Below, one piece after another: positions 1 through 64,000 of a DNA stretch of 64,000 bases. Location: positions 5,237 through 69,236 of the forward strand of contig JAFVRJ010000016.1 of assembly GCA_017504305.1 (NCBI GenBank), in the 5' to 3' direction. Each line of letters starts with the position of its first letter. The first letter of the stretch is position 1. This DNA comes from Clostridia bacterium. Its GTDB lineage: Bacteria; Bacillota; Clostridia; Christensenellales; DTU072. The position numbers and the translations under genes are program-made. The notes below the pieces were generated by a model. That model did not search any database, had not been told where the DNA came from, and was given only the letters and a program-made list of their open reading frames with translations.

Positions 1-519
1 CTTGCCGTCACTACTGTGACCTTTGCCGTTGATTGTAAGAGAGTTGGGCGGACTGTTTGCAAATATTACTACTTGATCTGCACCATACTTGAGCGCAAGA
101 TCCAACATATATTGTCCTTCTTGATCGCGAGTGAAATCATAAGTGCCATCTGAAGTCAAAAAGCTTTCGACCGTGCGCCAATAGTGGGAGTATCTACCCT
201 TGTCGCGCGTAACGGCCGCGCCTACGTTATAGCGGTAAACACTTAATCCCAAACCACTTTCCTTATCATATAAAAGACGGGCTATGGCCTCGCGGATGTC
301 TTCGCCATCTTCCGTAGTGGACTTCCAACCGCCTACGTCCGGCGCCCACCAACATCCTGAAGTACCAAAACCGCCACTAAAGATTTGATAGGTTTTATCT
401 AAATCATACACAATGCCGTTCGGCATAAAGCTTCCTCCGTAATATAATCCGCAGAATATTGCAATGGCCGTTACCATGCTGAAAAATATTAAAATGATCG
501 CTTTTAATCTTTTTCTCAC
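1..519 (-). CDS. Glycoside hydrolase family 30 (GH30-like), N-terminal part, runs off the window edge; N-terminal signal/TM anchor
   Basis: Not in the ORF track. Manual translation from GTG 519 is open to position 1: VRKRLKAIILIFFSMVTAIAIFCGLYY...GFGTSGCWWA...GLGLSVYRYNVGA...WRTVESFL...DGTYDFTRD...VIFANSPP...NGKG, matching the GH30 'GWGTSxxWWA / GLGLSxxRYNIGG / FSNSPP' pattern. Confidence 0.75.
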   Translation of the reverse strand, partial: MRKRLKAIILIFFSMVTAIAIFCGLYYGGSFMPNGIVYDLDKTYQIFSGGFGTSGCWWAPDVGGWKSTTEDGEDIREAIARLLYDKESGLGLSVYRYNVGAAVTRDKGRYSHYWRTVESFLTSDGTYDFTRDQEGQYMLDLALKYGADQVVIFANSPPNSLTINGKGHSSDGK

Positions 520-540
520 GTACAATAATATGACTATTGG

Positions 541-1122
541 TTATCTTTGGTTAAGCTTTTCAACCAACTGCTGGAGCGCCCTTCCACGATGGCTAACTCC
601 GTTTTTTGCCTCCTCTGTCGCGGTACCGAAACTTTCACCCAAATCTATTGAATAAAATAAATTATCGTAGCCGAATCCGTTGTCGCCTGTTTCTTCGTAT
701 AAAATTTCACCTTCAACGTTGCCTTCGGCACGGATGACTTCACCACTCGGAAAATATAAAACTATAGTTGAGTGGAATCTTGCCTTTCTGTCGCTAATTC
801 CATCCATTTCTTTAAGGAGTTTTTGGCGATTTAATACGTCGTTGCCGTCCTCACCGCCATATCGCGCCGAATAAACGCCCGGCGCACCACCAAGTGCATC
901 CACTATTAAGCCCGAGTCGTCGGCAAGCGATGCTTTGCCGGTAAGCTCGGATATCACCTTGGCTTTTTTAAGAGCGTTGCCATAAAAAGTGTCGGCATCC
1001 TCCTCTACGTCAACCGAAATACCCACTTCCTTAAGCGACATTACTTTAAAATCGTTGCCTAAAATCTGTCTAAATTCGCGTAATTTGTTGGCGTTGTTGG
1101 TCGCCGCAATAAGTTCTATCAT
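541..1122 (-). CDS. rdgB: Non-canonical purine NTP pyrophosphatase (RdgB/HAM1)
   Basis: ATNNANKLRE, DDSGL, PGVYSARY, GFGYD and SHRGRAL motifs; start moved to ATG 1122 behind a GGAGGAG RBS. Confidence 0.93.
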   Translation of the reverse strand: MIELIAATNNANKLREFRQILGNDFKVMSLKEVGISVDVEEDADTFYGNALKKAKVISELTGKASLADDSGLIVDALGGAPGVYSARYGGEDGNDVLNRQKLLKEMDGISDRKARFHSTIVLYFPSGEVIRAEGNVEGEILYEETGDNGFGYDNLFYSIDLGESFGTATEEAKNGVSHRGRALQQLVEKLNQR

Positions 1123-1244
1123 AACTCCTCCTATCACAGCAATTATACCAATAGTTGACATTTTTTGGCAATACGCTCTTTGTCATTTTTACCTATTTAT
1201 ATCTATAGTTAATTAGAATAATTAATAATTGCTTTTCATTTTGT

Positions 1245-1273
1245 TTGACAAAGATTTTTTATAATAATATAAT
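1245..1273 (+). promoter_or_regulatory. sigma-A promoter of guaB
   Basis: TTGACA-17 nt-TATAAT, perfect consensus. Confidence 0.85.
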
Positions 1274-1299
1274 TAAAAAAAGTGTCAAGGAGTTTTTAA

Positions 1300-2757
<1,458 letters not shown>

Positions 2758-2769
2758 TCAAATTAAAAC

Positions 2770-2800
2770 AAAAAAAGCACGCTTCATTGCGTGCTTTTTT
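2770..2800. terminator. Bidirectional intrinsic terminator between guaB and spoIVA
   Basis: AAAAAAGCACGC-ttcatt-GCGTGCTTTTTT between convergent genes. Confidence 0.9.
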
Positions 2801-2818
2801 ATTATGGTAATTAGCTTA

Positions 2819-4291
2819 TTAAAGCAAGATACACAACACTCCACCCTTGCCTTCGTTAACGATTCTCGTAACAGTTCTGCGAAGTTTTTTACGCGCGTCT
2901 TGTGGCATATTGCCAATTTTTGCATCAAGGTCCTCTTTTACCAAACTCGACAAAGGCTTGCCGAACATATTGGTATTCCATATGCTTCCCTTATCATTTT
3001 CGAATTCTTGCATTAGATAATTTACAAGATCTTCCGACTGTTGTTCGGAGCCGATTATGGGCTTAACTTCTGTTTCAACGTCCACGCGCATCATGTGAAT
3101 CGAAGGTGCGCTTGCTTTCAGCTTTACTCCAAATTGGGTTCCCCTCTTAAGAAGTTCGGGCTCTTTAAGTTGCATTTCATCCATAGTCGGCAATACTACT
3201 CCGTAGCCTGTTTCTTGAACGGCATCGATTGCTTCTTTTAACTTTTGATACTTTTTGTATGCTTCCGATGCCTTAATTAAATAGCTCATCAAACTATACT
3301 CGTCTTCAATACACTCCGAGCAGGTTTCGCTTAATATCTTATAGAATACTCCCTCTTTGGGGCGGAAGGTTAAATTAATTACCCCCTTGCCGGAATCAAC
3401 CTCGGCATCAGGATCGCCACTGAAGTATTCATTATCATCAAAGCTCGACGTAAGCTTTAAAAAATCTTTAAGCTTTATGATGCCATCCCCTTGTAAAAGC
3501 CTATCTTTTAACCAATTAATAAATGGACTACCTTGACCGAGAGCACGCATCCATTTGGGTAGGTTGACGTCGATCCTCTTAAGCGGGAAATCCATAAGTA
3601 CTTTGTAAAGTATTTTTTCAAGCAACTCTGCCCCTGCCGTCAATACGTTTAACGCCGTAACGCCGATACCGTATCTTTCCTCCAAGCTCTCCGCAAGCTT
3701 CAAAGTATCGGGACTATCTGGAGTTGCCGTGTTAAGCACAACTGTAAATGGTTTACCAATCGCTTTAAGCTCCTTGATAACTCTTTCTTCCGCCTCTACG
3801 TAACTGCTACGCCCGATTTCGCCAAAGCTTCCGTCCGTTGTAACTACTATCCCTACCGTAGAATGTTCGCGCACTACCTTATCTGTACCGATTTCTGCCG
3901 CCTTATCAAAGGGAAGGTCTTGCTCCGACCACGGAGTTTTTACCATACGCGGAACGCCATCTTCACTACTGCCAAGAGCTCCGTTAACAAGATATCCAAC
4001 GCAATCTATCATGCGTATACGCGCATCAACGTTATCAACGCTAATCGGTATAGCTTCACTCGGCACAAACTTCGGCTCGGTAGTCATAATAGTTCTGCCG
4101 TCAGCAGATTGGGGGAGCTCGTCCCTTGCTCTTTCACGAGGGTAGCCTTCCCCTACTTTATCCAATACAATGCACTCCATAAATCTGTTGATAAACGTAG
4201 ATTTACCCGTCCTTACCGGACCAACTACGCCTACGTAAATATCGCCGTCGGTGCGTGACGCGATATCTTTATATATATTGTAATCCGACAT
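2819..4291 (-). CDS. spoIVA: Stage IV sporulation protein A
   Basis: IYKDIASRTDGDIYVGVVGPVRTGKSTFI, ARDELPQS, MTTEPKFVP, C-terminal GGVLCILL. Confidence 0.97.
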   Translation of the reverse strand: MSDYNIYKDIASRTDGDIYVGVVGPVRTGKSTFINRFMECIVLDKVGEGYPRERARDELPQSADGRTIMTTEPKFVPSEAIPISVDNVDARIRMIDCVGYLVNGALGSSEDGVPRMVKTPWSEQDLPFDKAAEIGTDKVVREHSTVGIVVTTDGSFGEIGRSSYVEAEERVIKELKAIGKPFTVVLNTATPDSPDTLKLAESLEERYGIGVTALNVLTAGAELLEKILYKVLMDFPLKRIDVNLPKWMRALGQGSPFINWLKDRLLQGDGIIKLKDFLKLTSSFDDNEYFSGDPDAEVDSGKGVINLTFRPKEGVFYKILSETCSECIEDEYSLMSYLIKASEAYKKYQKLKEAIDAVQETGYGVVLPTMDEMQLKEPELLKRGTQFGVKLKASAPSIHMMRVDVETEVKPIIGSEQQSEDLVNYLMQEFENDKGSIWNTNMFGKPLSSLVKEDLDAKIGNMPQDARKKLRRTVTRIVNEGKGGVLCILL

Positions 4292-4316
4292 TTTGCCTCC
4301 ATAGCTTTTTTGTTAT

Positions 4317-4346
4317 AAGATATGCCTTTGATTTTTAGCTTATTAC
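4317..4346 (-). promoter_or_regulatory. Putative sigma-E promoter of spoIVA
   Basis: Minus strand gtaATA-16 nt-CATAtctT fits the sigma-E consensus; spoIVA is an established sigma-E target. Confidence 0.6.
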
Positions 4347-4358
4347 TACGGCGAGCAT

Positions 4359-4389
4359 AAAAAAACCACTCGGCATGGTACCGAGTGGC
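4359..4389 (-). terminator. Intrinsic terminator after the aminotransferase gene
   Basis: CCACTCGG-catggta-CCGAGTGG stem with a T-tract on the minus strand. Confidence 0.8.
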
Positions 4390-4407
4390 TATTAGTATGT
4401 TTAGTAA

Positions 4408-5670
4408 TTATTGAGTTATCTTTTCAAGATAAGCAACCTTTGCACAGCAACAGAAGATGCGCATTGCCGTAATAAGTTCTTCCATCGGAGGAAGGGTTGG
4501 TGCAATACGAACGTTGGAGTCGTTAGGATCATTTTTATAAGGATAGGTTGCGCCTGCGCCTGTAAATACGACGCCTGCTTCCTTTGCAAGAGCTACAGTA
4601 CGCTTTGCAGTGCCTTCTGCCAAGAAGCAAGAGATAAAATATCCACCACGGGGCTTATTCCAAGTAGCTATACCGGTGTTCCAGAATTCCTCCTCCAAAA
4701 TCTCGAGAACTGCTTCAAATTTGGGGCGTAAGATTGCTGCGTGCTTTTCCATATGAGCATAGATGCTTTCAACGCTATTAAAATAGGCTGCATGCATCAA
4801 TTGGGATACCTTGTCGGGACCTATGGATTGCTTACTCATGTACTTGCGAGCATCGTCCATGTTAGCTTTTGAGCCTGCCATAAAGGCAACGCCTGCTCCG
4901 GAGAAGGTAACTTTAGAGGTAGAGCCAAACATATAAACGATATCTTCGTTACCGCATTTTTTTGCCTCGGCATAGATATCTAACAGCTCGTCTTGGCCGT
5001 ATAAACTATGTACCATATATGCGTTATCCCACATAATGCGGAAGTCTTTTGCAGAGGGTTTTAAAGATGCAAGACGTCTTACTACCTCGTCGGAATAGAT
5101 AATGCCCATGGGATTGGAGTACTTGGGTACACACCATATGCCCTTAACCGCAGGATCTTTTACAAGCTCCTCGATCATATCCATGTCGGGACCGTTTTCA
5201 TCGCAAGGTACGTTAATCATCTCAAAACCAAATAGCTCGGTAATAGCAAAGTGTCTATCGTAACCGGGCACGGGACAAAGCCATTTTAATTTTTCTTCCT
5301 TATTCCAAGGCTTACCGCCGAGTATGCCGAATTGCATTGCCCTTTGTATGGTATCATACATGAGGTTTAAGCTTGCGTTGTAAGCAACGATTATTTCATC
5401 CTTGCAGAGTCCGCCAAGCAGTTTACCGAATAGCTCTTTAAGCTCCGGTATACCGTCTGCAAGACCGTAATTGCGGTAATCTACACCACGGACCAAGTTT
5501 GATTTGGAGTTAATGCAATCAAGCATTTCCATCGAAAGGTCTAACTGCTCTTTGCAGGGCTTGCCACGCGACATATCAAGCTTAAGGTTCATCGCCTTGT
5601 ATTCTTCATAACGGGCTTGTTCTTTTGCTAAAATAGCGTTTAAACGGGTGTTGTCTAAATTCTTGTACAT
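4408..5670 (-). CDS. PLP-dependent class I/II aminotransferase (aspartate aminotransferase-like)
   Basis: LDMSRGKP, PGYDRHF, VPKYSNP, WDNAY, STSK (PLP Lys), GGYFI, RIAPT; start taken at MYKNL. Confidence 0.88.
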   Translation of the reverse strand: MYKNLDNTRLNAILAKEQARYEEYKAMNLKLDMSRGKPCKEQLDLSMEMLDCINSKSNLVRGVDYRNYGLADGIPELKELFGKLLGGLCKDEIIVAYNASLNLMYDTIQRAMQFGILGGKPWNKEEKLKWLCPVPGYDRHFAITELFGFEMINVPCDENGPDMDMIEELVKDPAVKGIWCVPKYSNPMGIIYSDEVVRRLASLKPSAKDFRIMWDNAYMVHSLYGQDELLDIYAEAKKCGNEDIVYMFGSTSKVTFSGAGVAFMAGSKANMDDARKYMSKQSIGPDKVSQLMHAAYFNSVESIYAHMEKHAAILRPKFEAVLEILEEEFWNTGIATWNKPRGGYFISCFLAEGTAKRTVALAKEAGVVFTGAGATYPYKNDPNDSNVRIAPTLPPMEELITAMRIFCCCAKVAYLEKITQ

Positions 5671-5680
5671 AAGTGTTCCT

Positions 5681-7000
5681 CTATTTTTCTTCATCCCTCG
5701 AGCGGACTACGATTTTTACGGGAGTACCGCTGAAATCGAAGGCTTTACGAAGTGCGTTTTCAATATATCTTCTGTATGAGAAGTGCATTAGCTTACCATC
5801 GTTAACAAATATAACGATGGTGGGTGGGTTGGTGGAAGGTTGGTTTGCATAGAAAATCTTAAGTCTTTTGCCGTTATGAGTGGGAGGCTCGTTGACGGCA
5901 ATCGCATCGCCTATTACGTCGTTAAGAACGCCGGTCGGGATGCGTTGAGATGCGTTTTCATAAGCAGAAAGCGCGGTATCCAATACCGTGTTTACTCTCT
6001 TGCCCGTCAACGCCGATATAAATACCGTCTTAAGGTAGTTCATAAACTTAAGATCAGACTTAAGATTCTCGGTAAAACGATTAACCGTATGGGTATCCTT
6101 TTCGATAAGGTCCCATTTGTTCATAACCAAAACGCTCGGTTTACCGGCATCGTGTACAAGACCGCATATCCTTATATCTTGCTCGGAAAGCATCTCGGTA
6201 CTATCAACCACAACGAGTACGATATCCGCCCTGTGTATGGCGCTGATACTACGTATTACGCTATAATACTCGATATCTTCTTCAACCTTACTCTTTTTAC
6301 GTATACCTGCAGTATCGATCAAAATACACTTTCTGCCGTTGTACTCGAAAGGAGTATCGATAGCATCACGAGTAGTTCCTGCAATGTTACTTACTATAAC
6401 CCTTTCAAAACCAAGAAGTCTATTGGTCAAAGATGATTTGCCGGAGTTAGGTTTACCAACAACAGCAATCTTAATAGCTTCTTCCTCCTCGCCCATATCG
6501 GCGCGCTCGTCAAAGTTGGCGACTATAGCATCCAAAAGGTCACCGAGTCCCAAACTTTGCTCTGCAGAGATTGCATAGGGCTCTCCAAGGTTCAACGCCC
6601 AGAAATCGTGTATTACCGAATCGTCTTTGCCGTCAACTTTATTAACGGCAAGCACTACCGGCTTGTTGGTGCAACGGAGCATTTGAGCTACGTCGTAATC
6701 ATCCGCCATAATACCGCTTTTGCCATCGACAAATAGAAGTATTACGTCTGCAATATCAAGCGCAAGCTCCGCTTGGCGACGGATGTGCTTCCACATTTGG
6801 TCTTCGCTCTTAAGCTCGATACCACCGGTATCAACAAGCGTAAAAGCGTATCCGCACCACTCTGCATCTACGTATATGCGATCGCGAGTAACGCCGGGCA
6901 TATCGTTAACGATACTTACCCTGCGTCCTGCCATTTTGTTAAAGAAAGTCGATTTACCTACGTTAGGCCTACCAACTATTGCTACTATAGGTTTTGCCAT
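5681..7000 (-). CDS. der: Ribosome biogenesis GTPase Der (EngA)
   Basis: Two G-domains (GRPNVGKS/DTGG/NKVD and GKPNSGKS/DTAG/NKWD) plus a C-terminal KH-like domain. Confidence 0.97.
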   Translation of the reverse strand: MAKPIVAIVGRPNVGKSTFFNKMAGRRVSIVNDMPGVTRDRIYVDAEWCGYAFTLVDTGGIELKSEDQMWKHIRRQAELALDIADVILLFVDGKSGIMADDYDVAQMLRCTNKPVVLAVNKVDGKDDSVIHDFWALNLGEPYAISAEQSLGLGDLLDAIVANFDERADMGEEEEAIKIAVVGKPNSGKSSLTNRLLGFERVIVSNIAGTTRDAIDTPFEYNGRKCILIDTAGIRKKSKVEEDIEYYSVIRSISAIHRADIVLVVVDSTEMLSEQDIRICGLVHDAGKPSVLVMNKWDLIEKDTHTVNRFTENLKSDLKFMNYLKTVFISALTGKRVNTVLDTALSAYENASQRIPTGVLNDVIGDAIAVNEPPTHNGKRLKIFYANQPSTNPPTIVIFVNDGKLMHFSYRRYIENALRKAFDFSGTPVKIVVRSRDEEK

Positions 7001-7003
7001 ATT

Positions 7004-9499
7004 CTACTCCATTTCCTCTACGTGTTTAACAACTCTTTGTACCTTTACACCGCGTAAAATAGGTTTGCCCTTGGTATCTTTACGCTCGATACGGATTTCT
7101 TCGCTATCAACCGCGTGGAGTTCGTTTTCATTATCGATAAACGCTAAATAATAAGGCTTAAGAACTTGGGCTGCAAAGCTTACCTTAATAGGCTCGCCGT
7201 AAATATCGATAATACGCAATCCTTTACGGTTGCGACGCATGGGGCTAAACTCCGATGCTATTACCTTTTTACCCGTTCCTTTATCAGTTATAACGATTAT
7301 TTCGCCAAGAGGCATATAAGCTTCTTTGCCGTCCGCATCAAATCCAAGCTCTACTTCCGCTTGTCCTGCATATACGACGTATGCATCTTTATTGAGGTTG
7401 ACACCGATTACACCGCCTGCGATCCTGCCTTGTTGCGGATAATCATCTACTTCAGAGTTGACGCATTGTCCATCGGAGGTAACGAAAATTATTGTTGCGT
7501 TTTCCTTAACAACTTCAACGCCGATTACCTCGTCGTCATCCTTTAATGAAATAACTTGGTAGCCTTCCTTGTTGACAAAGTAGGCTCTATAAGCGGTCTT
7601 CTTAACCATACCGTTCTTGGTATAGATATAAACTTCTTCGTTATCAAGTGCTTCGGGATTTGCCGAAAGTACCGCTACCGCCCTTTCCTCTTTTACTGCA
7701 AAGCTCGGGAAAAGGTCTATAAGCTTATCGCCTTTATCCGTCCAACGTTTTTCTTGGACTTTATTAACGTCAAGCTTATAGCAATTACCAAGGTTACTAA
7801 ACAACAATACCGTATGGTCCGGTTTAACCTCTTGTAATGCCGTTGTTAAGCCTTGAATACCACTGCTTTCAACGTCACGATTTGCACTAATGTAGTTACG
7901 GCTGGAAAGCACTTTTACACCACCGTCTTCGCCTAACGTTACGATGCAACGCTTGTTGGTGCGCTTGGTGGGATCAAAGGGCTTAACCTCCACTTCTTCA
8001 ACGCTATTGATTATGGTGGTTAAACGTTTGGTCTTATATTTATCGCGAATCTCTTGAAGCTCGCGTTTAACAACTTTATATTGCTCCTTAACGGAACCGA
8101 CAACTTTAGTAAGCTCTGCTATAGTCTTGTTAAGTTCAGATAGTTCGCTTTCGAACTTATGCACGTCAAGCTTGTTGATGTTACCAAGTTGCAAGCTCAA
8201 AATCGCTTCCGCTTGAGCTTCGCTCAACTCAAAGCGAGCGCGGAGTTTGGTCTTTGCTTCCGCTCTGGTGGCGGCGCCACGGATTATTGCAATAACTTCG
8301 TCGATGTTAGGCATAATAAGTACGTAGCCTTCCAATACCTCGGCACGTTTTTTAGCAACGCCTAAATCGTGTTGACTGCGCTTGTAAATTATGCCCTTTT
8401 GGTAATCAAGATAGTACTTGAGCATGGGAATAAGCCCAAGTAATCTCGGTTTACCATCGGCAACTGCAACCATGTTTACCGCAAAGTTGCATTGTAGATC
8501 GGTGTGCTTATAAATAAGGTCAAGCATCTTAACGGCATCTTCGCCCTTCTTGAGCTTAACAACGATACGCATACCGTTACGGTCAGACTCGTCCATAACG
8601 TCGATAATGTTGCCGTAGGTGTCTTTATCCTTTTCGCGTAGCGCGTATATGCGCGAAACTATTTTTTCAATAGGATTGATGCCCCAAGGTGCTTCGGTAA
8701 TAACTATATTTTGACGGTCGCCGTCGTTTTCGATTTCCGCTTTACCGCGAAGCACCAACTTACCTTGACCGGTTGCGTAAACGTTATATAAATCTTCGCC
8801 ACCTACCAAGAAACCACCTGCGGGGAAATCCGGTCCTTTTATGATTGTAAGAAGATCTCTTAATGAAATCTTGGGCTCGTCTATAAGGGCGATACAGCCG
8901 TCGATAACCTCGGTAAGGTTATGGGGAGGAATATTCATCGAAAAACCGATTGCAATACCGCTTGCGCCGTTTACGAGAAGGTTAGGAAATCTTCCCGGCA
9001 AAACGTCCGGCTCGTCTAAAGTATCGTCGAAGTTCTTATTCCAAGTAACGGTATTCTTATCGATATCACGTAAAAGTTCAGTCGCAAGAGCTTCGAGCCT
9101 TACCTCGGTATAACGCATCGCAGCAGGACCATCGCCGTAAACGGTACCAAAGTTACCTTGTCCGTCTACAAGAGGCATGCGCATGTTGAAATCTTGCGCC
9201 ATCCTAACCATCGCTCCGTATATCGAAGAGTCGCCGTGGGGGTGATACTTACCCATACAATCACCAACGATACGAGCGCTCTTTTTATACTCGCCGTTAG
9301 GCTTCATGTTTAGATTATGCATCGTATAGAGTATACGACGTTGGACGGGCTTTAAACCATCCTCTACTCTCGGTAACGCACGATCTAAAATAACGTGCTC
9401 GGAGTATATCATCATGGATTCCGGCATAACCGTTTCGATAGGTCTTTCGAGAACGTTGCCACCATCTAAATTTAACGAAATTTGTGCGCCTTTTGCCAT
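7004..9499 (-). CDS. parC: Type IIA topoisomerase subunit A, likely topoisomerase IV ParC
   Basis: [26 protein letters not shown] catalytic Tyr, C-terminal pinwheel blades; no canonical GyrA-box seen. Confidence 0.8.
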
Positions 9500-9504
9500 C
9501 CTCT

Positions 9505-11520
9505 TTAACCTCCGAATTTTGTCTTAAACGAGTCTTCTTTATTGAAATTTGCGTTCTCGTTTATATACGTTTGACGAATCTCGGCATCAGATCCCATCCA
9601 TAGCGATACCATTGCGTTTGCGTTCTTAACGTCGTCAATGGTAACTCTGGTAAGGGTACGCGTCTTGGGATTAAGAGTGGTATCCCAAAGTTGATCGAAG
9701 TTCATTTCGCCGAGACCTTTGTAGCGTTGTAAGCTATATTGGCCCTTAACCTCTTTCAAGATATTTTCGAGCTCTGCATCGTTATAAGCATAACGTAAAA
9801 GCCCCGTCTTCTTTTGCTCAACCTTATATAGCGGAGGCATGCCGAGATATACGTGACCTTCATCGATCAAGGGACGCATATGCATATAGAAGAAAGTTAA
9901 AAGTAAACATCTGATATGCTCGCCGTCGTGGTCGGCATCCGCTAAAATAATGATCTTGTCATACTTTAGGTTCTTGATATTGAAGCTATTATCGAAGTCG
10001 GTGCCCAAAGCGTAAATGATAGTGCGGATTTCCTCGTTTTGCAATAACGCGGTACGAGTACACTTTTCGGTATTAAGGGGTTTACCACGAAGCGGTAGTA
10101 CCGCTTGGAAGGTACGATTACGGCCCTTTTTAGCAGATCCGCCTGCCGAATCACCCTCTACTATAAAGATCTCGTTAATAGCTGCGTTACGACCTGAACA
10201 CGAGGACAATTTGCCGGTAAGCATTTGTCCTGTCATGGAGTTCTTGGAGCGAATAGCTTCCTTAAACTTCTTCTCCTCCGTACGCATCTTGCTTGTGCTG
10301 ACACCGATTTTGAAAATCATGGTGCCGATATCTTTATTCTTCTTCTCCGCAAAGTACAACGAAAGTTGCTCGTAAACCATGCTGTCTACCCAACCCTTAA
10401 CTTCGGGGTTACCGAGCTTGGTTTTGGTTTGACCTTCGAATTGCATGTTCTGCATCCTTACGCTAATGACAGCAGTCATGCCGTCACGATAATCGTCACC
10501 GGACGGCGGAACATCCTTTGCTTTTAAAAGATTATTACGCTTAACGAACTCGTTAACCGCCTTGGTAAAGCCCAGTTTAAAGCCCGTTTCGTGCGTGCCA
10601 CCCTCGTGTGTGGGAATATTGTTAACGTAAGAAATAATTTCGTCTTCCGGCTTATCGGTATATTGTATTGCGACTTGTACTTGGAACTTTTGCGCCGTAT
10701 CCTTTGCTTCTACGTAAATAACCTTTTCCGAACGACGGGTGCGATCCTCGTTTAAGTTCTTAACAAAGTCAATAATACCGCCTTTATAGAAGTAGGTTTC
10801 GGTTACGGGTAGGCCGTCCTCCTCACTAATAACATTGTTATCAGTAAAAAGAAAAGTTACGCCCTTGGTAAGATAAGCAAGCTCTTTAAGACGCTTCGAG
10901 ATAGTATCGTGATTAAATTCAACCGTCTCGAAAACGGTAGCATCCGGCTTAAAGGTGGTCTTGGTACCACGCTTCTTGGTAGTGCCGATTTGAGCAAGAT
11001 CACCTTGCGGAATTCCGCTCTTAACTTTACGGCCGGTAACAACCTTTTCGTAACGTTGGAAATAAACCTTTTTATCGCGACAAACTTCAACTTCTAACCA
11101 ATCGGAAAGTGCGTTAACAACCGATGCGCCTACACCATGCAAACCGCCACTAAACTCGTACTCTTTATTATCGAATTTACCACCTGCGTGAAGTTGGGTA
11201 AAGATAAGTTCTACACCTGATTTTTTGTACTTTGGGTGTTTGTCGACCGGCATACCTCTGCCGTTATCTTCAACGGAAATGGATCCGTCCGCATTGAGTG
11301 TAACGTGGATGGTATCGGCATAGCCGTTAAGAGCTTCGTCGACAGAGTTGTCTACTATTTCCCAAAGAAGGTGGTGGAGTCCGTTTACACCCGTAGTGCC
11401 GATGTACATACCGGGGCGCAGTCTAACGGCTTCGAGCCCTTCGAGTACAACGATATCCGAAGCATCGTATTTTTTTACGGCTGCTTTGGACTTTAGATTT
11501 TCGGTCTTGTTATTCTCCAT
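9505..11520 (-). CDS. parE: Type IIA topoisomerase subunit B, likely topoisomerase IV ParE
   Basis: [61 protein letters not shown]. Confidence 0.82.
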
Positions 11521-11551
11521 AATTCCTCCGAAGTTAAAATTGCGCTAAAAT

Positions 11552-11599
11552 ACACAATATATAGTATCATATACTAACATTTTAGTCAATATTTTGACC
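11552..11599 (-). promoter_or_regulatory. sigma-A promoter of parE overlapped by two putative NrdR boxes
   Basis: Minus strand TTGACT-17 nt-TACTAT; ACACAATATATAGTAT (11552-11567) and AGTCAATATTTTGACC (11584-11599), cores 32 bp apart. Confidence 0.7.
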
Positions 11600-11712
11600 T
11601 TTAAATTTTATATAATAAAATAAGGCGTACAGGTGATACAACGCGCCGTAATTATAATAATTTGGAAAGGCTTTACAGCATTAAACGCCGATTAAATCAT
11701 ATAATAAGTTGT

Positions 11713-12408
11713 ATGGAGAAGATTGGGTTGCTTTTGCAAAAAAACGAGGTGCAAGAGCGTAAGTATATTATTGAAAAATTAACTGCTTGGGGCGTTAAGG
11801 ACATAGCGGAAAAAAGATATTTGAAGCACGTTTATCTCGACGTATCTTGCGATGCAAAGACAATCGAACGAATACAACGTGCTATTGCAGATTTAATTAC
11901 CACATTTTATAAGTTTAGGGTACTTATTAGCTCGATTAAGGATATTAAATGCAATATTTATGAGTACTATTCACTTATTGGGGCGCTTCTTTCTACCGAC
12001 CTTGAAAAAGAAAAAAACCATATTATTAACGCCATAAGAAATCTTAAAATAATAGCACCATATTCAATATTACAATTGCGCCTCGATCACCTTATGGACA
12101 ACTGGTTGAGCTTATCCAGTCTTGCATCAGCCCTGATACCATCAAAGCCTAAACCGCAAGAAATATTTGAACTGATATCGTACTTTTTAGCAGACGGCGA
12201 TATTACCCCTCGTCTTACTATTACCGATACAGAGCCGTTGAACATATCAATAAACGGTGAGATCATCCCGCCCGTTCCCTTGACGGATGACGCTGACGTC
12301 AACCTGCTTTTAACCGCTATACGCGAACATCCCAGCCATATAGTAATAAAAAATCAGGACCGCTTGTCCGATCCACTACTAAAGGCTTTTAGGTCGTTGG
12401 GACAATAA
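11713..12408 (+). CDS. Hypothetical protein, possibly YtxC-like sporulation protein
   Basis: Stand-alone ORF with its own terminator; the 'IADLITTFYK', 'LRLDHLMDNW' and 'LLLTAIREHPSHIVI' segments recall YtxC; CATATAAT just upstream. Confidence 0.5.
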   Translation: MEKIGLLLQKNEVQERKYIIEKLTAWGVKDIAEKRYLKHVYLDVSCDAKTIERIQRAIADLITTFYKFRVLISSIKDIKCNIYEYYSLIGALLSTDLEKEKNHIINAIRNLKIIAPYSILQLRLDHLMDNWLSLSSLASALIPSKPKPQEIFELISYFLADGDITPRLTITDTEPLNISINGEIIPPVPLTDDADVNLLLTAIREHPSHIVIKNQDRLSDPLLKAFRSLGQ

Positions 12409-12440
12409 AAAAAGCCAAAACCGAAATGGTTTTGGCTTTT
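12408..12440. terminator. Bidirectional intrinsic terminator
   Basis: AAAAGCCAAAACC-gaaat-GGTTTTGGCTTTT between convergent genes. Confidence 0.9.
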
Positions 12441-12456
12441 AATTATGCATTATAAA

Positions 12457-14118
12457 TTAAAGCTCGGAAGATGTTTGGCCGTTATATAAATCGAAGGCCA
12501 AAGTCTTGCGTTCGCCGTTCTCAATGTATTTTATGGTGATGTAGCCCTTATCGGTGTACTCTGCCGAAATGATCATGGCATTGGATTTTTCAAAGGACTT
12601 TTTCACGATTTCGATTTCCTCATCGCCATACTTACCTACGTTGTCGCTAACGAACAATACGTTGCCGAACAAGTGGTTTACTTTAGCAAGCAACTTCTTT
12701 TGCTCCATCGTGAACTTCAAATTAAAGTCGCGTAGGAAGAATACGTCGGGGTCGTTGCAGAATGCTCTGCCATCCAAATGACGACGGAAGATGCTGTTAT
12801 TGATAGCGTTTTGAGCATCGGGGATTTCTTGGTTGATATGTAAGTATTTATAGAACTTACCGGTATATACGAGGTCAACGTCACAGCTGATACGGCAAGC
12901 ATCGCATACGCCGAACGCGGAACCGAGAGGTACGCCACAACCGAGCAATAATTTATCGCCTACGCACTCTCTTAAGAAGTCCATAGCCTCTGCCATAATT
13001 TGACCACGAGATTTGCCGTTACGCGGGTAAATACATTGGCTATACAAGAAGTCGAGTTTAACCATATCATAGCCCCACTCGTTCAAAATAACGTCGAAGA
13101 AGTTGCGGATATACTCGCGAGCACCTTCGTTATAAATATCGAGGGTATAAGCTCCGCCCCATGCGAATACGCCGAGTTGCGGTTTGCCGTTGGGCCACTT
13201 GAGTAGCCAATCGGGATGCTCTGCTCTCAACTTGGAATTGTGTTGAGCGCTGAAAGGAGCGATCCAAATACCTGCAAGATATCCTTCGTCGTGGATCTTA
13301 TCAGCAATATACTTCATGCCGTTGGGGAACTTGGGAGAAGGCTCAAGCCAATCGCCTACGTAGGGCTCGTAACCATCGTCGATTTGGAATATTGAGACGT
13401 TCTCTTTAACGCGAGAAATGCCCTCTAAATCGCGCAAGATAATCTTCTCGTCGATCTTTTGGAAGTAGTTATACCAGCTGGTATAGCCTGCCATGTGATC
13501 AACGCGGGGCTTAACACAACCATAGTCTGCAAAATATGCATCGAATACGCTATCGTACTCGCCAACGTACTTCTTAACGTTGATGATTTCGTAAGGCTCG
13601 GAGGTAATAACGCCCTCGACGTCCTTGGTTACCTTAAAGGTACCTGCGTTCATGTCGGCATAGAATACGGTAAAGCCCGTTCTCTCATTGAGAGAGCCGT
13701 ATAGCTCAACTTCGGTTTCTCTGCGATAGTAAGCATAAGTGAAGCTGTGGAATTGACCTGCTTTTTTAGAATCGTAATCGATAAAGAAGTAGTCGCCGGA
13801 AAGTCCTGCCATCTCGCGACCTTTCTTGGTCAACTTGGTCAAAGGGGTAAGACCCTTTTGTACGTCGTCTGCCGTAACTTCTTTAGAAGTGGTCCAAGCT
13901 TGATATCCGTTGTAATAGAAACGCTCGGTATTAGTTACGGGATGCAAATACTTGAGCTCAACTTTAATTAGTTCTAATTCTTGTTTGGGGTTCAAAATCA
14001 ATCTTACGCCGTTGTCGGTACATTCTTCTTCAACGTAGTAGTGGTTGGTTTGATACAAGTCCTCTTCGAATATCTCGTTACCAACGCGATACTTGATATA
14101 CAACTTGCTTTCTTTCAT
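12457..14118 (-). CDS. Alpha-galactosidase, GH36 family
   Basis: GYTSWYNYF, FQIDDGY, GIWIAPF, VKLDF (nucleophile Asp), CRISCD (acid/base Asp), NDPD; no signal peptide. Confidence 0.88.
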   Translation of the reverse strand: MKESKLYIKYRVGNEIFEEDLYQTNHYYVEEECTDNGVRLILNPKQELELIKVELKYLHPVTNTERFYYNGYQAWTTSKEVTADDVQKGLTPLTKLTKKGREMAGLSGDYFFIDYDSKKAGQFHSFTYAYYRRETEVELYGSLNERTGFTVFYADMNAGTFKVTKDVEGVITSEPYEIINVKKYVGEYDSVFDAYFADYGCVKPRVDHMAGYTSWYNYFQKIDEKIILRDLEGISRVKENVSIFQIDDGYEPYVGDWLEPSPKFPNGMKYIADKIHDEGYLAGIWIAPFSAQHNSKLRAEHPDWLLKWPNGKPQLGVFAWGGAYTLDIYNEGAREYIRNFFDVILNEWGYDMVKLDFLYSQCIYPRNGKSRGQIMAEAMDFLRECVGDKLLLGCGVPLGSAFGVCDACRISCDVDLVYTGKFYKYLHINQEIPDAQNAINNSIFRRHLDGRAFCNDPDVFFLRDFNLKFTMEQKKLLAKVNHLFGNVLFVSDNVGKYGDEEIEIVKKSFEKSNAMIISAEYTDKGYITIKYIENGERKTLAFDLYNGQTSSEL

Positions 14119-14155
14119 AAGATTTATTCCTCCGAAAATGTATTTAACTTATTTA

Positions 14156-14184
14156 TTATATACCAGACTTGAATAATTGGCAAG
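14156..14184 (-). promoter_or_regulatory. Putative sigma-A promoter of the GH36 gene
   Basis: Minus strand TTGCCA-17 nt-TATAAT. Confidence 0.6.
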
Positions 14185-14202
14185 TCAATATGGATAACGT
14201 AA

Positions 14203-15387
14203 TTATGCCTTACGGCTTGCGCCATAATTAATCTTTACAGCTTTCTTAAAGAGCAAATAGTCGTATTTGGGCTTCCATTGGTCGCCTGTATCTACCCCTT
14301 TTTTGAAAGAATCTTTATTAAGTGCAACGTTAATCTCGGTAATTCCTTTGATTTGATTATCCTCTTTATAAACACAATCCCAAAAAGCATGGTGGCCAAT
14401 GTAGTTGACGCTTGAGGGTATATAGAGATAATCCATCGATTGATTGTAGCTGAAGGAGTCGGAGCCTAAATACTCCAAGCCCTCGGGTAACGAGTAGTAT
14501 ACGCTACCATCCGCTTTATAGGAATAGACGTTCTTAAGAGCAGTGGCTCGGAAGAAGCCTAACGTCTCGATACTCTTTAATCCTTCCGGTAAATATACGT
14601 TGACAAGATCGGTATAGTTAAAACATAATTTACCGACTTTAGTTACGCTTGCAGGAATCTTATAGGTTAACACGTCGTTAACGTAAGCTTCACTTTGCTT
14701 GTCGACATCTTCACCGAAGCCGAGTTTGCTCTGAAGGTATTGAGAACGCTTGATGGGGAAACAAATAATTTCAGTCATGTCCTTATTGTAAAGAACCCCG
14801 TCTACGTCGCAGTATGCAGGATTGTCTTCAGCGACTTCGATACGCTCAAGCGCGTTGCAAGAATAAAACGACTTGCCGTCAATAGACGTTACCTTTGCGC
14901 CTATATACACTACTTTGAGCTTTTCATCACAGTTAAACGCGTATTCTCTTATCGACGTGATGGGTTTGGTTTCATCCTCAACAAAATAGAAGTTTGTGTT
15001 GGGATCGGGATTCCCCTCTTGATACTTAAGTTCGGTTACGTACTCTACGTTAAGCTCTGTTACGTAGCCGGTGTTGCTAAACTTACTTAACTCGTATCCC
15101 TCTTCCTTTGCCTTATAATCGAAGGTTTCTTTACGAACGGCCTGTACGCTAAAGTACAACGCTAAAGCTATAGCCACGACGATTACGACGACAAATACGA
15201 TTTGCTTCAAAAGCTTATATTTGTAAGGTTTGTTTACGTGAGGAGCCGCAAGACCATCAATTTTATAAGTCCAAATTTCATCTTCGGCGATGTTTAACGG
15301 ATTATGCACGGGAGTGACTTCTTCCACAGATTGTGCGGATACGGGATTTTGTTCTTCAATAACGTTTTCTTTTTTATTCTCGTCCAT
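14203..15387 (-). CDS. Membrane-anchored BspA/TpLRR-type leucine-rich repeat protein
   Basis: One TM helix (IVFVVVIVVAIALALYFSV); repeats ITSIREYAF, VTSIDGKSF, IPASVTKVGKLCF, LPEGLKSIETLGF, IPSSVNYIGHHAF; DGVLYNKD motif. Confidence 0.85.
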   Translation of the reverse strand: MDENKKENVIEEQNPVSAQSVEEVTPVHNPLNIAEDEIWTYKIDGLAAPHVNKPYKYKLLKQIVFVVVIVVAIALALYFSVQAVRKETFDYKAKEEGYELSKFSNTGYVTELNVEYVTELKYQEGNPDPNTNFYFVEDETKPITSIREYAFNCDEKLKVVYIGAKVTSIDGKSFYSCNALERIEVAEDNPAYCDVDGVLYNKDMTEIICFPIKRSQYLQSKLGFGEDVDKQSEAYVNDVLTYKIPASVTKVGKLCFNYTDLVNVYLPEGLKSIETLGFFRATALKNVYSYKADGSVYYSLPEGLEYLGSDSFSYNQSMDYLYIPSSVNYIGHHAFWDCVYKEDNQIKGITEINVALNKDSFKKGVDTGDQWKPKYDYLLFKKAVKINYGASRKA

Positions 15388-15396
15388 AAATCCCTC

Positions 15397-17160
15397 CTAA
15401 CCTATAAAGGCTCCGTGTGATTTTTCACCTGCTTCTTCAGCTTTATGAGCAGTTACTTCAGCGCGCCTCTTCAAAACTTCCATAACAAGATTTTGCTTCT
15501 TTGTATCGTAGTCCCAGAAGAAATATGGTATCGCCATCAAAACAAATCCTACTACGTCTATAATCATTGGTACCAAAATAATCTTCATACGCGACTCGTC
15601 AATAAATAGTACGTCCCAGTTACTATTAAAGCCGTACTCCAACAATAGAAGCGGTATGATTAATCCTATAAACGAGGTGATAGGTCCGGTAAACCAACCA
15701 AAGATACCCGAGAAGCTTTCAAGTCTTTCGCCAGACAAATACATCTGATAGTCGTTGACACGAACGTTCATATCGTGGCCGACCGAAGTGGGAACGGTTT
15801 TTGTTATTTCCATTAGGAATAACATTACGCAACATAGCGTACCGCAAAGCACCAAATTTTCGCCACAGAATAGGATTGCAAGAATAATTATGCCGTTACC
15901 AAGCGCGCGTACAAGTTGATAGAAAATCATAATTTGCTTGTAGCTGAATCTCTTAATAAAATACGGCGTAAACAAATCGGGCGGTGTCCCCGCAAAAGAA
16001 ATAATACCTACTATGAGCGCGTAAGAAAGTCCACTCAAACGGAAGGTATAAAGATAAAGGATGGTAGTAAAGCCCAACATGCCGTTGCCAAGTGAATCCA
16101 ATAGATAAACTATGGTCTGGATCCAGCGATACTTATTGTGCAATACGCCGAATAACCCATCCCAGAATTTAATATGTACTTTCTTTTCGATCGGCGGTTG
16201 CGGAATACGCTCGGTAACACGACCGGCAAAAACCATAGTCAACGATGCAAAAGTAATAAATATAACGGGAATTACAAATCTAAATACGTTTATATCCGCC
16301 CACTCGTAACGAAGCGTTCCGATGATTATCGGTATTAAAAACGCAATTATTGAGTTGAAGGTATGACTAAACTTGATTGGGTAAGTTCTTACAATAATAC
16401 GTTCGTCTACGTTGGGACTTATGTTCATAGCACAAGTTTCCAAACAGTTGCCAAAACCGAACACATTGTATACCGCAAACAATAAATTGGCTACCCAAAC
16501 ACGAGTTACGACGTCGGTAATCTCATAAACCGGCAACCAGCCGATCAAAATAACCATTACGCACTTCGGAATAAAGTCGCAGTACAAGCCGTATTTATAT
16601 CTACCAAACTTCGGCAGTAAAACTTTACGCCAGAAAATATTACGAGCGCCTACCCAACCGCTATGCAAAATATGGGTACCAAGTATTTTAAACACCGAGT
16701 TAGCATTTAAGCCTTCCAACCCGTTCATATAAGTTACGAACGCGCCCGTCTGATTAAATAAACTCGAAATATCTCCTATTATTAAGCCAAGGCCTATCGC
16801 CATTAATGAAAGATAGACTGCGTATAGTTTGTACTCCGTTTTCTTTGGAAGGTTAGCAAGGTTATCGCAAACATACCACCATATCAGCGACCAAATGTAA
16901 CCGAGGGGCATATTAATGAGGCCAATTATCGCATAAGTCAAATAGGGCAACTTGTAATGATACATCATCAAATAGCATAACGCGTTAAACCCTATGTATT
17001 CTAAAGTTTTCGCTCCGGTATAGTTACTGCCCACGGCAATAAAAATATCCTTGTACTCCTTGTATGGGACGTATTTACCGGGGGCCGGCGTACTCCAGTG
17101 TTCCTTAAACTCCCCAAAGACACTTTTGACTTTAGAGATTATCATTTCTTTTTTGCTCAT
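15397..17160 (-). CDS. MFS transporter, probably sugar/glycoside:cation symporter (GPH-like)
   Basis: Many hydrophobic helices; KFGRYK, ISPNVDER, RVTERI and DYQMYLSGERLES loops typical of the MelB/MFS_2 family. Confidence 0.75.
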   Translation of the reverse strand: MSKKEMIISKVKSVFGEFKEHWSTPAPGKYVPYKEYKDIFIAVGSNYTGAKTLEYIGFNALCYLMMYHYKLPYLTYAIIGLINMPLGYIWSLIWWYVCDNLANLPKKTEYKLYAVYLSLMAIGLGLIIGDISSLFNQTGAFVTYMNGLEGLNANSVFKILGTHILHSGWVGARNIFWRKVLLPKFGRYKYGLYCDFIPKCVMVILIGWLPVYEITDVVTRVWVANLLFAVYNVFGFGNCLETCAMNISPNVDERIIVRTYPIKFSHTFNSIIAFLIPIIIGTLRYEWADINVFRFVIPVIFITFASLTMVFAGRVTERIPQPPIEKKVHIKFWDGLFGVLHNKYRWIQTIVYLLDSLGNGMLGFTTILYLYTFRLSGLSYALIVGIISFAGTPPDLFTPYFIKRFSYKQIMIFYQLVRALGNGIIILAILFCGENLVLCGTLCCVMLFLMEITKTVPTSVGHDMNVRVNDYQMYLSGERLESFSGIFGWFTGPITSFIGLIIPLLLLEYGFNSNWDVLFIDESRMKIILVPMIIDVVGFVLMAIPYFFWDYDTKKQNLVMEVLKRRAEVTAHKAEEAGEKSHGAFIG

Positions 17161-17284
17161 TGGCAATCCCTCGTTTGTAATACTAATATATTAACATAAG
17201 TTAATAACCTTTACAAGATGCAATTTATATTCTAACTTTGTAATATTAAAGTAATATATGCCTCATCGTTGAATATCGTATTGT

Positions 17285-18136
17285 ATGCCTAAACTAAAAA
17301 TCCATCCTTCTTTTTGGTTATATGCATTAATTATGGTCATAAGTAGCGACTACGTTTACTTCATCGCCAGCTTGTTTGCCGTAATGCTACACGAATTTGC
17401 ACATGCAAAGGTAGCATATAGTTGCGGTTATTACTTAAACCAAATAAATCTAACCCCTTTTGGCGCGATGTTGCAAGGTGGTGAAAAAATAAAAGATAGC
17501 GACGGTATAAAAATAGCCGTTGCAGGGCCGTTATCAAACTTTTGCTGTTGCATATTACTCCTTGCCATATGGTGGTTGATACCGTCGAGTTACTCCTACA
17601 CTAAAGTGATTTACAAGGCAAATCTTGTAATCGGAGCGTTTAATCTACTCCCTATTTTCCCTTTGGACGGAGCAAGAGTTCTTATTGCCGTTGCCAACAA
17701 ACCTCTTAAACTATTAAAGGCACTTCGCATCGTAGGCATCCTATCGTCGACTATGCTATTCATAGGCTTTTTAGCATCCTTTTTCGTACAAGTTAATTAT
17801 TCGCTTGGCATAATGGCAACAATAATCTATTTATCGTCTGTTGGGGGAACTGAAAAGGAAACTTATCGCCTTATTGCAAACGCAATACCGTACTCAAAAA
17901 GCTTTGATGCTCCAATAAAAAAGAGTACCGTAATGGTACATCTTGATCTTAAGCTGATAAGGTTATTACGCCATATAAAGCCTGATACAGACACGATATT
18001 CGAGGTGGTTGACGACAATCTTAAAGTTATTACAACTCTAAATGAACAGGCTGTGCGCGAGCTTGCTTTAAGATACTCGCCACAATCAACCATCAAAGAA
18101 CTTTTATCTCTTTACTTCGATGATAAACCAAATTAA
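17285..18136 (+). CDS. spoIVFB: M50 intramembrane metalloprotease, SpoIVFB-like
   Basis: KIHPSF N-terminus, HEFAH, LTPFGA, IAVAGP, NLLPIFPLDG. Confidence 0.75.
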   Translation: MPKLKIHPSFWLYALIMVISSDYVYFIASLFAVMLHEFAHAKVAYSCGYYLNQINLTPFGAMLQGGEKIKDSDGIKIAVAGPLSNFCCCILLLAIWWLIPSSYSYTKVIYKANLVIGAFNLLPIFPLDGARVLIAVANKPLKLLKALRIVGILSSTMLFIGFLASFFVQVNYSLGIMATIIYLSSVGGTEKETYRLIANAIPYSKSFDAPIKKSTVMVHLDLKLIRLLRHIKPDTDTIFEVVDDNLKVITTLNEQAVRELALRYSPQSTIKELLSLYFDDKPN

Positions 18137-18332
18137 CTTGCATAGTATTCTTTCCTTCAACTTGCTCAAATAGGATACTTAAATCGGCTTGTTGGTAGTC
18201 TAAATAGCTATTTAGTAGCTGGATTAAGTCTTGCCTAAACATTGCTTCGACTTCCTTTCCAATACTGCTTTCGCGCGATATTGACTTATTCAAACGCTCG
18301 TATGAAATGCTACCTTCGCTCTTTTTACTCAT
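18093..18332 (-). CDS. Small protein, divergent MinE-like
   Basis: Overlaps the minD stop; 'ISYERLNKSISRE' and 'MFRQDLIQLLNSYLD' echo MinE 'AKERLKLVL' and 'MKEEIIxVISKY'. Confidence 0.5.
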   Translation of the reverse strand: MSKKSEGSISYERLNKSISRESSIGKEVEAMFRQDLIQLLNSYLDYQQADLSILFEQVEGKNTMQVNLVYHRSKEIKVL

Positions 18333-19093
18333 CTAAAAAATCTCCCTAAAAATCTGTTTCGAGTACAATCGTATACCTGTTCACTGCGCTTTAATATTAC
18401 GTCCTTTAACATATCGTAAGCTATCGAGGCTTTGTCGTGCATCCTATTGCTAATTGTTGAATACACTCCTATACGATCGCTTTCCGGTATAACTCCGTAA
18501 AGTGGCAAGCGAAGTAGCTCTGCAATTGAGCGAGCATCAAGCGTTTCGCCTTTTACCTCAAGATCACCTCTTACTCTATTGACGACTAATCCGATTCCTC
18601 TTATATCATAGGTGCCAAGCAACGATAACACCCTATCAGCATCTTTTACCGCACTGACGTGGGGCGTAGTTACTATTATCGCTTCACGCGCACTACAAGC
18701 CGTCCGATGAAAGCCAAGCTCTACACCGGCAGGAGCATCAATCAAAACGTAGTCGGCGTATAATTGCGCCTCGGTTACTATTGAGGTAAAAGTTCCCGCC
18801 TTAACGCGGTCGGAACAATGTGCCTTTGCCGACGGAAGCAGTTTTAACCCTGTACCATCGTTATCCTCTACAAGTGCTTGTTTGATTTTGGCACGACCTT
18901 CTATTACGTCTATTATGTCGTATACTACTTTGTCCTCAACGCCTAACGCAACGTCTAAATTATTTAGCCCGATATCACCGTCGATCAACAACGTGCGATA
19001 ACCTTCTTTAGCCAATTTTAGTCCAAGATTTGCAGTAACCGTCGTCTTCCCTACTCCGCCCTTGCCTGATGCAATTAGAATTGTTCTTGCCAT
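18329..19093 (-). CDS. minD: Septum site-determining ATPase MinD
   Basis: SGKGGVGKTT, DGDIGLNNLD, DAPAG, amphipathic C-terminus FLGRFFR; start at MARTIL after GAGAGG. Confidence 0.92.
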   Translation of the reverse strand: MARTILIASGKGGVGKTTVTANLGLKLAKEGYRTLLIDGDIGLNNLDVALGVEDKVVYDIIDVIEGRAKIKQALVEDNDGTGLKLLPSAKAHCSDRVKAGTFTSIVTEAQLYADYVLIDAPAGVELGFHRTACSAREAIIVTTPHVSAVKDADRVLSLLGTYDIRGIGLVVNRVRGDLEVKGETLDARSIAELLRLPLYGVIPESDRIGVYSTISNRMHDKASIAYDMLKDVILKRSEQVYDCTRNRFLGRFFR

Positions 19094-19130
19094 AAAAAAA
19101 CCTCTCTTCATATTAGAACGTGAAGAGAGG
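19094..19130 (-). terminator. Terminator-like hairpin after valS that contains the minD RBS
   Basis: CCTCTCTTCA-10 nt loop-TGAAGAGAGG followed by T7 and then directly the minD ATG. Confidence 0.75.
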
Positions 19131-19164
19131 CGAATTTTTAGAAATATTTAATTATTATAGGTAA

Positions 19165-21792
19165 TTACATATTTTTGAGTTCTTCAATACGCTCGAGAAG
19201 TTTAGCCTTCTTTTCGGTATTTGCTTGGAGCTTAATCTTTTCGTTTTCGATAAGTTGCTTGGGAGCTTTAGCGACAAAGCCTTGGTTATTAAGCATACCT
19301 TCGCTACGCTTGATTTCGCCTTCAGTTGTTTTAAGTTCCTTTTCAAGTCTTTGAAGTTCCTTTTCAACATCAACGAGTTCGCCAAGAGGAATATAAATTT
19401 CAGAGCCGGATGCTACTATAGAAACGCTCTTTTCGGTAACTTCCGATTTATCAGCAATAAACTTAATGCCTTCAACGTTTGCGAGCTTCATAATGTAACT
19501 TACGTTCTTACCAATGTATTGAGCTTCGTTACTTACAACGTAAAGGTTGAGTTTCTTGGAAACTGGTACGTCCATTTCGGCACGAAGATTACGTACGGAA
19601 CGGATGATGTCCTTGATACTTTCGAACTTCTCGAAATCGGCCTTATTAGCGTACTTCTTGTTATATGCAGGGTACTCTGCAAGCATAATGGTCGACTCCT
19701 CGCCGCACTCTTGCCAAATGCGCTCGGTAATGAAGGGGGTGAAGGGATGCATAAGCTTGAGGATTTGCTTAAGAACGTAAGTAAGTACTGCAAGGGTTTC
19801 ACACTTTTGCTTTTCGTTATCGCTATAAAGAGCAGGCTTGGTCAACTCGATGTACCAATCGCAGAAGTCACTCCAAATGAAATCGTATAACGCTGCGTTT
19901 GCCATACCCATCTCATATTTTTTAAGATAAGTATTAACTTCGCGGGTTACTTTATTTAACTTAAAGAGAATCCACTTATCAGCAGGTGTGTATCTGAAGC
20001 TACCGATTTTTGGTAAATTCTTACCTTCACTATTCATCAATACGAAACGAGATGCATTCCATAGTTTATTGAGGAAGTTTCTTGCAGGCTCGATCTTATC
20101 TTCACTAAACCTAATATCGGAGCCGGGAGCAACACCTGTAGTCAAGCTGAAGCGCAATGCATCGGCGCCGTATTTGTCGATAAGCTCCAACGGATCGATA
20201 CCGTTGCCAAGGGACTTACTCATCTTTCTGCCCTTAGCATCTCTAACGATACCGTGGATTAAAACTTCGGGGAAGGGAATTTCGCCCATATGCTCTAAAC
20301 CGCTGAATATCATACGAGCTACCCAGAAGAAGATAATGTCGTATGCGGTTACCAAAACGTTGGTGGGATAGAAGTACTTGAGGTCTGCGGTGTTATCCGG
20401 GAATCCTAAAGTGGAGAAAGGCCATAGAGCGGAGCTGAACCAAGTATCAAGAACGTCCTCGTCTTGGTGGATGTCTTTACAACCGCACTTGGGGCAACAA
20501 GTAGGATCTTCTTTTTCTACTATAACTTCGCCACACTCGGGGCAGTACCATGCAGGTATACGATGTCCCCACCATAGTTGACGGGAAATACACCAATCCT
20601 TAATGTTCTCCATCCAATTGAAATAGGTCTTTGAAAATCTTTCGGGGATGAAGTTAATCTTCTTATCTTTAACAACCTTTAATGCCGGGGCTGCAAGGCT
20701 ATCCATCTTAACGAACCATTGCTTGGAAACGATGGGTTCTACAACGCTCTTGCAACGATAGCACTCGCCAACGTTGTGGGTGTAAGGCTCGATCTTTTCC
20801 ATCAAACCAAGAGCCTCTAAATCAGCAACGATCTTCTTGCGAGCTTCGTCCCTATCAAGTCCTACGTATGCAAAGCCGTTTTCGTTAATTACGCCTGCGT
20901 CGTCCATAATACGGATAACCTCGAGGTTATGACGTAAACCTACTTCGAAGTCATTGGGATCGTGTGCAGGAGTGATTTTTACGCAACCGGTACCGAAGTC
21001 TAACTCTACGTAATCATCGGCAACAATCGGTATAAGTCTATCGGTAAAAGGAAGCTTGAGCATCTTACCAATCTTATCGGTATAACGAGGATCTTTGGGG
21101 TTAACTGCAACTGCGGTATCGCCAAGTAAAGTTTCGGGACGGGTGGTTGCAATAATAAGATATCCCGATCCATCGGCGTACGGATAGCGGATATGCCATA
21201 AGAAACCGGCTTTCTCATCGTACTCAACTTCTGCATCACTTAAAGCGGTTTCGCAATGAGGACACCAGTTGATGATACGGCTACCTTGATATATTAGTCC
21301 TTTGCGGTATAAGTTTACAAAGACCTCTCTAACTGCTTTAGAGCAACGCTCGTCCATTGTAAAGGCCTCGCGCGACCAATCGCAAGAGCTACCAAGTCTA
21401 CGAAGTTGCTTTACGATTTTACCGCCGTAGGTTGCCTTCCACTCGTATGCACGCTTTAAGAATTCTTCACGACCGATAGTCTCTTTATCAAGACCTTCTT
21501 CGCGGAGTTTATCAACGATTTTAACTTCGGTAGCGATACTTGCGTGGTCGGTACCGGGAAGCCATAACGTAGAGTAACCTTGCATGCGCTTATGTCTGAT
21601 GATGATATCTTGCAAGGTATTGTTAAGAGCGTGGCCCATATGAAGTTGGCCGGTTATGTTGGGTGGCGGAATTACTATAGAAAAGGGAGTTTTATTCTCG
21701 TCTACTTCAGGACGGAAATATCCGCTCTTTTCCCATTGCTCGTATATGCTGTTTTCAAAACTTTGCGGTTCAAAATTTTTAGGGAGTTCCAT
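19165..21792 (-). CDS. valS: Valine--tRNA ligase
   Basis: [31 protein letters not shown]-terminal coiled coil. Confidence 0.98.
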
Positions 21793-21801
21793 GTTTACCT
21801 C

Positions 21802-22476
21802 TTATTTGGTTTCGGGTTCAATAACTTCAACTTGTACTTCTTCTACTGCCTCGGTGGGTTCAACGTAAGTGCCTTCTTTGATAGCTTTTTTCTTTGCAAG
21901 GATACCTTTGATGATACCGATTGCTTGCTTAAGATAATTGAAGAAAGCTATATAAGTTAGCACTAAACCAACTCCGAGAACGATCCAATCGACATAGGCT
22001 TTGTCTACCCAATAAGGATGGAAGAAGCTTAATACGATTGCAATACAAATTACCAATGAAGCAATCTTGCCCATATAGTTTGCTTTGATATTTTTAGCGT
22101 CGCCTGCCATAAAGAAACCGCCGATAATCATAACGACTTCTTTTAAGATTAGTATGACGATAAACGCCCAATGAACGTAACCGATGATAACCAAAGAAAG
22201 TACTGCCGAACATTGCATAAGTTTATCTGCAAAAGGATCGGCTATTTCGCCAAGTTGCGAGCCTTGATTAAAGCGTCTTGCAATCCAACCGTCGAAAAGA
22301 TCGGATACCGCTGCAACAACCAAAATAATTAAGCCGATCAACGGGAATACGTAATTACCTAAAGGTAGGTAAGTCATAGGATCGATGGTACACCACATAA
22401 TAAACGGAACCGCGATAATACGGAACAACGTAATCATATTGGGTATAGTCCAAAAATCTTTAAATAAAGTTTTCAT
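21802..22476 (-). CDS. pgsA: CDP-alcohol phosphatidyltransferase (PgsA-like)
   Basis: TIPNMITLFRI, DLFDGWIARRFNQGSQLGEIADPFADK signature. Confidence 0.8.
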   Translation of the reverse strand: MKTLFKDFWTIPNMITLFRIIAVPFIMWCTIDPMTYLPLGNYVFPLIGLIILVVAAVSDLFDGWIARRFNQGSQLGEIADPFADKLMQCSAVLSLVIIGYVHWAFIVILILKEVVMIIGGFFMAGDAKNIKANYMGKIASLVICIAIVLSFFHPYWVDKAYVDWIVLGVGLVLTYIAFFNYLKQAIGIIKGILAKKKAIKEGTYVEPTEAVEEVQVEVIEPETK

Positions 22477-22536
22477 AAAAAATACTCCTTGATTAACAAT
22501 CAGGAGTATTATAACATACTTATATTAATATATCAA
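22477..22536 (-). promoter_or_regulatory. sigma-A promoter of pgsA-valS nested in a terminator-like hairpin
   Basis: TTGATA-17 nt-(TG)TATAAT; stem AATACTCCT/AGGAGTATT plus T-tract immediately before the ATG. Confidence 0.7.
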
Positions 22537-22595
22537 ACTAATTTAACACCATTTACTTTATAAGTAAAAGTTTGATTTTGGCTACTTTATTCCAT

Positions 22596-23579
22596 TTATC
22601 TTTTGTTACCCAATATGTTTTGGTACTTTGTTTCAGCGTTCATAATCAAATCGTATGCACCCTTGATAACTGCAGTTTCGGGTTCCTCAATTACGTGTAC
22701 GGGTAACTTAAGATAGCGAGTCAGGAAATCTACAAGCCCTCTTGTATTAGCACCTTCACCAGCAATATACAAGCCGTTATCACTAACTTCTGCAAGTTTT
22801 GCATACGGCACTGTAGTCAAAACGCTTTCGATGAGTTCTGCTATTTTCTTATAGCACCAAGCGATGGGAGCACGTAACGAAGTAGCGGATATCTCGACGT
22901 TTTTGATACGACCGTCCAACAGATCTTGTCCCGTGGCATCCATAACCGATACGTCGTTATCACTCAAACTGCCGATGCCTTTTTTAAGCTTTTCAGCCAT
23001 GGACCAAGTTATGCGTAAGTTATAGGTTTTTAATACCTGCTCAATAATTTTTTCATTGACGGTATTACCGCTTATATTTACGGTGCATCCGGTGATGATG
23101 CCATCGCCGTTTATAACTCCGATTTCGGTGGTACCACCGCCAAACAACGCAACAACCCTATTGCTATCGCCAAGTACGGGCAAAAGTCCAAACAAGCTTT
23201 CGACCAACGTTATATCCTTGTAACCGGTTTTTTGAACGGCTATTTCCAAGCTATCGCGCTCTGCGCCTGATAACCCCGAAGGTATCAGCACGTAAAGCTC
23301 TACGGGATTAAAGCTTTTTGCGACAACCTTTTCAAGATAGTATTCTAAAATCTTTGCATAAACGTCCGGACGAACTACAACGCCGTCCCTTACAGGATTA
23401 ACAAGCGAACAATGTTCCGGCAAAGCGGTCATTTTTAACGCCTCGTTGCCAACAGCAATAAGCTCTATCGAGTTACCGCGCTTAATAACCGCTACGTTAG
23501 GCTCGCGTAGCAAAAAGCCTCCACCATAGATGGATATATTAGATGAGCCTGCGTCTATAACGAATTTTTGCTTTTGCAT
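22596..23579 (-). CDS. Divergent MreB/Mbl-family actin-like protein
   Basis: IDAGSSN, REPNVAV, NPVRDGVV, GGGTTEIG, AEKLKKGIG, GQDLLDG, PETAVIKGA; follows maf. Confidence 0.75.
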   Translation of the reverse strand: MQKQKFVIDAGSSNISIYGGGFLLREPNVAVIKRGNSIELIAVGNEALKMTALPEHCSLVNPVRDGVVVRPDVYAKILEYYLEKVVAKSFNPVELYVLIPSGLSGAERDSLEIAVQKTGYKDITLVESLFGLLPVLGDSNRVVALFGGGTTEIGVINGDGIITGCTVNISGNTVNEKIIEQVLKTYNLRITWSMAEKLKKGIGSLSDNDVSVMDATGQDLLDGRIKNVEISATSLRAPIAWCYKKIAELIESVLTTVPYAKLAEVSDNGLYIAGEGANTRGLVDFLTRYLKLPVHVIEEPETAVIKGAYDLIMNAETKYQNILGNKR

Positions 23580-23581
23580 AA

Positions 23582-24133
23582 TTATATTATCTTCTTTTCC
23601 TTGAGAATTTCTTCGAGTTTTTCCATCGGAAGTCCCACTACGTTGGAGTAGGAACCATTGAGCTTTTCAACCACTACACCGTCTTGCACAGCGTATGCCC
23701 CTGCTTTATCTAAACAATAATGGGTGGATAAATACTCTTTGATTTGAGCCTCGCTCATAGGATAAAAAGTAACGTCCGTCGATACGGAATAACACTCTCT
23801 TACACCATTGTAGCTTATAGCCAGTCCCGATACGACTACGTGAGTTTTACCCTCGAGTTCTTTTAGCATTCTTACAGCATCCGTTTCGTCAATGGGCTTG
23901 CCATAGTAAATACCGTCTTTGTACACCAAAGTGTCCGACGCTATGATTAGATCGTACCTTTCGGGACTCTCGACCGCAAGCAGTTTGCGTAGAGCTATTT
24001 CTTTAACCGTTTCTTCGGGAGTTTCACCCTTAAAATGCTCGTCTGCCGGATAGCTTTCGATAGCAAACTCCGGCAGTACGGTTTTTAACAATTCTTTGCG
24101 CCTCGGGGATTGCGAAGCGAGCAATACTTTCAT
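23582..24133 (-). CDS. maf: Maf family nucleotide pyrophosphatase
   Basis: LASQSPRRKELL, SDTLV, GKP, DKAGAYAVQ, SNVVGLP. Confidence 0.93.
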   Translation of the reverse strand: MKVLLASQSPRRKELLKTVLPEFAIESYPADEHFKGETPEETVKEIALRKLLAVESPERYDLIIASDTLVYKDGIYYGKPIDETDAVRMLKELEGKTHVVVSGLAISYNGVRECYSVSTDVTFYPMSEAQIKEYLSTHYCLDKAGAYAVQDGVVVEKLNGSYSNVVGLPMEKLEEILKEKKII

Positions 24134-24136
24134 ATC

Positions 24137-25648
24137 TTATAATATTTCCAAATTCTTCTTGAAGGCGCGTTTGAAATCGCCAAGTGCGGTAAGAGCATCT
24201 TTGATTTCAAGAGTGCAATCGCCTTGCGACTTGGTCTTTAAGATTACCGAGTCGCCTAATACGTCGCAAGAAATACCTACGATAGCACCACCGCAACTGC
24301 GGTCAAAGCACTCTGCTATACGTACTATAACACCAAGCTTGCGTACTGCAATAATCTCTTCCTCGGTCAAAAGCTCAAGATACTTTTGGCAATCGAGTTG
24401 CTCAAGGCTATCTTTATAGTGGAGAGCCGCTACCATCGATGCCATAATCAAATCCTTTTGCGGAATACCGTAAAGGTTGCTGTTCAAAATCATGTACATC
24501 GAGTGCTTGTGGTGATCGTAGAACTTCATGCTCGATCCGATATCGTGGAGCATACTTGCTACGCGCAAAATCTTAACGTACGGACGAGGTAATTTATGTA
24601 TAACCTTAACTTGTCTAAAGAGTTGCATAGAAAGATCAAACACGTGCTCTGCGTGTTGAATATTCATATTGAAATGATGCAACAAAGTGTAAATGCTATG
24701 TCCCAAAATATCGCTGATGGGCTTTTCGGTAATGGTGGGACATGCATAACGAAGCATTGCGCCCTCTCTCATACCGGCGCCACCGATAACGATTTCATTG
24801 AAGTTGGTACGCATCTTGAGCGCATCCAATACTGCAAGAGCTGCGGGGAATATATCTGCACGAGCGCTGGAAAGACCTTTGATACGCATGAGCTTTTCGG
24901 GCTCTAAAGGTTTGATGGTATCGTAAATGGTCTCGAGCTCAGCAAACGGAATATGGTAGTTGTGAGCCATATCCAAAGGATACTTTTTGAGTTTACGGCT
25001 AATTTTACCCAAGTTACGCAACGATCCGCCTACGCCAATAAGTTGGGTTTCGGGATCAAGTTCTTTGAGCCAAGCAAGTTGGTCAAGATGTTCGCCAACG
25101 TATTGAGTAATGGCTTGTAAACAATCTTCGGGAGAACCGTGCTTTGCAAATTTTTCGGTCAAAGTCAACGCGCCGAAAGGTAGCGTATCTTGAGCGATCA
25201 TAACTCTTCTATTGTAATAGATGAGTTTTACCGAACCGCCGCCGATATCAATAATAAGTCCCTTGGGCACTTCCATAGAGTTGATAACGCCTTGATAAAC
25301 GAACATCGCTTCGTCTTCTTGCGATATTACTTGGAGTTTGATGCCACAAGCAGTTTGAACTTCTTCAATAAAGGATTTTTGGTTTTTAGCTCTTCTTACG
25401 GCAGCGGTTGCATATGCAAACACCTTAGTTACGCCGTGACTTTCGTATAACGTACGGAAGGTGCGAAGCGTTTTGATGGTTTGAGCAATGCGAAGAGGAC
25501 GTAAGAATCCGTCTATCTCCATATCTTGAGCAAGCCTTACCGGCTCTTTAAGCTCGTCGACAACCATAAAATATCCGCCCGGCATTACGTTTGCAATAAC
25601 AAGTCTTGCCGAGTTGCTGCCTAAGTCGATTATCGCAATTTTTTCCAT
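24137..25648 (-). CDS. ppx: Ppx/GppA family exopolyphosphatase
   Basis: IDLGSNSARL, ATAAVR, DIGGGS, GMREG, C-terminal HD domain (LHDIG). Confidence 0.88.
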   Translation of the reverse strand: MEKIAIIDLGSNSARLVIANVMPGGYFMVVDELKEPVRLAQDMEIDGFLRPLRIAQTIKTLRTFRTLYESHGVTKVFAYATAAVRRAKNQKSFIEEVQTACGIKLQVISQEDEAMFVYQGVINSMEVPKGLIIDIGGGSVKLIYYNRRVMIAQDTLPFGALTLTEKFAKHGSPEDCLQAITQYVGEHLDQLAWLKELDPETQLIGVGGSLRNLGKISRKLKKYPLDMAHNYHIPFAELETIYDTIKPLEPEKLMRIKGLSSARADIFPAALAVLDALKMRTNFNEIVIGGAGMREGAMLRYACPTITEKPISDILGHSIYTLLHHFNMNIQHAEHVFDLSMQLFRQVKVIHKLPRPYVKILRVASMLHDIGSSMKFYDHHKHSMYMILNSNLYGIPQKDLIMASMVAALHYKDSLEQLDCQKYLELLTEEEIIAVRKLGVIVRIAECFDRSCGGAIVGISCDVLGDSVILKTKSQGDCTLEIKDALTALGDFKRAFKKNLEIL

Positions 25649-25687
25649 AATAATCCCTTCCTTCTATAGTTTTCGTAGTTAGATCCG

Positions 25688-26641
25688 CTAAATGCGGTTG
25701 AGGGTCTCCCCACTTAAGTATGATTGTAAATTATTTGCGGCAATAGACATCAATGCGCTTCTTGCCTCTACCGTCGCCCACGCTACGTGAGGAGTTATGA
25801 CGGTGTTTTTTGCTGTAAGTAGCGGATTATCCGCTTGGGCAGGCTCCGTTGCAAGTACGTCTAACCCCGCACCGGCAATCCTACCTTCGTTAAGGGCGTT
25901 TGCAAGAGCGAATTCATCTATCAATCCGCCTCTTGCCGTATTTATGAGTACCGCGCTACGCTTGAACTTTGATAACGAGTTTTCGTTTATCATCTTTACG
26001 TTGGAGCTATCTAACGGACAGTTCAAAGAAACTACGTCCGAAAGGCTATATAACTCGTCTAAAGACTCTACGTAGCGGAAGCCTTCCTCTTTTGCATGCC
26101 TTGAACGACTATATAGAAGTACCTCCATGCCGTATGCCTTTGCAACTTCTGCAACGCGTAAGCCAATCCTACCGGCACCAACTATACCCATAGTCTTACC
26201 GTATATTTGGCGCATACCGCTTTTGTAGTAGCAAAAATCGGGTGAATTAACCCATCCGCCCTCTTTTACACTGCTATCGTGATAACCAATACCTGAATAT
26301 AACTCCGTTAGCAATCCGAATACCGTTTGAACGACTGATTCGGTACTGTATGCGGGGATGTTAGTTACGGCTATGCCCTTTTGACGGCACGCTTCAACGT
26401 CGATATTATTATATCCAGTTGCAAGAACGCCTACGTATTTTAGTTGAGGTAACGATTGGATAATATTTGCATCTATCGTGCATTTGTTGGTAATCATAAT
26501 CTCGGCGTTGCCCATCCTTTCGACAATTTTATCGTAAGGAGTGCGGTCGTAAAGCACTACCTCGCCAAGAGCCTCGAACGGAGCCCAAGAGAGGTCGCCG
26601 TGATTTAAACAATATCCGTCAAGTACGATTATTTGCAACAA
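25688..26641 (-). CDS. D-2-hydroxyacid dehydrogenase (glycerate dehydrogenase/HprA-like)
   Basis: ATGYNNID, GAGRIG, INTARG, GLDVL..EP, TPHVAW. Confidence 0.9.
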   Translation of the reverse strand: MLQIIVLDGYCLNHGDLSWAPFEALGEVVLYDRTPYDKIVERMGNAEIMITNKCTIDANIIQSLPQLKYVGVLATGYNNIDVEACRQKGIAVTNIPAYSTESVVQTVFGLLTELYSGIGYHDSSVKEGGWVNSPDFCYYKSGMRQIYGKTMGIVGAGRIGLRVAEVAKAYGMEVLLYSRSRHAKEEGFRYVESLDELYSLSDVVSLNCPLDSSNVKMINENSLSKFKRSAVLINTARGGLIDEFALANALNEGRIAGAGLDVLATEPAQADNPLLTAKNTVITPHVAWATVEARSALMSIAANNLQSYLSGETLNRI

Positions 26642-26711
26642 AATTCCTCAACACAATTTTCGCTATTTACAATATAACTTAAAATTCTACTAAAGTCAAT
26701 ACTGAATTTTT

Positions 26712-26743
26712 AAAAAAACGCGCGTAACATATATACGCGCGCC
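26712..26743 (-). terminator. Intrinsic terminator after the DUF1508 gene
   Basis: CGCGCGTA...TACGCGCG stem with a T-tract on the minus strand. Confidence 0.7.
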
Positions 26744-26769
26744 TTAAATGTTTTAAACTGTATGAGGAA

Positions 26770-27579
26770 TTAAAGCGTTTCATCCTCCGTCTTATGGTAC
26801 TCTGAAATGCGTTTGATACTTTCGACACCCTTTAAGCAATTTGCTTTGGAGGTGTATCCTTGAGATGCTAAAACGTTTGATGCGTTAGCTGCAACCAAAC
26901 GGAAACGGAATTTATCTTCGTTATCGCGATAAATTTCGAATACCGCTTTACCTATGGCGCGAACGTAGTTGCTATTGACGGTGGTATCAACAACGATTGC
27001 GTTCACGGCTGCGTGCTCTACCGCCTTAATGCCTGATTTACACGTCGCTTTAGCAACGTATCCTTGCGAGTGACCTACGGTGCATCCGTTGGAACTACGT
27101 ACGCGGAAACGGAATTTACCGCCGTTATCGCGATAAATACAGAAGGTTCCGGGAAGTTTGCCGTCTTCCGGGGAGGGATTGGGCTCGCCAAAGCTACTTT
27201 TCTTTTCTGCAGGAAGGTGCTCGGTTGCCGTCTTGCTCTTGCGTACGGGACGTTTTTTCTCCCTAACAGGCGTCATAATTACAGTTTGCTCGGATTTGGA
27301 GTTACCGCTCTTTACTACTACTGCTCCGTTATCATGCATAACTTCTTCCTCAACAATGGGAGAAAGTTCGATATCTTCAATTGAAGTATAACTATCGTTA
27401 TTGCCTTCTAACAAAGCGGCGGCTTCCTCTTTAGCTACCTTACGCTCGACGGCCTTTTTCTTTGCCGATGCAACTATCAAAATAATAGCAATTAATAAAA
27501 CAATAGCTGCTGCAATAAGTATGTAGCGGTTGTAGCCGGTTTCAATAAAAGTTTTTACGCTTTCAAAAACTTCGTTCAT
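26770..27579 (-). CDS. Membrane-anchored protein with tandem YegP/DUF1508 domains
   Basis: N-terminal TM helix; two repeats F.IYRDNxxKFRFR.....N......SQGY..KA.C..G... Confidence 0.78.
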   Translation of the reverse strand: MNEVFESVKTFIETGYNRYILIAAAIVLLIAIILIVASAKKKAVERKVAKEEAAALLEGNNDSYTSIEDIELSPIVEEEVMHDNGAVVVKSGNSKSEQTVIMTPVREKKRPVRKSKTATEHLPAEKKSSFGEPNPSPEDGKLPGTFCIYRDNGGKFRFRVRSSNGCTVGHSQGYVAKATCKSGIKAVEHAAVNAIVVDTTVNSNYVRAIGKAVFEIYRDNEDKFRFRLVAANASNVLASQGYTSKANCLKGVESIKRISEYHKTEDETL

Positions 27580-27606
27580 ATTTATACCTCCTGTTTTGGG
27601 GTTATC

Positions 27607-29433
27607 TTATCCTCTACGCTCTTTCATTACGGCACGCATACGCAACTCGTGTGAAAGAATATTTTTGCGGATACGTAGCGATTTGGGAGTTACTTCCAAC
27701 ATCTCGTCGGGCTCTAAAAATTCAATGCACTCTTCAAGTGAGAACTTGCGAGGAGTTTCCAGTCTCAACGCTTCATCAGAGCCTGCCGCACGCATATTGG
27801 TAACGTGCTTACGCTTACATACGTTAACGGCAATATCTTCTTGTTTGGGGGACATGCCTACTACCATACCTTGGTAAACGGGCGTGCCCGGCTCGATAAA
27901 TAATACGCCTCTGCCTTGCGCGTTGAAGAGTCCGTAAGTGCAAGCTTCGCCCGTTTCAAAAGCGACCAAAGCGCCCACTTGTCTACGAGGCATTGCTCCC
28001 TTCAAAGGCTCGTAACCTTCGAAAATACTATTCATGATGCCTTCGCCACGGGTTTCCGTCATAAAGTCAGAACGGTATCCCAAAAGTCCACGTTCAGGGA
28101 TAACAAATTCAAGCTTTATACGACTATTCATAGGAGTCATATTGATGAGCTCTCCTTGACGTTTACCCATGTTTTCCATAACCGTTCCAACGCACTCCGA
28201 GGGTACGTCAACGTACAATCTTTCGATAGGCTCGTGTACTACTCCGTCGATGGTTTTAGTTATAACTTTAGGGGTGCTTACTTGGAACTCATAGCCCTCA
28301 CGGCGCATGTTTTCGATAAGGATAGAAAGGTGAATTTCACCTCTGCCGGATACTATGAAAGAGTCTGCTCTATCGCCGTCCTCTACCTTAAGCGATACGT
28401 CTTTAAGGAGTTCTTTATAAAGTCTTGCGCGCAAATGACGGGAGGTAACGTACTTACCTTCTTTGCCTGCAAAGGGACTGTCGTTAACGGCAAATAGCAT
28501 TTGTAACGTAGGCTCGCTAATCTTTACAAAACTGAGGGGCTCAACGCATAAGGGGTTGCAAATGGTTTCGCCGATAGTAACGTTCTCAATACCGCTAAAG
28601 CTTACTATGTCGCCCACCTTGGCCCTTTCTACCGTTCTCTTGTTAAGACCAGTGAATTGATAAATGTTGGTTATTTTAGCCCTATAATTGACCGAGGGAT
28701 CGTGGTAGTTGCAAACGGTTATTTCGCTGTTAGCGTTCATAACGCCACGCTCGATACGACCGATAGCAATACGACCTACGTACTCGTTGTAATCGATTGC
28801 GCTAACCAATACTTGCAAAGGCTCATCTTCTTCGCCCTCGGGAGGATCGATGTGATTCAATATCGCATCAAATAAGGGTGATAGGTTTGTGCCGGGCGTA
28901 GATGCCGACGTCGAAGCCGTACCCGCTCTACCGGAGCAGTAAATAATGGGGCTTTCAAGTTGCTCATCGGTGGCGTTAAGGTCCAATAGAAGCTCGTATA
29001 CTTCGTCTAATACCTCTGCAAGACGTGCATCGGGTTTATCTACTTTGTTGATGCAGATGATAACTTTATGATTCATTTCCAAAGCCTTTTGGAGAACGAA
29101 TCTCGTTTGAGGCATAGGTCCTTCGTAAGCGTCTACTAAAAGGACTACGCCGTTGATCATCTTGAGTACTCTTTCTACTTCGCCCGAGAAGTCCGCGTGT
29201 CCGGGGGTGTCTACAACGTTGATCTTTACTCCCTTATACATGCAAGAGGTGTTTTTAGCAAGTATGGTGATACCTCTTTCACGCTCGAGAGGGTTGTTGT
29301 CCATTACGCAGTTTTCTACCACTTGGTTATCACGGAAAACGCCACCTTGACGAAGCATGGCGTCTACGAGAGTAGTCTTACCGTGGTCTACGTGAGCTAT
29401 TATAGCAATGTTTCTTAAATCGTCTCTAATCAT
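27607..29433 (-). CDS. typA: Translational GTPase TypA/BipA
   Basis: NIAIIAHVDHGKTTLVD, ERGITILAK, DTPGHADF, GRGEIHLSILIENMRREG. Confidence 0.97.
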   Translation of the reverse strand: MIRDDLRNIAIIAHVDHGKTTLVDAMLRQGGVFRDNQVVENCVMDNNPLERERGITILAKNTSCMYKGVKINVVDTPGHADFSGEVERVLKMINGVVLLVDAYEGPMPQTRFVLQKALEMNHKVIICINKVDKPDARLAEVLDEVYELLLDLNATDEQLESPIIYCSGRAGTASTSASTPGTNLSPLFDAILNHIDPPEGEEDEPLQVLVSAIDYNEYVGRIAIGRIERGVMNANSEITVCNYHDPSVNYRAKITNIYQFTGLNKRTVERAKVGDIVSFSGIENVTIGETICNPLCVEPLSFVKISEPTLQMLFAVNDSPFAGKEGKYVTSRHLRARLYKELLKDVSLKVEDGDRADSFIVSGRGEIHLSILIENMRREGYEFQVSTPKVITKTIDGVVHEPIERLYVDVPSECVGTVMENMGKRQGELINMTPMNSRIKLEFVIPERGLLGYRSDFMTETRGEGIMNSIFEGYEPLKGAMPRRQVGALVAFETGEACTYGLFNAQGRGVLFIEPGTPVYQGMVVGMSPKQEDIAVNVCKRKHVTNMRAAGSDEALRLETPRKFSLEECIEFLEPDEMLEVTPKSLRIRKNILSHELRMRAVMKERRG

Positions 29434-30194
29434 ACTGTTTGTTCAATTATCGTGTACGGAATCTCTTCATCGTACAACTCGTAAATCTCTTTATTGTGAA
29501 TATATTCCTTTACTCCGTTAACGTTTACGTACAATACCGGTCTAATGTAGAACTGCCAAGTTCCGCTACCCACAGGGAAGTTAAAGGTTACCCCTTCGTG
29601 TAGTTCGAGTAACGAATAAGCATACGGTTGAAGTGAATTTTGATCACGTTCTTCACCGGGACCGATAGCATCTACTTCGTAGTAGTTGATGGTAAATTGT
29701 TCCCCTTTATACACGTAAGTAACGGGATAAAAATAATCCATATCGATTTGATAACCTTGGTTACCTACGTTCTTAAAGGTTATTCCTCTGAAAGGATCGA
29801 GCGTCAACGGCACGACGTTATAGCTATACCACTCGCTAAAATCAGAGGTGTTGGACTCATATTTACCAAGCGCTTTAATGCGGAACTTCAGTTCCCCTTT
29901 TACACGCTTTATAGTAAGCTCGGTGCCACCGATTTCATTTGCGGTATAGACGGTATCGGGATAGACGGAGTATATATACTCTACAGTATAAACCCTTGCT
30001 CCCGATACTTTATTCCAACTGATAGTAATGGTATAATCGGGCTCACCGACGACGGAGGTAACCTCTGCGGTCGGTGTCTTAAGCTTGCGATGCATAACAC
30101 CGTATACGGCGCCGTAGGTGCCTCCTGCAACCGCCAACACCGCGACGATGATAATTATCACCAGCCATTTTTTTGCGAGCCCTAATTTTGCCAT
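29430..30194 (-). CDS. Hypothetical membrane-anchored protein with an FN3-like segment
   Basis: N-terminal TM helix; 'ISWNKVSGARVYTVEY...FRIKALG...SDFSEW' resembles fibronectin type III; overlaps the typA start. Confidence 0.55.
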   Translation of the reverse strand: MAKLGLAKKWLVIIIIVAVLAVAGGTYGAVYGVMHRKLKTPTAEVTSVVGEPDYTITISWNKVSGARVYTVEYIYSVYPDTVYTANEIGGTELTIKRVKGELKFRIKALGKYESNTSDFSEWYSYNVVPLTLDPFRGITFKNVGNQGYQIDMDYFYPVTYVYKGEQFTINYYEVDAIGPGEERDQNSLQPYAYSLLELHEGVTFNFPVGSGTWQFYIRPVLYVNVNGVKEYIHNKEIYELYDEEIPYTIIEQTV

Positions 30195-30199
30195 TTTAA

Positions 30200-31450
30200 C
30201 TATTTCCTTGCGCTTACCTTCTTGAGGTTTGCAAACTTGGGTAGACCATCTTCAAGGGGAGAGTTGCTTGCGCCTTGGATAAGGGGAAGTGCGTACTCAA
30301 CGTATTCCTTGGTGAGGCCGGTGCCTGCTTCGTTAATCCACTCGAGGGGAACTTTCTTCTCGGTGTTAGCAGCAAGTTCTACGGGCATGAGCTTGTAGAT
30401 GCACTTGTAAGAGCCACTGCTCATATCGCGTTCGAATACTACCATCTTATCGGTTTCGCCTTCGCAAGCAGCCTTAACTGCGGTACGGCCTGCAGTAAAT
30501 GCTTCTTCGATATCGGTGCCGGAAGCAAGGTGTGCGCCACAACGTTGCATGAGGTTGAACTCGATACCACGTACTTTAACGCCGAATTTTTGGTTTACGA
30601 GGTCAGCAAGTTGTGCTGCTAAACCGCCGAGTTGGGTGTGGCCGAAGCCGTCCTTTGCTTTAGCTGCGGAAAGGGTTTCAACGATGAAGTTACCGTCCTT
30701 ATCGCGGATGCCTTCGGATACGCAAGCGATACATTTGCCGTTGTTCTTATCCATAACTGCCTTAACGTCAGCAACGAACTTCTCAACCGAGAAGGGAACT
30801 TCGGGGAGGTAGATAAGGTCTGCGCCGAGGCCTTTGTAATCTGCAAGGGCTGCAGCTGCGGTTAACCAACCTGCGTTACGTCCCATGATTTCTACAACTG
30901 CTACTTGACCCTTGTCGTATACTTTAGCGTCGAGGTTGAGCTCCATGAGGGTGGTTGCAACGTATTTTGCTGCGCTACCGTAACCGGGGCAGTGATCGGT
31001 GCCGTAAAGGTCGTTATCGATGGTCTTCGGAACACCGATGATGTTGCACTCGTAACCGCTCTTGAGGAGGTACTTGCTGATCTTGTTGCAGGTATCCATG
31101 GAGTCGTTACCGCCGTTGTAGAAGAAATAACGAACGTTGTACTTTTTGAAAACCTCAAGGATTCTCTTATAATCGGTTTCGTCTACGCTTGCGTCTTTAA
31201 GTTTATATCTAACGGAGCCAAGGCTCGAGGAAGGAGTGTTCTTAAGAAGTAAAAGTTCTTCTTTGTCTTCTTGACCGATATCGTAAAAGTCCTCTTCGAG
31301 GATACCTTTAATACCGTGTGCTGCACCGTAAACTGCAGTGATGTTCTTTTGCTCAAGAGCTTCGATAAATACGCCCGCTGCGCTTGCGTTAATAACGGAG
31401 GTCGGACCACCGGATTGACCGAACATACATGCTCCTACCAAATTCTTCAT
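30200..31450 (-). CDS. Phosphofructokinase, predicted PPi-dependent
   Basis: QSGGPTSVIN, GGNDS, PKTIDND, MGRNAGW; start at MKNLVG after AGGAG. Confidence 0.88.
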   Translation of the reverse strand: MKNLVGACMFGQSGGPTSVINASAAGVFIEALEQKNITAVYGAAHGIKGILEEDFYDIGQEDKEELLLLKNTPSSSLGSVRYKLKDASVDETDYKRILEVFKKYNVRYFFYNGGNDSMDTCNKISKYLLKSGYECNIIGVPKTIDNDLYGTDHCPGYGSAAKYVATTLMELNLDAKVYDKGQVAVVEIMGRNAGWLTAAAALADYKGLGADLIYLPEVPFSVEKFVADVKAVMDKNNGKCIACVSEGIRDKDGNFIVETLSAAKAKDGFGHTQLGGLAAQLADLVNQKFGVKVRGIEFNLMQRCGAHLASGTDIEEAFTAGRTAVKAACEGETDKMVVFERDMSSGSYKCIYKLMPVELAANTEKKVPLEWINEAGTGLTKEYVEYALPLIQGASNSPLEDGLPKFANLKKVSARK

Positions 31451-31484
31451 AGTAAAATCTCCTTTTGTATATGTTAATAAATTT

Positions 31485-32450
31485 TTAGTGTGATAAGCGA
31501 GAAGCCATTTCAAGCATCTCTTTGTTTATAGTCTTTTTGATTTCGAGCGCCTCACCTATAGGCATATCGATAATCTTGTTTTCTTTAATACCGATTACAC
31601 GGCTTTCGGTTGCGCCTTCATACAATAAGGTAACCGCCCTATCTGCGCAACGCGCTGCGAGTACTCTATCTTGCATAGACGGAGTGCCACCGCGTTGAAT
31701 ATAACCAAGTTTAACCGTTCTAACGGTTATACCCGTTTTTTCTACGATGTCCTTTTTGACGTCAAGACAGCTTCCTACGCCCTCAGCAAGCACGATAATA
31801 TCGCTGATTTTGCCCTTGATGATATTCTTCTTCATGCGATTACATATTTCATCAATATCAAAGGGAAGCTCGGGTACGAGGATGCTTTCGGCACCGCCTG
31901 CGATACCGGAGTATAATGCGATATCACCACAATGCCTGCCCATAACCTCGATTACGCATGCGCGATCGTGAGAAGTCATGGTATCTCTGATTTTGTTCAT
32001 AGCGTCGAGTACGGTGTTTACCGCGGTGTCAAAGCCCAAGGTAAAATCAGTATATCCAAGATCGTTGTCGATAGTACCGGGAATACCCATACATACGATG
32101 CCGTACTTTTCAGATAAATCACGCATACCACGGAAGGATCCGTCGCCACCAATTACTACCAAGCCGTCGATGCCATAAGCGTTTAGTACGTCAGCGCCCT
32201 TTTTAAGGCCCTCTTCGGTATTAAATTCCGGACATCTCGCCGTCTTAAGGATGGTACCGCCCTTTTGGATGGTATCGGATACCGAACGGCTATCCATACG
32301 ATTTAATTTGCCGTTGATCAAGCCGGTGTATCCACGTTCGACACCGTATACTTCCATACCTCTCGAACACGCACAACGAACTACGCCTCTAATCGCCGCA
32401 TTCATACCGGGAGCATCGCCACCACTTGTTAAAACTGCTATTTTCTTCAT
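31485..32450 (-). CDS. pfkA: ATP-dependent 6-phosphofructokinase
   Basis: LTSGGDAPGMNA, GGDGS, PGTIDND, EVMGR, LGYIQRGG. Confidence 0.95.
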   Translation of the reverse strand: MKKIAVLTSGGDAPGMNAAIRGVVRCACSRGMEVYGVERGYTGLINGKLNRMDSRSVSDTIQKGGTILKTARCPEFNTEEGLKKGADVLNAYGIDGLVVIGGDGSFRGMRDLSEKYGIVCMGIPGTIDNDLGYTDFTLGFDTAVNTVLDAMNKIRDTMTSHDRACVIEVMGRHCGDIALYSGIAGGAESILVPELPFDIDEICNRMKKNIIKGKISDIIVLAEGVGSCLDVKKDIVEKTGITVRTVKLGYIQRGGTPSMQDRVLAARCADRAVTLLYEGATESRVIGIKENKIIDMPIGEALEIKKTINKEMLEMASRLSH

Positions 32451-32458
32451 GTTTTCTC

Positions 32459-33703
32459 CTATTTCCTCAATTGACCGTAGCCCTTTACAACGTATTTAAC
32501 GCTGGTTAACTCCTTCAAGCCGATAGGACCGCGTACGTGTAACTTTTGAGTACTAATGCCCATTTCCGCGCCCAATCCAAGCTCGAATCCATCGGTAAAG
32601 CGGGTGGAAGTATTTACGTATACGGCAGATGAATCTACCTCTTTGCTAAACTTTTCAGCCTCCGATGCGTCTTCGGTCAAAATCGCGTCGCTATGATTAG
32701 TGCCGTACTTGTTGATATGTGCTATCGCCTCGTCAATTCCTTTAACGGAAGTAATTTTGATTTCCATATCATCGTACTCGTGAGCAAACTCATCTTCCCC
32801 TACCAAATTGCAATCGCCATAAACTGCTGCGATCTCTTTGGTACCGTTGATTTTAACGCCGGCATTTGCTAAAGCAGAGCAAATAACGGGGGTAAAACTC
32901 TCAACCAATTTTTCGTCGATAAGGATGGTTTCGAGCGCGTTACAAGTAGAGGGACGAGAGGTCTTTGCGTTTAAGATTATCGGTACCGCAATTGCGAGGT
33001 TTGCGCTCGGTGCTACGTAAGTATGACAGTTACCGCCTGCAGAAGCTATAACCGGCATAGTTGCGTTTGCAAGTACCACCTTTTTAAGGCCCTCTCCGCC
33101 ACGCGGAATTACTACGTCGATATACTTGTTTTCGCGGAGCATTTCGGCGGTAGCTTCTCTATCTTGGCTTTCAATTAAACCAACTAAATCGGGAGAAACA
33201 CCGTTCTCTGCCAAAGCCCTCTTGATGCAAGCAACGAGCATGCCTACACTGTTAACACTCTCACGGCTACCGCGTAAAACTACGCCGTTTCCGCTCTTGA
33301 TACAAAGGGCTGCCGCATCAATAGAAACGTTAGGACGTGCTTCAAAAATAATACCGATAACACCTAAAGGTGCGCGTACGCGCTTTACTTCAAGTGCATT
33401 AGGCAATACGTACTCTTCACAAATTTCTCCAACAGGATCGGGTAAAGCTACTATCGCATCCAATCCGTCCGCCATTTGCTTAATGCGTGCAGGAGTTAAA
33501 GCGAGCCTATCGATAAACGCCGCGTTTCTGCCGTTTTCCTTGGCACGCTCGATATCCTTGAGGTTTGCTTGTAAAATCGCCTCTTGTTCAATAAAAAGAA
33601 GCTCTTTTGCGCGATTAAGCACCGCGTTCTTAACCTCGGTGCCTACGCCTGCAAATTTATTTGCAGCAAGCTTTGTTAGCTCGCAAATTGCTTTAACTTC
33701 CAT
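32459..33703 (-). CDS. proA: Gamma-glutamyl phosphate reductase
   Basis: PLGVIGIIFEARPNV, CNALET, NTSTRFTDG, ISTQKLHVRGP. Confidence 0.95.
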   Translation of the reverse strand: MEVKAICELTKLAANKFAGVGTEVKNAVLNRAKELLFIEQEAILQANLKDIERAKENGRNAAFIDRLALTPARIKQMADGLDAIVALPDPVGEICEEYVLPNALEVKRVRAPLGVIGIIFEARPNVSIDAAALCIKSGNGVVLRGSRESVNSVGMLVACIKRALAENGVSPDLVGLIESQDREATAEMLRENKYIDVVIPRGGEGLKKVVLANATMPVIASAGGNCHTYVAPSANLAIAVPIILNAKTSRPSTCNALETILIDEKLVESFTPVICSALANAGVKINGTKEIAAVYGDCNLVGEDEFAHEYDDMEIKITSVKGIDEAIAHINKYGTNHSDAILTEDASEAEKFSKEVDSSAVYVNTSTRFTDGFELGLGAEMGISTQKLHVRGPIGLKELTSVKYVVKGYGQLRK

Positions 33704-33704
33704 A

Positions 33705-34439
33705 TTAATCCTCGTCTACGGGTTCGGGTAATATTGCGTTGTGATAAACGTTTTGTACGTCATCAAGATCTTCGAGCATACCGATGAGCTTTTCAACGCT
33801 GTTAAGGTGACCTTCAGGATCAACTTCGTTATCAGGTATCATATCAACCTCTGCGCTCAATACGTTAACGCCGTTTGCCTTTAATGCATCGGATACTGCG
33901 TAAAGATCGGTATGGGGAGTGTATACTTCGTATACTTCTTCATCAACGGTGATATCTTCTGCACCTGCATCGAGTGCAAGCATCATGAGTTCGTCTTCTT
34001 CAAGAGCTTTATCGGTAATGATAACGCCTTTCTTCTTGAACATGAAAGATACGCAACCGGTTTGGCCAAGAGCGCCACCGTATTTATCGAAAAGGTGTCT
34101 TACGTCACCGGCCGTACGGTTCTTGTTGTCGGTAAGGGTTTCAACGATAACCGCTACACCGCCTGCACCGTAACCTTCGTAGGTCATCTCTTCGTAGTTA
34201 ACGGAACCGAGTTCACCGCTTGCCTTTTTAATGGAACGGTTGATGGTATCGTTAGGCATGTTGTTTTGCTTTGCCTTTGCGATAACGTCACGAAGCTTGC
34301 TGTTAAGCGAAGGATCGGGTCCGCCTGCCTTAACGGCAACTGCTATTTCTCTACCGATTTTGGTAAATATGCTACCTCTTGCTGCATCGGTCTTACCTTT
34401 TTTGATTTTAATATTTGCCCATTTGGAATGTCCGGACAT
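33705..34439 (-). CDS. yebC: YebC/PmpR family protein
   Basis: [32 protein letters not shown]. Confidence 0.95.
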
Positions 34440-34460
34440 ATTAGCCTCCTGAAAGTGAAT

Positions 34461-35213
34461 CTATTTTTTGTTAAGTTTATCGGCAACCGTAGCTAAAACT
34501 ATCGACGCGCTTACGCCCGCGTTAAGACTTTCGATATTGCCGTACATGGGTATTGCAAGTACGACGTCCGCTCTATCCCTCAACTCGGGACTGACACCGT
34601 GCGCTTCGTTGCCGACTACAAGCGCAAGCGGTAATGCGGGCTGATAATCAAATACGTTTTGACCACCCATATCGAGTATAGCCACTTTATAATTATTAAG
34701 CGCGTCGCACGCGCCCGCGTAAGAAAAAGGAACTATATTTGCGCTAAAGATACCGCCCATCGTCGAACGTACCACTTTAGGTGAATATGCATCCACCGAG
34801 TCGATTGCGATATAATCGGTAACGCCCATAGCTACGCCACTACGTATAATCGTACCCATATTGCCTGCATCCAAAATGCGGTCGAGCACCATAACTACGT
34901 CGCCCGTGATGGGCTTTTTGGCGGGTAGCTCCGCGATAGCAAGTATACCTGCCGACGACACCGTATCGGATATTTTATCAAAGATAAAGTCGCTAACAAT
35001 AGTAGGCTCTATCCCCAACTTATCTGCAATAGGCATCAGCACGTCCAAGCGGGATTCTTTAATATATAGTTCTTTTGCGTACCCCTTTGGCATATCGCCA
35101 ACGAGGTTAACTCCCTCAACGACGAAAAGCGAGTGTTTAAACCTCGCCTTTTTGTCGCTCAAGCTACGAATTAGCTTGATTTTATCATTGTTAGAGGAAG
35201 CTATTATCTTCAT
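34461..35213 (-). CDS. TrmH/SpoU family RNA 2'-O-methyltransferase
   Basis: FVVEG, GNMGTIIRS, GNEAHG, IPM..ESLNAGVS. Confidence 0.9.
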   Translation of the reverse strand: MKIIASSNNDKIKLIRSLSDKKARFKHSLFVVEGVNLVGDMPKGYAKELYIKESRLDVLMPIADKLGIEPTIVSDFIFDKISDTVSSAGILAIAELPAKKPITGDVVMVLDRILDAGNMGTIIRSGVAMGVTDYIAIDSVDAYSPKVVRSTMGGIFSANIVPFSYAGACDALNNYKVAILDMGGQNVFDYQPALPLALVVGNEAHGVSPELRDRADVVLAIPMYGNIESLNAGVSASIVLATVADKLNKK

Positions 35214-35224
35214 TTTATTATTAA

Positions 35225-35250
35225 AGAGCCTTCAAAAATTTGAAGGCTCT
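35225..35250 (-). terminator. Hairpin (probable terminator) after rplT
   Basis: AGAGCCTTCAAA-aa-TTTGAAGGCTCT inverted repeat. Confidence 0.65.
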
Positions 35251-35256
35251 AAATAA

Positions 35257-35613
35257 CTATGCGTTGATAGCAGCTTTTGCTTGCTCGCAAAGAGCGGTAA
35301 ATGCTTGTGCATCGTTGATAGCGATATCAGCTAAAACCTTACGGTTGAGGTCGATACCTGCTACCTTAAGACCGTGCATAAGGCGGGAGTAAGAAAGATC
35401 GTTCATACGTGCTGCAGCGTTGATACGTGCAATCCAGAGTCTTCTGAAATCTCTCTTCTTAAGTCTTCTGCCAACGTATGCATATTGGCCGGACTTCATA
35501 ACAGCTTCACGTGCTACGCGATAAAGCTTACTTTTTGCACCAAAGTAACCTTTGGCTTGCTTCATTATTTTTCTCTTTTTCTTTTGTGCAGTAACAGCTC
35601 TCTTAATTCTCAT
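35257..35613 (-). CDS. rplT: 50S ribosomal protein L20
   Basis: [33 protein letters not shown]. Confidence 0.98.
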
Positions 35614-35625
35614 TACCGTTCCCTC

Positions 35626-35826
35626 CTACTTTTGTCCGTAAATCATGTTGCTGATGGTCTTTGCTTGGGCTTCATTGATGTATGCGCCTTGGCGAAGATT
35701 TCTCTTTCTCTTACGGGTCTTCTTGTTAAGAATGTGGTTCTTGTTTTGCTTATTTCTCTTAAGCAAACCGTTAGCGGTAAATCTGAAGCGCTTTTTGGAT
35801 GCGCTATGGGTTTTTTGTTTAGGCAT
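35626..35826 (-). CDS. rpmI: 50S ribosomal protein L35
   Basis: MPKQKTHSASKKRFRFT...HIL.KK. Confidence 0.97.
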   Translation of the reverse strand: MPKQKTHSASKKRFRFTANGLLKRNKQNKNHILNKKTRKRKRNLRQGAYINEAQAKTISNMIYGQK

Positions 35827-35850
35827 ATCTAATCTCCTTGTGTGGATATA

Positions 35851-36369
35851 TTATTTTTTTGCGGGTATGGGCGCGAGCATCATGGTTACGTTACGACCTT
35901 CTAAAATGGGTTCCTTTTCCTTAACTGCTACGTCCGATACGATTTCGAAGAACTTATTCATCATCTCCATCGAAAGCTCGGGGTGAGCGTTTTGGCGGCC
36001 TCTCATCCTAATGGTTACCTTAACCTTGCATCCTTCTGCTATAAAACCACGGGTGTTTTTAGCTTTGGTCTTAATGTCGCCTATATCTATCGTTTGACTT
36101 AATTGTACTTCTTTAAGTTTTAAAACGGTAGCTTTCTTCTTATCTTGCTTATCCTTTTTGATTTGGTCAAAACGGTACTTGCCATAATCAAGGATTTTGC
36201 AAACCGGGGGATTAGCTTGGGGCGAAAAGAGTACTAAATCGAGGTTACGCTCGTCCGCCATCTTTTGCGCTTGTGCGATGGGCAATACGCCAACCATCGA
36301 GCCATCCATATCAATCAACCTTACTTCCGGCACTTTAATTGCCGAGTTAGTCAATAATTCTTTAAAAAT
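35851..36369 (-). CDS. infC: Translation initiation factor IF-3, ATT start codon
   Basis: EVRLI, LDLV, PPVCKILDYGKY, KVKVTIRMRGR; in-frame ATT at 36369, 8 nt after GGAGG (an AUU start is established for infC). Confidence 0.95.
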   Translation of the reverse strand: MFKELLTNSAIKVPEVRLIDMDGSMVGVLPIAQAQKMADERNLDLVLFSPQANPPVCKILDYGKYRFDQIKKDKQDKKKATVLKLKEVQLSQTIDIGDIKTKAKNTRGFIAEGCKVKVTIRMRGRQNAHPELSMEMMNKFFEIVSDVAVKEKEPILEGRNVTMMLAPIPAKK

Positions 36370-36426
36370 AAGTGTGTCCTCCTATCTTATATATGTATGC
36401 ACGTACGTGCAAACCTTATATACTCC

Positions 36427-36556
36427 AAAAAAGAAGTGCTCCTAAGGAAGCACGTCTCACCACAAGCTATAATATGCTACTAATGTAGCAAAATATAGTT
36501 ATTATCTTGTATTAACCGTTTAACTATGCGCTTACGGTGAGAATCACTTCTTCTTT
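36427..36556 (-). ncRNA. L20 leader (ribosomal protein autoregulatory RNA) with attenuator
   Basis: Minus strand AGAAGTG.TTCTCACC...GGTGAGA pairing, then GTGCTTCC-TTA-GGAGCAC plus a T-rich tract, upstream of infC-rpmI-rplT. Confidence 0.75.
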
Positions 36557-36566
36557 AACCTTGTCT

Positions 36567-36595
36567 ATAATATACTATATCGATTTTTATGTCAA
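36567..36595 (-). promoter_or_regulatory. sigma-A promoter of the infC operon
   Basis: TTGACA-17 nt-TATTAT. Confidence 0.75.
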
Positions 36596-36598
36596 TTA

Positions 36599-36630
36599 TT
36601 TTGGCGCAAAAATTAAATTTCGCGCCAAAA
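36599..36630 (-). terminator. Probable terminator hairpin after thrS
   Basis: TTTTGGCGC...GCGCCAAAA inverted repeat. Confidence 0.6.
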
Positions 36631-36643
36631 TATATTGTCTATT

Positions 36644-38578
36644 CTACCAAATAACCTTTTCGGCATCCTCTGCAAGCACCTTTGCAAGGAAATCACCATA
36701 GCTCATCGTGCCAAGATCACCATCTTTACGGCTACGTACTGCTACTACGCCGGCTTCCTTTTCTTTATCGCCGATAATGAGCATGTACGGGATTTTGTCG
36801 AGTTGTGCGGCACGAATCTTGTAACCGATCTTTTCAGAACGAACGTCAGACTCTGCTCTTATACCTGCTTTACGGAGCTTATCTGCAATAGCTATAGCAT
36901 CGGCTTCGGTACGATCGGTAAGGCTCATAACTCTTACTTGCTCGGGAGATAACCATAGCGGGAAAGCTCCTTTATAACGCTCGATGAGAAGCGCCATAGT
37001 ACGCTCGTAACAACCGATGGAAGTACGATGAATAATATAAGGATTGACCTTATCGCCGTTTTCATCCACGTAGGTCATATCGAAACGCTCTGCAAGGAAC
37101 ATATCAACTTGTATGGTAATAAGGGTATCTTCCTTACCGTAAACGTTGCGGATTTGGATATCGAGCTTTGGTCCGTAGAAAGCAGCTTCATCGATACCAA
37201 CGCTGTATTTAATGCCGATATTGTCCAAAATCTTTTGCATTTCAGCTTCAGCATGCTCCCACTTTGCAGGATCGTTGATGTACTTGGCGGTATTGTTGGG
37301 ATCCCACTTTGAGAAGCGGTAAGTTACTTGTCCATCCAAACCGAGAGTCTTGAGCATATAAATAGCTAAATCCAAGCAACCTCTGAATTCTTCCTCAAGT
37401 TGAGAAGGCGTGCATACAAGGTGGCCTTCGGAAATGGTGAACTGTCTTACACGGATAAGACCATGCATCTCACCGCTTGCCTCGTTACGGAATAGCGTAG
37501 AGGTTTCGCCGTAACGTATGGGCAAATCACGATAAGACTTAAGACCGTTTTTATAAATCATGTATTGGAAGGGGCAGGTCATGGGACGGAGTGCAAAGAC
37601 CTCTTTATCCTTCGCCTCGTCACCTAAAATGAACATACCGTCTTGGTAGTGATCCCAGTGGCCACTGATCTTATAAAGATCAGATTTTGCCATATAGGGA
37701 GTCTTGGTGCGGACGTAACCACGACGTTCTTCTTCATCTTCAACAAATCTATTGAGGATTTGGAACATCTTTGCGCCCTTGGGCATAAGAAGGGGTAATC
37801 CTTGGCCGATGCTTTCTTCGGTCATGAAGATGCCAAGCTCTCTACCAAGTTTATTGTGGTCGCGTGACTTTGCTTCTTCAACTGCTGCAAGATACTCTGC
37901 AAGAGCGGTTTTGTTGTTGAACGCGGTTCCGTATATACGGGTAAGAACTTTATTGTGCTCGTCTCCGCGCCAGTACGCACCGGCGATAGAGGTGAGTTTA
38001 TATGCCTTAATGTAGCCGGTTGCGGGAAGGTGAGGACCTGCACAAAGGTCTACAAATTCACCTTGACGATACATGGTAATAGCTGCATCATCGGGTAAAT
38101 CGTTAATAAGCTCTACCTTGTAGGTCTCGCCTTGGTTTTGGAAGTATTCCAAAGCGTATGCGTGAGTAACTTCCTCTTTGATTATGGGAAGGTTTTCTTT
38201 AATAATCTTCTTCATTTCCGCCTCGATAGCGGGTACTGCGTCCATGTTGATGGGTGTGATAAAATCGAAGTCGTAGTAGAATCCGTTTTCGATTGCCGGT
38301 CCGATTGCTACTCTAACGGTAGGATAAATTCTCTTAACGGCTTGAGCAAGAACGTGCGAGCAACTATGACGATATGCGCGCTTGCCTTCCTCTGTATCGA
38401 AAGTCAAAAACTCAACGGTAGCATCTTCATTGATGGGCTCGTACATGCCAACGACTTTATCGTTGACTCTTGCTACCAACGAGGCACGGAAAAGTCCGTC
38501 CGAAATGGAACGGGCTATATCTGCAGGCGTGGAACCTACAGGGAATTCTTTTTTATCATCTCTAAGCGTGATAATCAT
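36644..38578 (-). CDS. thrS: Threonine--tRNA ligase
   Basis: TGS domain, HSCSH, DLCAGPH, GAYWRGD, RPMTCP, AAFYGPKLD. Confidence 0.98.
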   Translation of the reverse strand: MIITLRDDKKEFPVGSTPADIARSISDGLFRASLVARVNDKVVGMYEPINEDATVEFLTFDTEEGKRAYRHSCSHVLAQAVKRIYPTVRVAIGPAIENGFYYDFDFITPINMDAVPAIEAEMKKIIKENLPIIKEEVTHAYALEYFQNQGETYKVELINDLPDDAAITMYRQGEFVDLCAGPHLPATGYIKAYKLTSIAGAYWRGDEHNKVLTRIYGTAFNNKTALAEYLAAVEEAKSRDHNKLGRELGIFMTEESIGQGLPLLMPKGAKMFQILNRFVEDEEERRGYVRTKTPYMAKSDLYKISGHWDHYQDGMFILGDEAKDKEVFALRPMTCPFQYMIYKNGLKSYRDLPIRYGETSTLFRNEASGEMHGLIRVRQFTISEGHLVCTPSQLEEEFRGCLDLAIYMLKTLGLDGQVTYRFSKWDPNNTAKYINDPAKWEHAEAEMQKILDNIGIKYSVGIDEAAFYGPKLDIQIRNVYGKEDTLITIQVDMFLAERFDMTYVDENGDKVNPYIIHRTSIGCYERTMALLIERYKGAFPLWLSPEQVRVMSLTDRTEADAIAIADKLRKAGIRAESDVRSEKIGYKIRAAQLDKIPYMLIIGDKEKEAGVVAVRSRKDGDLGTMSYGDFLAKVLAEDAEKVIW

Positions 38579-38625
38579 ATATGTAAATCCATCCTTTAAC
38601 CGCTATGCGGTTAGTTAATAGTATT

Positions 38626-40401
38626 TTATGCGTTGATTGCGGCTTCAATTGCTTGCGATAATGCATTGAATTCGGTTGCGATATCGTCTTTAGCTTTGCC
38701 GACGTTATTGTTATAGCTTACTGCATCTTGGTTTATAAGGGAATCGTTATAAACCTTTGCGTTAGTGTTGACGTAGAAAATGGTGGGTTCTGCGTCGGTA
38801 GACTTGACGTCGTATAGGTGTACGACACGATACTTTTGTTCACCGTCCTTCTTATCGCCCGATTTCTCGTACGTCATACGTGCGGTGCTATAGGAAGAAT
38901 CTTGCAACCAAGCATCAAAGGTTTCGCCTTCGTCTTCCTTGATAGTGATGATTTCGACTGCGTTAGCAAGTTCGCCGGCAATACCTTGGAACGCGGTAAA
39001 CTTGGTTGCCAAATTTCCCAAAACGGACTCGCCGTACACTCTACCGACTATACCGCCGTTATTGACGTAATACGGGTTTTCCTTGGCGTTATGCGAATAG
39101 GTAATATGGGTATCGTTTAATATTAACGCTCTATCATAATAAAGCTCGCCGTCGGCAACCGCGTTGTTGATAGAAGAAAAATGTAACATACCTACCAAAC
39201 CGCCGGTGTAGTTGAATACATTGACGGGAAGAACTATCTTACCAACCGAGCTTACAACGTTATCAAGAGAGGTGAAGTTAGCGCAGTATCCTGCAAAACC
39301 GCCAACGTTATAAGAAGTGGTTTGGGTGGTGCTTAAACGCTTTGCGTTTATTTCCCCTATCATAGATTTACTCTTTGCAAGAGCAACTCTATCTAATGAA
39401 CCTGCTACGCCACCAACGTTCAATCTCTTATAAGACTTGGTGTTGATAACGCCTGCGGTGCTTACCCATTTGCTTGCGTTTTTGACTCTGTAAGCAGAAC
39501 CAACTATTCCACCGGCGTTAACGAGTTCGCCGGATGCGTTAAGGTTACCATTATAGGTGAGGTTTTGTGCTTCGATATACTCAGCGTTAGATTTTTCAGA
39601 AGATAAATTGATGGTACGCAAAGTACCCACTACACCACCCATCGTCAAGTTGCTAACGGCAGAAAGGGTTATGGCTCTTTTTTCTTCATCGTCGCTATCT
39701 TTGTAAGTTTTGACAGATTCATCGGAATTTACGGTGATATTTACTGCAGAGTTAATTCCGTTATACTTGGCGTTGCCTATAGAGTAACCTACGAGTCCAC
39801 CAATGCTAACCGCCATGTCGTAACGCTCGGGTTCTACGCTACGCGAACCGTCGGTATTGGTTTTAACTCTACAAATATTACCCATGGTTGCGGTAACGTT
39901 ACCGTAAACGTTGATGTTTTTAATATCGTTATCGCCGTACGCATAACCAGCAAGACCACCGATAAATTGGCTCTCCGCATCGGCGGGAACACTTAAGTTA
40001 ACGTGTACGTTAAGGTCGTTTATTTTTGCTCCGAATATAACACCAAATAGTCCGTAATATGCAATTTCGTTAAGCTCTTCCGAACGAGTTTCAGGCTCCG
40101 GAATATTAATAGAATAGACTATCGTATGTCCGTTACCGTTTATGGTACCGCGGAAGGAGTTATCGATACTATTACCAATGGGAGTCCAATCCCCTTCCAA
40201 GATTATATCGGATTTAATGTTGTAAACACCTTTATCGTAATCTCTGCCGAGGTTGTCGGCAAGCTTTTTAAAATCTGCAGCGTTATTTACGTCAACGGAA
40301 AACTCACCCTTATGAGTGTCTTTATCGTTGCACGCAACGAGAGCAAACGCCATCGTTAAAACCACCGCAAATATTAATATTGTTTTAAACGCTTTTTTCA
40401 T
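38626..40401 (-). CDS. Putative surface lipoprotein with GLUG-like GG[LIVF]xG repeats
   Basis: Lipobox LVAC; WTPIG...F.G..NGNGHTI; repeated GGLAG/GGLVG/GGVVG/GGIVG/GGVAG/GGFAG. Confidence 0.65.
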   Translation of the reverse strand: MKKAFKTILIFAVVLTMAFALVACNDKDTHKGEFSVDVNNAADFKKLADNLGRDYDKGVYNIKSDIILEGDWTPIGNSIDNSFRGTINGNGHTIVYSINIPEPETRSEELNEIAYYGLFGVIFGAKINDLNVHVNLSVPADAESQFIGGLAGYAYGDNDIKNINVYGNVTATMGNICRVKTNTDGSRSVEPERYDMAVSIGGLVGYSIGNAKYNGINSAVNITVNSDESVKTYKDSDDEEKRAITLSAVSNLTMGGVVGTLRTINLSSEKSNAEYIEAQNLTYNGNLNASGELVNAGGIVGSAYRVKNASKWVSTAGVINTKSYKRLNVGGVAGSLDRVALAKSKSMIGEINAKRLSTTQTTSYNVGGFAGYCANFTSLDNVVSSVGKIVLPVNVFNYTGGLVGMLHFSSINNAVADGELYYDRALILNDTHITYSHNAKENPYYVNNGGIVGRVYGESVLGNLATKFTAFQGIAGELANAVEIITIKEDEGETFDAWLQDSSYSTARMTYEKSGDKKDGEQKYRVVHLYDVKSTDAEPTIFYVNTNAKVYNDSLINQDAVSYNNNVGKAKDDIATEFNALSQAIEAAINA

Positions 40402-40421
40402 ATTTTTTCCCGTTTAAAAGT

Positions 40422-41327
40422 TTATTTGTATTGTTTGTCGATAAAGTTCAAGATATCGGCGTATACTTCTGAATTGTTGGTTTCGTTCAAGATTTCGTGA
40501 CGAGCACCTGCGTAGACCTTATATTCTACCGTTTGGATGCCCTTTTGGTTATAGAAGTTATAAAGCTTATCGGCAAGAACGGCTTTATTGGATACCGGAT
40601 CGTCGCTACCTACTGCGATCATAATGGGAAGATCTTTAGGAATATTATCGCTTGCTTCGCCGTACATAGCCATTACGCCTTTAAAGAAACTCAAATAATA
40701 ACCTATCGATAAAGCGTAACCGCAATATTCGTCGGCTTCGTATTTGGCAACTTGGGCTTTATCTCTTGAAAGCCATGCAAACTCTTGTCCTTGAGCTTCA
40801 AAGGGCTTGTTGTATGCGCCAAAGCTCATTTTGTTGATGAGTTTACCGGTCTTTTCCGGTCCGATGATCGATGCTTGAACTGCAGCGATTGCGGTACCGG
40901 CAGCGATTAGTGCGCTCTTCATATAAGCCGTGCCGGAAAGTACGCAAGCCTTAACTTCGGTGCCGTGAAGCTCCAAAAATCTTTGCGAAACGAAGCTACC
41001 ATAGCTGTGTCCGAGAAGGGTTACTTCAACGCCGTAAGTTTGCTTTGCGTAATTGATAACAGTCAAAGCATCTTCAACCGTGTTGTGGAAGGAGTCGCCG
41101 TCAACTATACCAAGTTCGCCATCCGGATTATACTTATGACCACGATGGTTGTCTGCAAGAACAACGTATCCGTTCTTGTTAAGATAGGTGGCAAAGTCGT
41201 CGTAGCGAGCTGCGTGCTCCGCCATACCGTGACTAATAACTACAGCACCGATTTTGTTTTCGACTTCGTCCCAAACACAAACCGTTAAAACTTTATTATC
41301 GATTGTTTTTAACTCGATAAGCTTCAT
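40422..41327 (-). CDS. Alpha/beta hydrolase (lysophospholipase/monoacylglycerol lipase-like)
   Basis: HGMAEH..RY, GHSYGS nucleophile elbow, DPV, RHEILNE. Confidence 0.88.
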   Translation of the reverse strand: MKLIELKTIDNKVLTVCVWDEVENKIGAVVISHGMAEHAARYDDFATYLNKNGYVVLADNHRGHKYNPDGELGIVDGDSFHNTVEDALTVINYAKQTYGVEVTLLGHSYGSFVSQRFLELHGTEVKACVLSGTAYMKSALIAAGTAIAAVQASIIGPEKTGKLINKMSFGAYNKPFEAQGQEFAWLSRDKAQVAKYEADEYCGYALSIGYYLSFFKGVMAMYGEASDNIPKDLPIMIAVGSDDPVSNKAVLADKLYNFYNQKGIQTVEYKVYAGARHEILNETNNSEVYADILNFIDKQYK

Positions 41328-41433
41328 ATTATCCACCTCCGTGCATTTAAGTACTATAAAATACTTTTGTATAGTTTAACACTATTTAGAATATAATTCA
41401 AGAGTATTTATTTAATTTTAAGGAGAAAGATTT

Positions 41434-42465
41434 TTGCCAACCATTGCACTTGCAGGCGGAGGAACCGCAGGACACGTATTGCCATCACTCGCTTTGATAA
41501 GCGAGCTTAAAAAGAACTTTGATAATATCATTTACCTTGGCGGTGACGGCATGGAGCAAGATTTGGTACCCAAAAACGGTATTCCGTTTTACCAAACATC
41601 GAATATCAAATTCAGTAGAACGCACCCGCTACAAAACTTAAAAGTTCCTATCGTGCTAAAAAAAGCATCTAACGAGGCCAGCAAAATACTAAAGGAAAAC
41701 AACGTAGACGTTGTGTTTGGTAAAGGGGGATATGCCTCTCTACCGGCCCTACTCGGAGCTAAAAAATTAGGTATTCCTACGGTAATACACGAGAGCGACT
41801 TCAAGATGGGACTTGCAAATAAACTTGCTTCCACCTTTTGTAATACGGTACTTACTTCCTTCCCCGAAACGGCCGGAGGAGTCTTCGTTGGCACCCCTAT
41901 TCGAGAGGAAATCTTTAAAGGAAGCAACGAGCGCGCCACGCTAAAATATAATCTTAAACGCACACTACCAACCATACTGATTTTCGGCGGATCGAGTGGA
42001 GCAAAAGCTATTAACGACGTAATTTTTAAGGTGGCAAAAGAGCTTACGGCCATAGGCAACGTAATACACGTTACCGGCAAAAACGAAAGGCGAAAGTTGT
42101 TTTTAGAGGGGTATTCTTCTTGTGCTTACGCGGATGACATTAACGATTTGTACGCAGCCTCGGACGTCGTTATAATGCGTGGTGGCGCCAACTCTTTGGC
42201 GGAGGCTACTGCCCTCGGTAAACGCATTATTTGTATTCCTCTACCCAAAAGTAAACATAGCCGTGGCGATCAAATTGATAACGCCAATAGCTACTTCAAA
42301 CGTGGTTTAATCGACCTTTTGCCCCAAGAAGCACTTACACCTCAAGAGCTTTTAACTCGTGTCCATACCCTTCTTAAGCAAAAGGAGCGCCCTATTAATA
42401 AGGACACCCCTAATGCGAAGATTGTGGATAAGATACTGGAGGTTTTAGCTAATCGAGCCCTATAA
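41434..42465 (+). CDS. murG: MurG-family N-acetylglucosaminyltransferase
   Basis: GGGTAGHV.P, KGGYAS, HESD, GTPIR, GGSSGA, RGGA, RGDQIDNA. Confidence 0.88.
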   Translation: MPTIALAGGGTAGHVLPSLALISELKKNFDNIIYLGGDGMEQDLVPKNGIPFYQTSNIKFSRTHPLQNLKVPIVLKKASNEASKILKENNVDVVFGKGGYASLPALLGAKKLGIPTVIHESDFKMGLANKLASTFCNTVLTSFPETAGGVFVGTPIREEIFKGSNERATLKYNLKRTLPTILIFGGSSGAKAINDVIFKVAKELTAIGNVIHVTGKNERRKLFLEGYSSCAYADDINDLYAASDVVIMRGGANSLAEATALGKRIICIPLPKSKHSRGDQIDNANSYFKRGLIDLLPQEALTPQELLTRVHTLLKQKERPINKDTPNAKIVDKILEVLANRAL

Positions 42466-43777
42466 TCTTAAGTGTATTCTCTATCGAATAAACTACCGAT
42501 CTATTACCGCTCGAATCGATAGCTACGTATGCATTATCGCAAGTAATATCTAAATTATAGCTTGATGAAGTGCCGTCGTTACGCAGTTCCGTTACGGTCA
42601 GAGTCCCCTCTTTTGAATATAAAATCGTATAACCCAACTCGCGACTGAAACAATCGTAAAAATCGGTTATACCGTCAAAAAGAGTGGAGCTTGAGGCGGT
42701 AAAGTTAAGGTCGTTATCTATCAAATATAATCTATCGGTAGAGGCATGCAGTAATAAAAAGATACCCTCTCCGTTCATAAACACTTCGGCCGAATCGGCA
42801 AGTCCAACGCCTACTCTTACCGAGTTTGCAAACGAAAAATCAACGTCGTACATCGCTATTTCCACTCCGGTAGACGTAAGCTCTGCTACGGTAAACTTTT
42901 GCTTACCCTCTACCGCTGTAGGTTGCACGCACAAAAGTTCCCTTTCAGGCATAGTGACGGATGATATTAGCTTTAAATCGGTATTTAGTTTTATGACGGA
43001 ATATCCGTTTATACCACTTACGAAAAGAGTAAAATAACTGCCGAAATCATAGACCGCTTTAACCTCGCCTGATTGCAACGCAGAGCTTGTGATAATCGCG
43101 TTATTCTTTATTTTATATACCTCGTTATTTTGATTACCGCCAATCAATAAAAATCCTTCGTTAAGCACATAAACGGTAGCTCGCGTAAGGGGCAGTAATT
43201 CCAACAATTCGGTACTGTTTAAATCAGTAGAAACGGTATATAAATAGGTTTTAGTTTCATCGACCAAAGCAACGACTATCCCTTGTGCAGTAACCGACGA
43301 AGTCAAATAGCTTAAAGGCTTAAGACTATTAAAATTAACGGCCCCTACAACGTTACCGCTTGCATCGCTTTTGATAATGCTTTGAGATCGCGCTTGCATC
43401 TTAAACGCGCCCTCTTTACTTTGATGCGTAACTATACTAAAAGTGCCTTGTGGTAATGAGTGCGTTGCATTTAGCTCCACCCCGTCAAGCGCAAGCGTTT
43501 GCTCGAACCTATATATGCCGTCAGTCTTGGATGATATCGGAAAATACTTAATTTCGGGCTCTTTTTGCGGTAGTTCAGGTTCTTGAATATCGGTATCTTG
43601 ATTATTATCAACAGTTCCGCCTGAAGGAACTTCCGTTTGCGCATCGCCGTATTCTCCACCGGAATTATCGCCTTTACCAAAGACTTCTTTTAAGCTACCA
43701 CTACCTGCAACAACCATCAAAACGGCTATTGCGGTAAGTAAAACTACTGCTAAAATTTTAGGGGCGTTTCGTTTCAT
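42449..43777 (-). CDS. Hypothetical secreted/membrane-anchored beta-rich protein
   Basis: 442-aa ORF with a GAGGT RBS, signal-like N-terminus and acidic linker; no family recognised. Confidence 0.6.
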   Translation of the reverse strand: MKRNAPKILAVVLLTAIAVLMVVAGSGSLKEVFGKGDNSGGEYGDAQTEVPSGGTVDNNQDTDIQEPELPQKEPEIKYFPISSKTDGIYRFEQTLALDGVELNATHSLPQGTFSIVTHQSKEGAFKMQARSQSIIKSDASGNVVGAVNFNSLKPLSYLTSSVTAQGIVVALVDETKTYLYTVSTDLNSTELLELLPLTRATVYVLNEGFLLIGGNQNNEVYKIKNNAIITSSALQSGEVKAVYDFGSYFTLFVSGINGYSVIKLNTDLKLISSVTMPERELLCVQPTAVEGKQKFTVAELTSTGVEIAMYDVDFSFANSVRVGVGLADSAEVFMNGEGIFLLLHASTDRLYLIDNDLNFTASSSTLFDGITDFYDCFSRELGYTILYSKEGTLTVTELRNDGTSSSYNLDITCDNAYVAIDSSGNRSVVYSIENTLKIIGLD

Positions 43778-43854
43778 TTTTACCTCGCGTTAACATTGTA
43801 GCGTATATCGCGAGGTCTGTAACCGATACGGCAAAATAAGTCAAAATAAGACTG

Positions 43855-45849
43855 TTAGTTAAAACTGATTTTATAAAATTCGTGTGCAAGAGCGTATGCG
43901 ATAAGCTCCAATCTATGAGCATTAACGTCTACTCGAGTCGCAAGTTCTCTTGCCCTTTCCATCAAGCGAAGATTTAGTCTTGACGGCGTACGTCCGCTTT
44001 GCTCTACACCAAGCCAATCACCGGCACCACGTAACTCGCAATCGCGCTCTGCAATACTTAAGCCGTCTTTCTCTTGAACAAGCGTTTCCAATCTAATGAT
44101 ATCATCACCGCTCTTTGCAGTGTAAAGGAAACAATGTGCTTCAGCACCATCACGACCGATACGACCTCTTAATTGGTGTAACGTTGCAAGTCCAAAGCGA
44201 TCTGCTTCAAATATAGCCATAAGCGATGCCTTGGGAACGTCGATACCTACTTCGATAACCGTAGTAGAAACCAATACTTGCACCCTACCCTCTGCAAAAT
44301 CGGTAAGGGTTTGTTGCTTTTCCTGCGCCTTTTGTTTGCCGTGTAATAACGCTACGCTAACTTGATCACCATAACTCTTGACTATATCTTTATATAGCTT
44401 ATCAACGGAATAGCTTTCAACGCCTTCAACGTCATAGATTTTGGGAGCAACAATATAAGCCTGTCTACCGTCGGTAATGCATTTTTCAACGATGTAATCA
44501 AGCATTGCTTTGCGCTTTTTGGGGGTAACTACCGCGGTCTTTATGTTATCGCTATCGTAACGCCTTTCGATATTTAAAATGTTGATATCGCCAAAAACCG
44601 TAAGGCGCAATGATCTCGGTATGGGAGTTGCGGAAAGAGTCAGCGTATCCACAGCTTTGCCCTTATCCATAAGAGAGGTTCTTTGTGCTACACCAAATCG
44701 ATGTTGCTCGTCTATAACGACCATTGCGAGCCTTCTAAAGTCTACCCCCTTTGAAATTACTGCGTGCGTGCCTATAACGATATCCACAAGACCAAGGGAC
44801 ACTTTCTCGCTAACTCTGCGCTTTTCAGCAACGCTCAACGAGCCTGTTAAAAGCTCAACTCGAATACCAAACGGAGATAAAATCTTTTTGAAATTATTAT
44901 AATGTTGTACCGCTAAAATTTCGGTCGGAGCCATTACCGCTGCTTGATGTCCGCTCGCAACCGCATATGCGGTTGAAAGTAGCGCAACTATAGTTTTACC
45001 GCTACCTACGTCTCCTACGAGCATTGCGTTAAGCGGTTTATTGGAGTGTAAATCGTTAACTATAGCGGTAATAGCCTCACCTTGAGTGGGAGTAAGCTTA
45101 TAAGGTAATGAATTTATAATACCCTTAAGCAAATCTTCGTTGTGAGCATAAAAAACGGTACGATCGGTTTCGTTACGAATAAGTTTGTACGCACTAATCT
45201 CGCGCACTAAATTTTCGATTTCCAATCTATCTGCACCAGCGTTCGCCTCGCTTATGGTCTTGGGCGCGTGAGCATAGATTACCGCATCGTTAATAGATAA
45301 AACGTCAGAGCTATCAGGTATAAGACTTTGTTCGATTATGCCCTTTGTCAAGGCGTCTTGTACCATGCCTGCAAAAGTAGCTTGAGGTATAAGTCCACGT
45401 AAAGGATAGATGGACTTAATGCCCCTACCCTTCACTTCCCCCGGAATAACAGGCTCGAAAGAAGGATTAATAAGCTCTAAAACGTTACCCTCCTTTTTTA
45501 GCTTGCCGTAAACTCTAACTATTGCGCCTACGTAAACCGTTTTTGCAACGTAATTGGCATTATACCAACAAAGCTTAATCTGTCTCGGATAACTATCGCA
45601 AACTCCGCTCGCTCTAAAAATCTGCATCCTGCCCTTGCGTACGGGACGGGAGCTTGAAACAATATTTAGTACTAAAACGACAAAGTCCCCGTTGTCAGCT
45701 CCTTGCAAATCGGAGATGGCATCGAGGTCTATGTATTTGGATGGCATAAATCTCAAAAGATCCTTAATGGAATTTATGCCTAAATAATTAAGTTTTTCTA
45801 AAGTAACGGGACCAACCCCTTTAACTTTAAGGAGTTCCTTTGCTTCCAT
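43855..45849 (-). CDS. recG: ATP-dependent DNA helicase RecG
   Basis: GDVGSGKT, MAPTEILA.QH, DEQHRFGV.QR, SATPIPRSL, QLRGRIGR. Confidence 0.95.
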   Translation of the reverse strand: MEAKELLKVKGVGPVTLEKLNYLGINSIKDLLRFMPSKYIDLDAISDLQGADNGDFVVLVLNIVSSSRPVRKGRMQIFRASGVCDSYPRQIKLCWYNANYVAKTVYVGAIVRVYGKLKKEGNVLELINPSFEPVIPGEVKGRGIKSIYPLRGLIPQATFAGMVQDALTKGIIEQSLIPDSSDVLSINDAVIYAHAPKTISEANAGADRLEIENLVREISAYKLIRNETDRTVFYAHNEDLLKGIINSLPYKLTPTQGEAITAIVNDLHSNKPLNAMLVGDVGSGKTIVALLSTAYAVASGHQAAVMAPTEILAVQHYNNFKKILSPFGIRVELLTGSLSVAEKRRVSEKVSLGLVDIVIGTHAVISKGVDFRRLAMVVIDEQHRFGVAQRTSLMDKGKAVDTLTLSATPIPRSLRLTVFGDINILNIERRYDSDNIKTAVVTPKKRKAMLDYIVEKCITDGRQAYIVAPKIYDVEGVESYSVDKLYKDIVKSYGDQVSVALLHGKQKAQEKQQTLTDFAEGRVQVLVSTTVIEVGIDVPKASLMAIFEADRFGLATLHQLRGRIGRDGAEAHCFLYTAKSGDDIIRLETLVQEKDGLSIAERDCELRGAGDWLGVEQSGRTPSRLNLRLMERARELATRVDVNAHRLELIAYALAHEFYKISFN

Positions 45850-47480
45850 TACTCAACCGATACGTAATAGAAATAGTGTTGTTGGCCACCTTCGATAATG
45901 GTGATATCGTGGAAGGGATATTCTTCGGCAAGTTTTTCTTCAAGAGCCATCGCAACAGACTCGGTTAAGCCTGCACCGTAATAAACGGAAATTGAAGCAG
46001 TGTCATCATCCGCCATTTTATTAATAACGTCCATAGCTACTTCGTTGACGTCAGAGCCACCGGAAACTACTACCTTATCGTACAAACCGATTATGTCGCC
46101 GTTATGTAGCTCGATGCCATCCATCTCAACGTCACGTACTGCGTGGGTGATTTGACCGCTACGTACGCCTTGCATAGCCTTTTGCATATTGTTGACGTTG
46201 TCTTCAATAGATGCATCAGGATTAAAGTTAACTGCTGCAGCAATGCCTTGCGGTATATTTTTTGTAGCTATAACTACCAAATTGGCTTTGGTTAACTCTT
46301 TGGCTTGCTCTGCCGCCATTACTATATTACCATTGTTAGGTAAGATGTATACGGTGTCTGCATTGACGCTATCTACAAGCTTTACTATGTCCTCTACACA
46401 GGGATTCATAGTCTGACCGCCCTCAAGTACAGCGTCTGCATGTAGCTCGGTAAATAAGGTCTTGATGCCCTCACCGGTACATATGGAAACAAGTCCGGTT
46501 GCCTTATGGGGCGCCACCTTTTTATCTGCAATAAGCTTGCGGTTTTGCTCGAGCATATTTTCGATTTTAGGTCTATCGAGCTCACCAAGCTTAAGAGCGT
46601 AACCGAGTGCTATATCCGGGGTATTGGTATGTACGTGTACCTTTACCATATCAAGATCGCCTACGACTATCAAACTATCGCCAATCTTGTTAAGTCTATC
46701 ACGCAACTTGTCGATGTCGCTTAAGGTGGTCTTTTTGTTTAGATTAATAATAAAGAACTCGGTGCAATAAGCATACTTGATATCTTCGACACTGGTAAAT
46801 ACGTGGTCGACGTCCTCTTCATTAACGTTGTAAGCGGTGTGGATGGGATGCTCGACTGCAACCATCTCTTTGCCCGCTAAAACGTTGTACATACCGTACA
46901 AAATGCATAACAAGCCTCTACCGCCTGCATCTACTACGCCCGCCTTTTTGAGTACGGGGAGCATGTCGGGAGTCTTATTAAGAATCTTTTCGCCTTGAGC
47001 AAGTATTGCTTCGAAGAACTTAAGGAAATCGGTCTTTTTTACTGCAATTTTGAGTGCATAATCGCTCACAAGACGAATAACCGTCAAAATCGTACCCTCT
47101 TTAGGATGGGTAACTACGTCGTAAGCAATCAATGAACCGTTTTTAAGTGCTCGAGCAAAAACCTTGGTGGTCAATACGCCCGATTCCTTTAATATTGCGC
47201 TAAATCCTTTAAAAATTTGACTTAAAATAACACCGCTGTTACCACGGGCACCTATCAACGCACCTTTTGCAAAAGCTGCGCTTATAGCGCCAATAGAATC
47301 CTCTTGTACCGACTCCATCTCTTTAACCGAAGATGCCATCGTAAGATTCATATTGGTGCCGGTATCGCCATCCGGTACAGGGAAAACGTTGAGGCTATCG
47401 ACGTAAGCCTTGTTAATCTCGAGATTAAGAGCTCCGCCTGCAAGCATCTCACGTAGTTTTTGTGCACTAATACTGTTCAT
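45849..47480 (-). CDS. fakA: DAK2 domain protein (fatty acid kinase FakA/YloV)
   Basis: LNVFPVPDGDTGTNM, GARGNSGVILSQ, VVDAGG, YCTEF, GGQTMNP. Confidence 0.92.
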   Translation of the reverse strand: MNSISAQKLREMLAGGALNLEINKAYVDSLNVFPVPDGDTGTNMNLTMASSVKEMESVQEDSIGAISAAFAKGALIGARGNSGVILSQIFKGFSAILKESGVLTTKVFARALKNGSLIAYDVVTHPKEGTILTVIRLVSDYALKIAVKKTDFLKFFEAILAQGEKILNKTPDMLPVLKKAGVVDAGGRGLLCILYGMYNVLAGKEMVAVEHPIHTAYNVNEEDVDHVFTSVEDIKYAYCTEFFIINLNKKTTLSDIDKLRDRLNKIGDSLIVVGDLDMVKVHVHTNTPDIALGYALKLGELDRPKIENMLEQNRKLIADKKVAPHKATGLVSICTGEGIKTLFTELHADAVLEGGQTMNPCVEDIVKLVDSVNADTVYILPNNGNIVMAAEQAKELTKANLVVIATKNIPQGIAAAVNFNPDASIEDNVNNMQKAMQGVRSGQITHAVRDVEMDGIELHNGDIIGLYDKVVVSGGSDVNEVAMDVINKMADDDTASISVYYGAGLTESVAMALEEKLAEEYPFHDITIIEGGQQHYFYYVSVE

Positions 47481-47506
47481 ATATTCCTATAGTCTTGCGA
47501 CTCTAT

Positions 47507-47857
47507 CTATAATTTTACTCCTACTACGTGGACGTTTACACTCTTAACTCTCATACCAGTCAAGTGCTCAACGTTATACTCTATCGAAGATTTAAGATTT
47601 TCGATGACCGCTTCTCTCCTAATGCCGTCTTTAATGATTACGTAAAGATCAACGAAGATACGGTTATCCATCGTTACGATTTTGACACCTTTATTAAGAG
47701 GCTCACGATTAAACATTACCATAATGCTATCGCTAAGTCTACGACTTACAAGCTCTACTACACCGTAACATGAACGCGCAACACGACTAACGATAACCGC
47801 TACCGCAGTATCGCTAATGTTAATATTGCCGTATCTGTTAAAGGTGGTAAGTGCCAT
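47507..47857 (-). CDS. Asp23/Gls24 family protein (YloU)
   Basis: G.I.IS, CYGVV, Y.VE..TG...K.VNVHV; conserved position between rpmB and fakA. Confidence 0.88.
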   Translation of the reverse strand: MALTTFNRYGNINISDTAVAVIVSRVARSCYGVVELVSRRLSDSIMVMFNREPLNKGVKIVTMDNRIFVDLYVIIKDGIRREAVIENLKSSIEYNVEHLTGMRVKSVNVHVVGVKL

Positions 47858-47957
47858 TTTTTCTCCGTCCACAAGTAGTATACATACTTATTGATGATAC
47901 TATAATAAATCAAACAGGAAAATTTTGCAACTAAATAAAGAAAATACATTAAAACTG

Positions 47958-47986
47958 TTGCCAAACAAAACACAATTTTGTATAAT
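47958..47986 (+). promoter_or_regulatory. sigma-A promoter of rpmB
   Basis: TTGCCA-17 nt-TATAAT. Confidence 0.75.
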
Positions 47987-48019
47987 ACATAAGTCCGAAA
48001 AAATGTAGGAGGTATAAAT

Positions 48020-48208
48020 ATGTCCAAGGTTTGCAGCATTTGCGGAAAAGGTCAAATGAGTGGTAACAAAGTAAGCCATAGTAATATCAAGACCAGAAGA
48101 AGCTGGGGCGCTAACGTCCATAAGGCAGACGTCGAAATCAACGGCAAAGTTCAAAACGTTTACGTTTGCACCCGTTGCCTTCGCACCATGAAGAAAGTTA
48201 ACGACTAA
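48020..48208 (+). CDS. rpmB: 50S ribosomal protein L28 (CxxC...CxxC form)
   Basis: CSICGK..GNKVSHS..T.R.W.AN...VCTRCLR. Confidence 0.97.
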   Translation: MSKVCSICGKGQMSGNKVSHSNIKTRRSWGANVHKADVEINGKVQNVYVCTRCLRTMKKVND

Positions 48209-48236
48209 TTTATCTTCTTTACAATTTTAGCTTTTT

Positions 48237-48263
48237 AAAGACACTTGGCGACAAGTGTTTTTT
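48237..48263 (+). terminator. rpmB terminator
   Basis: ACACTTG-gcga-CAAGTGT plus T-tract. Confidence 0.8.
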
Positions 48264-48278
48264 AGCGTTGATAACCGC

Positions 48279-48317
48279 ATAAACAAAGCTCGCAATCGTT
48301 TTGCGAGCTTTGTTTAT
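48279..48317 (-). terminator. Terminator of the ABC operon
   Basis: ATAAACAAAGCTCGCAA-tcgtt-TTGCGAGCTTTGTTTAT. Confidence 0.8.
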
Positions 48318-48340
48318 TTATAAGTTCAATAATTTGCTTA

Positions 48341-49156
48341 TTAGATTTCGGAGTTTACGCCTTGTAAAAACGCTTTTAGCTTGGGTGACTTCGGATTGTC
48401 GAATACCTCGCTCGGAGCCCCCTCTTCTTCCACTAAACCCTCTGCCATAAACACAATTTTATCCGATACGTTCTTTGCAAATCCCATTTCGTGCGTAACG
48501 ATAATCATTGTCATGTTGGTGGATTCTTTGAGCTCTTTTATAACCCTTAATACCTCGCCGGTAAGCTCGGGATCAAGCGCCGACGTGGGCTCGTCAAAGC
48601 ACAATACCAAGGGCTTGAGCGCCATCGCTCTTGCGATTGCAACACGTTGGCATTGACCGCCTGAAAGCTCACAGGGATAGGAGTCTTTCTTTTCGGTAAG
48701 TCCAACTTTTTCTAAAAGCTCAAGGCCCTCTTTTTCAATTTCAAGCTTTCTTTCGTGAACGGCTCGCTTAAGCTCTCTGCCTTTTAAGCCCTGCTTCTTC
48801 AAAGAGGTTTCAGCCAAAAGTCCGGGGGCAAGCGTTACGTTCTTCAAAACGGTGTACTGCGGGAAAAGGTTAAAGGACTGGAATACCAAACCAAAATTAA
48901 GTCGCTTTTGTCTTATTTCGGCGTCACTGTATTGATTGGCTTTAGCTGCGTCAAAAAGCAACTCCCCTTCCAAAAGCATCTGACCACTATCGGGCGTCTC
49001 GAGGAAGTTGATACTGCGTAATAACGTGGTTTTACCGCTTCCCGAAGATCCGATTATAGTTAAAACCTCGCTCTTTTCGATTGAAACATCTATCCCTTTT
49101 AGCACCTGTAATCCGCCAAAAGATTTTGTAAAGTTTTTAATTTCCAAATAACTCAT
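48341..49156 (-). CDS. Polar amino acid ABC transporter ATP-binding protein (GlnQ-like)
   Basis: GSSGSGKTT, VFQSFNLF, LSGGQCQR, FDEPTSALDPE, VTHEM. Confidence 0.95.
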   Translation of the reverse strand: MSYLEIKNFTKSFGGLQVLKGIDVSIEKSEVLTIIGSSGSGKTTLLRSINFLETPDSGQMLLEGELLFDAAKANQYSDAEIRQKRLNFGLVFQSFNLFPQYTVLKNVTLAPGLLAETSLKKQGLKGRELKRAVHERKLEIEKEGLELLEKVGLTEKKDSYPCELSGGQCQRVAIARAMALKPLVLCFDEPTSALDPELTGEVLRVIKELKESTNMTMIIVTHEMGFAKNVSDKIVFMAEGLVEEEGAPSEVFDNPKSPKLKAFLQGVNSEI

Positions 49157-49159
49157 AGT

Positions 49160-49843
49160 TTATTCCTTATAAAAATTAAGCTTCTTTTCAAGGAACGCAA
49201 ACAATACCGTTAAGAGTCCATTGAAAATTAAATAGAACGCTGCAGCGTAGAATAAAGGCGTCAATACAACGAATTCGTTTACCAAGGATTCTGCCATTGT
49301 GTAAAGCTCTATAACGCCTGCAACCGAAGCAAGAGCAGTATCTTTAACCAAAGTTATAACTTCGTTACTAACGGGAGTTAAGGTCTTTTTAACAAGTTGT
49401 AAGAAGATAATTTTTCTAAATATTTGCCCTTTAGTCATACCTAAAACGGCACCGGCTTCATATTGACCTTTAGGCATACCCTCTATTGCGCCACGGAAGA
49501 TTTCCGAAAAATAGCAAGCGTAGTTCAAAATAAACGCTAAACTTGCATATACGAATAGTAGGCTCTTCATTTTAATGCCAAAGAAGGAAATAATCGTCGT
49601 GTTACCTACGTTAAATAGATAGTAAGGTATTAAGGTAACAAGCAGTACTTGAAGCATCAACGGCGTACCGCGAATAATCCAAACAAGGCCTCGACAAAAG
49701 GCTTTGAGTGGAATAAATTTGGATCTTGATCCAAACGATATAACTAATCCAAGTGGTAAAGACGCCAAAAGGGTTATGGCAAACAATAATAATGTTTTGC
49801 CAAAACCCTCACAGAGCGCTTTAATAATTTCTAAAAATTCCAT
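49160..49843 (-). CDS. Polar amino acid ABC transporter permease
   Basis: RGTPLMLQ, YFSEIFRG, GQYEAGAVLG (EAA loop), LVKDTAL. Confidence 0.95.
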   Translation of the reverse strand: MEFLEIIKALCEGFGKTLLLFAITLLASLPLGLVISFGSRSKFIPLKAFCRGLVWIIRGTPLMLQVLLVTLIPYYLFNVGNTTIISFFGIKMKSLLFVYASLAFILNYACYFSEIFRGAIEGMPKGQYEAGAVLGMTKGQIFRKIIFLQLVKKTLTPVSNEVITLVKDTALASVAGVIELYTMAESLVNEFVVLTPLFYAAAFYLIFNGLLTVLFAFLEKKLNFYKE

Positions 49844-49855
49844 TTTATAATATTA

Positions 49856-50707
49856 TTATTTTTCGAGAGAAATGTAGTAGTTAGCCATTACGGAGTCGAT
49901 AACGATAACGTCGAGAGTGCCGGCCTTAAGCTTGTTGTAAGCATCTAATTGAGAGGTGCACTTGATATACTCTTTACCGATGTTATTTTTTTCGATTTGA
50001 GCTTCGCCTGCAGAGCCGTCTTCAGCACCTGCGATAGCATCTTTCATAGCGTCGATAGAGGTGAGATTATCAGCATTGTTGCTCATAACTACCGCTACTT
50101 GCTTGTTGTTGAGATAAGGTACGGAGATGCACATTTCTGCAAGTCTATCCTCGGTGATGGTGAGGCCGTTCCATACTAAATCGATTGAGCCACCTTCGAG
50201 CATAGCTTCTTTAGCACTCCATTGGATTTCCAAGAATTCAACAACGATGTTGGTGCTGTAAGTGGTATTGAGATAGTTAAATACCGCTTTAGCAAGGTCA
50301 ATATCATAGCCCTTGGTGGGAACGTCGTCTACTACGTCAAACGCGATAGGAGCAAATACGGTGTAGCCGATAACAACCTTATTTCTTGATACGAGGTTGG
50401 TCCAGCTTGCATCAGATGCGGAAGCAAAAGGATTAACGGTAGAAGAAGTAACTGCGATTTCACTATTCAAGCCGTAAGCGGTTGCAACGGTTTGCATTTC
50501 GTCATCAGCGATAGCGATAAGAGCTTCGTTGATTTTGGAGATCAAAGCATTATTGCCTTTTTTAGCTGCGATACCATATTGCTCTTGAGCAAGAACTAAA
50601 TCGGTAACTACAACGGGCTTATTGTCTTTTTTGCCACAAGCAACGATAGTTGCTGCAAGCGATAAAACGATAACTGCTACTAACAAAACTGATAAGAATT
50701 TTTTCAT
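49856..50707 (-). CDS. Amino acid ABC substrate-binding lipoprotein (family 3), circularly permuted order
   Basis: Lipobox IVAC; IGYTVFAP, GYDIDLA, WNGLTIT, PYLNNKQV; the usual C-terminal EQYGIA...INEAL segment sits at the N-terminus. Confidence 0.88.
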   Translation of the reverse strand: MKKFLSVLLVAVIVLSLAATIVACGKKDNKPVVVTDLVLAQEQYGIAAKKGNNALISKINEALIAIADDEMQTVATAYGLNSEIAVTSSTVNPFASASDASWTNLVSRNKVVIGYTVFAPIAFDVVDDVPTKGYDIDLAKAVFNYLNTTYSTNIVVEFLEIQWSAKEAMLEGGSIDLVWNGLTITEDRLAEMCISVPYLNNKQVAVVMSNNADNLTSIDAMKDAIAGAEDGSAGEAQIEKNNIGKEYIKCTSQLDAYNKLKAGTLDVIVIDSVMANYYISLEK

Positions 50708-50740
50708 GATATTGTGTTTCCTTTTGGGTTTATTTATTTG

Positions 50741-50804
50741 CTTTATCACTTTACTTAACTGAAGCGATGGTTGTATTATACTTCATTGCGCTAAAGTTGT
50801 AAAG
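50741..50804 (-). promoter_or_regulatory. sigma-A promoter of the ABC operon with a palindromic operator array
   Basis: TTTACA-17 nt-TATAAT on the minus strand; six CTT(T/C)Annn-type 8-mers arranged as a 24-bp imperfect inverted repeat around the -10. Confidence 0.65.
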
Positions 50805-50913
50805 CGTTTTTAGTATATTTTTTAAAAATTTTTTATAATTTTTTCAACGACTGCTAAAAATGGGTGAAAATACTATTATTTTATGCGTTTTTTCGATCTA
50901 TGAGATAATATAT

Positions 50914-50946
50914 AAAAAAATATAAAGGTGCTTTTTAGCACCTTTA
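50914..50946 (-). terminator. Terminator after spoVM
   Basis: TAAAGGTGCT-ttt(t)-AGCACCTTTA plus a T-rich tract on the minus strand. Confidence 0.75.
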
Positions 50947-51027
50947 ATCTTTAGAAAACAAATTTAGGATTTTTTTGATTATGCCCTTCAAGAAGTTAGG
51001 GCAATTGACAACTATTATATTTTTCAT
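50944..51027 (-). CDS. spoVM: Stage V sporulation protein M (27 aa)
   Basis: MKNIIVVNCPNFLKGIIKKILNLFSKD resembles B. subtilis SpoVM (MKFYTIKLPKFLGGIVRAMLGSFRKD); GGAGG RBS, CATATACT sigma-E-like -10, position downstream of rpe. Confidence 0.85.
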   Translation of the reverse strand: MKNIIVVNCPNFLKGIIKKILNLFSKD

Positions 51028-51069
51028 ATCCCTCCGCTAAATCAGTATATGCGGATCGTGCCAATTGAG

Positions 51070-51723
51070 TTACTCCCCTCTTATTATATTTATGGTACGC
51101 GCGGGATCGTCCGAACGATATACCGCAGAGCCTGCTACCAAAATATCTACGCCGGCTTCGCGTACTTCCTTTGCGTTAGCTTCGCCGACGCCTCCGTCGA
51201 TTTCGATTACTACTGGAAGATTGTTTTTAACAATATATTCTTTTGCCTCTTTTACCTTATCGAGCATCTCGGCAATAAACTTTTGTCCGCCAAGCCCTGC
51301 ATATACGCTCATAATCAAAAGCATATCGCACTCCTCGAGTAAGTACGCCCAATCCTTAAACGCGATATTAGGATTCAAGACGATACCGGCTTTGCAACCA
51401 AGCGCCCTTATCTTCTTTAACGTTTCAAGGGGACACTTACTTGCTTCAGGATGGAAGGTAAGATAGTCTGCACCGCACTTAACAAATTCCTCAACGTAAC
51501 GCTCGGGCTCGGTAATCATTAGGTGCACGTCAAGAGGAAGTTCCGCTATACCCTTGATTGCCTTAATCATTGGCATACCAAAGGTTATGTTCTTTACGTA
51601 AACGCCGTCCATAACGTCACAATGAACCAAGTCTGCACCCCACTCTTTGAGAGAGCGAACACTACGCTCCATGTTAACGAAGTCGCCTGCAAGTATCGAG
51701 GGCGATACCAAACGTTTAGTCAT
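51070..51723 (-). CDS. rpe: Ribulose-phosphate 3-epimerase
   Basis: SPSIL, HCDVMDG, DVHLMI, MSV..G.GGQKF, IDGG, VAGSA. Confidence 0.96.
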   Translation of the reverse strand: MTKRLVSPSILAGDFVNMERSVRSLKEWGADLVHCDVMDGVYVKNITFGMPMIKAIKGIAELPLDVHLMITEPERYVEEFVKCGADYLTFHPEASKCPLETLKKIRALGCKAGIVLNPNIAFKDWAYLLEECDMLLIMSVYAGLGGQKFIAEMLDKVKEAKEYIVKNNLPVVIEIDGGVGEANAKEVREAGVDILVAGSAVYRSDDPARTINIIRGE

Positions 51724-52594
51724 ATTGTCTCCTCCTGTGTTCCTTTATTTCTTCAAATATAGCAATATACCTATCGTACCTTGCCTTATCGAGAGCACCC
51801 TTTTCAACTGCCTTTTTAACGGCACAATCGGGCTCCTCCGTGTGTGTACAACTATTAAACCTGCACCCCTCTTGGAGAGGTAAAAAGTCCTCGTAATAGT
51901 ACCTTAAATCGTTTTCATCAATGCTTACTATTGAAAGCATACTGAACCCGCAAGTATCCATTACCATACCGTCGAAAGCTTCGTAAATTTCGACGTGACG
52001 GGTGGTGTTTTTACCGCGCTTAATTTTTTCGGAAAGTCCGTCGGTTTTAAGGTTAAGATCGAGTATGGCGTTTAATAGACTGGTTTTACCAACGGCACTT
52101 TGACCTGCAAAACAAACCACTTTATCCTTAATATATTGACCAAGCTCGTTGAGCCCGGTCTTGGTATACGCCGATACCTTAATACAATCAATATAATCCT
52201 CGTACGGCTTAAATAAAGCATTGATTTCCGCATCGGTTGCAAGGTCGCTTTTATTGTAAACCAACACCGGAGTAATACCCTCGAGGTGGCAGTTTATAAT
52301 GATTTTATCAATAAGGAGCATGTCAGGCTCCGGCTCTTTTGCTACCACTATGAGCGCGCTATCAACGTTAGCTACAAAAGGCCTAATCAATGAGTTTATC
52401 CTCGGCTTAACCTCGTCGATTACCGCTTCACCACGCTCGAAAACTATCTTGACGTTGTCGCCTACGTAGATGTCGCCTTGTAAACGAAGCTTACCGCGAG
52501 CAAAAGCTTTGTAGCTCTTATCGCCACACTTTACGGTATATCTATTGGAGACGATTTTAACCACTTTACCGTCTAACGATTTAAGCTTCATCAC
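51716..52594 (-). CDS. rsgA: Ribosome small subunit-dependent GTPase A (CpgA/RsgA)
   Basis: VGD, RP.VANVD, NKSDL, GQSAVGKTS, RGKNTTR, C.F..C.H..EP.C. Confidence 0.93.
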   Translation of the reverse strand: MMKLKSLDGKVVKIVSNRYTVKCGDKSYKAFARGKLRLQGDIYVGDNVKIVFERGEAVIDEVKPRINSLIRPFVANVDSALIVVAKEPEPDMLLIDKIIINCHLEGITPVLVYNKSDLATDAEINALFKPYEDYIDCIKVSAYTKTGLNELGQYIKDKVVCFAGQSAVGKTSLLNAILDLNLKTDGLSEKIKRGKNTTRHVEIYEAFDGMVMDTCGFSMLSIVSIDENDLRYYYEDFLPLQEGCRFNSCTHTEEPDCAVKKAVEKGALDKARYDRYIAIFEEIKEHRRRQYD

Positions 52595-53654
52595 GTCCCT
52601 CCGTACCGTTTAATTTATCGTGTTTTGCAAGATATTTTACACGTAGTTGTCCGCAAGCACCATCGATATCGTTTCCCATACTGTGCCTTAAGGTTGCCGA
52701 AACACCACGCTTGTTGAGGTGATCGATAAACTCCTTAATATAACCCCCTTTGATACCGCGGAGGCCCTTTTCCTTAACGTAATTAAGGTTTATGAGGTTG
52801 ACGTGGCAAGGGAACCCTTTTAACAAATCTGCAAGTTCATCGGCACTTTTCTTATCGCTGTTTTTTCCTTCAACCAAAGCATACTCGAATATAACTCTGC
52901 GGTGAGTTTTATCAAAGTAGTATTTTGCAGCCTTTATTAACTCTGCAATCGGATAAGCTTTGTTAACCGGCATAAGCGCAGAGCGCTTGTCGTCGGTTGC
53001 TGCGTGCAATGAAATCGTTAGCACTACCGGAAGTCCGCTATCGGCAAGCTCTCGAATTTTAGGTACTATACCGGACGTAGATAACGATACGTTACGCAAG
53101 CTGATATTTATGCCTTTTTCCGCACTTAAAAGCTCCAAGAATTTGGTTACCTCTTGATAGTTGTCGAGTGGCTCACCGCTACCCATCAAGACCACGTTTG
53201 TAATAGCCCGTTTATCAGGTGTACCACCTTGCAATCTATTTACACAAAGCACCTGCCCCAATATTTCACCGGCAGTCAAGTTGCGTACAAGACCACCTAA
53301 ACCACTTGCGCAAAAAGCGCAACCCATACGGCATCCAACTTGGGTGGAAACACAAAGGGTGTTGCCATATTTATGTGGCATAAAAACGCCCTCGATAACG
53401 TTGCCGTCACGGAGCGCGTAAAGGTACTTTTCCGTACCCTCTCTACCCACCAAACGCTCGACTATTTCAAGAGAAGTAGCAAAGTACTCTTGCTTCAAAT
53501 CTTCAATAAGCGCTTTAGGTAAATTGGTGGCTTCCTCGTATTCCTTATGACGGTTTACAAGGTCGTATAGTTGACCAGCTCTAAATTTAGGGAAGCCTTT
53601 ATCAACGACTAATTCCTCGAGCTCATTATAGCTTAAATCTTGTAAACACTTCAT
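52581..53654 (-). CDS. rlmN: 23S rRNA m2A2503 methyltransferase
   Basis: CVSTQVGCRMGCAFC radical SAM motif, MGSGEP, ISLHA, ACGQL. Confidence 0.96.
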   Translation of the reverse strand: MKCLQDLSYNELEELVVDKGFPKFRAGQLYDLVNRHKEYEEATNLPKALIEDLKQEYFATSLEIVERLVGREGTEKYLYALRDGNVIEGVFMPHKYGNTLCVSTQVGCRMGCAFCASGLGGLVRNLTAGEILGQVLCVNRLQGGTPDKRAITNVVLMGSGEPLDNYQEVTKFLELLSAEKGINISLRNVSLSTSGIVPKIRELADSGLPVVLTISLHAATDDKRSALMPVNKAYPIAELIKAAKYYFDKTHRRVIFEYALVEGKNSDKKSADELADLLKGFPCHVNLINLNYVKEKGLRGIKGGYIKEFIDHLNKRGVSATLRHSMGNDIDGACGQLRVKYLAKHDKLNGTEGRDEA

Positions 53655-54880
53655 TATTTCTTCCTCATTTTTGCAACGTAAAAACCATCGAAATCGCCGT
53701 CAGGATAAAGGGTAACTTGCCCTTGAGGAGCCATATCAAAAGGCTCTAAATTGAAATCCGTGTGCTTTGATAAGAAGTCGCTAACCGTGTTCTCGTTTTC
53801 ATCTTTAAGTATAGTGCAAGTGGAATATAACAAAATTCCACCCTCTTTAACGTAAGAAGAAGCGATCTCTAAAATTGCCCTTTGTTCCTTGACAAGGGAC
53901 TCGTAATCCTTATTGCTATATGACAAAGCTATATCGGGGCGCTTTGAAATAACGCCCAATCCGGAGCAAGGCGCGTCTACGGTAACAACGTCAAAGAGCT
54001 TTAACCACTCTTTACGCAATTTTTTACCGTCATTTAAGGTTGCATTTAGCTTAACACCCATACGGCGGGCATAGCTCTCAATAAGCGAAACTCTTTTAGG
54101 ATGAATATCACAAGCAGTTACTTCTGCGCCAAGTTCCGCTGAATAAACAGCCTTACCGCCCGGAGCCGCACATAAATCAAGTAGCTTCTTACCGCTTAAT
54201 TCGCCAAGTGCCTTAACTGCAAACACCGAAGACGGCGATTGGAAGGTTAAAAGCCCCCTTTTGAAAAGCTTTTTGATTGCCTCATCGTTTTTGACAAAGT
54301 AACCATCTACTTTACTTAAGCGATAATCCTTATAATAATCTTCAAACTCTTTATTGCTAATGCGAGTAGCAAGTCTTACGTGTTCATCAGTAGAGCGCGG
54401 AGGATTGAGAACGGCTTCCGCCATTTTACCGCAATCACGCTTGATGAGCTTAATAAGCGGATACGGTAAATTGTATTTAACCTCTAACGCTATCTTACCT
54501 GCTTTAGGCAAATCGTATTCCTTACGACATACCTTTTGAAATACGGCATTTGTAAACCCCTTGAGTTCCTTTTTACCAATAGCTTGCACTAAATCGACAG
54601 ATGCGCTTACAATTGCATAGTTTGGTATCTCAAGATACAGAATAGCATATATTGCTTGCATCATTACGATTTTAACCGCGGGCTTTGGAGCTTTAGGACA
54701 AAGGTAATTGATAATAGCGTTTATTTCATAGTATCTTTCGATTGTGCCGTATACGAGCTTAGTAATCAAGGCACGATCGTCCGTTTGTGGTAAATCTGCA
54801 AGCACGACGTTAACGTACGCGCCTTCGCGTACTATTTTAGTTAACATATCGTAACTTTGCTTTAATACCTTAACGTCCAT
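53654..54880 (-). CDS. rsmB: 16S rRNA m5C967 methyltransferase (Sun/RsmB)
   Basis: NusB-like N-terminus, DLCAAPGGK, DAPCSGLG, YSTCT. Confidence 0.9.
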   Translation of the reverse strand: MDVKVLKQSYDMLTKIVREGAYVNVVLADLPQTDDRALITKLVYGTIERYYEINAIINYLCPKAPKPAVKIVMMQAIYAILYLEIPNYAIVSASVDLVQAIGKKELKGFTNAVFQKVCRKEYDLPKAGKIALEVKYNLPYPLIKLIKRDCGKMAEAVLNPPRSTDEHVRLATRISNKEFEDYYKDYRLSKVDGYFVKNDEAIKKLFKRGLLTFQSPSSVFAVKALGELSGKKLLDLCAAPGGKAVYSAELGAEVTACDIHPKRVSLIESYARRMGVKLNATLNDGKKLRKEWLKLFDVVTVDAPCSGLGVISKRPDIALSYSNKDYESLVKEQRAILEIASSYVKEGGILLYSTCTILKDENENTVSDFLSKHTDFNLEPFDMAPQGQVTLYPDGDFDGFYVAKMRKK

Positions 54881-54882
54881 AA

Positions 54883-55815
54883 TTATTTAAGTATTGTACC
54901 GACCTTAATAGGTCTACCGAGCGTATAAGCACCTACACTCATTACTTTGCCACCTTCTCCTTGTACCGTCAAGAAGGCAAGCGCCGTATTAGCTCCGCAC
55001 CTTACAACAAAGCGCTCTTTTTTTGCTTCGATAACTTCACCTATTTCACCACCGTTTACCTCTGACTCTGCCACGGCACTTTTAATTACCTTAAGTCTAC
55101 CGTATGGTGAAGTGCAGTAGGCTGATGGAAAACCATAGTAGGCGCGTACTTGGTTATGAATTTCAGTTGCGGTTTTATTAAAGTCGATCTGTCCGTCTTC
55201 TTTGCAAAGTTTTTTACAATGCGTAGCTTTGGAGTGATCTTGAGCTATCGACTGTGCCGACCCTGACTCGATAGCATCAAGAGCTTCAACTGCAGCGGTT
55301 GCAGAAAGTTTAGAAAGCATCTCAAAACACTCCTCTGCGTTTTCATCGCCGTTTAGCTTAATAGAACGTTGTAGGACAACGTCGCCTGCATCAACCTCTC
55401 TGACTGTTTTCATAATGGTTGTACCGATATACTCGTCACCATTTAAAAGCGCCATTTGTATAGGGGAAGATCCTCTATATTTAGGTAGCAAGGATGCGTG
55501 CGTATTAATGATTCCTTTAGGGCAAATGGCAATAATTTCATCGGATAAAATTTGACCATATGCCGACGTCAACATAATGTCGGCGTTCAACGACTTAATA
55601 ACGTCAACGCCTTCTTTACTTATAGAGTTGAATTGGTAAAGGGGAATATCCTTTTCGAGTGCGTAAAGTTTTACCGGCGAAAAATTGATCTTGCCGTTAC
55701 GTCCGTTTACTTTATCCGGTTGAGTGATAATAGCAACTACTTGATGAGCACTACTATCAACCGCCTTCAATACCTCGAGAGAAAAATCACCCGTTCCTAA
55801 AAACACTACGCGCAT
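54883..55815 (-). CDS. fmt: Methionyl-tRNA formyltransferase
   Basis: TQPDK, AYGQIL, NTHASLLPKYRGSSPIQ, DAGD. Confidence 0.95.
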   Translation of the reverse strand: MRVVFLGTGDFSLEVLKAVDSSAHQVVAIITQPDKVNGRNGKINFSPVKLYALEKDIPLYQFNSISKEGVDVIKSLNADIMLTSAYGQILSDEIIAICPKGIINTHASLLPKYRGSSPIQMALLNGDEYIGTTIMKTVREVDAGDVVLQRSIKLNGDENAEECFEMLSKLSATAAVEALDAIESGSAQSIAQDHSKATHCKKLCKEDGQIDFNKTATEIHNQVRAYYGFPSAYCTSPYGRLKVIKSAVAESEVNGGEIGEVIEAKKERFVVRCGANTALAFLTVQGEGGKVMSVGAYTLGRPIKVGTILK

Positions 55816-56273
55816 TATCTTCTACCCTCTTTAATTACCTTATCGATAAACAATACGCCGTCCAAGTGGTCACACTCGTGGCAAATGATACGAGCAGTCC
55901 AATCGGTAGCGGTCATCTCGTGCTTTTTGCCGTTACGATCAAAATACTCAACCGTCAATCTCATAGGTCTATTGACCTTACCATTTTTGCTACTATCTAC
56001 AGATAGGCATCCTTCCAAGCCAATTTGGGAGCCTGAAGCGGATGTTATTACGGGATTGACCATTTCAGTTAATCTGCCCTCTTCGGGCTCGATAATAACG
56101 ACTCTTTTACAAATACCAACTTGCGGAGCAGCAAGACCTACGCCTTCAGAGGTGTGCAAAGTCTCCTTCATATCGTCTAACAATTGATGTAGTCTGCTAT
56201 CAAACTCGTTTACTTCGCGTGCTTTACGGCGCAGTATCGGTTCGCCTTCTTGGAATATATTTCTTCTTGCCAT
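55815..56273 (-). CDS. def: Peptide deformylase
   Basis: GVGLAAPQVG, EGCLS, HECDHLDG. Confidence 0.96.
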   Translation of the reverse strand: MARRNIFQEGEPILRRKAREVNEFDSRLHQLLDDMKETLHTSEGVGLAAPQVGICKRVVIIEPEEGRLTEMVNPVITSASGSQIGLEGCLSVDSSKNGKVNRPMRLTVEYFDRNGKKHEMTATDWTARIICHECDHLDGVLFIDKVIKEGRR

Positions 56274-56282
56274 AATTTTCTC

Positions 56283-58469
56283 CTATAGCATTTGTTGTGG
56301 GTTAATTTCGCAAAAGACTGATACTTTGTCGGTATTGCCTCCGTTTGCGATTTGATATATTGTAGGCATTAATTCTTCCTCCATATCGGTATCGATCCAT
56401 AATACCACTTGATACCTATAAAAATTACGTAGTCGCTTAATAGGCGCCGTCATTTTTTGGAGGTTGCGTATGCCTTTTACTTTAGTTTTGAGGGTGGCAA
56501 GCTTTGCCGTCAGCATCTCCGCACCCCTACGAGCATCTTCAGCCTCTTGCGCAAGCACCAAAAGTCTAACTATTTTAGTAAAAGGCGGATATTTGGTTAG
56601 CTCGCGAGAGTTGATTTCTTTTGAATAAAAGCCCTCGTAATCGTATTGCTTTGCAAACGAATATACGTAGTGCCTTGGATTGTAAGTTTGCATTATTACT
56701 CTACCTGCTTTTTGCTCTCTACCTGCGCGTCCCGCTACTTGGGTAATCAGTTGGAAGGTACGCTCGGATGAGCGATAATCAGAGTAATACAACGATAAAT
56801 CGGCATCTATTATACCCACCAAAGTAACGTTCTTAAAATCGTGTCCTTTGGCAATCATCTGCGTCCCGACTAACACGTCGGCATTGCCTTTACCAAACTC
56901 CGATAAAATCTCGAGGTAGCTATCTTTAGTTTTAGTGGTATCGTTATCCATACGTAAAACGCGTGCTTCAGGGAACATACGTTTTACCTCGTCAACCACC
57001 CTTTCGGTTCCCGTTTTACCTTCTTTAAGGTCCGTATAACCGCATTTAGGGCAACTTTGTATAGCACGATACTTGGCTCCGCAATAATGACAACGCAAGG
57101 TATTATCTTCTTGGTGATAAGTTAAGCTTACGTCGCAACTTGGGCATCTTGGTACAAAACCACATTGACGGCATCTAACAAATGATGCGTATCCTCTACG
57201 GTTGAGGAACAACATCGCTTGGTTGCCCTCCTTTAACGTTTCTTCAAGAGCAGCAAGAAGTGGTGCGGAAAACACTCCCGTATTGCCCATTTTAATTTCT
57301 TCCCTCATATCGACAGTTTCGATTTGGGGCATTTCTTTTTTGTTTGCGCGGTTACGCAAAGTTATAAGCTTATACTCCCCTTTATCCGCCTTATGATAGG
57401 TTTCAAGAGCGGGAGTTGCGCTACCAAGTATTAACTTGGCGTTATTATATTTGGCACGATACTCTGCTACTTCGGATGTAAAATACCTTGGGTTACTTTC
57501 CGAAACGTAACTACCATCGTGCTCCTCGTCGATTATTATTACACCAACGTTTTTAAGAGGTGCAAATATTGCAGATCTTGCACCAAGCGCTACCTTAGCT
57601 TGCCCAAGTAGCAATCTACGCCACTCGTCGTATCTTTCGCCGTCCGATAGTCCGCTATGTAACACCGATACCATATCACCAAAACGAGCGCGGAAAATGC
57701 CGTGCATTTGGGGTGTAAGAGAAATTTCCGGCACTAACATAATAGCAGTCTTACCGGCTTTAAGAGCCCACTCTATAACGTTCATATAGATTTCAGTCTT
57801 TCCGCTTCCCGTTACGCCGTGTATAAGATATACCCCCGGATCACCACTATTAACCGCATCTATCGCCGACCTTTGCTCGTCGGTCAGAGTAACCTTCTTT
57901 AGCTCTTTAACCATACTGTCCGGCGTGCGGTTTTCTTCTTGCGTAATCCTAATCAATATACCCTTTTCAATAAGCGCTTTTACTGCGGATGGCGAGTACT
58001 CGTTATTGATTTCCGTTTCCCCTTCCATACCGCTACTTTGTAGCCTTATGATTATCGCGCGTTGCGCTTTTGCCGAGGTCTTTACCTCTTTCAACGCGGA
58101 TTCCAAGGTATAATCGGTATTAAAGCAAAGATAATTCTTCTTTAATACCTTTACCCTACCGCCACGAAGTTTTGCAGGAACAAACAACCTTAAACAATCG
58201 ATAAATCGAAGGTTCTTTGTAACCATATAGCGAGCTAAATCGAGCATTTCCGGCATAATTACCGGATACTCGTCAAGCTTACTAATGATATCTTTTACCT
58301 CGTACTTACAGTCGGTGGACTCTTTTTTGCCCACGACAAAGCCCTCCACCTGACGTCTGCCAAACGGTACGAGTACCCTCGTGCCAACTTCAACGTCAAA
58401 CGGAGCGTGATAATCAAAGACTTTGTCTATCTCGGTATTGGAAATATCGACTATAACCTCGTAAAACAT
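56283..58469 (-). CDS. priA: Primosomal protein N'
   Basis: HGVTGSGKTE, LVPEISLTPQ, DEEHD, SATP, four CxxC pairs, QVAGRAGR. Confidence 0.97.
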   Translation of the reverse strand: MFYEVIVDISNTEIDKVFDYHAPFDVEVGTRVLVPFGRRQVEGFVVGKKESTDCKYEVKDIISKLDEYPVIMPEMLDLARYMVTKNLRFIDCLRLFVPAKLRGGRVKVLKKNYLCFNTDYTLESALKEVKTSAKAQRAIIIRLQSSGMEGETEINNEYSPSAVKALIEKGILIRITQEENRTPDSMVKELKKVTLTDEQRSAIDAVNSGDPGVYLIHGVTGSGKTEIYMNVIEWALKAGKTAIMLVPEISLTPQMHGIFRARFGDMVSVLHSGLSDGERYDEWRRLLLGQAKVALGARSAIFAPLKNVGVIIIDEEHDGSYVSESNPRYFTSEVAEYRAKYNNAKLILGSATPALETYHKADKGEYKLITLRNRANKKEMPQIETVDMREEIKMGNTGVFSAPLLAALEETLKEGNQAMLFLNRRGYASFVRCRQCGFVPRCPSCDVSLTYHQEDNTLRCHYCGAKYRAIQSCPKCGYTDLKEGKTGTERVVDEVKRMFPEARVLRMDNDTTKTKDSYLEILSEFGKGNADVLVGTQMIAKGHDFKNVTLVGIIDADLSLYYSDYRSSERTFQLITQVAGRAGREQKAGRVIMQTYNPRHYVYSFAKQYDYEGFYSKEINSRELTKYPPFTKIVRLLVLAQEAEDARRGAEMLTAKLATLKTKVKGIRNLQKMTAPIKRLRNFYRYQVVLWIDTDMEEELMPTIYQIANGGNTDKVSVFCEINPQQML

Positions 58470-59644
58470 TATACCTCTTGGAGCGTATCGAGTATTACGT
58501 GTGCAAGCTCTTCCTTGGTCATCTTTTCAAGAGCAGTCATCGCACCGCTACTTGTAATAAGCGTAGCTATGTTGGTATCAACTTCAAAACCCGCGCCCTC
58601 CATAGTAACGTCGTTTGCTACCATCAGATCGGCGTTTTTTGAGCGAAGTTTACCGACTGCGTTTGCAATAAGATCATCTGTTTCCGCCGCAAATACCACA
58701 AGCTTTTTATCCCCCTTGATAGAGCCTACTTCTTTGGCTATATCAGGATTCTTGACAAGCTCTAAAGTTAAGCTTTCGCTCTTTATCTTGCTTGCGGAAT
58801 AGTTTTTTACTTTGTAATCGGCAGGTGCCGCCGCCATAATAACGGCATCCACTTTAGATAAATTACCAACAACCGCATTACGCATATCTTCGGTCGATTT
58901 TACATCGATAACTTCCGCGCCCTTAGGAACAGTAGCCGTAACCTTGCCCTTAACGAGCAATACGTTACCGCCTCTTTCCATAACCGCCTTTGCTATAGCC
59001 ATACCCATTTTGCCCGACGAACGATTGGTAATATATCTTACGCCGTCAATAGGCTCCTCGGTAGCGCCTGCACTAACCATTATGGTTTTACCGCGATAGT
59101 CCGGGCTCGGAGTCAAGAATTCATCCACTATCGATACTATATTGATAGGTTCTTCCATCTTGCCTTTACCGACGTCGCCACAAGCCAGTCTACCTTCGGT
59201 GGGCTCTATAAAGTGATAACCAAGCGCCTTAAGCTTGCTGATATTACCTTGCGTTACCGGATTTAGGTACATGTTGGTATTCATCGCAGGGCATATAAAA
59301 ACTGGAGCTTTGGTCGCGCAAACGGTGGTCGTAAGCATATCGTCGCAAATCCCTTCGGCAAGCTTTGCTATAACGTTAGCCGTTGCAGGTGCTATAACAA
59401 ATGCGCTCGCAAGTTTAGCGTAGCTAATATGCTCCACTTCAAATTCTCTTTCCTTATCGAAAGTCGTGGTAACTACCTTGTTGTTAGACAAAGTTTCAAA
59501 AGTTAACGGGGTGACGAATTCGGTAGCATTTTGCGTCATTACCACTCTTACGTCGTAGCCGAGTTTTACAAGGCGCGAAACTATCTCGCAAGATTTGTAA
59601 ATCGCAATACCACCGCTAACCCCTAAAATTACGGTTTTAGCCAT
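58469..59644 (-). CDS. coaBC: Phosphopantothenoylcysteine decarboxylase/ligase
   Basis: GVSGGIAIYK, APATAN, PAMNTNMY, G.LACGD.G.G, NRSSGKMG, FAAET. Confidence 0.96.
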   Translation of the reverse strand: MAKTVILGVSGGIAIYKSCEIVSRLVKLGYDVRVVMTQNATEFVTPLTFETLSNNKVVTTTFDKEREFEVEHISYAKLASAFVIAPATANVIAKLAEGICDDMLTTTVCATKAPVFICPAMNTNMYLNPVTQGNISKLKALGYHFIEPTEGRLACGDVGKGKMEEPINIVSIVDEFLTPSPDYRGKTIMVSAGATEEPIDGVRYITNRSSGKMGMAIAKAVMERGGNVLLVKGKVTATVPKGAEVIDVKSTEDMRNAVVGNLSKVDAVIMAAAPADYKVKNYSASKIKSESLTLELVKNPDIAKEVGSIKGDKKLVVFAAETDDLIANAVGKLRSKNADLMVANDVTMEGAGFEVDTNIATLITSSGAMTALEKMTKEELAHVILDTLQEV

Positions 59645-59838
59645 TATTTGTTTACGATAATCTTAATCTTGTCTTCGTAAATTTCGGTAGCTGCGTAGCT
59701 AACTGCTTTCATACCGGATTGCTCAAGCTCGGAAGTTTCCATGTCTTGGAGATCCTTTGCGCGCTTGGTGATACCAAGTACGAGTGCGTAACGGCAAGGT
59801 GCCTTTTTGATAAGTTTGTCAATGGGAGGTTCGATCAT
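59644..59838 (-). CDS. rpoZ: RNA polymerase omega subunit
   Basis: MIEPPIDKL...RYALV....KRAK.L, K.V..A..EI; start after AGGAG. Confidence 0.9.
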   Translation of the reverse strand: MIEPPIDKLIKKAPCRYALVLGITKRAKDLQDMETSELEQSGMKAVSYAATEIYEDKIKIIVNK

Positions 59839-59857
59839 AAATATATTCTCCTTTAAG

Positions 59858-60727
59858 TTATTCAAGATTTTGTATTTGTTCACGTATCATTTCTATTTGA
59901 TTCTTTAGGAATAATACGAGTTTTGTTATTTGCATATCATTGCATTTACTGCCAATAGTATTGGTCTCACGGTTGGCTTCTTGAGTAAGAAAGTCAAGCT
60001 TTTTGCCAACTGCGCCACCCTCGTTGAAGATATCACGATAATGAGCGATATGTCCGCGCAAACGTGTGATTTCCTCGTCAACGTTGGCTCTGTCGATAAA
60101 TACCGCAACCTCTAAAGCAATTCTGCCTTCGTCTATTTCGGTAGCATCAAGAGCTTCCTTAACACGCTCGGTAAGTTTTTCGCGATATTCTTCACTTACT
60201 TCGGGAGCACGCTTTGCGATGGTTTCAACGGCTTCTTCGATGTCGTTAAGCTTCTTCTTGACGTCCTCAACCAAACGAGCGCCCTCTGCCTTGCGCATTG
60301 CAAGTAGGTTGTCAAGCGCTTGACCGGCAGCTTCCTTTACCAACTCAAGCAAAAGTTCCTCGTCTTCCTCAAGCGCTGAAGTCTTGACCATATCGGGAAT
60401 ACGAATTATCGCTTGAGCGGTAAGATCGTTGCTAAAACCGATTTCTTCAAGCTTTGCCGCTATATCTTTGTATGCAATCGCCAAACCTTCGTTAAGTGCA
60501 ACGCTCGCGTTAACACGATTATCTTCATACGTAAGATAAATATCCGCGTGGCCACGCTTGATTTTAGCACTTAAAAGAGTTCTTAAAGCGCCTTCTGCAA
60601 ACTGAAAGTTGCGGGGCATTTTGAAGGTAAAATCCGAAAACCTATGGTTAACCGTCTTAATCTCAACGGTGATTTTACGTTCACTTCTTTCGGCAATACC
60701 TTTGCCGTATCCGGTCATACTATACAT
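59858..60727 (-). CDS. yicC: YicC/YloC family endoribonuclease
   Basis: SMTGYG, VNHRF, EEITRL..H, GKKLDFL.QE.NRE.NTIGSK, IREQIQNLE. Confidence 0.93.
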   Translation of the reverse strand: MYSMTGYGKGIAERSERKITVEIKTVNHRFSDFTFKMPRNFQFAEGALRTLLSAKIKRGHADIYLTYEDNRVNASVALNEGLAIAYKDIAAKLEEIGFSNDLTAQAIIRIPDMVKTSALEEDEELLLELVKEAAGQALDNLLAMRKAEGARLVEDVKKKLNDIEEAVETIAKRAPEVSEEYREKLTERVKEALDATEIDEGRIALEVAVFIDRANVDEEITRLRGHIAHYRDIFNEGGAVGKKLDFLTQEANRETNTIGSKCNDMQITKLVLFLKNQIEMIREQIQNLE

Positions 60728-60728
60728 A

Positions 60729-61697
60729 TTAATCTCCAATTTTACGATAAAGCTCGTCAGGCTCTACGTTGATTATCTCGATTTTTTCTTTATTTATCAG
60801 GCGCGCATCTCCTAAAGTGATCTCGCCTATTAAGGTTGCATCAATGTTAGCTTCAGCAAGAGCTTTGATAGCCTCGGTAACGTTTGCGGTAACAATCAAC
60901 ATACTTCCGCTCGAAATCAAACGCAAAGGATTGACTTTAAGCGCCGTCGTCACCTTTTTCGTCAGCTCACTAACGGGAATTTTATCTACGTAAACCGTTG
61001 CGCCCACACCTGTAATGTCGCAAAGCTCCTTGACTGCGCCAAGCACTCCACCTTCGGTAATATCGTGCATACACGCACTTATACCGCTTTCTCTTATAGC
61101 TTTTGCTTCCGCCATAACGGAAGTTAGCTCGGAATACTTTTTAATCTCCAAAAGCTCATCTTCCAAAAGATTGAGGCGGTTTGCATATTGCTCCGCTAAA
61201 ATAAAAGTGCCCTCGAGCGCTACTTTTTTGGTAACTATTATTCCGTCACCGATTTGCGGTTTATAAGCGACGTAATTTGTAGCGCGTTTACCGATACCAA
61301 CCGCGTTAACTACCGGACGCGTTACCGCATCGGTAAACTCCGTGTGACCACCGATGATCTCCGCATTCCATTTGGTGGCTTCAGCTTCCGCATCAAGCAT
61401 AATATGCTTGACGTCTTCATAAGACATGGTTTCCGGTAGAAGTAAAGTCAATAATAAAGCAATGGGTTCGCCGTACCCGGCGGCAATATCGTTTAGTACT
61501 ACTTTGACCGCAAGAGAGCCGATTTCCTTTGTTGCTCCGGTAATGGGATCGGTGTGCACGACAAGAGTGCCTTCAGTGCATAAAGAAGCACAGTCCGATG
61601 CAACACCGGCACCGACCAGCACCTCTCCTCTACGCGAAGAAAGTAAATCAAGAACGTTTTCTCTTAAGTTTTTGCCTGAAAGTTTACCGCTTGCCAT
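60729..61697 (-). CDS. AIR synthase-related (HypE/PurM-like) protein
   Basis: GKL, DCA, TDPITG, NDIAA, IIGGHTE, MHDITEGG, LISSG. Confidence 0.85.
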   Translation of the reverse strand: MASGKLSGKNLRENVLDLLSSRRGEVLVGAGVASDCASLCTEGTLVVHTDPITGATKEIGSLAVKVVLNDIAAGYGEPIALLLTLLLPETMSYEDVKHIMLDAEAEATKWNAEIIGGHTEFTDAVTRPVVNAVGIGKRATNYVAYKPQIGDGIIVTKKVALEGTFILAEQYANRLNLLEDELLEIKKYSELTSVMAEAKAIRESGISACMHDITEGGVLGAVKELCDITGVGATVYVDKIPVSELTKKVTTALKVNPLRLISSGSMLIVTANVTEAIKALAEANIDATLIGEITLGDARLINKEKIEIINVEPDELYRKIGD

Positions 61698-61703
61698 GAC
61701 TAA

Positions 61704-61731
61704 ATTTTACCACGTGCGCGCGATAAGTAAA
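61704..61731 (-). promoter_or_regulatory. Putative extended -10 sigma-A promoter heading the AIRS-yicC-rpoZ operon
   Basis: TTTACT-16 nt-(TGg)TAAAAT, 6 nt before the ATG. Confidence 0.55.
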
Positions 61732-61777
61732 GTAAATTAATAAAATAAATTTGAGTTATCCACAATTTCAAAAAATT

Positions 61778-63736
<1,959 letters not shown>

Positions 63737-64000
63737 CTATTTTACAAGGCTTAAAGGGGCAAGTGAGATAATAAACTTCTTCACTCCAAGGTTAGGGAAA
63801 GCAACCGTTGCCGTCGCGTTTTTACCCTCGCCCAGCACAACCAATATCGTACCTTCACCATAGTTGGGATGGCGCACTTTTGCTCCACCTACGTATCCGG
63901 TCAGGTCTTTGACTTGAGGTTTTGCTATTTGGGGCTTAACTTCCACCCTCGGTCTTGTCGCAAAACTTTCTCTTATCTTACTTGATACGGGCTCGTCACC
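63737..64000 (-). CDS. pcrA: C-terminus of PcrA/UvrD helicase (partial; starts beyond the window)
   Basis: Frame open to the window end; G.KV.HP.YG.G...V.F...G.KK....AP Tudor-like CTD; pcrA-ligA synteny. Confidence 0.75.
   Translation of the reverse strand, partial: GDEPVSSKIRESFATRPRVEVKPQIAKPQVKDLTGYVGGAKVRHPNYGEGTILVVLGEGKNATATVAFPNLGVKKFIISLAPLSLVK

What the first reader, a model, noticed from the sequence alone, without database searches (positions are those of the whole stretch)
49856..50707. Naturally circularly permuted amino-acid ABC substrate-binding lipoprotein
Seen: after the lipobox Cys comes VVVTDLVLAQEQYGIAAKKGNNALISKINEAL...VATAYGL, then a short linker (TSSTVNPFASASDA), then SWTNLVSRNKVVIGYTVFAP...GYDIDLAK...WNGLTIT...PYLNNKQV...AEDGSAGE...IDSVMANYYI and the stop. 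Established: in family-3 (GlnH/ArtJ-like) binding proteins the 'E.YGIA.RKG...KINEAL...IA.KYG' block is the C-terminal part, and the 'W..I...G.L.VG..FAP' block is the N-terminal part. Inference: the order is rotated by about 60 residues, so the lipid anchor attaches near the second lobe and the original termini are joined. This fits a gene duplication followed by trimming of both ends. The gene is intact and sits in a complete SBP-permease-ATPase operon, so it is probably functional.
Basis: partly seen in the sequence, partly recalled or inferred. Interest (0 to 1): 0.8.

Follow-up and report, generated by a model that had tools for sequence, protein, structure and literature searches.

The report
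Circularly permuted amino-acid binding lipoprotein family
This gene encodes an intact amino-acid-binding lipoprotein of an ABC importer whose chain order is rotated relative to all solved relatives, and its gut-bacterial relatives carry the same fold cut open at four or more different places, which makes a natural series for studying how proteins get rearranged.

Summary
Window 49856-50707 (-) encodes a 283-aa lipoprotein. Residues ~97-282 match the N-terminal ~190 residues of family-3 (SBP_bac_3) binding proteins, and residues ~31-80 match their C-terminal module. A conserved ~20-residue linker joins the old termini.

- **Not an assembly artefact.** Contigs from two other studies span both gene ends at 100% identity. 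Twenty species-level genomes carry the same order in the same SBP-permease-ATPase operon.
- **Folding.** AlphaFold2 gives a confident model (pLDDT 91). Its secondary-structure elements are a cyclic rotation of those of a canonical relative with 54% identity.
- **More than one cut site.** Relatives at 45-79% identity show at least four cut sites (my labels A-D), the canonical order, 1.5-copy forms and tandem arrays of up to 8 units.
- **Repeated events.** Single origins of types B and C, and of all type A together, are rejected. The query's own type-A group fits one origin.
- **Signal peptide.** It stays homologous between different permutants, which fits duplication followed by trimming.
- **Precedent.** I found no description for family 3. 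A permuted type-I sugar-binding protein, TpMglB-2, is known.

Binding and transport remain untested.

The parts
49856..50707 (-). Gene for the circularly permuted family-3 substrate-binding lipoprotein (283 aa plus stop; my 'type A' order)
   Evidence: ORF and translation. PF00497 scores 64.2 bits against a cut-off of 26.4. Swapped-order alignments.
50636..50707 (-). Signal peptide and lipobox (residues 1-24, ...TIVAC; Cys24 is the presumed lipidated residue)
   Evidence: Read directly from the sequence. C24 is invariant in 55 type-A sequences. A lipobox-like motif occurs in 105 of 107 type-A proteins. The helix at 2-23 is seen in the model. Lipidation itself is inferred.
50468..50617 (-). Transposed module (residues 31-80): a short strand on the lobe-2 side, hinge strand 2, the 'EQYGIA' strand of lobe 1, and two helices. 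This is the C-terminal module in canonical proteins.
   Evidence: Aligns to 4zv1_A 183-219, to GlnH profile 200-233 of 248, and to P0137 183-259. The model shows E31-49, H53-66 and H70-77, which equal the last three elements of canonical P0137.
50408..50467 (-). Linker that joins the old C- and N-termini (residues 81-100, ...NSEIAVTSSTVNPFASASDA)
   Evidence: No regular secondary structure at 78-100 in the model, yet pLDDT is 95-98. N92, P93 and D99 are invariant. Canonical relatives lack it: their median mature length is 249 against 259 for type A.
50114..50407 (-). Old N-terminal part of lobe 1 (residues 101-198), including W163 and the WNGLTITEDR segment
   Evidence: Aligns to residues ~6-100 of 4ohn_A and 3hv1_A. 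W163, W179, N180 and D176 are conserved at 93% or more across all chain orders.
50084..50113 (-). Hinge strand 1 (residues 199-208), the crossover from lobe 1 to lobe 2
   Evidence: Strand E199-208 in the model corresponds to E117-126 of canonical P0137. Its assignment as the hinge is inferred from the family's known fold.
49859..50083 (-). Lobe 2 (residues 209-283). The chain ends after the last lobe-2 helix (H272-280). Includes GSAG at 231-234 and D271.
   Evidence: Aligns to 4ohn_A ~110-190. S232 and D271 are conserved across orders. The stop codon lies 12 bases before the permease start.
50775..50803 (-). Promoter-like site: TTTACA, 17-base spacer, TATAAT
   Evidence: 11 of 12 consensus matches. 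This is a consensus match only, not shown to function.
50923..50946 (-). Terminator-like hairpin after the upstream rpe gene, which sets the SBP operon apart as its own unit
   Evidence: Ten-pair stem followed by a T run.
49160..49843 (-). Permease gene (227 aa), the only membrane subunit in the operon
   Evidence: ORF. Orthologs at 49-84% identity directly follow the SBP gene in 77 of the 80 related loci and in L003-L013. It is fused to permuted SBPs in P0122-P0124.
48341..49156 (-). ABC ATPase gene (271 aa)
   Evidence: ORF with Walker A GSGKTT and signature LSGGQ, read from the translation. Orthologs at 48-67% identity in related loci.

Best explanation
The gene encodes a functional, lipid-anchored substrate-binding protein of a polar-amino-acid ABC importer (one permease gene, one ATPase gene). 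Its fold is the usual two-lobed family-3 'Venus flytrap', but the chain is circularly permuted.

**Chain order.** The chain starts six residues after the lipidated Cys, just before hinge strand 2. It runs through what is normally the C-terminal module of lobe 1 and crosses a conserved ~20-residue linker into the normal N-terminus. It then builds the rest of lobe 1, crosses hinge strand 1 and ends with lobe 2. Both lobes thereby become nearly contiguous stretches of sequence.

**Origin.** It arose by permutation through duplication. A signal-peptide-bearing gene acquired a second, in-frame copy of the mature part, or was already a tandem array. It was then trimmed in-frame behind the lipobox and truncated at the matching point of the second copy.

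**Scope.** In this group of gut Clostridia (records titled mostly Christensenellaceae or Christensenellales) the process happened repeatedly and at different permissive loops. The query belongs to a type-A group that is compatible with one origin, nested among type-B relatives.

**What is shown.** The permuted order, its conservation, intactness, operon context, confident predicted fold, multiple cut sites and repeated events.

**What is inferred.** Lipidation, amino-acid binding, delivery to the permease dimer, and the order of mutational steps.
For: **Order.**
- Swapped alignments to solved SBPs, to NCBIfam profiles and to the canonical relative P0137 (54% and 48% identity in two swapped segments).
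- AlphaFold2 gives pLDDT 91.0 and pTM 0.81. Its elements E31-49, H53-66 and H70-77 equal the last three elements of the model of P0137 (E204-207 with E213-222, H226-238, H240-250; pLDDT 91.4). All other elements follow in the same cyclic order.
- Foldseek and VIA match model residues 98-283 to residues 1-~195 of canonical chains (Z 12-14).

**Real and conserved.**
- Logan contigs of runs X2 and X3 (studies P2 and P3) tile 49100-51074 with 0 differences. They bridge the 5' end (50148-50784; 50396-50784) and the stop/permease junction (49467-49968; 49756-49968).
- 107 of the 276 proteins collected have the type-A order, and 105 of those 107 have a lipobox-like motif.
- 20 of the 80 best species-level loci are type A, and 57 are type B. 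The permease gene lies directly downstream in 77 of 80.

**Constraint.**
- 56 columns are invariant in 55 type-A sequences.
- 21 columns are at least 90% conserved across all orders, including E42 and Y44 in the moved module, W163, D176, W179, N180, S232 and D271.
- R188, in TITEDR, aligns to the R of GMTITEER in arginine-bound AncQR 4zv1, and D271 aligns to its 'vvtD'. Their roles in binding the alpha-carboxylate and alpha-ammonium groups are recalled, not tested.

**Duplication model.**
- 13 multi-unit relatives, including P0087 (1.5 units), P0165 (1.6), and P0127, P0129 and P0128 (8, 6 and 5 units).
- The signal peptide is kept while the body rotates: P0141 (B) versus P0142 (C) are 68% identical over 25 signal-peptide residues, with 76% and 75% in swapped segments and no residues lost at the junctions.
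- The paralog aligns colinearly over the SBD1-SBD2 junction of 6h30_A (q44-275 = 187-395).

**Repeated events.**
- 33 type changes on a 173-row FastTree and 13 on a 58-row IQ-TREE.
- AU tests reject one clade for type C (p 7.5e-90), for type B (p 3.3e-17) and for all type A in a wider set (p 8.8e-5). One clade for the 17 type-A rows near the query is not rejected (p 0.63).
Against: - No experiment and no RNA data were available. No RNA run was listed, which is not evidence either way.
- Model coordinates are not exposed, so no permutation-aware superposition was done. That residues 31-80 sit where the canonical C-terminal module sits rests on homology, secondary-structure order and high pLDDT.
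- The stand-alone matches of the moved module to distant profiles are weak (E 0.002-0.11).
- All NCBIfam equivalog and subfamily scores are far below their cut-offs (best 69 bits against 256), so the substrate cannot be named.
- No leftover fragment of a second copy exists in the window or in the short spacers of related loci. The duplication intermediate of this particular gene is therefore not observed, only analogous ones.
- The giant tandem arrays form their own clade (24 rows, support 100) and are not the direct ancestors.
- P0087's extra part is only 40% identical to its own first unit, so it may be an old tandem or a fusion of neighbouring paralogs rather than a fresh duplication.
- The AU groups were named after a first tree had been seen.
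- Nearest-neighbour counts (47 of 214 rows have a nearest neighbour of another type) are biased by the 50% clustering of the library.
- The operon is not syntenic with rpe or L28 in any of the 80 related loci, so orthology of the differently permuted genes rests on permease and ATPase identity alone.
Confidence: 0.8

Rival explanations
1. Assembly artefact: the gene is a collapsed or chimeric version of a tandem two-unit gene, and the odd order exists only in this assembly.
For: Tandem multi-unit relatives exist. The window comes from a metagenome-assembled genome of 27 contigs. Repeats of this kind can collapse during assembly.
Against: - Contigs from two other studies reproduce both ends of the gene at 100% identity.
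- The stretch is held by 20 runs from 7 studies.
- The same start (lipobox, then hinge strand) and the same end (stop just before the permease) recur in 20 species-level genomes from many projects and in 107 protein clusters.
- No second partial copy lies in the window.
Confidence: 0.02
2. Decaying remnant: the gene is a non-functional leftover of a trimmed tandem array, and the transporter works without it or not at all.
For: No expression or binding data exist. The genome has only two family-3 SBP genes and both are permuted, so no canonical copy is available for comparison within the same cell.
Against: - The frame is intact, with signal peptide, lipobox, ribosome site and a promoter-like site.
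- Conservation is strong across type-A sequences at 50-92% identity, with 56 invariant columns.
- Residues conserved in canonical relatives are kept.
- The operon with permease and ATPase is conserved.
- The fold is predicted with confidence.
- With both of the genome's family-3 SBPs permuted, non-function would leave two importers without a binding protein.
Confidence: 0.05
3. The permutation is real but arose by another route (fission of the gene and re-fusion in the other order, or cut-and-paste recombination), not by duplication and trimming.
For: - The spacers are clean and no leftover of a second copy was found.
- 36 of the 276 proteins are partial. Some might be true split genes rather than contig-end fragments.
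- P0087's second unit is old (40% identity).
Against: - A split-off piece would lack a signal peptide and could not be exported, whereas the signal peptide is retained and homologous between permutants.
- Forms with 1.4 to 8 units exist among relatives.
- The junctions of P0141 and P0142 are exact rotations without loss of residues.
- The linker corresponds to an inter-unit junction, as shown by the paralog against the GlnPQ tandem.
- Fission and fusion is a recognised alternative model in general (PMC3320104, passages read).
Confidence: 0.08
4. The protein is folded and binds a ligand, but the new topology has changed its role, for example to a sensor, an adhesin, or a binding protein with altered opening and closing that serves another partner.
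For: - The cut lies next to hinge strand 2, and the tether to the membrane is only six residues. Both could alter dynamics or docking geometry.
- All NCBIfam equivalogs score below cut-off.
Against: - The gene sits directly upstream of its permease with a 12-base spacer. The same arrangement is kept for types A, B, C and the canonical order.
- Permuted types B and C occur fused to the permease (P0122-P0124), which ties them to transport.
- Short tethers (median 3-6 residues) are shared by canonical relatives too.
Confidence: 0.05

Closest known systems
Canonical family-3 (Pfam PF00497, SBP_bac_3) polar-amino-acid binding proteins, e.g. PDB 4ohn (S. pneumoniae, histidine-bound), 3hv1, AncQR 4zv1, ArtJ 2pvu, GlnBP 1ggg/1wdn
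   Same: - The same two-lobed fold and the same sequence family: 64 bits to PF00497, 30-35% identity to 4ohn and 3hv1, and VIA Z 12-14 over ~165-180 residues.
- The same conserved segments (GxTIT..R, D271, YGIA).
- The same operon type, with a PAAT-type permease and ATPase.
   Different: - The chain order is rotated. The canonical C-terminal module comes first, the old termini are joined by a ~20-residue linker, and the chain ends in lobe 2.
- It scores far below every named NCBIfam equivalog cut-off.
TpMglB-2 (Tp0684) of Treponema pallidum, proposed 'Type Ic / Cluster Bc' (PMC4990184; abstract and passages read)
   Same: - A natural circular permutation in a lipid-tethered ABC binding protein.
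- Homologs occur mostly in organisms with tethered binding proteins.
- Ligand binding and closure were retained in that case.
   Different: - It is a type I / cluster B sugar-binding protein with three hinge segments plus a fourth created by the permutation.
- A single permuted order was described there. The permuted part is only 13% identical to the canonical one, and its authors left open acquisition from another gene.
- Here the protein is type II / family 3. The moved part is clearly homologous (48% to a canonical relative). Several cut sites and duplication intermediates are seen.
Tandem substrate-binding domains of GlnPQ (SBD1-SBD2, PDB 6h30; listing and abstract of 10.1101/2020.12.19.423572)
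   Same: - Family-3 units joined head to tail in one chain.
- The paralog in this genome aligns colinearly across the SBD1-SBD2 junction. This is what a type-A permutant cut from a tandem should do.
   Different: - The GlnPQ units are each in canonical order and are fused to the permease.
- The window's protein is a single unit on a lipid anchor.
Engineered circular permutants of family-3 binding proteins used in sensors (Whitfield 2015 and Clifton 2017; seen only as titles in the reference list of PMC7683729)
   Same: They show that the fold can tolerate new termini, as far as the titles indicate.
   Different: - They are man-made.
- Their cut sites are unknown to me from what I read.
- They are not lipoproteins in a transporter operon.
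Textbook cases of permutation by duplication: DNA methyltransferases, saposin/swaposin (PMC3320104; passages read)
   Same: The same proposed mechanism. The predicted partially duplicated intermediates are found among relatives.
   Different: - A different fold.
- Here an export signal has to be kept at the N-terminus through every step.
- Permutants of different phase are up to 79% identical.

Membership tests
Pfam PF00497 SBP_bac_3 (family-3 solute-binding proteins) | Score above Pfam's gathering cut-off | tested here: met
   64.2 bits against 26.4, E 1.4e-17. 55.3 bits in the genome scan.
Pfam PF00497 SBP_bac_3 (family-3 solute-binding proteins) | Canonical order of elements: N-terminal part of lobe 1, then lobe 2, then the C-terminal module of lobe 1 | tested here: not met
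   The C-terminal module precedes the N-terminal part. The secondary-structure order is a cyclic rotation of canonical P0137. The protein is homologous to the family but topologically a variant.
Pfam PF00497 SBP_bac_3 (family-3 solute-binding proteins) | Two-lobed alpha/beta fold seen in solved members | tested here: met
   The model has pLDDT 91 and pTM 0.81. Foldseek finds 190 PDB matches at E <= 0.001, the top one being 3hv1_A at 1.9e-10. VIA gives Z 12-14 for residues 98-283. The placement of residues 31-80 could not be superposed.
Alpha-amino-acid binding SBPs (GlnH/HisJ/ArtJ type) | Arg after the GxTxT segment and Asp at the end of the last lobe-2 strand, which hold the ligand's carboxylate and ammonium groups (roles recalled from memory) | tested here: met
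   G181, T183 and D271 are invariant, and R188 is at least 90% conserved, in 55 sequences. They align to GMTITEER and 'vvtD' of arginine-bound AncQR 4zv1. Binding itself was not tested.
Named NCBIfam equivalogs (GlnH NF007029, ArtJ NF041765, cystine SBP NF008426, TIGR01096 Lys/Arg/Orn) | Whole-protein score above the curated cut-off | tested here: not met
   69.2 against 256; 54.7 against 303; 51.3 against 312; 39.1 against 510. The substrate therefore cannot be assigned by orthology.
Bacterial lipoproteins | Signal peptide ending in a lipobox with Cys at +1 | tested here: met
   MKKF...LAATIVAC with C24 invariant. A lipobox-like motif occurs in 105 of 107 type-A proteins. The acylation itself is not testable here.
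PAAT-type ABC importer operon | Binding-protein gene next to permease and ATPase genes | tested here: met
   SBP 49856-50707, permease 49160-49843 and ATPase 48341-49156 on one strand. The arrangement is kept in 77 of 80 related loci.
Circular permutants that arose by duplication | Two homologous segments in swapped order relative to a close homolog, with the old termini joined | tested here: met
   P0137 against the query: two segments in swapped order at 54% and 48% identity. The linker at 81-100 is conserved.
Circular permutants that arose by duplication | Tandem or partially duplicated forms among relatives | tested here: met
   13 of 276 proteins have 1.4 to 7.7 units. P0087 is 86% identical to type-B P0131 over 290 residues and then continues for 150 more. 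None is the direct precursor of this gene.
TpMglB-2-like 'Cluster Bc' permuted binding proteins | Homology to type I (MglB-like) sugar-binding proteins | tested here: inconclusive
   No MglB-type chain is among the 53 PDB sequence matches or among the listed structure matches. No direct comparison was run. I treat it as an analogy, not as membership.

The most novel reading that the evidence does not exclude
This clade of gut-Clostridia binding proteins is a hot spot of recurrent circular permutation. One fold is opened at four or more loops, repeatedly and recently (permutants of different phase are up to 79% identical), always behind a retained lipoprotein signal peptide. The process is fed by tandem binding-domain duplication.

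The changes are not neutral. Types A and D move the termini to the two entry points of lobe 2. This turns the 'inserted-lobe' architecture into two contiguous domains and leaves one hinge strand held only by a terminal stub and the lipid tether. Opening and closing dynamics, and the geometry of docking on the homodimeric permease, would therefore differ between orders and be under selection.
Probability: 0.3. Interest if true: 0.8.

Novelty: new variant of a known kind. Interest (0 to 1): 0.65.

Why it matters
Family-3 binding proteins are a standard model for ligand-induced domain closure. They are also the scaffold of many biosensors and a test bed for protein-evolution work.

**What the family offers.**
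- Four cut sites, the canonical order, 1.5-copy forms and long tandem arrays all occur among relatives that are still 45-79% identical.
- This gives a ready-made comparative series. It can test how the position of the termini affects folding, hinge mechanics, affinity and docking to the transporter.
- It can also test the duplication model of circular permutation when an export signal must stay in place.

**Practical consequences.**
- Colinear profile methods under-score these proteins. All NCBIfam equivalogs fall below cut-off, and the records call them only 'substrate-binding domain-containing'.
- Clustering by colinear coverage splits close relatives, so transporter repertoires of gut Christensenellales-like bacteria are likely mis-described.
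- The natural cut sites point to permissive positions for engineered permutants and insertions.

Tried and rejected
- **Pfam as the test of swapped order.** The model held here has 132 positions. For this gene it shows one clear stretch, and residues 25-100 alone gave 0 Pfam families. It worked for the paralog. I relied on NCBIfam, PDB sequences and close relatives instead.
- **Permutation-aware superposition.** Not possible, because model coordinates are not exposed. Foldseek and VIA align in sequence order and cover only residues ~98-283.
- **Rfam on the 5' region (50650-51120).** No riboswitch or T-box. All 6 matches were far below the gathering scores.
- **Synteny.** None of the 80 related loci has rpe, rsgA, L28, Asp23 or DAK2 homologs within 4 kb. 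I could not show that differently permuted genes occupy the same chromosomal site.
- **Remnants of a second copy.** None in the window. The spacers to the permease gene in related loci are 0-84 bases.
- **Expression.** No RNA holder was listed. Parts of the stretch lack cover in runs X4 and X12.
- **The 'longer' word-based search.** It gave only 5 proteins. The exhaustive representative search was needed to find the tandem arrays.
- **A strict 'single hinge' reading for type A.** I considered it and softened it. Profile mapping and the canonical model put the cut a few residues before hinge strand 2, so a short N-terminal strand may still dock on lobe 2.
- **Literature.** Seven of the eight searches bore on circular permutation or tandem binding domains. 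They found no description of natural circular permutation in family-3 binding proteins. The eighth was for PfVFT1. The library lacks most subscription journals. Supplements were closed and I asked for none.
Full report
**1. The observation**

Window 49856-50749 (-) is an open frame of 297 aa from a GTG. The ATG at 50707 gives 283 aa. It is the likely start because an AAGGA-type ribosome site lies about 11 bases upstream. A promoter-like TTTACA-17-TATAAT sits at 50803..50775 (11 of 12 matches), and a terminator-like hairpin at 50946..50923 closes the upstream rpe gene.

The protein begins with a signal peptide and lipobox (…TIVAC, Cys24). Pfam SBP_bac_3 scores 64.2 bits against a cut-off of 26.4.

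**2. Is the order really rotated?**

Three lines of evidence say yes.

- *Solved structures.* Residues 97-282 align to 4ohn_A 6-190 and to 3hv1_A 7-191, the N-terminal three quarters of those chains. Residues 32-68 align to 4zv1_A 183-219, and residues 39-74 to 4ohn_A 203-239. The small matches are weak alone (i-Evalue 0.11 and 110).
- *Profiles.* Residues 25-100 scanned alone hit only C-terminal profile positions of NCBIfam models: GlnH 200-233 of 248, ArtJ 195-233 of 243, cystine SBP 206-254 of 266, and TIGR01096 208-247 of 250 (E 0.002-0.013). The body hits positions 24-188 of the GlnH model.
- *A close canonical relative.* This is the decisive evidence. P0137 has the canonical order and gives two BLASTP segments in swapped order: 29-196 = query 109-280 (54%, E 4.6e-58) and 183-259 = query 11-86 (48%, E 1.2e-16).

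AlphaFold2 models agree. The query model (55-sequence alignment, pLDDT 91.0, pTM 0.81) has E31-49, H53-66, H70-77, a coil at 78-100, then H101-108, E110-115 and so on to H272-280. The model of P0137 (pLDDT 91.4, pTM 0.84) has the same elements in the same cyclic order, but E204-207 with E213-222, H226-238 and H240-250 come last.

Foldseek and VIA-align, which align in sequence order, match model residues ~98-283 to residues 1-~195 of canonical chains (Z 12-14, rmsd 2.3-4.3). I could not run a permutation-aware superposition because coordinates are not exposed.

**3. Where is the cut?**

By the GlnH profile mapping and the canonical model, residues 31-35 correspond to a short strand after the last lobe-2 helix. 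Residues ~36-44 correspond to hinge strand 2, and residues 45-49 (GIAAK) to a lobe-1 strand. The hinge residue numbers of GlnBP and LAO that I used for this are recalled, not checked.

The chain therefore starts on the lobe-2 side of hinge 2, six residues after the lipidated Cys. It ends after the last lobe-2 helix. Lobe 1 (moved module, linker, old N-terminal part) and lobe 2 become nearly contiguous in sequence.

The linker (81-100) is conserved: N92, P93 and D99 are invariant, and T90, A97, S101 and W102 are at least 90% conserved.

**4. Not an artefact**

- The stretch 49100-51100 is held by 20 runs of 7 studies, all animal gut or faeces metagenomes by their records.
- In runs X2 and X3 (other studies than the possible source), contigs with 0 differences bridge the 5' end of the gene (50148-50784; 50396-50784). 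They also bridge the stop/permease junction (49467-49968; 49756-49968).
- X4 and X12 cover only parts of the stretch.
- No other fragment of a binding protein lies in the window.

**5. The family**

A word-based search gave 1801 proteins at E <= 0.001, of which the best 120 were listed. An exhaustive search of 50%-identity representatives gave 2988 at E <= 0.001, of which the best 150 were listed. A 'longer' search gave 5 more.

I built a profile from 55 type-A sequences, so its positions equal query numbering. I then read from the domain hits where each of the 276 proteins starts and ends on the 'circle'. The labels are mine.

| Label | Start and end on the profile | Proteins |
|---|---|---|
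| A | starts ~31, ends ~283 | 107 |
| B | starts ~242, ends ~239 (cut inside lobe 2) | 43 |
| C | starts ~128, ends ~124 (cut after strand 1 of lobe 1) | 26 |
| D | starts ~210-228, ends ~206-217 (cut just after hinge strand 1) | 4 |
| N | canonical; starts ~98, ends ~84 | 31 |
| multi-unit | more than 1.35 units | 13 |
| partial | | 36 |
| fused or extended | | 6 |
| unclear | | 10 |

These counts are not prevalences, because the first search favoured near relatives of the query. A lipobox-like motif is present in 105 of 107 A, 43 of 43 B, 23 of 26 C, 3 of 4 D and 29 of 31 N. Median mature lengths are 259, 263, 257, 252 and 249.

In one-genome-per-species contigs, 375 stretches encode a relative and the best 80 were returned. 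Of those, 20 are type A, 57 type B and 3 unclear. The permease gene lies directly downstream in 77 of 80. The record titles are MAGs named Christensenellaceae, Christensenellales, Clostridia, Eubacteriales and similar, from human, ruminant and chicken gut.

In 61 genomes of the window's family, 38 have a match at E <= 1e-10. The 11 best loci from other genomes carry type B (10 loci) or the canonical order (L013, same genus). Their permeases are 51-55% and their ATPases 50-63% identical to the window's. Types C and N were confirmed in genomic context in L094, L095 and L096.

**6. Repeated events**

On a profile-anchored alignment with the linker columns removed, a 173-row FastTree needs 33 changes of type. 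The query lies in a starred clade of 33 type-A rows, inside a starred clade of 60 rows (A 34, B 21, C 3, N 1, one multi-unit). A 58-row IQ-TREE needs 13 changes.

| AU test | Rows | Result |
|---|---|---|
| type C as one clade | 9 | rejected, p 7.5e-90 |
| type B as one clade | 25 | rejected, p 3.3e-17 |
| type A near the query as one clade | 17 | not rejected, p 0.63 |
| type N as one clade | 6 | not rejected, p 0.17 |
| all type A in a wider 44-row set | 19 | rejected, p 8.8e-5 |

Caveats: the groups were named after I had seen a first tree, the searches were 'quick', and I chose the subsets.

Direct pairs make the same point without a tree:
- P0141 (B) and P0142 (C) are 79% identical in the rotated alignment, against 61% and 55% to their nearest same-type rows.
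- N_P0246 and D_P0250: 64% against 52% and 49%.
- A_P0181 and N_P0267: 62% against 47% and 47%.
- A_P0211 and N_P0217: 61% against 48% and 48%.

The count '47 of 214 rows have a nearest neighbour of another type' is inflated, because same-type relatives above 50% identity were collapsed in the library.

**7. Mechanism of origin**

Several observations support duplication followed by trimming.
- Between P0141 and P0142 the signal peptide is 68% identical over 25 residues. The bodies are exact rotations: each protein's internal junction joins what are the other's termini, with no residues lost.
- P0155/P0168 and P0137/query also share homologous signal peptides (60% and 47%).
- P0087 is 86% identical to type-B P0131 over 290 residues and then runs on for another 150 residues into a second, diverged unit (40% identity).
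- P0165 has 1.6 units. P0127, P0129, P0128 and P0134 have 8, 6, 5 and 5-plus units.
- The second family-3 gene of the window's own genome (L002 1492-2355, 287 aa, 27-30% identical, with its own permease and ATPase) is also in type-A order. It aligns colinearly across the SBD1-SBD2 junction of the GlnPQ tandem 6h30_A (q44-275 = 187-395). Its Pfam hits are swapped.

All this fits permutation by duplication, the model summarised in PMC3320104 (passages read), with one constraint: the export signal must be kept. The sequence of events would be an in-frame second copy of the mature part, an in-frame deletion behind the lipobox, and truncation of the second copy.

Fission and fusion is less likely, because a split-off piece would have no export signal. 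The direct precursor of this gene was not found, and the giant arrays are a separate clade.

**8. Function**

The operon is SBP, then one permease, then one ATPase. The same operon follows every chain order. Types B and C also occur fused to the permease (P0122-P0124).

Residues conserved across all orders include E42 and Y44 (moved module), G114, P120, G133, D135, W163, K166, D176, W179, N180, Y198, N201, Q203, S232 and D271. R188 and D271 align to the residues of arginine-bound AncQR that I recall as holding the ligand's carboxylate and ammonium groups.

I conclude that the protein most likely binds an alpha-amino acid and delivers it to a homodimeric permease. The substrate cannot be named, because all NCBIfam equivalogs are below cut-off. 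These two genes are the only family-3 binding-protein genes found in the genome, and both are permuted.

**9. Comparison with what is known**

A natural circular permutation has been described for a type I sugar-binding lipoprotein, TpMglB-2, whose authors proposed a 'Cluster Bc' (PMC4990184; abstract and passages read). Engineered permutants of family-3 proteins exist; I saw only titles in a reference list. Tandem family-3 domains are known in GlnPQ (listing).

In seven literature searches I found no report of natural permutation in family 3, nor of a binding-protein family with several cut sites. The searchable library is incomplete.

**10. Verdict**

The gene itself is one of many: at least 20 species carry the same order, so it is not a singular oddity. 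The family as a whole is an unusually rich natural case of recurrent circular permutation.

- Novelty: new variant of a known kind.
- Interest: 0.65.
- The untested parts are ligand binding, transport, the exact three-dimensional placement of the moved module, and whether the different orders differ in dynamics or are neutral.

Noticed in passing
L002:1492-2355 (+) = own genome G000:C17:84586-85419: A second family-3 binding lipoprotein in the same genome (287 aa, 27-30% identical), with its own permease and ATPase. It is also in type-A order. Its Pfam hits are swapped, and it aligns colinearly over the SBD1-SBD2 junction of GlnPQ (6h30_A). An ortholog lies in a same-genus genome (L097). These two are the only SBP_bac_3 genes found in the genome.
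   Followed up: partly
proteins P0127 (2001 aa), P0129 (1468), P0128 (1209), P0134 (1194), P0138 (805): Giant chains of 3 to 8 tandem family-3 binding units, rich in I, K, N and Y. Four of the five end in a hydrophobic C-terminal helix, which suggests a C-terminal membrane anchor. Several look cut at the N-terminus. They form their own clade (24 units, support 100). I do not know of arrays this long being described.
   Followed up: partly
proteins P0122, P0124 (type B) and P0123 (type C): Permuted binding domains fused directly to the permease with almost no linker, while still carrying an N-terminal lipoprotein signal. The domain would then be held at both ends.
   Followed up: no
proteins P0125 (614 aa) and P0126 (613 aa): Odd chimeras. 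P0125 has about 400 unrelated N-terminal residues, followed by a unit that starts at the type-A phase and stops at profile position 241. P0126 joins a PF05183-annotated region to a unit from strand 1 to position 239. They may be misassemblies (contigs of 12.5 and 2.4 kb).
   Followed up: no
model mf5cf70e39f58, residues 50-272: The top VIA-align match was Plasmodium falciparum PfVFT1 (5jkq_B): Z 14.0, 214 residues, 10% identity. Unlike all canonical chains, it aligned colinearly from model residue 50, so it includes the moved helices. It may have a similar element order. The score is tied with the canonical matches.
   Followed up: no
window 50775-50841: In the laid metagenome contigs this A/T-rich stretch, which overlaps the promoter-like site, has about 20 times the depth of its surroundings and occurs in many unrelated short contigs (147 against ~7 in X2). 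It is a shared or low-complexity element in the community.
   Followed up: no
window 38629-40413 (-): A 595-aa frame whose first 30 residues match the signal-peptide part of the type-A profile (E 0.013). It is probably another lipoprotein. It is otherwise unrelated.
   Followed up: no
Pfam PF00497.25 as held here: The model has only 132 positions. In the paralog, positions 2-95 and 97-131 hit separately. Colinear domain annotation will under-report or split these permuted proteins.
   Followed up: partly
L014-L093 (80 related loci): None of the related operons is flanked by rpe, rsgA, L28, Asp23 or DAK2 homologs within 4 kb. The operon's chromosomal position is therefore not conserved, even among the closest type-A relatives (permease 72-84% identical).
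   Followed up: partly
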